DNA of 11,229 nucleotides from a virus. Lineage: Duplodnaviria; Heunggongvirae; Uroviricota; Caudoviricetes. How positions within the stretch are numbered: the stretch's first letter is position 1; the number at the start of each line of letters is the position of its first letter. The stretch lies in the IMG/VR virus record IMGVR_UViG_2711768032_000007. One strand, written 5' to 3'. Positions 1-11,229 of the stretch are shown here, piece by piece. A program made the translations under genes and the position numbers. The notes under the pieces were generated by a model. The model was given only the letters and a program-made list of their open reading frames with translations. It was not told the origin of the DNA and did not search any database.

Positions 1-1362
1 ATGTTTAAACCGGAACTCCTTTCCCCGGCGGGAACGCTGAAAAATATGCGTTACGCTTTCGCTTATGGCGCAGATGCTGTTTATGCGGGCCAGCCGCGTT
101 ACTCCCTGCGTGTGCGCAACAACGAATTCAACCACGAAAATCTTCAGCTCGGCATCAATGAAGCCCACGCGCTGGGGAAAAAGTTTTATGTCGTGGTCAA
201 CATTGCACCGCACAACGCCAAGCTGAAAACCTTTATCCGTGACCTGAAACCGGTGGTGGAAATGGGGCCGGATGCGCTGATTATGTCCGATCCAGGGCTG
301 ATTATGCTGGTGCGTGAGCACTTCCCGGAAATGCCGATCCATCTCTCAGTACAGGCTAACGCCGTGAACTGGGCGACGGTGAAATTCTGGCAGCAAATGG
401 GCCTGACCCGCGTGATCCTCTCTCGCGAGCTGTCGCTGGAAGAGATTGAAGAGATCCGCAATCATGTGCCGGATATGGAGATCGAGATCTTCGTTCACGG
501 CGCGCTGTGCATGGCCTACTCCGGTCGCTGCCTGCTCTCTGGCTATATCAACAAGCGCGACCCGAACCAGGGCACCTGCACCAACGCCTGCCGCTGGGAG
601 TACAACGTCCAGGAAGGGAAAGAAGATGACGTTGGCAACATCGTACACAAGTACGAGCCGATTCCGGTGCAAAATGTTGAGCCGACGCTGGGTATCGGCG
701 CACCAACCGACAAAGTGTTTATGATCGAAGAAGCCCAGCGTCCGGGCGAGTATATGACCGCGTTTGAAGATGAGCACGGCACTTACATCATGAACTCGAA
801 AGATCTGCGCGCTATCGCCCATGTTGAACGCCTGACCAAAATGGGCGTGCATTCGCTGAAAATCGAAGGCCGTACCAAATCTTTCTACTATTGCGCACGC
901 ACCGCACAGGTTTATCGTAAAGCTATCGATGATGCCGCTGCGGGCAAACCGTTCGATACCAGCCTGCTGGAAACTCTGGAAGGTCTGGCGCATCGTGGCT
1001 ATACCGAAGGTTTCCTGCGTCGTCATACTCACGACGATTATCAGAACTACGAATACGGTTATTCAGTTTCTGACCGCCAGCAGTTTGTTGGTGAGTTTAC
1101 CGGTGAGCGCAAGGGGGACCTCGCGGCGGTAGCGGTGAAAAATAAATTCTCCGTTGGCGACAGCCTTGAGCTGATGACGCCGCAAGGCAACATTAACTTT
1201 ACCCTTGAGCACATGGAAAACGCCAAAGGTGAAGCTATGCCGATAGCACCAGGCGATGGTTATACTGTGTGGCTCCCGGTCCCGCAGGATCTTGAGCTCA
1301 ATTACGCGCTGCTGATGCGTAATTTCTCCGGGGAAACCACGCGTAATCCCCACGGTAAGTGA
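1..1362 (+). CDS. trhP: tRNA hydroxylation protein TrhP (YegQ), peptidase U32 family
   Basis: 453-aa ORF starting at window position 1 (MFKPELLSPAGTLKNMRYAF...). Recognised from memory as E. coli YegQ/TrhP. Followed by cyaR, as in the E. coli K-12 yegQ-cyaR-ogrK locus. Confidence 0.9.
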   Translation: MFKPELLSPAGTLKNMRYAFAYGADAVYAGQPRYSLRVRNNEFNHENLQLGINEAHALGKKFYVVVNIAPHNAKLKTFIRDLKPVVEMGPDALIMSDPGLIMLVREHFPEMPIHLSVQANAVNWATVKFWQQMGLTRVILSRELSLEEIEEIRNHVPDMEIEIFVHGALCMAYSGRCLLSGYINKRDPNQGTCTNACRWEYNVQEGKEDDVGNIVHKYEPIPVQNVEPTLGIGAPTDKVFMIEEAQRPGEYMTAFEDEHGTYIMNSKDLRAIAHVERLTKMGVHSLKIEGRTKSFYYCARTAQVYRKAIDDAAAGKPFDTSLLETLEGLAHRGYTEGFLRRHTHDDYQNYEYGYSVSDRQQFVGEFTGERKGDLAAVAVKNKFSVGDSLELMTPQGNINFTLEHMENAKGEAMPIAPGDGYTVWLPVPQDLELNYALLMRNFSGETTRNPHGK

Positions 1363-1394
1363 TTAATTTCGATTATTTTTCCCGGATGGAAAAT

Positions 1395-1446
1395 TCTTAG
1401 AAACCGATCACATACAGCTGCATTTATTAAGGTTATCATCCGTTTC
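1395..1446 (+). promoter_or_regulatory. Putative cyaR promoter (-10-like TATCAT at 1434-1439; TCACA CRP-type half-site at 1408-1412)
   Basis: The -10-like hexamer ends 7 nt before the inferred cyaR 5' end at 1447. cyaR is known to be CRP-activated, but only one good CRP half-site is visible by eye. Position inferred, not measured. Confidence 0.4.
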
Positions 1447-1533
1447 GCTGAAAAACATAACCCATAAAATGCTAGCTGTACCAGGAACCACCTCCTTAGC
1501 CTGTGTAATCTCCCTTACACGGGCTTATTTTTT
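1447..1533 (+). ncRNA. cyaR: CyaR (RyeE) Hfq-binding small RNA
   Basis: 87-nt stretch GCTGAAAAACATAACCCATAAAATGCTAGCTGTACCAGGAACCACCTCCTTAGCCTGTGTAATCTCCCTTACACGGGCTTATTTTTT matches the E. coli CyaR sequence as I recall it. Ends in an intrinsic terminator hairpin (GCCTGTGTAA / TTACACGGGC) plus a U-run. Lies directly downstream of yegQ. Confidence 0.85.
1507..1533. other. P2-type attachment-site core (27 bp) at the ogr-proximal prophage-host junction
   Basis: Reverse complement of 1507-1533 is AAAAAATAAGCCCGTGTAAGGGAGATT, which matches the P2 att core as I recall it. It coincides with the cyaR terminator, a known P2 integration target in E. coli. ogr lies about 100 bp away, as expected for this prophage end. 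Confidence 0.75.
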
Positions 1534-1597
1534 ACGTGCAACAAATTGAAATAAAAGGATTTATTTCTGGTCACGTCCACACATTGACCACATCGAC

Positions 1598-1630
1598 AAA
1601 AAAGCCCCTCGACTGAGGGGCTTTCTGTTT
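1598..1630. terminator. Intrinsic terminator hairpin downstream of ogr (bidirectional in appearance)
   Basis: Perfect 9-bp stem AAGCCCCTC / GAGGGGCTT with loop GACT (1602-1623). Flanked by an A6 run on the plus strand (a U-run for the minus-strand ogr transcript) and by TCTGTTT on the other side. Confidence 0.6.
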
Positions 1631-1634
1631 GTAA

Positions 1635-1853
1635 TTACATCCACATAATTTGCTGCCCTGATGGCAACGGGTGCGGCCTTACGGCGTGGACTTCTCCCGG
1701 CTTCACGATGTATCGCTGTACCGACTCATAAGTGATGAACGTGGCACTGCAATTCACGTTCTGACACTGGTGATAACGCTCTTTTGTCGTGTCAGTGATA
1801 TAGCGGCTTGTACGCGCATGTGCGGCATGCTGGCATAAAGGACAATGAAACAT
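1635..1853 (-). CDS. ogr: Late gene transcription activator Ogr (zinc-finger)
   Basis: 72-aa product MFHCPLCQHAAHARTSRYITDTTKERYHQCQNVNCSATFITYESVQRYIVKPGEVHAVRPHPLPSGQQIMWM with the C-X2-C...C-X4-C zinc-binding pattern of P2 Ogr. GAGG-type Shine-Dalgarno motif upstream of the ATG at 1853. The six-frame ORF extends in frame to 1916, but the canonical 72-aa start is preferred. Confidence 0.85.
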   Translation of the reverse strand: MFHCPLCQHAAHARTSRYITDTTKERYHQCQNVNCSATFITYESVQRYIVKPGEVHAVRPHPLPSGQQIMWM

Positions 1854-1934
1854 CGCGAGCACCTCTTCCGGTTTTGTTGATGGTGCCATTTTAGTTAATT
1901 TATCCTTATAAAACAAATAGATAAAATAAAAACA

Positions 1935-3098
1935 TCACTCGTCATCTTCTGTTTCGTACTCCACATCAGAAAGCCTGACCTCAAGCTCCAGGGACGTCGT
2001 GAAGCCGCTATTATTCAGAAAATGTGTCACCTTAGTGATTGTCCAGTCCTGCTCGTCTATGACGCGCTTAAAGCCTGACACTTTGACCGGTGTTTCCGTG
2101 TAAATATCTGCACGACCGGTAGCCAGGCTGATGGAGAACTCCGCAACGCCCCGTTGCAGTTTATCCCACTTCGCCTGAGCGGCGCGCATGGCCTGCGCTT
2201 TCGTGGCATATACCGTGGTCAGGGCAAAAACATTGTCAGCCTCACCGGCCATGTATTCACCTTCGCGCGCTTCCGGTACTTTTGGCGCTTTCTTCTGCGT
2301 GACCGGTTTCGCTTTCGGGTGCTCCAGTGCGCGCAGGTGTTTCTCTTTCTTTTTGCGTTTCAGTTTTACCTTCTGCTTTTGTGGCTTCGGGTCTTTGGTA
2401 TGTAACCACTTTGCCGTTACGCCTGTGTAGGCTCCACGGTCAGCAATCGCAAAATGATGACGGTCGCCGTCGCTGCGGGTGATGGTAATCTGCGGGATTT
2501 TTTTACCGCTGGCCGTCACCCCCTGCCCCGCTTTGAGAAACAGCAGTTTTCCCATTTTTACCGACACCTCACCGCCGTTGCGTTCAGCAAGACGGGTCAG
2601 GAATTTCGCATCGGACTCCTGCGACTGGTCGATGTGCGGGATTTTAATTCCGGCCAGTGACGGAGCGACACTGGCTTCCAGCCTGTTACGGGAGGCAATC
2701 GCCTCAACAATCGCACCGAGCGTGGTGTCATGCCAGGAGCCTTCCCGGCGGGAATTGAGCGTGCCACGAAAATCTGCACTCCGGGCGCGGATGGTGACCA
2801 CATCCGGTGCGCCCCGGTGTTCAACCTCATCAACGGTGAATTTCCCCTTGCATACCAGGGCAAAACCTTTCCAGCCGATATACACCGTCAGGACAGCGCC
2901 ACGAACCGGCAGCCCGACCTGCCCGTCGGCATCGTTCAGTTCAATATCAAGCTGGTCAGCCTCAAAGCCCCGGTTATCCGTCAGGGTCATGCTCATCAGA
3001 CGGTCACTGATATTGCCGGTAATATCCCTGCTGTCGAGCATCAGCATGTAATCCGGCGTCAGCGTACTGCCTGCATCAAATGTCAGCGCATCCAGCAT
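1935..3098 (-). CDS. D: P2 gpD-like tail protein (late control gene D protein)
   Basis: 387-aa ORF with the same length and position as P2 gpD (after U, before ogr). Its start overlaps the U stop (TAATG). Confidence 0.9.
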   Translation of the reverse strand: MLDALTFDAGSTLTPDYMLMLDSRDITGNISDRLMSMTLTDNRGFEADQLDIELNDADGQVGLPVRGAVLTVYIGWKGFALVCKGKFTVDEVEHRGAPDVVTIRARSADFRGTLNSRREGSWHDTTLGAIVEAIASRNRLEASVAPSLAGIKIPHIDQSQESDAKFLTRLAERNGGEVSVKMGKLLFLKAGQGVTASGKKIPQITITRSDGDRHHFAIADRGAYTGVTAKWLHTKDPKPQKQKVKLKRKKKEKHLRALEHPKAKPVTQKKAPKVPEAREGEYMAGEADNVFALTTVYATKAQAMRAAQAKWDKLQRGVAEFSISLATGRADIYTETPVKVSGFKRVIDEQDWTITKVTHFLNNSGFTTSLELEVRLSDVEYETEDDE

Positions 3099-3577
3099 TA
3101 TCTCGCCCCCGTCATCCCCGTGAATCTGGTCGCCATACTGCCAGCCTTACCGATGAGCGATTCCGCCTGTTTACCGATATCGCCATAAAGCGCGGCCAGT
3201 GATTCATCAACGCGGGTGAGCGACAGCGTAAAATCAATTTTCCGGGGTGTGCCGTCTGCAAAGAAAATACTCCCTGTTTCACTCACCCTGCTGATGACAT
3301 ACATGCCGTAAATCATGCCGGTGCCATCCAGCAACGGCCACGCCCGGCCTTCCTCTGCCATCAGCCTGAGCGTGGTCATCGTCAGCTTCCCGCCGGTCAG
3401 TTCGGGATAAAGCACGCCGGCAAGCGTCATGTTTTCCTCACCCACACCGAGAAACTGAAAGGCATCCCGTTTACCGATACGGGAATTTGACGGCCAGCGA
3501 TAATCTGATTCGCGCTGCATGGTCTGGTGTGGCAGCGTCTGGCGCATAAAAACAAACATACCTAACGCGAGCATCAT
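3098..3577 (-). CDS. U: P2 gpU-like tail protein
   Basis: 159-aa ORF between T and D, matching P2 gpU in length and position. Stop codon overlaps the D start, suggesting translational coupling. Confidence 0.9.
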   Translation of the reverse strand: MMLALGMFVFMRQTLPHQTMQRESDYRWPSNSRIGKRDAFQFLGVGEENMTLAGVLYPELTGGKLTMTTLRLMAEEGRAWPLLDGTGMIYGMYVISRVSETGSIFFADGTPRKIDFTLSLTRVDESLAALYGDIGKQAESLIGKAGSMATRFTGMTGAR

Positions 3578-3591
3578 TTTTCGTCACCTCC

Positions 3592-6039
3592 TTAACCGTC
3601 ATGCATCATGCTGGCACGGGCGCGCGCACGTTTATCCCGCTCGTATTTTTCGAGCGCATCCTGTAACTGGCGGTCGAGCTGAGTCCCCGGCGCAGTACCG
3701 CCCGTCAGACTGATGTGATATTCGTTTTTACTCTGGTCCACATAAGAGCGGCCAGCCGGTGCCGTAACCGGCTGATAAGCCTGATAGCCTGCATAAGAGC
3801 TGGTCGCCGGAATATAACCACCGGTGCCATACGTGGCGGCATGAGTTCTGGCGGCAGTCTGGTCAAGTGCGTCAGACTCTTTGTTGATAACACCGAGTTT
3901 TTCCAGTACCCAGTCAATACCACTGCGCAGTTTGTTGAACGCACTAAGCGGCAGCATCAACGCGTCAGCCAGTGCCTGCCCGAACATGACGCCCGTGTCA
4001 CGGCAACGATTCAGGGTGTCCTGGGTGGCTTTGACCGGGGCAATCAGGTTTTTAAACCACTGCCACGCGGCCTGTAACTTTTCACCCAGCCAGTCAAACA
4101 CCGGTTTAAGTGGCGTGAACAGTTCCCCCACCGGCGCAAATGCCGCTTTCAGCCCTTCCACCACACCGCCAAAGAATGCGCTGACAGGCTCCCAGTATTT
4201 ACGGATAAGCAACGCCCCGGCGACAATAGCGGCCACCACGGCCACAACCGGCCAGCTAATCGCCCCGATGGCCGTCATAACAGCACTGCCAACCGTCGTG
4301 AAGATTGCCCCCATTGCGCCTGCTGCCGCGATGATGGCATTGATGCCGGTGATAACCGGCCAGGCTACAAGACCAATGGCACCGATGATGCCAGTAAGTG
4401 CCAGCGCGCCACCGGCAATGAGGCCAATGGTTGACGCCAGTGATTTGTTTTTCTGGATCCAGCCGTCGAGTTTTAACACATACTTTGTGGCCGTCTGCGT
4501 GAGCTTACGCAGTGCGCCTTCCTGCTGGTCAAACAGGTCAGTCCCCACCGCCTCATAAGCGGACTGAAACTCCTTAAAGTCACCGCCGAGGTTGTCCTGC
4601 ATGATATTTACCAGCTCTGCGGTCTTCCCGTCTGAGGCTTTAAACGCAGCGGTCAGTTTGTCCAGCTTTCCGGTTGAGGCGGCAGTCATCAGCACAGCGG
4701 CGGCTGAGCTGGCCTCCTCCCCGAAAATGGTTTTCATGTATTCAGCCTGCTGGGCAGTACCGAGCCGGTTTTTCTCAAAACTGGCCTGCATTTCTTTCAG
4801 AATGGTAAATACTGGTCGGGTGTTTCCCTTGCTGTCTGAGGTTTTCACACCAAGCTCTTTCAGTGCATCCCATGCTTTTCCCGTCGGTGCCTGCAGGCGG
4901 CTTAACACGGCACGGCTTCCCGTCCCCGCCATTGAACCGGTAATTTTTGCGTCATGCAGCGCCCCGACCATTGCGGCGGTTTCTTCAATGCTGACACCGG
5001 CATTTTTTGCCACTGGTGCGGCATAGGTCAGCGCATCGCTCATACCGTCAAAATCGGCGGCGGTTTTGTTCATCGTCATGGAGAGAACATCCCCGATATG
5101 AGCGACCTTATCGTTTGAAAGCTGAAAGGCGGATTTCATCCCCATCAGCAGGGCGGCGTTTTCTTCCATCGTGCGGCGGTTCGCCAGCGCCATATTCAGC
5201 GTGACCGGCGTTGCCGCCTGAATGGCATCAACATCCCCACCGGCTTTCGCAATGATAATCTGCGCACCGGCAGCATCATCCGCCGAGGCGGCAGTATTGT
5301 CGCCGAGCTGGCGCGCCTGTTTGCGGAGCGCGGCCATTTCGGCGGAATCTTTTGCCACACCGAGCACAGCCTGCAATTCTGAGTTTTTCTGCGCAAACTC
5401 ATAACCGGGCATCAGCAGCTTAACTCCGGCCATCGTTCCCGCCGCCGCAATCCCCACACCGGCAGCGCCCACTGAGGCCATATTTCCGGCAAGTTCTTTT
5501 CCTGCCTGATAACGCTGTTTGACTGCGTTAAGTTTTGCCTGTTGTGCACTGACACGCGCCAGCGCGTCACGCTGCCGGTTAAGCTGTGCGGTGGTTTCAC
5601 TGATACGGTTTTTCAGCCCCTGCTCATCATGTGCAAGATTGCGGGTATTAATTCCCACAGCGGCCAGTTCCCGCTGCTGGCGTTTAACGGAATCCGTCAG
5701 GCGGTTATATTTCGCCTGTAAGTCCTCCGCCGCACGCTTTGCGGATTCCAGCACTTTCGCCTGAGCACGGGTCGGACGTTCAGTGTTTTTAAACTGTGTG
5801 GCAAGTGCTTCGGCCTCCTGCCGTGCCTTTTCAAGTGCATGACCAGTCACGGCGAGCTGTGCACTGGTCTTGCGAAACCCCTCAATACGGGATGCCTGAC
5901 CGTTCAGCTCGCGCAGTGATTTTTGTGTTTCCCGGATATCCCCCGACAGCGACTTACTCGCTGTGCGGATGGATTTAAACGGGCGGGATGCCTGGTCAAC
6001 AGCCCTGAGCAATACCTGTAATTTTACATTGTTACTCAT
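3592..6039 (-). CDS. T: P2 gpT-like tail tape measure protein
   Basis: 815-aa ORF with coiled-coil-like Ala/Gln-rich N-terminal part and Gly/Ala-rich hydrophobic segments typical of tape measure proteins. Length and position (after E/E', before U) match P2 gpT. Confidence 0.9.
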   Translation of the reverse strand: MSNNVKLQVLLRAVDQASRPFKSIRTASKSLSGDIRETQKSLRELNGQASRIEGFRKTSAQLAVTGHALEKARQEAEALATQFKNTERPTRAQAKVLESAKRAAEDLQAKYNRLTDSVKRQQRELAAVGINTRNLAHDEQGLKNRISETTAQLNRQRDALARVSAQQAKLNAVKQRYQAGKELAGNMASVGAAGVGIAAAGTMAGVKLLMPGYEFAQKNSELQAVLGVAKDSAEMAALRKQARQLGDNTAASADDAAGAQIIIAKAGGDVDAIQAATPVTLNMALANRRTMEENAALLMGMKSAFQLSNDKVAHIGDVLSMTMNKTAADFDGMSDALTYAAPVAKNAGVSIEETAAMVGALHDAKITGSMAGTGSRAVLSRLQAPTGKAWDALKELGVKTSDSKGNTRPVFTILKEMQASFEKNRLGTAQQAEYMKTIFGEEASSAAAVLMTAASTGKLDKLTAAFKASDGKTAELVNIMQDNLGGDFKEFQSAYEAVGTDLFDQQEGALRKLTQTATKYVLKLDGWIQKNKSLASTIGLIAGGALALTGIIGAIGLVAWPVITGINAIIAAAGAMGAIFTTVGSAVMTAIGAISWPVVAVVAAIVAGALLIRKYWEPVSAFFGGVVEGLKAAFAPVGELFTPLKPVFDWLGEKLQAAWQWFKNLIAPVKATQDTLNRCRDTGVMFGQALADALMLPLSAFNKLRSGIDWVLEKLGVINKESDALDQTAARTHAATYGTGGYIPATSSYAGYQAYQPVTAPAGRSYVDQSKNEYHISLTGGTAPGTQLDRQLQDALEKYERDKRARARASMMHDG

Positions 6040-6459
6040 TCGTGTTTCCGCTTCGCCGGAGCGCCTTTTCGCGCCATGTGATGAGTTCGGTCAGGCTCAT
6101 GGGATACAGTTCTGATGGCGGCCAGTGAAATATCACTGCCACATCCGCCATCAGGTCATCGACCGAGAGATTTTTCGGGAACGTCACTGCACCGAGTTCG
6201 GCGACAAAAAACCGACCACCTTACCGGCCAGCGCCACAAGGTCAGGCAGTTCCAGTGCGGCGACCTCCTGCTCGGTCAGCATCGGTGCCGTCATGCGCGG
6301 CAGCACTTTAATCAGTGCATCGACTTCGGAGTTTGCGACCGCAGCCAGACTGACACCGCGCAGCGTCCCGGCATTAGGTTTCATCAGCGTGACCTGTTCG
6401 ATAACCTGCTCACCACGCTTGACCGGATTGTCCAGGGTAATCACATTTTCTTTGTTCAT
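6032..6459 (-). CDS. E+E': Tail assembly chaperone E+E' (product of a programmed -1 ribosomal frameshift)
   Basis: Manual translation: a -1 slip on T_TTT_TTG (6205-6211, minus strand) continues the E reading frame in an open frame to a TAA at 6032-6034. That stop lies just past the T start codon (6037-6039). Same architecture as P2 E/E'. Confidence 0.65.
6184..6459 (-). CDS. E: Tail assembly chaperone gpE (zero-frame product)
   Basis: 91-aa ORF MNKENVITLDNPVKRGEQ...GKVVGFLSPNSVQ. Size and position (between FII and T) match P2 gpE. Contains the slippery heptamer near its 3' end. Confidence 0.85.
   Translation of the reverse strand: MNKENVITLDNPVKRGEQVIEQVTLMKPNAGTLRGVSLAAVANSEVDALIKVLPRMTAPMLTEQEVAALELPDLVALAGKVVGFLSPNSVQ
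6205..6211 (-). promoter_or_regulatory. Slippery heptamer T_TTT_TTG for the E to E' programmed -1 frameshift
   Basis: Plus strand reads CAAAAAA at 6205-6211. On the minus strand, in the E frame, this is GGT TTT TTG encoding G-F-L of ...VVGFLSPNSVQ. Conserved recoding site of P2-like and many other tailed phages. Confidence 0.7.
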
Positions 6460-6487
6460 GGTTTTCTCACTTCTGAATCGGGGTTAA

Positions 6488-6508
6488 CCGGTCAGCCAGG
6501 CTGACCGG
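6488..6508 (-). other. Perfect intercistronic hairpin between FII and E (9-bp stem, 3-nt loop)
   Basis: CCGGTCAGC cag GCTGACCGG. No U-run follows on the minus strand, so it is more likely an RNA processing or stability element than a terminator. Confidence 0.4.
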
Positions 6509-6515
6509 ATGAAAA

Positions 6516-7034
6516 TCACAGGCCGATATTGCGGCGGTGTTGCTCCAGCCGGTCGACGCCGTTCACCTTCTCAATCATGTTGATGGTGTCGATTTCGACC
6601 AGCTCCTTACCGTCCATCGTCAGCCGGAAATAGGTGCAGACCACGGAGATTTTCGACTCGGTGTCTTCTCCCTGTTTGCCCTCGCCGGTGTCGATTTCTT
6701 TCTGACGTCCACGCATGACCACCTCGACGGCCACCGTTTCGCCGGTATCGTCGCGCTGGTAAGAGCCTGCAAAACGAATCGGTACGGCATCCACACCGGT
6801 TGCGGCGTAAAGCTCCCAGATAACCGAATCCGGGAAGCCCCCGAGCGACCACTCCATTGACAGCGCATCGTCATCAAGGCCGAGGTCTACCGGTGCGCTG
6901 CCGTTCATCCCCGCACCGCGATAGTTTTCAAGCTTACGGGTCAGTTTTGGCAGCGTGACGGACTTTGCAACGCCCTGATAGCTGTAGCCGTTCAGAAAGA
7001 CGTTCATTAACTTGAGTTTGCGCGGCATTGCCAT
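6516..7034 (-). CDS. FII: P2 gpFII-like tail tube protein
   Basis: 172-aa ORF directly downstream of the sheath gene with a GGAG ribosome-binding site. Length and position match P2 gpFII. Confidence 0.9.
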   Translation of the reverse strand: MAMPRKLKLMNVFLNGYSYQGVAKSVTLPKLTRKLENYRGAGMNGSAPVDLGLDDDALSMEWSLGGFPDSVIWELYAATGVDAVPIRFAGSYQRDDTGETVAVEVVMRGRQKEIDTGEGKQGEDTESKISVVCTYFRLTMDGKELVEIDTINMIEKVNGVDRLEQHRRNIGL

Positions 7035-7046
7035 CGGTCAGGCTCC

Positions 7047-8237
7047 TTAATTGCTGTTAACCGAAGTGACCAGATTTGCCAGGTATTTATCGGTAATACG
7101 CTGGCGCAGGGTCAGGTTTTCAAGAGGAGGCACCGGTGTATAGTCGTAGTCGATATACAGTTTTCCGGCCTTGAGGGTTTCCGCATCGTTGGATTCTTCG
7201 CTGAACCAGCAGGTCGCATCCACGATATAGCCGTTTGTTTTCAGCTCACGGAATTTGGCATTGATGCCGTCAACGATGTCGCGAATCAGCGTTGCTGTGA
7301 TGGGCTTATCCACCGCCCACATATGCGCCTCAGCCATCGTGTCGGCCAGCACCTGCGCGGTGCGGGTGTAGTTTTCAAAGAGGAACAGCGGGTCATCAGA
7401 GCAGGTACGGTTACCCCAGAATCGGAAACCGTCGCGGCGAATCAGCGTAGTGACGCCTGACTCGTTAAGCAGGTCAGCATCGGTGCCGGACTCCTGCAAA
7501 TCCCAGAATACAGATGCGCTGATGCCGGTAACACCGTTTACCCCGACGTTGGACAGCGTTTTATGCCAGCCCTGCTCCTGGTCGATTTTAGCGCGCAGAC
7601 CCAGCGCACGGGCGGTGGCATACGCGGTGGCGGTGGTGCTGCTGACCGTATCCCATGCGAGGAAATCCGGCCAGATGACCATCAGCTCACGCTGGCTGAA
7701 ATTCTGACGGTAGGCTTTCACCTCGGAAATGGTTTTACAGCCCCATGCGCTGATATACCCGAAAGCGCGCAGCTTCTGACAGACTGATGCCAGTGCAACA
7801 GCCACCTCTTTGGTGTCCAGTCCCGGCACGCCGAGAATACGCGGTTTAACACCGGTTACCGACTCCGCCGCCAGCAGGGCTTTCAGTCCGGTGTACTGAC
7901 CGTTTTCGTCGGTGGTGCCGATGATATTGGAAACGGTCTGCGCGAGTTTCGTTTCCTCGTCGTCGCCGGTGCCGTCTTCCACACGCACGACAACGGTGAC
8001 CGGTTTTGACTGGTCGGCGATGGCCTGCAACGATGCCGCCAGCGTGCCTTTTTTACCAGCCTTTGCAATTGCGCTCTGCACATTGGTAATCAGCACCGGT
8101 TTATTGATGGGGAAGGTTTCCGCATCCGCATCGCTGGCCGTGCAGACCATGCCGACAATGGCCGTGGATACGGTGGAAATGACGCGGGTGCCGTCGTTAA
8201 TCTCCAGCACCTGCACGCCGTGATGATAGTCACTCAT
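7047..8237 (-). CDS. FI: P2 gpFI-like contractile tail sheath protein
   Basis: 396-aa ORF, first gene of the FI-FII-E-T-U-D operon. GGAG ribosome-binding site 8 nt upstream of the ATG. Length and position match P2 gpFI. Confidence 0.9.
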   Translation of the reverse strand: MSDYHHGVQVLEINDGTRVISTVSTAIVGMVCTASDADAETFPINKPVLITNVQSAIAKAGKKGTLAASLQAIADQSKPVTVVVRVEDGTGDDEETKLAQTVSNIIGTTDENGQYTGLKALLAAESVTGVKPRILGVPGLDTKEVAVALASVCQKLRAFGYISAWGCKTISEVKAYRQNFSQRELMVIWPDFLAWDTVSSTTATAYATARALGLRAKIDQEQGWHKTLSNVGVNGVTGISASVFWDLQESGTDADLLNESGVTTLIRRDGFRFWGNRTCSDDPLFLFENYTRTAQVLADTMAEAHMWAVDKPITATLIRDIVDGINAKFRELKTNGYIVDATCWFSEESNDAETLKAGKLYIDYDYTPVPPLENLTLRQRITDKYLANLVTSVNSN

Positions 8238-8268
8238 CCGTTTAACTCCGTGGTTAATGGGTGCAACT

Positions 8269-8315
8269 ATTATCCGTTGGGTAGTACATGAGACGCTATT
8301 TGACCTGGCTGGTCA
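8269..8315 (-). promoter_or_regulatory. Candidate late promoter for the FI operon (-10-like GATAAT, weak -35, upstream dyad TGACC-N5-GGTCA)
   Basis: On the minus strand, GATAAT lies at 8274-8269 with a poor -35, as expected for an activator-dependent promoter. A dyad sits at 8301-8315. A canonical Ogr-type TGT-N12-ACA site was NOT found by eye, so the call is weak. Confidence 0.3.
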
Positions 8316-8330
8316 GTGGATGAAACATCA

Positions 8331-8361
8331 GATAAAGAAAAGGCGGGCAATCTGCCCGCCT
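8331..8361 (-). terminator. Intrinsic terminator (minus strand) separating the accessory island from the FI operon
   Basis: Perfect 9-bp stem AGGCGGGCA / TGCCCGCCT with a 3-nt loop (8341-8361). On the minus strand it is followed by TTTCTTTATC. Confidence 0.5.
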
Positions 8362-8592
8362 GTCCTGATTTGTACACACTCATTTTCCGACTGACAATTT
8401 ACATAGCCAAAATGCTATCAAATCTGACAGCCTGTTTTGAGCGAAGAGGAACCTGAGATTGTGGTATGCTAATTTATGGGGAGCAGGTCAATTGTATTAG
8501 TTATCTTTTTGCCTTTCTTTATCCCATTTCTTTACAGTGGTCTGATACCACTCTTCACGTGTTCGTTATTCCTCTGCTCTGTCACTTGAATT

Positions 8593-9189
8593 TTAGTTGT
8601 CTGTTTTAATTTTTTTGCTTCCCTGGGAAATCGGCCTCCAGTCTTCTCTAATATTTTTCATCTGCTCAGCTATCTGTGTCATTGGACTCCTTGCACCTAA
8701 GTAGCTAACCCCCTCGAAAGAAGCCATATCATAAGAATACTCATTCCGCTCTCTTTCAGTTGAGCCCGGCTGTTTAGACCAGCTAATACTAACAGAATAA
8801 ACTTGATCTTTAATCTGGTCATACTTACAAAGACTGCTGTTGAGGGAATGGCCGTTTTTCAATACGCTAACCTTGCTAAATGGTATACCTTTATTTTTTC
8901 TATGTTCTGCATTAACCAGTGGGGGATTAAATCCGACTTCAATATCATAGGCTGGGGCATTTCCGGTATTAGCAATATTGATATCAAAATAAAAAGCAGC
9001 CCAAGAATTTGGTTCAAGAGTCACAACGACATGAGGTTGAACTGATGCGTCAACCATCCTTTTTGTCTCGTCTGCTAATAGCCTTGTTACTCTCCACAAG
9101 AAAAATGTAGCAACTGCTGTTAGCAATGCTGCCAAAGCGGAGATAAGTGTACTTACTGTGTTTATATGCTCTGCGATAAATTCGATCAT
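8593..9189 (-). CDS. Hypothetical membrane-anchored protein (198 aa; one N-terminal transmembrane helix plus ~160-aa soluble domain), accessory cargo
   Basis: ORF with an AAGGA ribosome-binding site about 7 nt upstream of the ATG. Residues ~11-32 (TVSTLISALAALLTAVATFFLW) form a hydrophobic helix. AT-rich codon usage unlike the flanking tail genes. No family recognised. Confidence 0.6.
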   Translation of the reverse strand: MIEFIAEHINTVSTLISALAALLTAVATFFLWRVTRLLADETKRMVDASVQPHVVVTLEPNSWAAFYFDINIANTGNAPAYDIEVGFNPPLVNAEHRKNKGIPFSKVSVLKNGHSLNSSLCKYDQIKDQVYSVSISWSKQPGSTERERNEYSYDMASFEGVSYLGARSPMTQIAEQMKNIREDWRPISQGSKKIKTDN

Positions 9190-9609
9190 GAGTTGTCCTT
9201 GGGGGCGTACTAATTGTTTTCAATACTAAAATAGCGCCGGGCTTGAAAAATTGCACACTTATGGTTCGATTTACCTCAACAGTTAAGGCTTCAACTTCCC
9301 CCATGCACCTCACCCAGCCCAAGACTGTATGAGGTCTGACAAAGAACTTCCTGACACTTGAAAACGAGGCAACGGCTAGGGTTTCTCGTAGGGCAAGGAT
9401 TGAATACGAAGCCTGTATATTGCTCCGCGAACGCTGCTGAGGGCAGTTTAAATGTTGGGCGTTTATGTAGCCTTTCACTCACCAGCATGAGTTCAATGTC
9501 TGTGAGTTACCGACAACAATATAAAGGGGGTGGCATCATCATATATCCAAGCTAGAGTCAAATCCTCTAACTGGTTTTATGATCAGTGTCAATTGTTTGA
9601 TTATTGAAC

Positions 9610-9638
9610 GTTTACGAAGCAGCACGGGAGCCATATAA
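9610..9638 (+). promoter_or_regulatory. Candidate sigma70 promoter for the DUF3606-like gene (TTTACG-N17-TATAAC)
   Basis: -35-like TTTACG at 9610-9615 and -10-like TATAAC at 9633-9638 with 17-bp spacing. The predicted start lies downstream of the 9642 ATG, which favours the 9681 start codon. Confidence 0.3.
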
Positions 9639-9680
9639 CTAATGGGCAGGTATAAGCCTGTATCACGAGGAATCAGTAAA

Positions 9681-9860
9681 ATGGCTGATGATAAGACCAA
9701 AATCGGTACCCCTGACAATGATTTAATAAGTATCAAACAGGATTACGAGAGACGTGATTGGGCTGAAAAGTTTGGAGTTAGCGAGACCAAACTTGTTCAA
9801 GCCGTACAGGCTGTAGGTCATTCGGCTAAGAAAGTACAGGCATGGCTTAAAGACCATTAA
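9681..9860 (+). CDS. DUF3606-like small protein (59 aa from ATG 9681; alternative 72-aa form from ATG 9642)
   Basis: MADDKTKIGTPDNDLISIKQDYERRDWAEKFGVSETKLVQAVQAVGHSAKKVQAWLKDH fits the DUF3606 pattern as I recall it (N-terminal MADDK..., central EKFGVS, C-terminal AV..VG). AGGA ribosome-binding site at 9668-9671. Confidence 0.65.
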   Translation: MADDKTKIGTPDNDLISIKQDYERRDWAEKFGVSETKLVQAVQAVGHSAKKVQAWLKDH

Positions 9861-9866
9861 TATATG

Positions 9867-9890
9867 AGCGCCTTTCTAGGCGCTTTTTTC
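9867..9890 (+). terminator. Intrinsic terminator after the DUF3606-like gene
   Basis: 7-bp stem AGCGCCT / AGGCGCT with loop TTCT, followed by TTTTTT (9885-9890). Confidence 0.5.
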
Positions 9891-9912
9891 TTTGTCCTTT
9901 GGGGGATGATTT

Positions 9913-10191
9913 ATGGCTAATAATTTATTTATTACTTACGACCTCATTAAAACGAAAGATTATGCGGCTGTGTATGATGCAATTAAATCTTTAGGAAATT
10001 GGGCTTTAACAACTGAATCGAACTGGTATGTTAACTGTAGTTACTCTGCCGAGGATGCAGCCAAAATTGTGAGGGCGGTCATGGATAGTGATGATAAGCT
10101 TATTGTTGTAGACGCAACCAATAACTCAGCTTATTGGTACAATCTCTCAGATGAAGTTAGTAACCAAATTCTGACTGAGTGGAACAAGTAA
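9913..10191 (+). CDS. Hypothetical small protein (92 aa), accessory cargo
   Basis: Strong GGGGGA Shine-Dalgarno motif 6 nt upstream of the ATG. Alternating hydrophobic and polar segments suggest a compact alpha/beta domain. No family recognised. Confidence 0.55.
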   Translation: MANNLFITYDLIKTKDYAAVYDAIKSLGNWALTTESNWYVNCSYSAEDAAKIVRAVMDSDDKLIVVDATNNSAYWYNLSDEVSNQILTEWNK

Positions 10192-10220
10192 TTAAAGGGG
10201 GTGGGTAGCCCCCTTTAATT
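10190..10220. terminator. Long perfect hairpin (12-bp stem) downstream of the 92-aa ORF, probable terminator
   Basis: AATTAAAGGGGG tgggtag CCCCCTTTAATT. The 3' half of the stem carries the U-rich tract. It lies between the convergent 92-aa ORF (plus) and tfa (minus). Confidence 0.5.
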
Positions 10221-10411
10221 CAGAAACTATCATGATTGAAACATTAAATATACTGGGTTAATTCTTTCATCCTTGCTCCCTTGCTATATGTCCTGAAAGC
10301 GTCCTTTTTAGCCTTCTGCTCAGTATGTCCGGTAATGGCACAGAGCGGACTGCCAGATTAGGCTTTACTCTGTGCCATAGATATGTAATCTCACACCAGA
10401 GCTTATACAAC

Positions 10412-10960
10412 TTATTGCGGCATTTCCGGCCATTCAGGATTTGCAGGATCCACACGACTGACCAAAACGCTGTAGCGTTCCCAAGCCTCCAGCCGTGTGC
10501 GCTCCTCCTCTGTTGCCATGTTCAGCCTGACAGCGCGCTCCAGCGGCAAAATCACGGATTCAGCATCTGCAAGAAGTCTGGCTTTCCGATTTTCTGCCTG
10601 CTGCTGCAATTCCTCTGCCGTATAAATGCGTTTAATCACTTTGCCGTCCTTAAACATCCAGTTCCCTGAAATGTCCGCCCGTCGGTTAGCAGTAATATCC
10701 GCCACTTCAACCACACTTAATCCATCCGGTCTGATAGCTGTCACATCCTTTTCCACATAGCGGATGATATTATCTTTGTCGTACGCTATTTTTATCGTGT
10801 CATCAGCAAAATACTTTTGTTCTTCGTACCAGTTCTTACCATCTTCTGTAAAAAACCAGACGACATCAAAGTTCTTTGTCAATTGATATTGTTCAACCGT
10901 TTTTGGATTACCTGCCGTTATATTTATCAAATGCTGCGTATTTTCATGAAAGGAGATCAC
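10412..10960 (-). CDS. G: Tail fibre assembly protein (P2 gpG / Tfa family); 5' end atypical and possibly disrupted
   Basis: C-terminal half (...[28 protein letters not shown]...[42 protein letters not shown]) is typical of Tfa chaperones, and AGNPKT is present near the N-terminus. The ORF has no in-frame ATG near the expected start: ACG sits where the family start Met is expected. The called start is a GTG at 10958-10960 that lies inside an IS-like repeat. Confidence 0.75.
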
Positions 10961-11072
10961 TCAATAACTTCCATCGAGATCGGGTAATAACATTTGAACA
11001 GATCGCTGAATAACATCGATGGAGATCACTTTTGACTCATTTTGTTATTCAGTGATCTCCATCAATGTTATT
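10952..11072. repeat. Cluster of direct and inverted repeats (GGAGATCACT / AATAAC motifs) resembling the multi-repeat terminus of an IS21-family element
   Basis: GGAGATCACTCAATAAC at 10952-10968. AATAACATCGATGGAGATCACT at 11009-11030 and its near-perfect inverse AGTGATCTCCATCAATGTTATT at 11051-11072 (21/22). Six GATC sites between 10955 and 11095. Confidence 0.5.
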
Positions 11073-11127
11073 GGAACTTCACAGGTGTGTTGATCTGTAT
11101 CTTTTGCCATTCCGGTAAAGGATACCT

Positions 11128-11229
11128 ATGCCAACAGTTCCAATTTCTATGAGAAAACTTAAAGAAATTCTTAGGCTTAAATACGGTGTTGGACTCAGCC
11201 ATCGACAAATTGGTCGTAGTCTTGCAATC
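11128..11229 (+). CDS. istA: IS21-family transposase IstA, N-terminal fragment (truncated by window end)
   Basis: MPTVPISMRKLKEILRLKYGVGLSHRQIGRSLAI resembles the conserved N-terminal helix-turn-helix of IS21-family IstA proteins (MRK-I/L-K/R-E-I/V-LRL...GLS.R.IA pattern) as I recall it. AAGGA ribosome-binding site 6 nt upstream. Only 34 codons are in the window. Confidence 0.5.
   Translation, partial: MPTVPISMRKLKEILRLKYGVGLSHRQIGRSLAI

Follow-up and report, generated by a model that had tools for sequence, protein, structure and literature searches.

A P2-like prophage attR junction within the cyaR sRNA terminator

Results

The window analysed in this study is a stretch of 11,229 nucleotides (IMG/VR record IMGVR_UViG_2711768032_000007), and coordinates refer to it unless another record is named. 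It begins with the host gene yegQ (trhP; 1-1362, + strand), an ORF that carries this annotation at the corresponding place in S40, FXCREC004 and K-12. Downstream on the same strand lies the sRNA gene cyaR (ryeE; 1447-1533, +, 87 nt), an arrangement common to 120 Enterobacterales loci. The assignment of cyaR was based on Rfam family RF00112, allele identity and the fold. The Rfam match itself covers 1445-1530 (+) and the full model (1-85) with a score of 100.7 bits (gathering score, 47; E-value, 1.1e-19), while 1447-1533 represents the 87-nt RNA with its full U-tract. These 87 nt fold into the expected anti-Shine-Dalgarno hairpin, an 11-bp terminator hairpin (1498-1525) and the tail UUAUUUUUU. 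The Rho-independent terminator (1498-1533, +) was recognised from the Rfam structure line, a terminator scan and a hairpin ΔG of -15.5 kcal/mol; it consists of a stem (1498-1508 / 1515-1525), a loop (1509-1514) and a U-tract (1526-1533). The tail contains the run of at least six U residues of an Hfq-binding module, and such a U-tail is needed for the action of Hfq. All 87 nt are identical to the allele of ca. 4,821 of 5,426 complete Escherichia coli genomes, non-lysogens included, and this is the allele studied in K-12.

The last 27 nt of cyaR (1507-1533, +), AATCTCCCTTACACGGGCTTATTTTTT, had been taken in the initial annotation for the reverse complement of the P2 att core. This proved correct: the segment matches at 27/27 positions the feature that the P2 record AF063097 names 'attP' / 'Int attP core', which lies on the opposite strand at 24356-24382. 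The window contains a single copy of the segment, and none of 200 shuffled sequences contained it, even when three mismatches were allowed. The window was aligned with P2 attP, the K-12 remnant and an unoccupied locus (yegQ-cyaR-yegR-yegS of O103 FWSEC0007). AATCTCCCTTACACGGGCTTATTTTTT was invariant across the four sequences; the window matched the host to the left of it and P2 to the right. The boundaries obtained independently by BLAST agreed with this, the homology to P2 beginning at 1507 and that to the unoccupied locus stopping at 1533/1534. Between 1507 and 2000 the window is 97.6% identical to P2 (494 nt). The segment is thus shared by the host attB and P2 attP as the common core of the junction. 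It spans the last 2 nt of the terminator 5' arm, the loop, the entire 3' arm and the U-tract, and the terminator 5' arm at 1498-1506 is host DNA. Since the phage and host cores are identical, the insertion is predicted to leave the CyaR RNA unaltered here, with the same hairpin and U-tail for Hfq as before, and CyaR expression would be normal in the lysogen. For annotation, this means that cyaR is to be treated as intact, the prophage boundary set at 1507, and the core not scored separately.

Three regulatory sites follow the core and, together with ogr, are ordered and spaced as in P2. An IHF binding site of the P2 P arm was predicted by homology at 1532-1565 from the protein_bind feature 'IHF' of AF063097 (1526-1559 in locus L001, offset +6), with two mismatches relative to P2. 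The putative Int arm-type binding site (P arm; 1569-1596) is identical at 28/28 positions to the 'Int P arm' of AF063097, GGTCACGTCCACACATTGACCACATCGA. The third site (1601-1624) is annotated in P2 as the ogr / F operon terminator. The same stretch also reads as a hairpin with a T-run on the + strand, between the convergent genes cyaR and ogr. From its sequence, 1601-1624 is likely a backstop for transcription reading through cyaR, about 70-90 nt downstream of that gene, and the empty site has no equivalent of it. In AF063097, the ogr side of attP carries the IHF site, the Int P arm and the ogr terminator, and the int side carries the Cox sites and the P' arm. Because the Cox sites are located on the int side and belong to attL (PMC3936717), the ogr-side junction in the window corresponds to attR.

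The remainder of the window holds the late genes in the order known from P2, namely ogr, D, U, T, E/E', FII, FI, cargo, G and part of H. This order, ogr-D-U-T-E'/E-FII-FI-(cargo)-G-H, was established from the ORFs and from the annotations of near-identical genomes. The gene ogr (1635-1853, - strand) encodes the late-gene activator, a 72-aa zinc-finger protein (Pfam Ogr_Delta, E-value 1.1e-21; annotated as ogrK or ogr in relatives). Its stop codon (1635) lies 101 nt past the end of the core, in line with the spacing of about 100 bp noted earlier. It is followed on the - strand by a full-length gene D (late control D / tail protein; 1935-3098; ORF, P2 and S40 annotation), and then by genes assigned from their ORFs and the S40 annotation: U (tail protein; 3098-3577), T (tape measure; 3592-6039), E and E+E' (tail assembly chaperones; 6032-6459, overlapping ORFs 6184-6459 and 6032-6187; 'phage tail assembly protein' and 'GpE family' in S40), FII (tail tube; 6516-7034) and FI (tail sheath; 7047-8237). 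Gene G (tail fibre assembly; 10412-10939, -) was assigned by Pfam Caudo_TAP (E-value, 1.8e-34) and the S40 annotation. The 3' end of the tail fibre gene H (10943-11229, -), placed by the position of the S40 'tail fiber protein' CDS, is cut by the end of the window, and identity to relatives falls past 10940. Each late gene between ogr and G, both included, is present as a full-length ORF. The window ends inside the tail-fibre genes and no integrase was found in it, as had been anticipated. The initial annotation had inferred a prophage integrated in cyaR, and the succession of host DNA, 27-bp core, P2 IHF site, P arm, ogr terminator, ogr and D-U-T-E-FII-FI agrees with that view.

The segment between FI and G (8238-10411), a known P2 hotspot for accessory genes called the 'Z-region', is 98.7% identical to the record AJ512682, 'P2-EC53 proviral Z-region'. 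It contains a hypothetical protein of 198 aa (8593-9189, -; 230 aa in AJ512682), a DUF3606 protein identified by Pfam (9642/9681-9860, +) and a hypothetical protein of 92 aa (9913-10191, +). A role of this cargo in defence was considered and rejected, as PADLOC gave no match and DUF3606 was the only Pfam family. A search for repeats of at least 20 nt recovered none of the inverted repeats annotated in AJ512682.

The far end of the prophage was studied in relatives. The closest lysogen, FXCREC004, is 99.6% identical to the window over 1-10940 (10.9 kb); identity of the IMG/VR loci to the window is at most 97.7%. FXCREC004 carries a further identical core, directly oriented, that lies between a P2-type int and yegR. 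It stands after the P2 P' arm and before a right flank exactly like that of the unoccupied site. The arrangement recurs in six IMG/VR E. coli contigs that include both junctions, and a core copy was also found on the int side in TR01 and APEC O1. A second core accompanied by int, which the initial annotation had named as the counterpart of this junction, is thus present in the relatives, and the remainder of the window prophage is presumably present beyond the window. The FXCREC004 prophage (locus L005, 24705-32162) is degraded, with ISApl1 in the portal gene and a deletion that joins a capsid gene to a tail-fibre gene. Because the prophage of this closest relative is degraded, that of the window may be defective too. 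In the A-Q hotspot of FXCREC004, genes of an ABC-three-component system were observed.

Identical cores hide the position of the crossover in the window, and it was bounded by lysogens in which the phage and host cores are unlike. The core region varies among 120 species, and the exact P2 version occurs in only five. The native core of E. albertii reads ...ACGCAGG.... In an IMG/VR contig resembling E. albertii (host flank, 98.5% identical), the cyaR side is of the P2 type, ACACGGG, and the int side shows the E. albertii-type ACGCAGG joined to an E. albertii-specific right flank. E. coli APEC O1 is the mirror image, with ACGCAGG and P2-like arms on the cyaR side and ACACGGG with the E. coli right flank on the int side. 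In both of these reciprocal lysogens, core positions 13 and 15 have the phage bases on the cyaR side and the host bases on the int side, which confines the crossover to the part of the core left of position 13. At least ACGGGCTTATTTTTT is thus phage DNA in a lysogen, and this stretch takes in the entire U-tract and the greater part of the 3' arm. The bound set by these lysogens is core positions 1-12; judged from the core sequences, the phage contribution to the terminator would begin somewhere within this interval. The earlier proposal that the phage supplies the 3' hairpin and the U-tract is upheld by the two lysogens, with the refinement that the 5' arm at 1498-1506 belongs to the host.

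The ACGCAGG arm was counted among complete genomes. A CyaR allele with exactly this 3' arm is present in ca. 30 of the 5,426 E. coli genomes, including the type strain ATCC 11775 and APEC O1 (locus L249; 1730 and 25001). These two are lysogens, and such lysogens have the native ACACGGG at the int-side junction. The APEC O1 copy of the prophage is disrupted by an IS. Strains 2018-11-1BCC and LH13-b are non-lysogens, yet they have ACGCAGG fused to the normal right flank. A third allele, ACACAGG, was found in a non-lysogen. The calculated hairpin ΔG values were -15.5 kcal/mol for ACACGGG (as in the window), -15.8 kcal/mol for ACGCAGG and -16.2 kcal/mol for ACACAGG; the three E. coli 3'-arm alleles are predicted by this folding to be energetically near-neutral for hairpin stability.

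It had been suggested that a divergent phage core would change CyaR. This holds for rare junctions elsewhere, and not for the window. The Enterobacter-like IMG/VR contig 2568526497_000005 has the 5' arm GCCTGCGT facing a P2-type 3' arm, which results in a C·A mismatch in the stem; the calculated ΔG is -11.6 kcal/mol, as compared to -17.0 kcal/mol for the native hairpin of this host. A second case is E. coli O157:H7 TR01 (NZ_CP033605.1; locus L247, 1606-1700 and 33621-33652). On the cyaR side, ...GTGTAAT is joined after core position 3 to GTCAGTTATTGGTGACATTTTTT..., and the right part of this joint corresponds to the attP of P24A7b/WPhi-type phages, whose Int is 52% identical. On the int side, TR01 has a perfect P2 core and an Int protein 100% identical to P2 Int. 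The hybrid junction is unique among the 5,426 genomes. An assembly artefact from two P2-like prophages was judged unlikely, because the joint lies in sequence unique to each partner and not in their common repeat. CyaR of TR01 has lost its native 3' arm altogether, and its predicted terminator is weak (-6.8 kcal/mol); read-through would be caught by the ogr terminator ca. 90 nt downstream. The two cores of TR01 have just their first 3 bp in common, so that its prophage is probably locked in.

The unoccupied site in E. coli was itself compared with P2. Its right flank (locus L002, 2835-3638) is also found after the second core in FXCREC004 and in TR01. In this flank, CTGGTCAC-N7-CATTGACCACATCGA agrees with the P2 P arm at 24 of 30 positions, and the spacing is likewise that of P2. 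In 20,000 shuffles the score never rose above 21, and across 318 genuine host windows it never rose above 18. Some E. coli lineages have kept a longer relic that resembles the IHF region, and E. albertii has a different P2-like relic of its own. In Escherichia sp. E1V33, Citrobacter and Klebsiella, cyaR almost directly abuts yegS. Relative to E1V33, E. coli has ca. 800 bp of extra, E. coli-specific sequence, yegR included, and this segment ends in a decayed core, AATCCTCCATACTTGAACTGACTTTTTA (L002, 3611-3638; 19/28 positions as compared to a P2-type core), which sits exactly where synteny with the scar-free E1V33 site resumes. These sequence features give the 'empty' E. coli attB the appearance of a scar left by an old P2-like insertion.

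Two other candidates were evaluated in this flank. The short AATCTCCCTT, 3 nt past the relic P arm, was treated as uncertain as a second core, since the remainder did not align; it is the start of a hairpin at the place expected of the ogr terminator, and the better distal relic is that at 3611-3638. YegR as a phage or Ogr-like gene would have lent weight to the scar reading, but was rejected, as it had no Pfam family and no similarity to Ogr; a tblastn search with YegR found only two phage records, both apparently with host flank.

P2-like arms follow cyaR in hosts of all three core types, and therefore the site is used across Enterobacteriaceae, with phage cores that track the host stems. 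Citrobacter youngae (L095 and L120) and Enterobacteriaceae bacterium G50 (L108) have a P2-like IHF site and P arm after cyaR together with the host's own core. The distance from the core to ogr at these loci is 500-1,050 nt instead of ca. 100 nt, indicating an extra segment between the P arm and ogr. A further locus, that of Enterobacter hormaechei B56 (CP170191.1), has a P2-type core, with cyaR and its upstream region identical to E. coli over the stretch inspected. Its right flank is unlike the E. coli flank or the P2 arms and resembles that of L131, a P2-like int-side junction with a Klebsiella/Enterobacter-type ACGCGGG core. The B56 locus may be mislabelled or recombinant.

Discussion

On the strength of the core identity, the flanking phage sites and the late-gene order, 1507-1533 is almost certainly the attR of a P2-like (Peduovirus) prophage integrated site-specifically in the 3' half of the cyaR terminator. 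We propose the following course of events. A tyrosine recombinase would act at the classical E. coli P2 site, which is the 3' half of the cyaR terminator, and the phage would bring its own 27-bp copy of this terminator segment as the attP core. Int, aided by IHF on the adjacent P arm, would exchange strands in the left part of the core. As a consequence, cyaR would retain its own promoter, body and 5' stem arm, while its 3' stem arm and U-tract would physically be phage DNA. The displaced host core would come to lie ca. 30 kb away beside int, so that int, the P' arm, AATCTCCCTTACACGGGCTTATTTTTT and then ATGCATAAGCCC... and yegR are expected at the far end.

Tyrosine-recombinase sites usually consist of two inverted core-type sites that flank the overlap. 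From this architecture, the strand-exchange (overlap) region would be the loop TCTCCC at core positions 3-8, and the two stem arms would be the inverted Int core sites. The odd joint of TR01 between core positions 3 and 4 is consistent with this assignment. A literature search for the exact cleavage positions of P2 Int did not find them.

Could the prophage lie beside cyaR, the RNA ending before the core and the 27-bp identity being purely intergenic? The older P2 literature gives this idea some footing, as the P2 integrase paper, in which cyaR goes unmentioned, has P2-type phages integrating 'between other genes' (PMC3448106). However, the Rfam terminator 3' arm and tail align to 1515-1530, within the core, and without 1515-1525 the 5' arm at 1498-1508 is unpaired. 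Loss of the core in TR01 leaves a hairpin of -6.8 instead of -15.5 kcal/mol, and we consider integration beside the gene to be scarcely credible. Even less probable, to the point of being negligible, is that the 27-mer is a chance or low-complexity likeness and the downstream genes come from an unrelated element; the T-rich tail of the core speaks for it and nothing else, against which stand the shuffling result, the identity to P2 over 1507-2000 and the P2 gene order.

A crossover at the right edge of the core would make the whole CyaR terminator host DNA, with nothing from the phage. The identical cores of the window are compatible with such a position, but in the two independent reciprocal lysogens the bases at positions 13 and 15 are those of the phage next to cyaR and those of the host next to int, and the Enterobacter-like host shows a P2-type 3' arm facing its own 5' arm. 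We thus regard a right-edge crossover as very improbable. A different matter is whether the junction is still a working attR or the fossil of a defective, non-excisable P2 remnant. K-12, with merely ogr and a truncated D ending in a partial second core, and the insertions and deletion in FXCREC004 and APEC O1 make a fossil conceivable; on the other side, every gene from ogr to G in the window is a full-length ORF, and the related prophages of S40 and TR01 appear complete. A defective remnant is somewhat less than an even prospect in our judgement, and it is compatible with the main explanation of how the junction was formed, i.e. site-specific integration of a P2-like phage into the cyaR terminator.

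A P2-type prophage in cyaR is a known and ordinary arrangement, and the element in the window uses the canonical P2 attachment site, the preferred site, which we take to be 'locI'. A P2-type arm and ogr directly follow cyaR in ca. 1,126 of the 5,426 complete E. coli genomes (21%), K-12 counted in. For P2-type elements of strains W, K-12 and B, 'cyaR RNA' has been given as the site of insertion, and the elements named there are Wphi2, ogr-D' and P2*B (Archer et al. 2011, PMC3032704 Table 2). Our search for literature linking cyaR with attB found nothing relevant. In K-12 only ogr and a truncated D remain at cyaR. The ogrK-D' remnant of K-12 XL1-Blue (locus L003, ca. 3940-3965) has the interior of gene D joined directly to a terminal, shortened second core, TACACGGGCTTATTTTTTT (7 T), which implies that a deletion took everything from the middle of D through int and the first 9-10 nt of the second core. 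This K-12 remnant was reportedly described by Barreiro and Haggard-Ljungquist in 1992. What the present analysis adds is small and would not surprise a specialist: the bound on the crossover, the exchange by phages of alleles of the CyaR terminator, the damage to this terminator in two cases, and the scar at the 'empty' site.

The window element matches P2 at its preferred site and the K-12 ogrK-D' remnant in its 27-bp core, IHF site, P arm, ogr terminator and ogr, in how these are ordered and oriented, and in the host flanks yegQ/cyaR and yegR/yegS. It is not P2 itself, being ca. 97.6% identical at the junction and carrying Z-region cargo of the P2-EC53 type, whereas P2 has Z/fun. Phages of the WPhi / L-413C / P24A7b type have the same P-arm, IHF and ogr architecture from GAAATAAAAGG on, but their core is different (..GTCAGTTATTGGTGACATTTTTT..) and their integrase is just 52% identical; WPhi-type phages use another site, cpxP-fieF (PMC3032704 Table 2). 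The logic by which the target is rebuilt is the same as that at the 3' ends of tRNA and tmRNA genes. There, too, the element carries the 3' part of a structured RNA gene, and the stem-loop provides inverted symmetry for a tyrosine recombinase. Examples of integration at the 3' ends of structured RNA genes are 186 in tRNA-Ile, HP1 in tRNA-Leu and Fels-2/SopEPhi in ssrA (PMC3448106). Unlike these targets with their tRNA-like fold, cyaR offers the intrinsic terminator of an Hfq-dependent regulatory sRNA. At 27 bp the duplication is short, and within it lies the element on which termination and Hfq binding both depend.

It may be asked whether P2-like phages have, over a longer time, overwritten the CyaR 3' arm and U-tract, such that the E. 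coli-typical arm ACACGGGC is DNA brought in by a phage and since fixed. The scar-like 'empty' site, with its relic IHF/P arm just past the core and its decayed second core, speaks for this idea. E. albertii and Escherichia sp. E1V33, the closest relatives, carry ACGCAGGC as their arm, and so do the outgroups Salmonella and Citrobacter. Furthermore, the swap is visible today in both directions, and the swapped allele has been kept in two non-lysogens. Against this, Kluyvera has an E. coli-type arm at a scar-free site, and the G-to-A change at position 13 is also expected of ordinary compensatory evolution. Fixation of an imported arm is thus offered here as a tentative and rather unlikely reading.

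In these phages the recombination core is the very segment that serves a global regulator as terminator and Hfq-binding module. Phage traffic can therefore alter the regulatory RNA and leave its promoter and seed region untouched. The altered junctions constitute natural alleles for testing terminator strength against CyaR level and Hfq loading.

Follow-up and report, generated by a model that had tools for sequence, protein, structure and literature searches.

Z/fun is the T5-exclusion gene of phage P2, and the lactococcal Sie2009 and HK97 gp15 are prophage single-pass membrane proteins of superinfection exclusion or abortive infection. The slot of Z/fun, between the tail genes G and FI, is named the fun(Z) moron location in the work on phage R18C (PMC6823313), and it is much less studied than the old/tin hotspot between gpA and gpQ. 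Unannotated cargo of the P2 and P4 hotspots is often defensive when tested, and studies of these hotspots report that P2 and P4 hardly ever exchange defence genes (Rousset et al. 2022, PMC9122126; bioRxiv 10.64898/2026.02.27.708500).

Here we analyse the G-FI slot of a P2-like E. coli prophage, which is found at positions 8238-10411 of a stretch of 11,229 nucleotides (the window). The island in the slot comprises ORF1 on the minus strand (module A) and, on the plus strand, the genes of a DUF3606 protein and of a 92-aa protein, P92 (module B). It shares with P2 Z/fun the slot, the borders and the non-essential AT-rich character of the cargo, but is made of two cassettes on opposite strands instead of one gene. 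As in the old/tin hotspot of P2 and the psu-int hotspot of P4 (PMC9122126; bioRxiv 10.64898/2026.02.27.708500), the borders are conserved, the AT-rich cargo is rapidly swapped, recombination scars are left and the cargo is common to other mobile elements. Unlike in those hotspots, the slot is a different one, the systems named in the accessible portions of these papers are unmatched by the island proteins, and module B was derived from another type of element, one with an integrase. We consider it rather probable that the island is moron cargo built from two unrelated mobile cassettes with roles in conflicts.

Borders and signals of the slot

The cargo lies between the sheath gene FI (7047-8237, minus strand; Pfam Phage_sheath_1, E 9e-34) and the tail-fibre assembly gene G (10412-10960, minus strand; Caudo_TAP, E 2e-34). 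The GC content is 0.55-0.59 in the tail genes but drops to 0.38-0.46 over 8250-10350, and the P2 slot is occupied by an unrelated 299-aa ORF, to which ORF1 shows no similarity (BLASTP E 1.4; the DNA aligns at the slot borders only). The initial annotation was thus right in placing AT-rich, non-backbone cargo in the G-FI (Z/fun) slot. The extent that it gave to the cargo, 8238-10411 or 2.2 kb, has to be reduced: both ends are conserved P2 backbone with 85-97% identity to P2, P2-EC58 and P2-EC30, and the cargo proper occupies about 8449-10335, ~1.9 kb. The backbone region upstream of FI (8238-8448) presumably contains the FI late-promoter region. Window positions 8000-8448 are 95.8% identical to P2, and positions 8208-8445 are 96-97% identical to P2-EC58 and P2-EC30, where the cargo is different. 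The backbone resumes at ~10336 downstream of G (10336-10411; 85-95% identity to the same three from 10327/10336 on) and includes a hairpin at 10337-10376, GGCACAGAG...CTCTGTGCC, according to fold prediction.

The same borders enclose different cargo in P2, P2-EC58 and P2-EC30. These borders are matched in 1022 complete E. coli genomes, 99 of which contain the whole island, so that it occupies the slot in about one-tenth of the slot-bearing genomes. In GenBank entry AJ512682 positions 8363-8453 are labelled as ‘right inverted repeat’ and the 10336-10411 border as ‘left inverted repeat’. The two are complementary at chance level only (score 15 vs 14.8 ± 2.2 for shuffles) and are simply the conserved slot borders, each with an internal hairpin. 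The features of a moron are all found here, namely variable content, conserved borders, the drop of GC and own terminators. The cargo is likely dispensable for the phage, since P2 and other P2-like phages do without these genes.

Both hairpins that were thought to bracket the genes exist. One of them, an intrinsic terminator downstream of ORF1 (8341-8361, minus strand; stem of 9 pairs, 7 of them GC, then TTTCTTTATC), is located inside the backbone. The other, a perfect 12-bp hairpin, immediately follows the P92 stop codon (10190-10220, no strand assigned); in the donor-type elements its counterpart separates the P92 and integrase genes, which are convergent there. To these a strong intrinsic terminator between DUF3606 and P92 has to be added (9866-9885, plus strand; stem of 8 pairs, then TTTTCTTTGT). 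The Rfam search of the island returned one sub-threshold match only, to the P92 terminator hairpin.

The 5′ region of ORF1 (9190-9328, minus strand) comprises the ribosome-binding site, AAGGA 7 nt ahead of the ATG, and a presumed promoter, and in other E. coli islands the sequence ahead of the ORF1 relatives is 81-85% identical to it. The spacer between the modules (9329-9569, no strand) is orphan sequence of this island lineage; no homologue of 9329-9570 was found outside the lineage, and the spacer is longer in the metagenomic variants L093 and L094. The leader and promoter region of module B follows (9570-9680, plus strand), and DNA homology with the donor-type elements L012-L015 begins at 9570. 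A putative sigma-70-like promoter, TTTACG-17-TATAAC, was spotted by eye at 9611-9639 on the plus strand. It is absent from the list of the consensus scan because its −10 hexamer ends in C.

Proteins of the two modules

The three ORFs of the initial annotation all exist, with two corrections: the 198-aa protein is a truncated allele of a 230-aa one, and the start of the DUF3606 gene is more likely 9681 than 9642. ORF1 (8593-9189, minus strand; intact frame 8497-9189) encodes a membrane-anchored protein of the phrog_11802 family, and its intact form is named DUF8453 protein in RefSeq. Base 8593 is T instead of A found in relatives, which turns TAT (Tyr199) into the nonsense codon TAA at 8593-8595; exactly this allele is present in 10 complete genomes, among ~104 carriers. 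Because of the nonsense codon, the match to phrog_11802 (E 7e-123) stops at profile position 198 of 230, whereas that of the intact allele (E 3e-147) covers positions 1-230. The truncation takes away D203 and R204, near-invariant in the family alignment. Since the allele is truncated, cassette A may be non-functional here.

The AF2 model of ORF1 (pLDDT 84.5) shows a transmembrane helix and a sandwich of seven strands, with two helices at the C-terminus. On average, 0.09 lysines and arginines are found in the N-terminal segment vs 3.7 in the 15 residues past the transmembrane helix (56 sequences). In the predicted orientation ORF1 is anchored in the inner membrane with the short N-terminus outside and with the Ig-like beta-sandwich and the charged helical tail in the cytoplasm. 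ORF1 resembles proteins of the Sie2009 and HK97 gp15 type in being a small, stand-alone moron product that joins a globular domain to a single membrane helix at the N-terminus. However, unlike in those, the globular domain of ORF1 is predicted in the cytoplasm, and no sequence or structural match was found between ORF1 and superinfection-exclusion or abortive-infection membrane proteins. PADLOC-DB 2.0 gave no matches to ORF1.

Relatives of ORF1 are widely distributed, with invariant residues in their alignments, and the coding sequence and the 133 nt preceding it recur by themselves in other islands. DpdF (E 6e-276) and PDC-M04A/DUF3800 lie alongside the relative at locus L023, PDC-S39 alongside that at L098, and AbiJ_NTD4, resolvases and integrases near relatives at other loci. 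These neighbours make a defence role for ORF1 plausible, although the neighbourhood evidence, for ORF1 as for P92, comes from few loci.

The DUF3606 protein (9681-9860, plus strand) has 59 aa, or 72 aa with the alternative start. The start at 9681 is favoured as it is the RefSeq start, agrees with the 59-aa PHROG profile and has GAGGA 7 nt upstream. The protein matches PF12244 over positions 1-54/54 of the profile (E 9e-18; 64.3 bits vs the cut-off of 24.3) and phrog_10779 (E 2e-38); the match to PADLOC PDC-M03B is not significant (E 0.025), and the PDB sequence search found no solved structure. Its dN/dS against L012 is 0.05. Every copy found of this DUF3606 subfamily adjoins P92, whereas most P92 genes have a different upstream gene or none, the partners being DUF3606, a 40-42-aa basic peptide or DUF2188. 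The latter was considered as a Tad2 anti-Thoeris sponge and dropped, as Tad2 is DUF2829 in the paper. Among the P92 relatives examined outside the island lineage, DUF3606 is upstream only in the E. coli integrative elements L012-L015 and L024 and in viral contig L121; among the diverged relatives it accompanies only enterobacterial ones and one viral contig.

P92 (9913-10191, plus strand) is a ferredoxin-fold protein of phrog_1090, a large family absent from Pfam. The family counts at least 2400 clusters at 50% identity across phyla and is found on mobile elements, including many unrelated phages, satellite-like elements and integrative elements. The identity across phyla is 45-58%, from Enterobacteria to Acidobacteria and Campylobacterota, and pN is 0.14 vs pS of 0.81. 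D10, at the end of beta-1 (strand 3-10), is invariant and would form an acidic pocket with S36, D58, D61 and D67. In the structure search the fold is common to small-ligand binders and resembles that of Cas2, GhoS and BPSL1038; P92 is also reminiscent of the D11(X20)SST motif of BPSL1038 (PMC10491678). Neither single sequences nor a 53-sequence profile of P92 matched the PDB, Cas2, VapD and BPSL1038 chains included, and the BFVD fold search gave uncharacterised viral proteins only. P92 reaches only 12.7 bits with Pfam CRISPR_Cas2 (cut-off 23.8), and the window contains no cas1 or vapX, the partner genes of Cas2 and VapD.

Elsewhere the neighbours of P92 are integrases, MqsRA, Abi_alpha, ThsB_TIR, YhaV and TniB/TniQ, and in two diverged type I-E loci the gene is located between cas3 and cse1 and not beside cas1. 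Searches for fusion partners gave a 1507-aa protein with Baseplate_J and CBM domains, probably a gene-call artefact, and other long forms without Pfam domains.

Origin and possible roles of the island

The 3′ end of an integrase gene is preserved at 10244-10339 on the minus strand. This fossil comprises 31 codons and the stop of a DUF6538-type tyrosine integrase that came in with module B; its frame reads AITGHTEQKAKKDAFRTYSKGARMKELTQYI before the stop, and the integrase C-terminus of L012 reads AITGHTEQKAKTEAFRTYSKGAGMRELAEYV. Window positions 9570-10339 align with the L012-L015 elements over 774 nt at 79% identity, extending into the integrase 3′ end. This piece of a foreign integrase within module B shows that the module was acquired separately.

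Of 5426 complete E. coli genomes, 99 contain all three genes together, as do 20 viral contigs, phage R18C and P2-EC53. This co-occurrence is confined to one island lineage of recent origin, whose sequences are at least 92% identical. At ≥95% identity, 104 genomes have module A, 102 have module B and 99 have both. Neither DUF3606 nor P92 was found near diverged ORF1 relatives at 8 non-island genome or metagenome loci and 5 viral loci, and ORF1 is absent at ~70 diverged P92 loci. The island is hence two independently mobile cassettes and not one three-gene system. The initial annotation took the genes for one system; this is contradicted by their co-occurrence within one lineage, with diverged relatives carrying the modules singly. 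Nor does co-inheritance across genomes hold up, as the modules are separable and the integrase fossil marks the separate arrival of module B. All three genes are under purifying selection (dN/dS 0.05-0.13, of which 0.12-0.13 for ORF1).

The same island, with 98.7-99.1% identity over 2174 nt, is found in AJ512682 (the proviral Z-region of P2-EC53) and in R18C (MN016939, ORFs 23/24). ORF1 is intact there (230 aa), unlike the nonsense allele in the window, and DUF3606 in AJ512682 has frameshifting single-base gaps, which are probably sequencing errors. The island may be called uncharacterised as to its function, but its sequence has been public since about 2003 as AJ512682 and was discussed for R18C; in the literature on AJ512682, R18C, DUF8453, DUF3606 and the Z-region we found no functional study of its genes. 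PADLOC, Pfam, NCBIfam and PHROGs assign the three proteins to families of unknown function only, with no named defence system and no significant PADLOC match, in agreement with the earlier view that none of them is a named defence protein.

The sequences show the following history. Cassette A is a single gene that carries its own 5′ region and that the nonsense codon has inactivated or shortened here. Cassette B, in which P92 follows the DUF3606 gene and its terminator, is a copy of the end next to the integrase in an integrative, satellite-like element, and the 31 integrase codons were dragged into the slot with it. The composite then spread with P2-like phages as a single block. Both cassettes would serve as accessory genes when mobile elements come into conflict. 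For cassette A the most likely role is that of a single-gene exclusion or abortive-infection factor, expressed from the prophage and located in the membrane. P92 may be the functional core of cassette B, either as a small enzyme or as a ligand or nucleic-acid binder, and the helix-turn-helix-like DUF3606 protein may be its exchangeable partner or regulator. We consider both cassettes reasonable candidates for phage-conflict genes. The size of 59-92 aa counts against this account, as defence proteins are usually larger.

Other explanations differ in what they make of the two modules. It is highly improbable that the three genes form one novel lysogen-expressed anti-phage system, with a membrane effector and two small sensor or regulator proteins. 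They do lie together in a hotspot of frequently defensive cargo, in the 99 genomes and 20 viral contigs, and are arranged divergently around a shared intergenic region. Nevertheless, every co-occurrence derives from the one lineage, the diverged ORF1 loci examined lack P92 and DUF3606 and the diverged P92 loci lack ORF1, the integrase fossil shows that module B arrived separately, and the island is kept in ten genomes despite the truncated ORF1. Another reading, in which ORF1 is a lysogenic-conversion factor for host physiology or envelope, or the whole island is decaying hitch-hiking DNA, seems unlikely to us. AJ512682 does label ORF1 as ‘putative lysogenic conversion protein’, and the persistence of the nonsense allele in 10 genomes, the integrase fossil and the orphan spacer also speak for this reading. 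However, that label is the depositors' guess, with no experiment found in the literature, the cytoplasm-facing topology gives little envelope exposure, and strong purifying selection, the wide distribution of ORF1 and the defence genes around its relatives point the other way.

For module B, a toxin–antitoxin or addiction pair of a Cas2/VapD-like nuclease toxin (P92) and a DNA-binding antitoxin (DUF3606) is quite improbable. The order of a small upstream gene and the 92-aa gene, the exchangeable upstream partner, as with antitoxins, and the fold shared with Cas2, GhoS and BPSL1038 would suit such a pair, as would the invariant Asp at the end of beta-1, a candidate equivalent of that in Cas2, and the weak in-register Cas2 profile matches (Pfam E 0.15; PADLOC Cas2_II E 0.019). 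These matches are sub-threshold, though, and the family profile recovers no Cas2, VapD or BPSL1038 in the PDB. Type II pairs are co-transcribed and always co-inherited, whereas here a strong terminator separates the genes and DUF3606 is mostly absent. Most P92 genes are without a conserved partner, which would be intolerable for a toxin, and divergence from the donor-type element is unequal (dS 0.41 vs pS 0.81 for P92). Rather doubtful, too, is the reading in which P92, alone or with DUF3606, works in counter-defence or host takeover during infection or induction, to the advantage of the mobile element and not as a host defence. It would agree with the very small proteins, the spread of P92 over many unrelated phages, satellites and integrative elements, the conserved acidic pocket in a fold of small-ligand binders, and the defence genes next to P92, ThsB_TIR and cas among them. 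Yet the 45-58% cross-phylum identity is unusually high for anti-defence proteins, an inhibitor of type I-E systems would hardly be expected to be stably embedded, as P92 is, in two diverged cas operons of that type, and characterised anti-defence proteins were unmatched in the PDB and BFVD searches. We note that the virulent P2-like phage R18C retains the island, which is at least as compatible with a benefit to the phage as with host defence. We prefer two cassettes of conflict genes, of which cassette B, with DUF3606 and P92, may either defend the host or counteract its defences.

Last but not least, the integrase fossil is a concrete directional case of cargo transfer from an integrase-bearing element to a P2 hotspot. 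P92 deserves attention in its own right, as it is tiny, highly conserved, without a Pfam family and recurrent in two type I-E CRISPR operons. It is possible, and we put it forward tentatively, that P92 is the founding example of a cross-phylum conflict family with exchangeable partners and that, independently, DUF8453 is a new single-gene membrane-anchored anti-phage factor. If true, the P92 family would have a new role in conflicts between phage and host or between mobile elements.

The FI-G slot and its cargo

The window is part of the E. coli chromosome, with yegQ (1-1362) at its start. Next come minus-strand genes from a P2-like prophage's right arm, namely ogr (1635-1916), D (1935-3098), U (3098-3577), T (3592-6039), E/E' (6032-6459), FII (6516-7034), the sheath gene FI (7047-8237) and the tail-fibre assembly gene G (10412-10960). 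The AT-rich island proposed between FI and G in the initial annotation is confirmed by the GC content, which is 0.55-0.59 in the tail genes versus 0.38-0.46 at about 8250-10350. Its three ORFs are also seen as described, namely a minus-strand gene of 198 aa (ORF1, 8593-9189) and plus-strand genes for a DUF3606 protein (9681-9860) and a 92-aa protein (P92, 9913-10191), and terminator-like hairpins were found at both sides. The proposed span, 8238-10411, includes the foreign core but is too wide. Alignment with P2 and two P2-like Z-region records with other cargo assigns 8238-8448 and 10336-10411 to the conserved backbone, thus the foreign DNA occupies about 8449-10335. The features named 'right' and 'left inverted repeat' in AJ512682, AJ512683 and AJ512676 (window 8363-8453 and 10321-10433, respectively) are the conserved borders of the slot, and complementarity between the two does not rise above chance. 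The left border carries a hairpin with a 10-11-bp stem (10337-10376) immediately downstream of G.

Among 5426 complete E. coli genomes the slot borders are matched in 1022 and the whole island is present in 99. The island of strain D6 is 100% identical to that of the window, and identity is 99.1% for the viable P2-like phage R18C and 98.7% for the P2-EC53 proviral Z-region (AJ512682), where ORF1 is labelled 'putative lysogenic conversion protein'. Against every other copy, AJ512682 shows single-base gaps at six places, of which four fall within DUF3606 (window 9669-9871 equivalent). In this 2003-era record they are probably sequencing errors, and because of the gaps in the DUF3606 stretch ORF1 is the sole annotated gene there. 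Two IMG/VR metagenome contigs hold a variant of 92-98% protein identity with the ORF1-DUF3606 spacer about 310 nt longer, hence this orphan spacer is itself variable. No functional study of the island or its proteins was found in the literature.

Two cassettes with separate histories

The three genes had been proposed to form one anti-phage system, for which co-inheritance across prophages was the check. At >=95% identity, ORF1 (module A) occurs in 104 E. coli genomes, DUF3606 with P92 (module B) in 102 and both modules in 99, and all three genes are found at >=92% identity on 20 P2-like contigs of IMG/VR. Among the diverged IMG/VR loci, ORF1 and P92 are combined at none of 5 ORF1 loci and none of 24 P92 loci. 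Joint travel is confined to a single recent island lineage (at least 92% identity), therefore the linkage of the genes reflects the recent descent of all these copies from one composite rather than a shared requirement, and the single-system proposal is not supported. Two cassettes, each mobile on its own, were assembled into this hotspot cargo.

The origin of module B can be traced. Window 9570-10339 is 79% identical to E. coli integrative elements (L012-L015), in which DUF3606 and P92 are convergent with a DUF6538-type tyrosine integrase. The alignment does not stop at the P92 hairpin but extends into the coding sequence of the integrase, and the minus strand of 10244-10339 encodes AITGHTEQKAKKDAFRTYSKGARMKELTQYI*, the C-terminus of this type of integrase. 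Since the integrase is complete in the elements and a fragment in the window, an element of this type was the donor and the P2 slot the recipient. Related Klebsiella elements, in which P92 has a phage capsid gene and an integrase of this kind as neighbours, are satellite-like. Relative to L012, DUF3606 (9681-9857) has dS of 0.41 with 92-97% aa identity, whereas P92 (9913-10188) is saturated (pS 0.81, 76% aa identity). The two genes thus differ in history, and the sequence comparison points to recombination between them, near the strong terminator 3' of DUF3606 (9866-9885).

Relatives of ORF1 stand alone beside integrases in Klebsiella and Xanthomonas, adjoin a Mob_Pre relaxase and a Prim-Pol protein in Erythrobacter, lie beside a serine recombinase in E. 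coli tRNA-linked islands and occur on viral contigs as well; DUF3606 and P92 are absent from the flanks of all these loci. Several relatives have defence-related neighbours: strain NCTC11023 encodes DpdF (E 6e-276) and PDC-M04A/DUF3800 nearby, viral contig L098 has PDC-S39, and an AbiJ N-terminal domain lies near another relative. In the tRNA-Gly island of NCTC11023 and the tRNA-Leu island of E2348/69 the relatives (86-87% DNA identity) lie at the island edge, divergent from the serine recombinase. The former island, which also encodes the DpdF helicase and the DUF3800/PDC-M04A protein, is apparently a Dpd-type defence island. On viral contigs L095 and L096 a relative of 64-69% identity lies about 2 kb from a 777-aa ORF (2925-5255 and 3385-5715, respectively), which is as long as the P4 alpha primase; this hints that DUF8453 may reside on P4-like satellites too.

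ORF1, a truncated membrane-anchored protein

The intact ORF1 protein is named 'DUF8453 domain-containing' in RefSeq, and its family is widespread (Enterobacteria, Xanthomonas, Sphingomonadaceae, Erythrobacter), with many invariant residues in the alignment. The window copy is truncated: it matches positions 1-198 of 230 in the phrog_11802 profile, and base 8593 is T, with A in relatives, which turns Tyr199 from TAT to TAA (8593-8595, minus strand). An exact 36-mer across this base finds the nonsense allele in 10 complete E. coli genomes (intact module count 104), from dog, human, cattle, rabbit-farm and wastewater sources, hence the truncated form has spread with its prophage and is no one-off lesion.

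The AlphaFold model (pLDDT 84.5) has a long N-terminal helix with a membrane segment, a seven-strand Ig-like sandwich (residues 54-154) and two C-terminal helices, of which the nonsense codon deletes the last, with the near-invariant D203 and R204. Across 56 relatives there are 0.09 K/R before the membrane helix versus 3.7 K/R in the 15 residues after it, and on this charge distribution the N-terminus is predicted outside and the C-terminus inside. The dN/dS of ORF1 is 0.12-0.13 against two E. coli island copies, and 133 nt upstream move together with the gene. All three island genes are under purifying selection. Given the membrane anchor, stand-alone mobility and defence-rich neighbourhoods, the likeliest role of ORF1 is in exclusion or abortive infection, as a membrane-located factor.

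P92, DUF3606 and the role of the cargo

With 64 bits, the DUF3606 protein is above the Pfam cut-off of 24. The start at 9681, which gives 59 aa, is favoured, because it is also the RefSeq start, the PHROG profile has 59 aa and GAGGA lies upstream. P92 matches Cas2 profiles weakly (Pfam E 0.15, PADLOC E 0.019), and a 53-sequence profile of its family matched no Cas2, VapD or BPSL1038 chain in the PDB; we therefore reject Cas2 family membership and take the resemblance as a fold-level lead. The invariant residues M1, A2, N4, Y9, D10, Y17, L27, G28, S36, Y39, D58, D61 and W90 suggest an acidic pocket. The family comprises 2417 clusters (50% identity, E<=1e-3), with members of 45-58% identity to the E. 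coli protein in 46 species genomes (Gamma-, Alpha-, Beta- and Deltaproteobacteria, Campylobacterota, Acidobacteria and one genome labelled Flavobacterium). One 1507-aa protein, P0306, joins two P92-like stretches to Baseplate_J and CBM_5_12 domains; either run-through in gene calling or a true fusion to a phage structural protein may account for this.

P92 adjoins every copy found of the island's DUF3606 subfamily, and in other genomes different genes, or nothing conserved, lie upstream of P92. A conserved 40-42-aa basic peptide (MAKK..RSAITGQFV..AK.HP.TTV.E..K; no Pfam family) is found there in Klebsiella, Kosakonia, Pectobacterium, Serratia and Citrobacter, and a DUF2188 protein in three loci. 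Such small upstream genes include L016:4815-4940, L029:4099-4224, L030:5823-5942, L031:974-1096, L033:4105-4362, L055:5687-5989 and L061:5672-5896. The small upstream neighbours of P92 are thus exchangeable. Its further neighbours include integrases, ThsB-type TIR proteins, YhaV and TniB/TniQ in species genomes, and integrases, Ogr/Delta, GPA, MqsRA, Abi_alpha, methylases and Zot on viral contigs. In two genomes (one labelled Flavobacterium sp., the other a Bacterioplanoides MAG) a P92 gene separates cas3 from cse1 in a type I-E locus (L037:6001-6279, neighbours 2796-5543 and 6336-7931; L072:6001-6279, neighbours 2965-5685 and 6325-7917). The two loci share synteny (about 69% DNA identity) through cas3, P92, cse1 and further, hence P92 is a stable part of that cas operon lineage.

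We infer that both cassettes serve conflicts between mobile elements, and the island is a reasonable candidate for phage-conflict cargo. For P92 and DUF3606, defence, counter-defence and addiction are all candidate roles, and the evidence points in different directions. A classical toxin-antitoxin (addiction) pair of P92 and DUF3606 is argued against by the terminator between the genes and by the frequent absence of the partner. The small size, the presence in a virulent phage and the wide phage carriage would favour a role of use to the element itself; strong conservation across phyla and the location in cas operons speak against a typical inhibitor. The island is already known as sequence and its kind, P2-hotspot cargo, is well known; of interest are the two uncharacterised families of proteins, P92 above all.

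Follow-up and report, generated by a model that had tools for sequence, protein, structure and literature searches.

We found that the long spacer between two divergent accessory genes at 9190-9680 of the window, the 11,229-nucleotide stretch of phage DNA analysed here, is most probably (about 0.85) a recombination and deletion scar, in which remnants of the backbone of an integrated island are left between two cargo modules. This reading was built on homologies, collinearity, junctions and a divergence pattern, all directly observed, and it makes the spacer a feature of an ordinary and previously described kind, though one whose history can be read unusually well. The first-pass annotation had offered a structured RNA or a degraded gene remnant as candidates; the second held in kind but not in detail, as there are three remnants instead of one, and they come from island backbone, not from an earlier cargo gene.

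The window holds the right-hand (tail) end of a P2-like prophage of E. coli, with the following features around the spacer:

1-1362: peptidase-U32 gene of the host
1445-1530: CyaR sRNA gene, the sole real Rfam match in the whole window (gathering threshold)
1635-1916, minus strand: the prophage gene ogr
7047-8237, minus strand: tail sheath gene (FI side), flanking the cargo island
8593-9189, minus strand: orf198, the left cargo gene (phrog_11802, E = 7e-123, a family that carries no function assignment)
9681-9860, plus strand: DUF3606 gene, 59 aa (PF12244, E = 9e-18; phrog_10779), with the RefSeq start from strain D6
9913-10191, plus strand: orf92, second gene of the right cargo module (phrog_1090, no function assigned)
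10412-10960: tail fibre assembly gene (G side, Caudo_TAP), flanking the cargo island

The prophage genes all lie on the minus strand (ogr, D, U, tape measure, E/E', tail tube and tail sheath), and the gap between the sheath and fibre assembly genes is a 2.2-kb AT-rich island (41% GC, against 56% in the tail block) with three genes, orf198, the DUF3606 gene and orf92. This island is the P2 Z/fun accessory slot, a named P2 hotspot within the tail genes (PMC13586616): it is located between the tail fibre assembly (G) and sheath (FI) genes, and its content is variable, with other P2-like phages matching 13-15% of it, at the two ends only. The island is 99.1% identical to that of phage R18C and, over its whole length, 98.7% identical to the P2-EC53 'proviral Z-region' (AJ512682.1). 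The latter record describes the same position, with ORF1 (the orf198/230 gene) and flanking repeats annotated, but its annotation is otherwise limited to the RBS and -10 of ORF1, without DUF3606, orf92 or the spacer remnants; within the literature collection searched, no paper on P2-EC53 came up. The ~100-bp 'inverted repeats' that it places at the island ends gave only a ~20-nt imperfect inverted match in our own alignment. These annotated end repeats fall outside the spacer. A tRNA/tmRNA scan found none.

With the orf198 start at 9189 (minus strand), and a DUF3606 reading frame that opens at 9642 on the plus strand and has its RefSeq start at ATG 9681, the gap measures 452-491 bp, and the long gap between divergent genes is real as first described. 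We set the spacer at 9190-9680, with 9681 as the most likely start of the DUF3606 gene. A sensitive blastn search of the spacer against complete E. coli genomes gave about 100 full-length copies, together with partial matches that split it into blocks. Judged by these similarities, the spacer is a mosaic of five pieces, A1, A2, B, C and D:

9190-9236, minus strand: A1, a leader peculiar to orf198, including its Shine-Dalgarno sequence (AAGGA, 9196-9200)
9237-9328, unstranded: A2, remnant of non-coding island backbone bordering the recombinase-side cargo slot
9329-9404 (approximate), plus strand: B, ~12 nt upstream and the first 22 codons of the island gene directly before the capsid gene
9402-9415, plus strand: junction 2 and linker, GAATACGAAGCCTG, which overlaps B at its end by a short match, GAA.A
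9415-9555, plus strand: C, the last 45 codons and TAG stop of an endonuclease VII-family gene
9570-9680, plus strand: D, upstream region of the DUF3606-orf92 module

The spacer had been described as more GC-rich than the genes on either side. The direction of this difference was borne out, but its significance over the whole region was not (44.5% GC in the spacer; 39.8% in the genes on its flanks, Fisher p = 0.09; 40.7% elsewhere in the island, p = 0.15). Only the core at 9287-9450, an interval picked post hoc, stands out, with 51.8% GC (p = 0.006). As the excess is small, the observation is only partly confirmed. The complementary segments GGCTTC and GAAGCC pointed out in the first-pass annotation are both present, at 9287 and 9408, and such pairs occur at chance level, with 32 6-mer pairs in the spacer versus 25.6 +/- 6.2 in shuffles. 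A repeat search likewise gave only short, chance-level direct and inverted repeats and no tandem repeats of note; no inverted repeats of the kind that bound an invertible segment were found in the spacer, despite the serine recombinase beside the homologous region in intact islands. Terminator-like sites all fall outside the spacer, Pfam and PADLOC searches with the spacer ORFs gave no matches, and a search of a plasmid collection gave no informative match.

A2, B and C all come from one kind of integrated island of ~15 kb, found at tRNA-Leu in E2348/69 and, with the same architecture, at tRNA-Gly in NCTC11023. In order, this island carries cargo, a serine recombinase gene (Resolvase/HTH_7), a 1.26-kb gap, a DEAD/DEAH helicase gene and ~8 small genes, followed by the pre-capsid gene, the capsid gene, an HNH_3 nuclease gene, two small genes, an endonuclease VII gene, cargo and an integrase gene. 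An orf198 homologue of 232 aa is part of the left cargo of NCTC11023, beside the recombinase, and the right cargo there, straight after endonuclease VII and before the integrase, is made up of DUF3606 and an orf92 homologue, with block D in front. orf92 follows DUF3606 beside the integrase in the EEC_W5 island as well as in that of NCTC11023. Thus, this type of island has every part of the window's cassette, namely orf198 (minus), A, B, C, D, DUF3606 (plus) and orf92 (plus), with order and strands unchanged. The island backbone has a GC content of 53-58%, versus 36-45% in its cargo, and because of this difference A2, B and C stand out as a modest GC bump between AT-rich cargo genes; the spacer pieces have GC fractions of 0.45-0.48, and the deleted segment 0.53.

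The capsid gene of the island encodes a major-head-protein homologue of 331 aa (phrog_267, E = 3e-64), and only the helicase and integrase genes are larger. Pfam and PHROG scans of 10 island proteins recognised only the major head protein, HNH, EndoVII, helicase and resolvase, and the pre-capsid gene gave a weak HTH_23 match (E = 4e-4). The annotations of the E2348/69 and NCTC11023 islands list no large terminase, portal or head-tail adaptor/connector products, and no alpA-type regulator, primase-replicase or terS was identified in the island annotation and the 10 scanned proteins. Going by its genes, from which it is known here, the parent island is a satellite-like, capsid-encoding element of non-P4 type.

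At the left end of the spacer, orf198 shares 91% amino acid identity with its 232-aa homologue next to the NCTC11023 recombinase gene. A TAT to TAA change has cut it to 198 aa relative to the 230-aa form, and apart from this 32-aa C-terminal truncation the cargo genes beside the spacer are intact. Differences from the QML220601 copy fall mostly at codon position 3 (13 of 17), as do those from the other three diverged copies (12/15 to 13/20), and this excess indicates that orf198 is under purifying selection. Unrelated islands with orf198/230 homologues carry block A (9190-9328) upstream of these genes at ~85% conservation, with an abrupt end of the similarity at 9328. Its first part, A1, is kept only with an orf198/230 homologue (window, Pantoea, lambdoid copies, E2348/69 and OkiPb01685) and is missing where the same backbone borders other cargo. 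E2348/69, OkiPb01685, strain 550 and isolate 12 all have a segment with 81-86% identity to A2, ~320 nt before the serine recombinase gene, and in the last two it adjoins a DUF3800 gene and a hypothetical gene as cargo, without orf198. This presence beside unrelated cargo, near the same recombinase gene, identifies A2 as island backbone at the edge of the cargo slot. In intact islands A2 terminates in a perfect hairpin, CCCAGCC-GAA-GGCTGGG, and in the window the right arm of this hairpin is cut where B begins (junction 1, ~9328). A1, perhaps together with A2, likely supplies the ribosome-binding site of orf198, and the orf198 promoter probably also lies in A1/A2, where there is no clear consensus.

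B shares 83% nucleotide identity (E = 4e-12) with positions 3001-3078 of the LT883142 island (locus L008), in which the coding sequence of WP_096321343.1 starts at 3013. The start codon of this gene is lost in the window (ATG to AAG at 9342), and the frame reads KNFLTLENEATARVSRRARIEY, against MTLLTPENVAAARAARSARIEH in the island gene. The pre-capsid gene of NCTC11023 gave no alignment with B. Since B fits only the LT883142 allele, no single sequenced island contains the closest relatives of all the pieces. The linker that follows B is identical to a sequence that precedes the endonuclease VII ATG by ~45 nt in intact islands (alignment with loci L004 and L010) and thus shows where B was joined to the endonuclease region.

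C translates as VYCSANAAEGSLNVGRLCSLSLTSMSSMSVSYRQQYKGGGIIIYPS followed by a stop codon. Of these 45 residues, 27 (60%) are identical to the end of WP_063946175.1, which has the same stop codon (tblastn E = 1e-14, BLASTP E = 3e-9); this 142-aa 'endonuclease domain-containing protein' matches PF02945 at E = 2.9e-6 and also phrog_423. The plus-strand ORF at 9358-9555 had been counted among those with no recognisable product, wrongly in this case, because 45 of its residues match the Endonuclease_7 C-terminus. At the nucleotide level, C is ~91% identical to the 3' end of a whole endonuclease frame in Pantoea. The first 97 residues of the endonuclease left no trace in any frame of the spacer, and the catalytic HCH/zinc-binding core (..NHCHRIG..) lies inside 315 nt that are found only in Pantoea. 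C is therefore a homologue of the last 45 residues of Endonuclease VII family proteins (PF02945, phrog_423) encoded by islands, but it is a fragment without the N-terminal ~97 codons, the HCH core, the start codon and the ribosome-binding site, and it is no intact, translatable, conserved ORF. When the endonuclease protein was searched against phages by tblastn, only distant (<40%) EndoVII genes of virulent phages were found, and no P2-like phage with an intact copy.

It is accordingly extremely improbable, in our judgement, that one of the short spacer ORFs is a real small gene, for example one for a truncated C-terminal peptide of endonuclease VII. The 65-codon frame at 9358-9555 is open in the window and in R18C, and its endonuclease-derived part is open in all copies. 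However, the frame starts with TTG, without a Shine-Dalgarno sequence, meets a stop at codon 5 in three copies from the lambdoid context, and has accumulated substitutions with no third-position bias (3, 1, 3 and 3, 4, 5 by codon position); its 65-aa translation has no Pfam match, and the catalytic/zinc-binding part is deleted. The minus-strand 65-aa ORF likewise gains an internal stop in other copies and has no Shine-Dalgarno sequence.

An orf92 scan over one genome per species gave only two loci outside E. coli. The Pectobacterium locus has its orf92 homologue in an unrelated context, without any spacer sequence. The Pantoea leporis locus contains a cassette ~96% identical to that of the window, with the layout orf200 (minus), A, B, ~40 nt, whole endonuclease VII frame, D, DUF3606 and orf92. 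The endonuclease encoded there, which includes ..NHCHRIGRVRAAVYCSANAAEG.., shares 72% identity with its E. coli island counterpart (E = 3e-70). Its reading frame shows a 1-nt gap around codon 10, a truncated integrase (PF00589, E = 3e-11) lies alongside, and the Pantoea copy, too, resides in a decaying element. Relative to Pantoea, all five aligned E. coli and phage copies (window, R18C and three prophages) are without exactly 315 nt. The multiple alignment places GTA at both ends of the missing block, and this microhomology at 9414-9417 of the window defines junction 3.

The three E. coli prophages, QML220601, D217-5 and UR21, carry the cassette at 95-96% identity and with the same spacer, adjoining DUF977/DUF1627 genes outside the P2 tail region. 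Genes of these two families are typical of lambdoid prophages. The similarity across contexts runs from ~8433 to ~10346-10350, and the occurrence of the same cassette and spacer in several contexts indicates that the cassette, scar included, moves as a unit. The spacer is whole across contexts that differ by 4-9%, save for point changes and one 3-nt indel, which could reflect a short time or weak selection. A further reading is that the collapsed-island cassette (~8433 to ~10350) is a functional mobile unit, whose scar is kept for a role as a long regulatory leader, as an insulator through which the two divergent cargo units stay under separate control, or as a recombination substrate. We regard this as quite unlikely; if the recombination-substrate role were true, prophages and satellite-like islands would swap cargo via shared backbone fragments.

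The divergence of the pieces fits the reading of the middle as a scar. Relative to the lambdoid copies and to Pantoea, respectively, the window differs by 2.5-2.8% and 3.4% in orf198, by 1.1-1.7% and 1.7% in DUF3606, and by 2.5-2.9% and 2.9% in orf92. The values for the outer blocks are 2.2-2.9% and 7.9% in A, and 3.6% and 5.4% in D, and those for the inner pieces are 7.1-8.2% and 14.1% in B, and 3.6-5.0% and 8.6% in C. The differences in B and C are spread evenly over codon positions, with no third-position bias. Given this faster divergence and lack of codon bias, B and C behave as neutral DNA, and the better preservation of A and D is as expected for regulatory regions of the flanking genes; with small counts (5-12 differences per piece), the pattern is supportive, not conclusive.

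D contains a candidate promoter, TTTACG (9611-9616), 17 nt and TATAAC (9634-9639), and a Shine-Dalgarno sequence, GAGG, at 9668-9671 before the DUF3606 ATG at 9681. D is kept in every context of the plus-strand module, and D and both hexamers are conserved in Pantoea, the lambdoid copies, EEC_W5, NCTC11023 and EC21Z-048, where the sequence between the hexamers differs. At its left edge D also has a palindrome-like sequence, ACTGGTTTTATGATCAGT (9570-9587), which is a perfect ACTGGT..ACCAGT in two other contexts. A consensus promoter scan returned no site in the spacer, fewer than in shuffles; it missed the hexamers of D because its rule demands that the second hexamer end in T, and our promoter assignments consequently draw on conservation and on a near-consensus match by eye. 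From this resemblance to the consensus, D would be the promoter, and possibly the operator, of the DUF3606-orf92 module, with a start point ~35-45 nt before the DUF3606 ATG. Divergent promoters, which the first-pass annotation had also proposed, remain plausible.

The spacer had further been proposed to hold a structured or regulatory RNA, and the analyses argue against this. In an Rfam scan of 8200-11229 at E<=10, the only match in the spacer was a 15.5-bit snoRNA match of no relevance, and none reached the gathering threshold. When the 491-nt region was folded, its energy showed no excess over dinucleotide shuffles on either strand (z = -0.24 on plus, -0.31 on minus), and 120-nt sliding windows were unremarkable, with z from -2.45 to +1.16. 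For the better-conserved ends, A (minus strand) and D (plus strand), RNAalifold put the covariation term at +0.52 and -0.06 kcal/mol, respectively, and no compensatory change was convincing, although the 4-5 related sequences limit the power of this comparison. Of the two marks of a structured RNA, a fold energy below that of shuffles and compensatory changes, neither was thus found. The minus strand of A2 from an intact island matched ctRNA_pGA1 at 20.8 bits (E = 0.43; gathering score 45). We took this match as chance, as it is far below gathering and needs the hairpin that is broken in the window.

A free-standing structured ncRNA, be it of the sRNA or antisense type or the RNA component of a toxin-antitoxin or defence system, is consequently very unlikely. 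The long gap between accessory genes with its GC-richer core, together with the weak ctRNA_pGA1 match, would speak for it, but the spacer has no Rfam match of weight, no tandem or direct repeats of note, no fold excess and no covariation, and its GC-rich core is fully accounted for by protein-gene fragments.

The remnants might instead have been co-opted, such that the orf198 promoter lies in C, ~330 nt upstream of the gene, and A2-B-C serves as a regulatory leader or as an insulator between the divergent units. The depositors of P2-EC53 indeed placed a -10 (TATATT) for ORF1 at window positions 9518-9523 on the minus strand, inside C; A1/A2 have no good sigma-70 consensus; the spacer is whole in three genomic contexts; and all five copies have a predicted imperfect hairpin on the minus strand that spans the border of A1 and A2. 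The annotated -10 is, however, a sequence prediction only, and divergence in B and C is 2-4 times as fast as in the genes and close to the rate of third codon positions in orf198. Moreover, the would-be leader is 315 nt longer in the Pantoea form, and neither the minus-strand fold, no better than shuffles, nor the unfavourable covariation term of A supports a conserved structure. On balance, we consider co-option unlikely, and the middle of the spacer (the distal end of A2, B and C) is most likely an inert scar.

Under the preferred reading of a scar left by island collapse, the source island, an element of Enterobacterales, would have carried an orf198/230-type gene by its serine recombinase on the left, and DUF3606-orf92 between endonuclease VII and the integrase on the right. 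Two deletions would then have stripped nearly all of the backbone. The first would have removed the stretch from the border hairpin up to just upstream of the pre-capsid gene (junction 1, ~9328), and the second that from codon 22 of the pre-capsid gene to ~45 nt upstream of the endonuclease VII gene (junction 2, ~9402-9405), to yield the form still present in Pantoea leporis. Junction 3 would reflect a later, third deletion, in which 315 nt with the first two thirds of the endonuclease gene were lost, to leave the form in the window. This order is the most parsimonious one, since junctions 1 and 2 are common to Pantoea and E. coli. The resulting ~1.9-kb cassette would subsequently have come to lie in prophages in at least two settings, the P2 Z/fun slot (window, R18C and P2-EC53) and a lambdoid-type one, with only the two ends of the spacer as working parts.

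The new part of this analysis is the provenance of each fragment, which provides a base-level worked example of how cargo is assembled in a phage hotspot: modules from opposite ends of an island would have been joined by backbone deletion, and the product moved into P2-type and lambdoid-type prophages. Such scars can serve as provenance markers, here for gene flow from a non-P4, capsid-encoding island into the P2 hotspot. We regard the question of a new RNA in the spacer as settled, in that there is none, and annotators may take from this case that GC-richer 'non-coding' DNA in AT-rich cargo islands is likelier to be backbone pseudogene fragments than regulatory RNAs. Since the general phenomenon is known (PMC13586616), the value of the example is illustrative, not conceptual.

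Among known elements, the parent island can be compared with the PICI and cfPICI of Enterobacterales. PICI are defined by an integrase, an alpA/merR/stl-type regulator, a primase-replicase, a capsid-morphogenesis gene and terS, and cfPICI by a large terminase, portal and head-tail adaptor/connector besides the capsid gene (PMC10085698). The parent island resembles them in its tRNA integration, terminal integrase, replication-type helicase, major-head-protein homologue, HNH nuclease and cargo at the ends, whereas it has a DEAD/DEAH helicase instead of a recognised primase-replicase, and in addition a serine recombinase and endonuclease VII. The window itself holds only the scars of this island.

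The closest parallel to the spacer itself comes from P2-like prophages and P4-like satellites, in which ~90% of pseudogenes are very small intergenic sequences, and more than half of those pseudogenes lie in defence-associated loci and were read as remnants of intense recombination (PMC13586616). Most such fragments match genes of unknown function, and no exchange between P2 and P4 was reported (PMC13586616). B and C are intergenic pseudogene fragments in this same sense, with intact counterparts in loci L004, L008, L010, L011 and L019. As in the published cases, the spacer is thus a short intergenic remnant with similarity to protein genes in a P2 accessory hotspot; it differs from them in that three fragments were sourced to a non-P4, capsid-encoding island and lie in their original order, and in that both an intermediate and an intact island of the ancestor type are at hand.

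The ~1.9-kb cassette, consisting of orf198, the scar spacer, DUF3606 and orf92, was detected in three settings. One is the P2 Z/fun slot; in the second, lambdoid-type prophages (L014–L016), it adjoins DUF977/DUF1627 genes; in the third, the chromosome of Pantoea leporis (L012), it adjoins a truncated integrase. The cassette boundaries are alike in all three (window ~8433 and ~10346–10350). The cassette ends carry an imperfect inverted repeat of ~20 nt, formed by AATCTGACAGCCTGTTTTG and a partner near window 10341–10359.

Compared with the E. coli island genes, the endonuclease VII frame of the Pantoea leporis copy (L012 9229–9260) shows a 1-nt gap near codon 10. In the otherwise complete gene, four codons are also deleted directly upstream of the HCH motif. 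In view of these two lesions in its sequence, this "intermediate" copy is probably already a pseudogene.

The 3' end of orf198 also differs between copies:

8593–8595, minus strand, TAA stop codon of orf198

This TAA is TAT in phage R18C and in the lambdoid-context copies, where the frame runs to 230 aa, and the Pantoea homologue underwent a separate shortening, to 200 aa. Either the final ~30 residues of orf198 are dispensable, or the gene is beginning to decay; in contrast to the latter reading, substitutions in the remainder of orf198 fall mostly at third codon positions.

At the prophage end, an Rfam match (RF00112, 100.7 bits, E=1e-19) located a host sRNA gene:

1445–1530, plus strand, CyaR/RyeE sRNA gene

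Since the host peptidase-U32 gene lies on one side of it and the prophage ogr gene on the other, the prophage end adjoins a host sRNA locus.

DUF3606 (59 aa) and orf92 recur together as a cargo module of two genes in capsid-encoding islands, where they occupy the slot next to the integrase. The module, or orf92, occurs at the following positions, listed with two further window features:

Window 9681–10191, plus strand; NCTC11023 (L019) 14605–15118; further loci L009 3112–3626, L007 3120–3398 and L013 9824–10279
Window 9866–9885, plus strand, terminator-like hairpin followed by a T-run, between DUF3606 and orf92
Window 10190–10220, perfect 12-bp palindrome, 3' of orf92

In EC21Z-048, orf92 lacks its DUF3606 partner, and in Pectobacterium it is preceded by a different ORF of 40 aa. 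The hairpin stem is conserved across copies and its loop is variable; such a terminator-like element would be unexpected if the module were a single operon. PADLOC gave only a weak match for orf92 (Cas2_II, E=0.019), and its sequence has no relative in the PDB. The module could be a small toxin–antitoxin-like or defence pair.

The parent islands (~15 kb) are located at tRNA-Leu in E2348/69 (L011) and at tRNA-Gly in NCTC11023. The family encodes an integrase, endonuclease VII, an HNH nuclease, a serine recombinase, a major-head-protein homologue, a DEAD/DEAH helicase and about eight small genes, with a 1.26-kb gap without annotation from the recombinase gene to the helicase gene. Its two cargo slots vary in content; AbiTii, Dcm, an RM system, DUF3800, orf230 and DUF3606–orf92 are among the cargo seen. 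The family looks like a phage satellite, but annotation and Pfam/PHROG scans of 10 proteins revealed no cfPICI-specific genes in these two islands.

Follow-up and report, generated by a model that had tools for sequence, protein, structure and literature searches.

P2 moron loci and the origin of the cassette

In phage P2, the fun(Z) gene blocks phage T5, and old/tin and orf30 are the other moron hotspots of this phage. The fun(Z) position corresponds to the interval between the genes FI and G. P2-like phages have three recognised moron regions, of which this is one, and the non-essential cargo there differs among near-identical phages (PMC6823313). At this position, phage R18C carries two ORFs (ORF23 and ORF24; 219 and 279 bp) that were described as rare morons of unknown function (PMC6823313). 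Defence systems have been catalogued at the P2 old/tin hotspot, and no mention of the FI-G cargo described here was found in the systematic defence-hotspot studies consulted (PMC9122126). A second point of comparison is BPSL1038 of Burkholderia pseudomallei, a stand-alone Cas2/VapD-like DNase (PDB 7vxr) with the active-site motif D11(X20)SST (PMC10491678).

The window, i.e. the whole stretch of 11,229 nucleotides analysed here, consists of E. coli chromosomal DNA (yegQ) followed by a P2-like prophage. Over its positions 9400-10400, several E. coli chromosomes showed 100% identity, among which that of strain D6. The RefSeq gene order of the latter strain is yegQ, ogr (ogrK), D, U, T (tape measure), E/E', FII (tube), FI (sheath), a hypothetical protein, DUF3606, a hypothetical protein, G (tail fibre assembly), H, and the remaining P2-type prophage. 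The features of the FI-G interval and its flanks are as follows:

7047-8237, minus strand: P2 tail sheath gene FI (RefSeq strain D6; 98% identity to P2-like phages), one flank of the hotspot
8593-9189, minus strand: gene of a 198-aa protein, divergently transcribed (PHROG 11802, E = 7e-123)
9570-9616, plus strand: upstream block with the palindrome ACTGGT-N6-ATCAGT (9570-9587) and a -35-like TTTACG (9611-9616), left edge of the cassette
9634-9639, plus strand: conserved -10-like hexamer TATAAC, 17 nt past TTTACG
9681-9860, plus strand: DUF3606 gene, 59 aa (Pfam PF12244), a disordered N-terminal tail followed by a three-helix bundle
9866-9891, plus strand: intrinsic-terminator-like hairpin GAGCGCCT/AGGCGCTT with T-run, between the DUF3606 gene and the 92-aa gene
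9913-10191, plus strand: 92-aa gene, stand-alone protein with a predicted Cas2/VapD-like ferredoxin fold (structure model, Foldseek)
10190-10220, no strand assigned: GC-rich hairpin AAAGGGGG...CCCCCTTT that overlaps the 92-aa stop codon and faces the convergent gene G
10241-10357, minus strand: fossil of a tyrosine integrase C-terminus (tblastn), right end of the cassette
10412-10939, minus strand: P2 tail fibre assembly gene G (RefSeq strain D6), the other flank of the hotspot

The two plus-strand genes, which lie 52 bp apart as an earlier note on this DNA had described, both belong to conserved protein families and are accessory (moron) cargo in the Z/fun variable locus of a P2-like prophage beside yegQ. 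Indeed, they are located between FI and G, an interval with variable content among relatives: fiAA91-ss and another P2 isolate contain unrelated cargo, and R18C and P2-EC53 contain this same cargo. As in phage P2, this cargo would be transcribed separately, on the strand opposite to the late operons, although Fun(Z) and the cassette proteins are unrelated by annotation. The 92-aa protein was 100% identical in R18C and in the Z-region of P2-EC53 (AJ512682), the latter sharing 98.7% DNA identity with the window over positions 8208-10441. The GenBank record of R18C has an antisense 44-aa ORF annotated in place of DUF3606, and the 'left/right inverted repeats' of AJ512682 were not reproduced as complementary sequences. 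The P2 Z/fun hotspot setting had gone unrecognised in the earlier note.

The 198-aa protein matched positions 1-198 of the 230 positions of PHROG 11802, and its gene accompanied the pair in every P2-like copy found (FI-G or matching prophage-type). Compared with the 230-aa ORF1 of P2-EC53 and R18C, which is labelled 'putative lysogenic conversion protein', the copy in the window is truncated by two in-frame stops. Residues ~12-32, near the N-terminus, are hydrophobic and, on a reading of the sequence, likely form a membrane helix.

Concerning the origin of the cassette, positions 9570-10339 aligned over 774 bp with the loci L051-L054 at 79% nucleotide identity, the alignment spanning the promoter, the DUF3606 gene, the hairpin, the 92-aa gene, the terminator, and the 3' end of an integrase gene. 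With tblastn, 27 of the 42 residues of the integrase fossil were identical to residues 351-392 of the L051 integrase (E = 8e-12). This homology and this fossil together show that the P2 prophage captured its cassette from a small, capsid-encoding integrative element, the integrase-proximal end of which supplied positions 9570-10339 in a single piece. The donor element encodes a capsid protein of the lambda-E type, a 620-710-aa protein, and a tyrosine integrase whose N-terminus is DUF6538. It ends, as the context of a 76%-identical homologue showed, with an opposite-strand 82-aa gene, the DUF3606 gene, the 92-aa gene, and the convergent tyrosine integrase gene. In L047, the 82-aa gene and the same promoter block lead straight into the 92-aa gene, DUF3606 and the hairpin being absent. 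In L045, L046, L055-L058, and others, a 621-aa gene comes first and a lysine-rich ORF of 42 aa next, followed by the hairpin and the 92-aa gene. Across the donor element family, the 92-aa gene is the constant integrase-proximal gene. The idea that the pair is confined to P2 was abandoned, as the same pair was found beside an integrase in the P0008 context.

The DUF3606 gene and the expression of the pair

The first gene had been assigned to DUF3606 from its letters alone, and a profile search bore this out. Its ORF (9642/9681-9860) matched Pfam PF12244 with an E-value of 8.9e-18 (64.3 bits; cutoff 24.3) over profile positions 1-54 of 54 and residues 17-70 of the 72-aa form, and this domain was present in every DUF3606 homologue found. 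The 59-aa start at 9681, already preferred in the earlier note, is favoured over that at 9642, judging from the aligned sequences. In the alignment, each of the 21 homologues that come from other taxa starts with MADDK, MSDD, or MDNP at the Met of 9681; similarly, the PHROG 10779 alignment begins at residue 14 and the RefSeq annotation gives 59 aa. Three of the 13 residues of the 13-codon extension upstream of 9681 differ between cassette variants, and the gene body has a dN/dS of ~0.05. Ribosome-binding sites could be read from the sequence for both genes, as proposed before, namely GAGGA 9 nt upstream of 9681 and GGGGGA 6 nt upstream of 9913.

The 47-nt block at 9570-9616 is nearly invariant between the window, L051, L080, and L047, and has 91% identity over 47 nt to the DNA immediately 5' of the 92-aa gene of L047. 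Of the promoter-like element proposed earlier, the hexamers stood, TTTACG and TATAAC/TATAAG being kept in the three other variants (L051, L080, and L047, the spacer sequence of L047 being different); a strict sigma-70 consensus scan did not call the promoter, its final -10 base not being T. A reading of the palindrome as a LexA box was rejected, since the CTG-N10-CAG spacing fits but the flanks are CTGG/CCAG and not CTGT/ACAG.

The terminator-like stem followed by a T6 run between the genes, noted earlier, was retrieved by a terminator scan (9866-9885 plus TTTTTTC; eight pairs, five of which G-C). With a folding energy of -13.3 kcal/mol (z = -4.3; 0 of 200 shuffles folding as well), the hairpin at 9866-9891 is a credible intrinsic terminator. 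A hairpin of the form AGCGCC...GGCGCT, usually with a T-rich run, occurs directly 5' of the 92-aa gene behind differing upstream genes, namely DUF3606, the 42-aa ORF, or another ORF in L007. As it precedes the 92-aa gene behind varied upstream genes, this hairpin belongs with the 92-aa gene and not with DUF3606. Over 13 variants, 83% of the pair cells were standard pairs, and a covariation test on these variants found G-U wobbles only and no compensatory changes. Its conservation could therefore be at the DNA level rather than at the RNA level, a role in RNA resting on the thermodynamics and the T-run.

The second hairpin (10190-10220) folds in both directions (plus strand, -19.1 kcal/mol and z = -3.5; minus strand, -17.0 kcal/mol and z = -3.9) and was called on the minus strand by the terminator scan. 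A GGGGG...CCCCC hairpin 3' of the 92-aa gene was present in most of the enterobacterial variants shown (L002, L003, and L045-L047; not L004 and L005), and that of the window is probably a two-way terminator. An Rfam scan of positions 8200-10500 gave only a sub-threshold chance match on this second hairpin.

The T-run is separated from the start codon of the 92-aa gene by ~21 nt. This leaves no room for another promoter, and L047 uses the upstream block for the 92-aa gene alone; a single promoter would thus drive both genes, with the hairpin attenuating the second one. Hence, the unequal expression of the two genes that was suggested earlier is in line with the most economical reading of two co-oriented genes behind one promoter, the promoter block of L047 standing directly before the 92-aa gene.

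DUF3606 might be an HTH-like DNA-binding autoregulator that sets the level of the 92-aa protein, e.g. via ACTGGT-N6-ACCAGT, as its gene occupies precisely the place between the promoter, with a conserved palindrome just upstream, and the presumed effector gene. Indeed, the structure model of DUF3606 (AF2; pLDDT 76) consists of three helices (residues 21-31, 35-45, and 49-58) with weak similarities to HTH_19 and the LacI headpiece. However, Foldseek returned only matches with E > 1 for this model (UBA, EF-Ts N-terminal, and LacI-headpiece), among which UBA-like folds outscored HTH. Moreover, the palindrome and the promoter are equally conserved in L047 that lacks DUF3606, and DUF3606 genes elsewhere have small hydrophilic proteins as neighbours, without an obvious target gene. 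This regulator-effector explanation is unlikely, although it survives best among the alternatives. Profile searches of PDB sequences with the DUF3606 family and the 92-aa family gave nothing meaningful, and no functional study was found in the literature on DUF3606.

The 92-aa protein and its family

The 92-aa protein has more than 140 close homologues and belongs to a family of 2,397 cluster representatives (E <= 1e-3, 50% clustering), mostly of 90-100 aa, which is spread over Proteobacteria and their phages and has no Pfam model. In IMG/VR, 50 viral contigs carry this family. The structure model (pLDDT 96.4) has the topology b-a-b-b-a-b-b-a and hence contains the ferredoxin-like b-a-b-b-a-b fold of Cas2. 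Its best Foldseek matches were BPSL1038 and many Cas2 proteins, with ACT-like and MTH1187-like proteins scoring equal to Cas2, the ferredoxin-like fold being very common. The toxin VapD and the antitoxin GhoS belong to this fold family as well, with weak scores.

Like BPSL1038, the 92-aa protein stands alone, counts ~100 aa, is predicted to adopt a Cas2-like ferredoxin fold, occurs in a context without CRISPR, and carries an acidic residue where its modelled first strand ends. In contrast, there was no HMM-level sequence match between both proteins, and the motif D11(X20)SST is absent from the 92-aa family, which instead has YD10L, 25 residues, and S36 as single conserved Ser/Thr, together with an invariant D61. 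This Asp61 was found in 60 of 60 distant representatives. Asp10, the acidic residue at the Cas2 position, was invariant in 39 close members and was D in 46 and E in six of the 60 distant representatives. In weak Pfam and PADLOC alignments, the YDL at the end of strand 1 is in register with the 'YDI/V' of CRISPR Cas2. However, the match to Pfam Cas2 (PF09827) was sub-threshold (12.7 bits, cutoff 23.8, E = 0.15), that to PADLOC Cas2_II was not significant (E = 0.019), and hhalign gave a probability of 0.1% with E. coli Cas2. A Cas2-like catalytic role of the 92-aa protein is hypothetical.

Further searches were negative too. The defence models of PADLOC-DB 2.0 gave best E-values of 0.019-0.025 for the two genes and no match for the 198-aa neighbour, NCBIfam yielded no assignments, and toxin-antitoxin and defence profiles (Pfam and PADLOC) did not match the pair. 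Literature searches by accession number or PHROG id retrieved no functional study. An all-against-all BLASTP of 37 loci revealed no conserved partner ORF of the 92-aa gene beyond element-specific neighbours. Among distant members, the fusions found were tandem duplications and a single protein of 1,507 aa that contains Baseplate_J and CBM_5_12 domains; they were dropped as a clue to function, the latter protein being possibly a gene-calling artefact.

It is distinctly unlikely, but worth stating, that this large unnamed family of stand-alone Cas2-fold proteins represents a single-gene weapon between elements. The 92-aa protein would then be either a Cas2 mimic poisoning spacer acquisition by Cas1-Cas2 or a new minimal (anti-)defence nuclease, the dose of which the conserved terminator would hold low.

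A more modest role would be housekeeping of the donor element, whereby the 92-aa protein sets the direction of recombination or the excision together with the integrase and became a functionless passenger in the P2 prophage. Both the constant integrase-proximal position of its gene in the donor element family and the co-capture of an integrase fragment point that way. A functionless passenger is nevertheless hard to reconcile with a gene that is intact in the P2-like prophages of ~100 E. coli genomes as well as in the viable phage R18C, with a dN/dS of 0.14-0.32 within the P2 lineage. In addition, the 92-aa gene is convergent with the integrase gene and not co-transcribed with it. Distant members lack detectable relatives of the donor integrase (as searched with that specific query) or of the donor neighbours alongside; some of them reside in phage early regions or defence islands, as is the case for a Caudoviricetes contig with YqaJ/RecT in an early region and for a member in a Wadjet/BrxR island. 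This explanation is therefore considered improbable.

Still less probable is that the 92-aa protein mimics Cas2 and thereby blocks CRISPR spacer acquisition or another system with a Cas2-like subunit, as an orphan cas-like anti-defence protein of viral origin. Viral cas homologues that act as anti-CRISPRs provide a precedent (bioRxiv 10.1101/2023.06.24.545427), and the family is indeed carried by phages and mobile elements. The generic nature of the ferredoxin-like fold and the lack of sequence similarity to any Cas2 argue against it; furthermore, no CRISPR-like arrays were found in the 130 fetched loci (1.39 Mb), and E. coli Cas1 as query, representing one subtype, gave no match at E <= 1 in these loci.

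Separability of the two genes and its implications

A profile-HMM census of all fetched loci counted 47 adjacent pairs, 74 loci that lack DUF3606 among the 121 with a 92-aa gene, and eight that have DUF3606 but no 92-aa gene. The 47 paired loci represented three closely related cassette lineages only, namely the P2 module and two integrase-element lineages. Among 36 species-level loci with a 92-aa homologue, DUF3606 was present only in Pantoea leporis, with P2-type cargo there too. Conversely, the DUF3606 relatives in Yersinia (Yersinia ruckeri) and Burkholderiales had no 92-aa neighbour. Among complete E. coli genomes, DUF3606 occurred in 102 and the 92-aa gene in 124; 24 of the latter concerned ~70%-identical paralogues, of which at most three can have DUF3606, leaving ~21 complete genomes with a 92-aa paralogue and no detectable DUF3606 anywhere. 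Both genes are thus separable, the 92-aa gene being widespread alone and DUF3606 being an optional insert between the promoter and the 92-aa gene.

The divergence of the two genes was unequal as well. Synonymous differences between the window and L051 or L080 amounted to 0.32-0.40 for DUF3606 and to 0.76-0.83 (saturated) for the 92-aa gene, indicating that the two genes have different histories. Similarly, L051 and L080 share 97% nucleotide identity in DUF3606 and 67% in the 92-aa gene; this contrast shows that a nearly uniform DUF3606 segment has recombined upstream of old, diverged 92-aa alleles. To judge from these sequence comparisons, this is not the pattern expected from a co-evolving toxin-antitoxin or sensor-effector pair. 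Nevertheless, DUF3606 is under strong purifying selection and has been retained with three different 92-aa alleles, which leaves room for a real functional interaction wherever the two occur together.

The earlier note had seen a resemblance to toxin-antitoxin or sensor-effector modules. That suggestion failed on both co-occurrence and co-divergence, and the co-occurrence in other genomes that would have spoken for a module was largely lacking. Neither conserved co-occurrence across lineages nor a similar divergence of the partners, both characteristic of type II toxin-antitoxin systems, was found here. Tight coupling without a terminator was not found either, given the 52-bp gap with its hairpin and T6 run. 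An intergenic terminator and a gap of this size are atypical for type II toxin-antitoxin operons. Compared with VapD-VapX/VapW and GhoS-GhoT, the partner is not conserved in the present pair, co-divergence is absent, a terminator lies in between, and the fold scores are weak. Hence, a type II system with the 92-aa protein as VapD/Cas2-like nuclease toxin and DUF3606 as antitoxin, produced in excess via the intercistronic terminator, is the least probable explanation of all and very improbable in itself, despite two small genes in succession on one promoter, a fold family with toxin and antitoxin members, and the recurrence of the pair in three cassette lineages, given the many 92-aa genes without DUF3606, the L047 promoter driving the 92-aa gene alone, and the absence of matching profiles.

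The explanation that is on balance held to be probable is that of an accessory cassette in the Z/fun locus, comprising a captured block with one promoter, an attenuated second gene, two separable genes, and a role in conflict. The block 9570-10339, with its 42-codon integrase fossil, stems from the end of an integrative element and is laid out as promoter block, DUF3606, terminator hairpin, 92-aa gene, and two-way terminator. The hairpin would let pass only a fraction of the transcripts, so that the cell would contain an excess of DUF3606 and little of the 92-aa protein. Expression probably takes place in the lysogen, as the cassette is antisense to the late tail operons. With low confidence, the 92-aa protein may be a stand-alone protein of the Cas2/VapD fold, probably a dimer, with nucleic acid as the target that it binds or cleaves, and would serve its carrier element in conflicts with phages, mobile elements, or host defences. 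Equally tentatively, DUF3606 may be a small binding protein of three helices that acts independently or as a modulator.

That both ORFs are morons was already in print for R18C, and they occur in the Z-region of P2-EC53 as well. The reports on these two make no mention of a donor element and its integrase fossil, of a Cas2-like fold, or of the genes being separable. New are thus the capture of the cassette with its integrase fossil, the predicted Cas2/VapD-like fold of the 92-aa protein, the linkage of the hairpin to the 92-aa gene, and the different histories of the two genes. A tempting toxin-antitoxin label is thereby removed, and the unit worth studying is the 92-aa gene rather than the pair. 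In addition, a large Cas2-fold family of phages and mobile elements is flagged, which may be tested cheaply by means of the viable phage R18C. Lastly, the capture provides a concrete case of accessory genes moving from one kind of mobile element to another.

Integrase-end origin of the cargo

A vestige of a tyrosine integrase gene was retrieved between the 92-aa gene and the P2 gene G:

10241-10357, minus strand, fossil of a tyrosine integrase C-terminus (27 of 42 residues matched to the integrase of the donor element at comparison locus L051)

This fossil shows that the cargo derives from the integrase-proximal end of a different mobile element. The donor belongs to a family of small integrative elements found in the chromosomes of E. 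coli and other enterobacteria (L045-L047, L051-L058, and L079-L081). Each element encodes a tyrosine integrase whose N-terminus is DUF6538, a Phage_cap_E-type capsid protein, a 620-710-aa protein without Pfam match, and several further small ORFs, and the neighbour of the integrase gene is always the 92-aa gene. In its gene content, the family resembles a satellite with a capsid gene or else a minimal prophage. One gene of the donor element was not transferred and is absent from the P2 hotspot:

L051 6282-6530, minus strand, gene of an 82-aa hydrophilic, repetitive protein (also in L047 and L080)

Within the donor, this gene is faced by the cassette promoter and runs divergently from it. Its product contains repeats (...KSLAGSVLSQ...) and weakly resembles Con-6 (E = 0.01).

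Left boundary of the captured block

Two sequence features mark this region:

9570-9587, palindrome ACTGGT-N6-ATCAGT, at the left boundary of this block
9513-9533 and 10184-10204, imperfect 21-nt direct repeat, ...AAAGGGGGTGG (17/21 bases)

The palindrome, which precedes the -35-like hexamer by approximately 24 nt, is perfect in L047, L051, and L080 (ACTGGT-N6-ACCAGT) and may represent an operator. It resembles a LexA box in its CTG-N10-CAG spacing, but lacks the CTGT/ACAG bases. Concerning the direct repeat, one copy (9513-9533) lies immediately left of the captured block, and the other (10184-10204) forms the left arm of the terminator downstream of the 92-aa gene; the repeat could be a recombination scar or due to chance.

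Related loci of the neighbouring ORF1 and the DUF3606 gene

Close to the gene pair lies a truncated gene:

8503-9189, minus strand, shortened ORF1 copy coding for a 198-aa protein

Its full-length counterpart is the 230-aa ORF1 of P2-EC53 and R18C, labelled there as 'putative lysogenic conversion protein'. The window copy carries two in-frame stop codons after codon 198, outside of which the encoded protein is 98-99% identical to ORF1. Further, the GenBank record of R18C (L129, MN016939.1) contains an annotated antisense ORF in place of DUF3606, which is encoded on the other strand:

Equivalent of 9723-9857, minus strand, 44-aa antisense ORF of R18C (GenBank annotation)

Unlike this record, the R18C publication gives an ORF of 219 bp (PMC6823313). 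A lone DUF3606 gene, 75% identical, occurs in Yersinia ruckeri (L038-L040), approximately 4 kb from homologues of yegS, yegQ, and yegP. The P2-like prophage of the window is inserted in this chromosomal neighbourhood as well, next to yegQ, and the Y. ruckeri locus may represent a degraded island that occupies the same site.

Distant members of the 92-aa protein family

A distant family member was found in a defence island:

L133 4757-5282, approximately 61% identical to the window protein

This island harbours genes for Wadjet JetA and JetB, a partial SMC-like gene (putative jetC), a BrxR-like WYL regulator, and an M78 peptidase/HTH pair. As elsewhere, a small ORF and a GC-rich hairpin precede the family member. 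This ORF has no relation to DUF3606 and encodes 59 aa with a high content of Gly, Pro, and Lys. A 1,507-aa metagenomic protein (P0174) combines the 92-aa domain with Baseplate_J and CBM_5_12 domains, a fusion that may be a gene-calling artefact. Finally, six homologues of 207-262 aa (P0193, P0206, P0211, P0236, P0280, and P0285) carry the 92-aa domain twice in tandem, an architecture that fits a dimeric working unit.

Follow-up and report, generated by a model that had tools for sequence, protein, structure and literature searches.

Sequence comparison makes it near certain that the P2-like prophage analysed here carries an insertion sequence in its tail fibre assembly gene tfa (gene G of P2), and near certain that this element is ISEc12 itself rather than a relative of it. 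The reading that we consider very probable is that a single copy of ISEc12 entered after base 10 of tfa, that the tail fibre gene H lies beyond the element, and that G is silenced and the prophage non-infectious. All positions given below are those of the window, by which we mean the whole stretch of 11,229 nucleotides that was analysed (IMG/VR record IMGVR_UViG_2711768032_000007).

The last part of the window (10935-11229, +), which ends at the contig end, is identical at 295 of 295 nt to the left end of ISEc12 in nucleotide comparison, and it differs by 0 mismatches from the ISEc12 copy extracted from one reference locus (L004). The name follows the reference copies, which carry it as "IS21-like element ISEc12" in RefSeq annotation (NCBI's PGAP pipeline). 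In the search of complete genomes, this segment matched 2169 E. coli records, 1905 of them over at least 80% of the query, with a median of 3 places per E. coli genome among the genomes that had any match, and the matching copies lie on both chromosomes and plasmids beside unrelated genes. Full copies are 2581 bp long and consist of istA followed by istB; the reference copies encode a full-length IstA in which rve and Mu-transposase C-terminal domains are recognised, and an istB product with an IstB_IS21 domain (E=2.4e-67). What the window shows of istA is its first 34 codons (MPTVPISMRKLKEILRLKYGVGLSHRQIGRSLAI; 11128-11229, +, with the ATG at 11128-11130), which are identical to annotated IstA, run up to the contig end and are oriented away from tfa; the full copies are identical over the part that they share with the window. 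The left end reads TGCGTATTTTCATGAAAGGAGATC and is followed by three further 23-bp repeats in the window, the right end of the full copies reads ...GATCTCCTTCACGGTAATACGCA and has matching repeats, and the element thus has the 5'-TG...CA-3' ends of its family. In its terminus, its four phased terminal repeats, its leader hairpins and its first 34 istA codons, the visible part is indistinguishable from ISEc12, so that the insertion site alone is new. The initial annotation had proposed an IS-like element with the start of an istA gene and had assigned it to the IS21 family; both proposals are borne out by the perfect match and the identical istA codons, and a match to a named IS, the lack of which it had listed as contrary evidence, was found. 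It had also placed the start of the element at 10947 or 10960. There the element is real but its boundary was misplaced, since alignment of the window with three independent insertions and an uninterrupted prophage puts the terminus at 10935 (TGCGTATTTT...).

The remainder of the window, according to open reading frame listing and profile searches, is a P2-type tail module on the minus strand joined to the host chromosome at its left end. Chromosomal trhP/yegQ (1-1362) is followed by a full-length gene for the CyaR (CyaR/RyeE) sRNA (1445-1530, +; Rfam, 100.7 bits), which sits between trhP and the prophage gene ogr (about 1635-1850, −, called as a 72-aa product), and the right attachment site of the prophage therefore abuts the 3' end of cyaR. 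The K-12 strain of E. coli presumably has a P2 remnant (ogrK) at this same cyaR/trhP locus. Beyond ogr, and also on the minus strand, follow D (1935-3098), U (3098-3577), the tape measure gene T (3592-6039), E and E' (6032-6459), the tube gene FII (6516-7034), the sheath gene FI (7047-8237), three small genes at the Z/fun position (8593-10191) and the tail fibre assembly gene (Pfam Caudo_TAP; 10412-10960 as an open reading frame). On the near side of the IS, every prophage gene in view is full length. The Z/fun position of P2 is a known cargo hotspot, and the trio of small genes found there, within 8238-10411, also occurs in E. coli S40; the three encode a 198-aa protein whose N-terminus is hydrophobic (phrog_11802), a DUF3606 protein (phrog_10779) and a 92-aa protein (phrog_1090). 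When a defence-system function was sought for these three cargo genes, no PADLOC, Pfam (except DUF3606) or NCBIfam match was obtained.

The same prophage is found uninterrupted in E. coli S40 (NZ_CP010235), at the same cyaR/trhP locus, with 99.5% identity over 3638 nt and no gaps, and at least 8 further genomes match the tfa region at 99.7% or more. In S40, the order of genes is sheath, 198-aa gene, DUF3606 gene, 92-aa gene, tfa (175 aa), H (736 aa), I and J, and both gene order and sequence match the window up to the H-G junction, which is plain in S40 but occupied by the IS in the window. The G genes of P2 and fiAA91-ss are more distant, at about 95% identity to the tfa of the window, and compared with the H-G-Z/fun-FI module of P2, the window differs both in the IS at the H-G junction and in having three other small genes at the Z/fun position. 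The open reading frame assigned to tfa matches Caudo_TAP (PF02413) with E=1.8e-34 and the tail fiber assembly family phrog_136 with E=1.9e-78, where model positions 2-177 of 178 align with residues 8-182. Its residues 9-182 are 100% identical to residues 2-175 of S40 Tfa. Prophage-derived sequence thus accounts for 10412-10934 (−), which runs from native base 6 of tfa to its stop codon.

On the coding strand, the native junction in S40 reads ...GCAGGTATAATTT ATG CAG CAT TTG ATA..., with the stop codon of H (TAA) three bases ahead of the start of G. The coding strand of the window reads ...GTG ATC TCC TTT CAT GAA AAT ACG CA/G CAT TTG ATA..., where everything to the left of the slash is ISEc12, and comparison with S40 puts the point of entry after base 10 of tfa. 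The start codon and ribosome-binding site that G has directly downstream of H in S40 are therefore missing here and are replaced by the end of the IS, which contributes an in-frame 5' extension (10935-10960, −) to a hybrid reading frame of 182 aa. Native sequence stops at the IS terminus with AATGC (10930-10934), which is the predicted target duplication and whose right copy would lie outside the window. The ACG codon at the position of the initiator methionine has a simple origin: the IS ends in ...ACGCA, and next to the duplicated target GCATT this looks like the native ATGCA-GCATT. Since ACGCA differs at one position only from the displaced ATGCA, BLAST alignments ran on past the true boundary, and matches to phages of the P2 family and to prophages of E. 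coli appeared to end at about 10937-10940. A preference of ISEc12 for targets that resemble its own end was considered and rejected, because none of four other targets that were checked looks like the end of the IS, and we treat the likeness seen here as due to chance. As initially proposed, then, the tail module is interrupted at G with loss of the canonical start, and the region differs from a native H-G junction as read in S40; the interruption lies exactly at the start of tfa.

How the ACG codon and the reading frame around it are interpreted determines whether any Tfa could still be made. The initial annotation had noted ACG where the family has its methionine, which is upheld by the PHROG alignment and by S40 Tfa, and had implicitly treated it as a mutated start codon. 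An independent point mutation from ATG to ACG, with the IS further upstream at about 10947-10960, would indeed account for ACG CAG CAT TTG in the window against ATG CAG CAT TTG in relatives, but 10935-10940 (TGCGTA) is present, identically and in unrelated contexts, at the end of every ISEc12 copy, so the ACG is IS sequence, the alignments refute a separate mutation, and we regard it as extremely improbable. The GTG at 10960-10958 was likewise described as the only in-frame start. This holds upstream of the native N-terminus, but further in-frame starts lie downstream, namely native codon 4 (TTG, 10929-10927) and internal ATGs. If read-through from the late promoter crossed the element and translation began at the GTG or at this TTG, tfa could still be functional and the phage viable; the frame is open from the GTG for 182 aa, residues 2-175 are unchanged, and the visible end of the IS showed no intrinsic terminator. 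We nevertheless consider this unlikely, since the native Shine-Dalgarno sequence and ATG have been displaced, the GTG is preceded at 7 nt by a weak GGAAG, and Rho-dependent polarity would probably act on 2.6 kb of untranslated antisense IS RNA. A scan of both strands over 10350-11229 revealed no sigma-70-like promoter and no terminator, and an outward promoter at the left end of the IS, which would offer another source of transcript, was rejected for want of a consensus match. We also hold it to be unlikely that the IS end rebuilds a usable start, with the GTG and seven IS residues giving an extended Tfa by read-through and hence infectious, fibre-bearing particles, or, in a second and weaker reading, that the GATC phase of the element makes its transposition Dam-sensitive.

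A comparable question arises on the far side of the element, where the tail fibre gene H would be expected. The exact 182-aa hybrid reading frame is on record from one contig, CXWQ01000014.1 (GCA_001269145.1, 113,618 bp), which ends 2 nt (TC) after the end of the window at 11229, so that the break lies inside the IS. The window stops there because short-read assembly broke the contig in a multi-copy repeat. It is thus true, as the initial annotation had it, that no tail fibre gene is present in the window, but this is uninformative with a contig end 2 nt beyond, and the stronger statement that H is absent cannot be concluded from it. All 10 of the 10 full ISEc12 copies sampled are simple insertions of 2581 bp flanked by matching target duplications, which are 5 bp long in eight of them and 6 bp and 8 bp long in one each, and therefore H is most likely intact beyond the 2581-bp element, some 2.6 kb away and on another contig. 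The two longer duplications belong to copies L008 (8 bp, GGTCATGG) and L012 (6 bp, GCCAGC); elements of the IS21 family are flanked by duplications of 4-8 bp. If this is how the element inserted here, then its predicted right junction would read ...CACGGTAATACGCA at the right end of ISEc12 and continue with AATGC TGCATAAATTATACC into an intact H; variants of the flank would have AATGC and then TGCATAAATTA..., or AAATGC or TCAAATGC, and then TGCATAAATTATACCTGCGCCACG with the complete H. An exact scan of species-representative genomes for the predicted right junction gave 0 hits, and since the actual left junction, scanned as a control, also gave 0, this negative says nothing about H. The junction is shared by none of 5426 complete E. 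coli genomes, and the insertion therefore looks strain-specific.

Two further explanations bear on this far side. An IS-mediated deletion or rearrangement, through recombination or intramolecular transposition, could have removed or moved H and perhaps the rest of the prophage. Window and contig both stop inside the IS, so that what lies beyond is out of view, and the median of three ISEc12 places per matching E. coli genome offers substrates for recombination. The matching target duplications around every one of the sampled full copies argue against it, as do the position of the junction exactly at the IS terminus, with native sequence right up to it, and the full length of the near-side prophage genes, and we judge such an event improbable, to about the same degree as a functional tfa. 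An assembly artefact, in which reads of the prophage and of the IS, though apart in the genome, were joined at a chimeric contig end, is very unlikely. The junction does lie less than 300 nt from the contig end in a short-read draft and does occur in no complete E. coli genome, but prophage sequence gives way to the IS precisely at the first base of the element, as it would after transposition and not after a mis-join at shared sequence; prophage and IS have only 3 nt (TGC) in common at the junction, and the contig is reported for two samples.

If a single simple insertion is the correct reading, then the course of events would be as follows. In the E. coli strain of this draft genome, one copy of ISEc12 would have moved into the P2-like prophage integrated next to cyaR/trhP(yegQ), and the remaining prophage genes, H, I, J and those that follow, would now lie on another contig, behind the right end of the IS. 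G is normally the last gene of the P2 late transcript V-W-J-I-H-G. With the insertion, 2.6 kb of IS sequence, antisense and untranslated, would stand between G on one side and its ATG, its Shine-Dalgarno sequence and the H-G late transcript on the other, and little or no Tfa would be made, so that tail fibres would fail to assemble and no infectious particles would result. In P2, gpG is required for tail fibre assembly (PMC9594776); given this requirement and the loss of the start of G, fibreless, non-infectious particles would be expected. We think it likely, if with less assurance than the insertion itself, that the prophage would yield such particles with its other tail genes intact, and the original suggestion that it is "probably defective for virion production" appears a reasonable inference.

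The end of the element that is visible in the window also allows its own architecture to be described. Six GATC sites lie within 193 nt (10935-11127), at 10955, 10978, 11001, 11024, 11054 and 11092, whereas the density elsewhere in the window is 1.37 per kb. Sites one to four follow one another at exactly 23 bp, one in each of four direct terminal repeats in a 23-bp register (10935-11030, +), and the fifth falls in an inverted copy of the fourth repeat. The GATC-rich repeat cluster reported initially is therefore real and beyond chance, and it consists of the four 23-bp terminal repeats of ISEc12 and one inverted copy. The ends of IS21-family elements are built of multiple repeats, L1/L2 and R1/R2 (PMC10122671), and the four direct repeats are units of this kind, of the IstA-binding type, that belong to the left terminal inverted repeat. 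We compared phased GATC in six related IS21-family elements, with element boundaries that are approximate, the inverted-repeat finder having chosen inner repeats for some. Roughly 23-bp phasing was seen in IS408 of Burkholderia and in two E. coli plasmid elements of the family, and not in ISAs29 of Aeromonas, ISPsy14 of Pseudomonas or an IS21-family element of P. aeruginosa; the phase is exact in ISEc12 (10935-11095), and the left ends compared with it included L013, L016 and L017. Burkholderia is, to our knowledge, a genus without Dam. The idea that the GATC phase confers Dam-methylation sensitivity on transposition is unsupported, since IS408 is phased and ISAs29 is not and there is no correlation with host Dam, and GATC seems instead to be part of the binding repeat in some IS21 lineages and not a Dam-linked adaptation. 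An invertible tail fibre segment of the Gin/Cin/Pin type was rejected as an account of the repeats, all of which lie inside sequence 100% identical to ISEc12, beside a reading frame that is istA and not a serine invertase, and an uninterrupted relative has a plain H-G junction.

Between the repeats and istA, the leader of the gene (11000-11125, +) contains two strong hairpins, the second of which buries the istA Shine-Dalgarno sequence, and both are shared by all copies of ISEc12. The first is formed by a 22-bp inverted repeat, 95% complementary, made of the fourth terminal repeat and its inverted copy (11009-11072, +). In the second (11097-11125, +), assigned from fold and sequence, the 3' arm holds the Shine-Dalgarno sequence AGGA at 11119-11122. 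The predicted RNA fold of 11000-11135 has a free energy of -51.2 kcal/mol (z = -6.4). It is plausible that these hairpins guard istA against activation by read-in transcription.

Other insertions of ISEc12 place the present one in context. In E. coli ST131 clade C, the element is reported to split tssM with a 5-bp duplication (PMC10711316), which is likewise a simple insertion of the same element that inactivates a gene of a contractile-tail-like machine. The tssM insertion lies in mid-gene and is fixed in a large clone, whereas the insertion described here deprives its target of no more than the first codons and the translation signals and is apparently private to one strain. Another parallel is found in E. 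coli 23AR1183 (L006, 4076-9238), GTEN_24 and 23CRST046, where ISEc12 has independently entered gene H of a different P2-like prophage and both halves of H are kept; it is a simple insertion with the duplication ATATA. The IS is the same and points the same way with respect to tfa as it does in the window, but the tfa of that prophage is about 84% identical to ours, and the insertion lies within H at about 500 bp from tfa.

The insertion of ISEc12 into this prophage is an ordinary event of a kind already known. IS-disrupted prophages are commonplace and inactivation of genes by ISEc12 is already documented, so that what is new is the insertion site only, and the result has little import beyond annotation. 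For the draft genome, it means that tfa should be annotated as IS-disrupted rather than as a 182-aa protein with a GTG start, and that the missing H is an effect of the contig break and no evidence of deletion. It also holds two cautions for scans of this type, in which a window that ends in a multi-copy IS hides what lies beyond and the terminal bases of an IS may imitate a mutated start codon. For the biology of these bacteria and their phages, it adds a further case in which ISEc12 disables part of a contractile-tail machine, as with tssM in ST131, and a further case of prophage decay through IS insertion.
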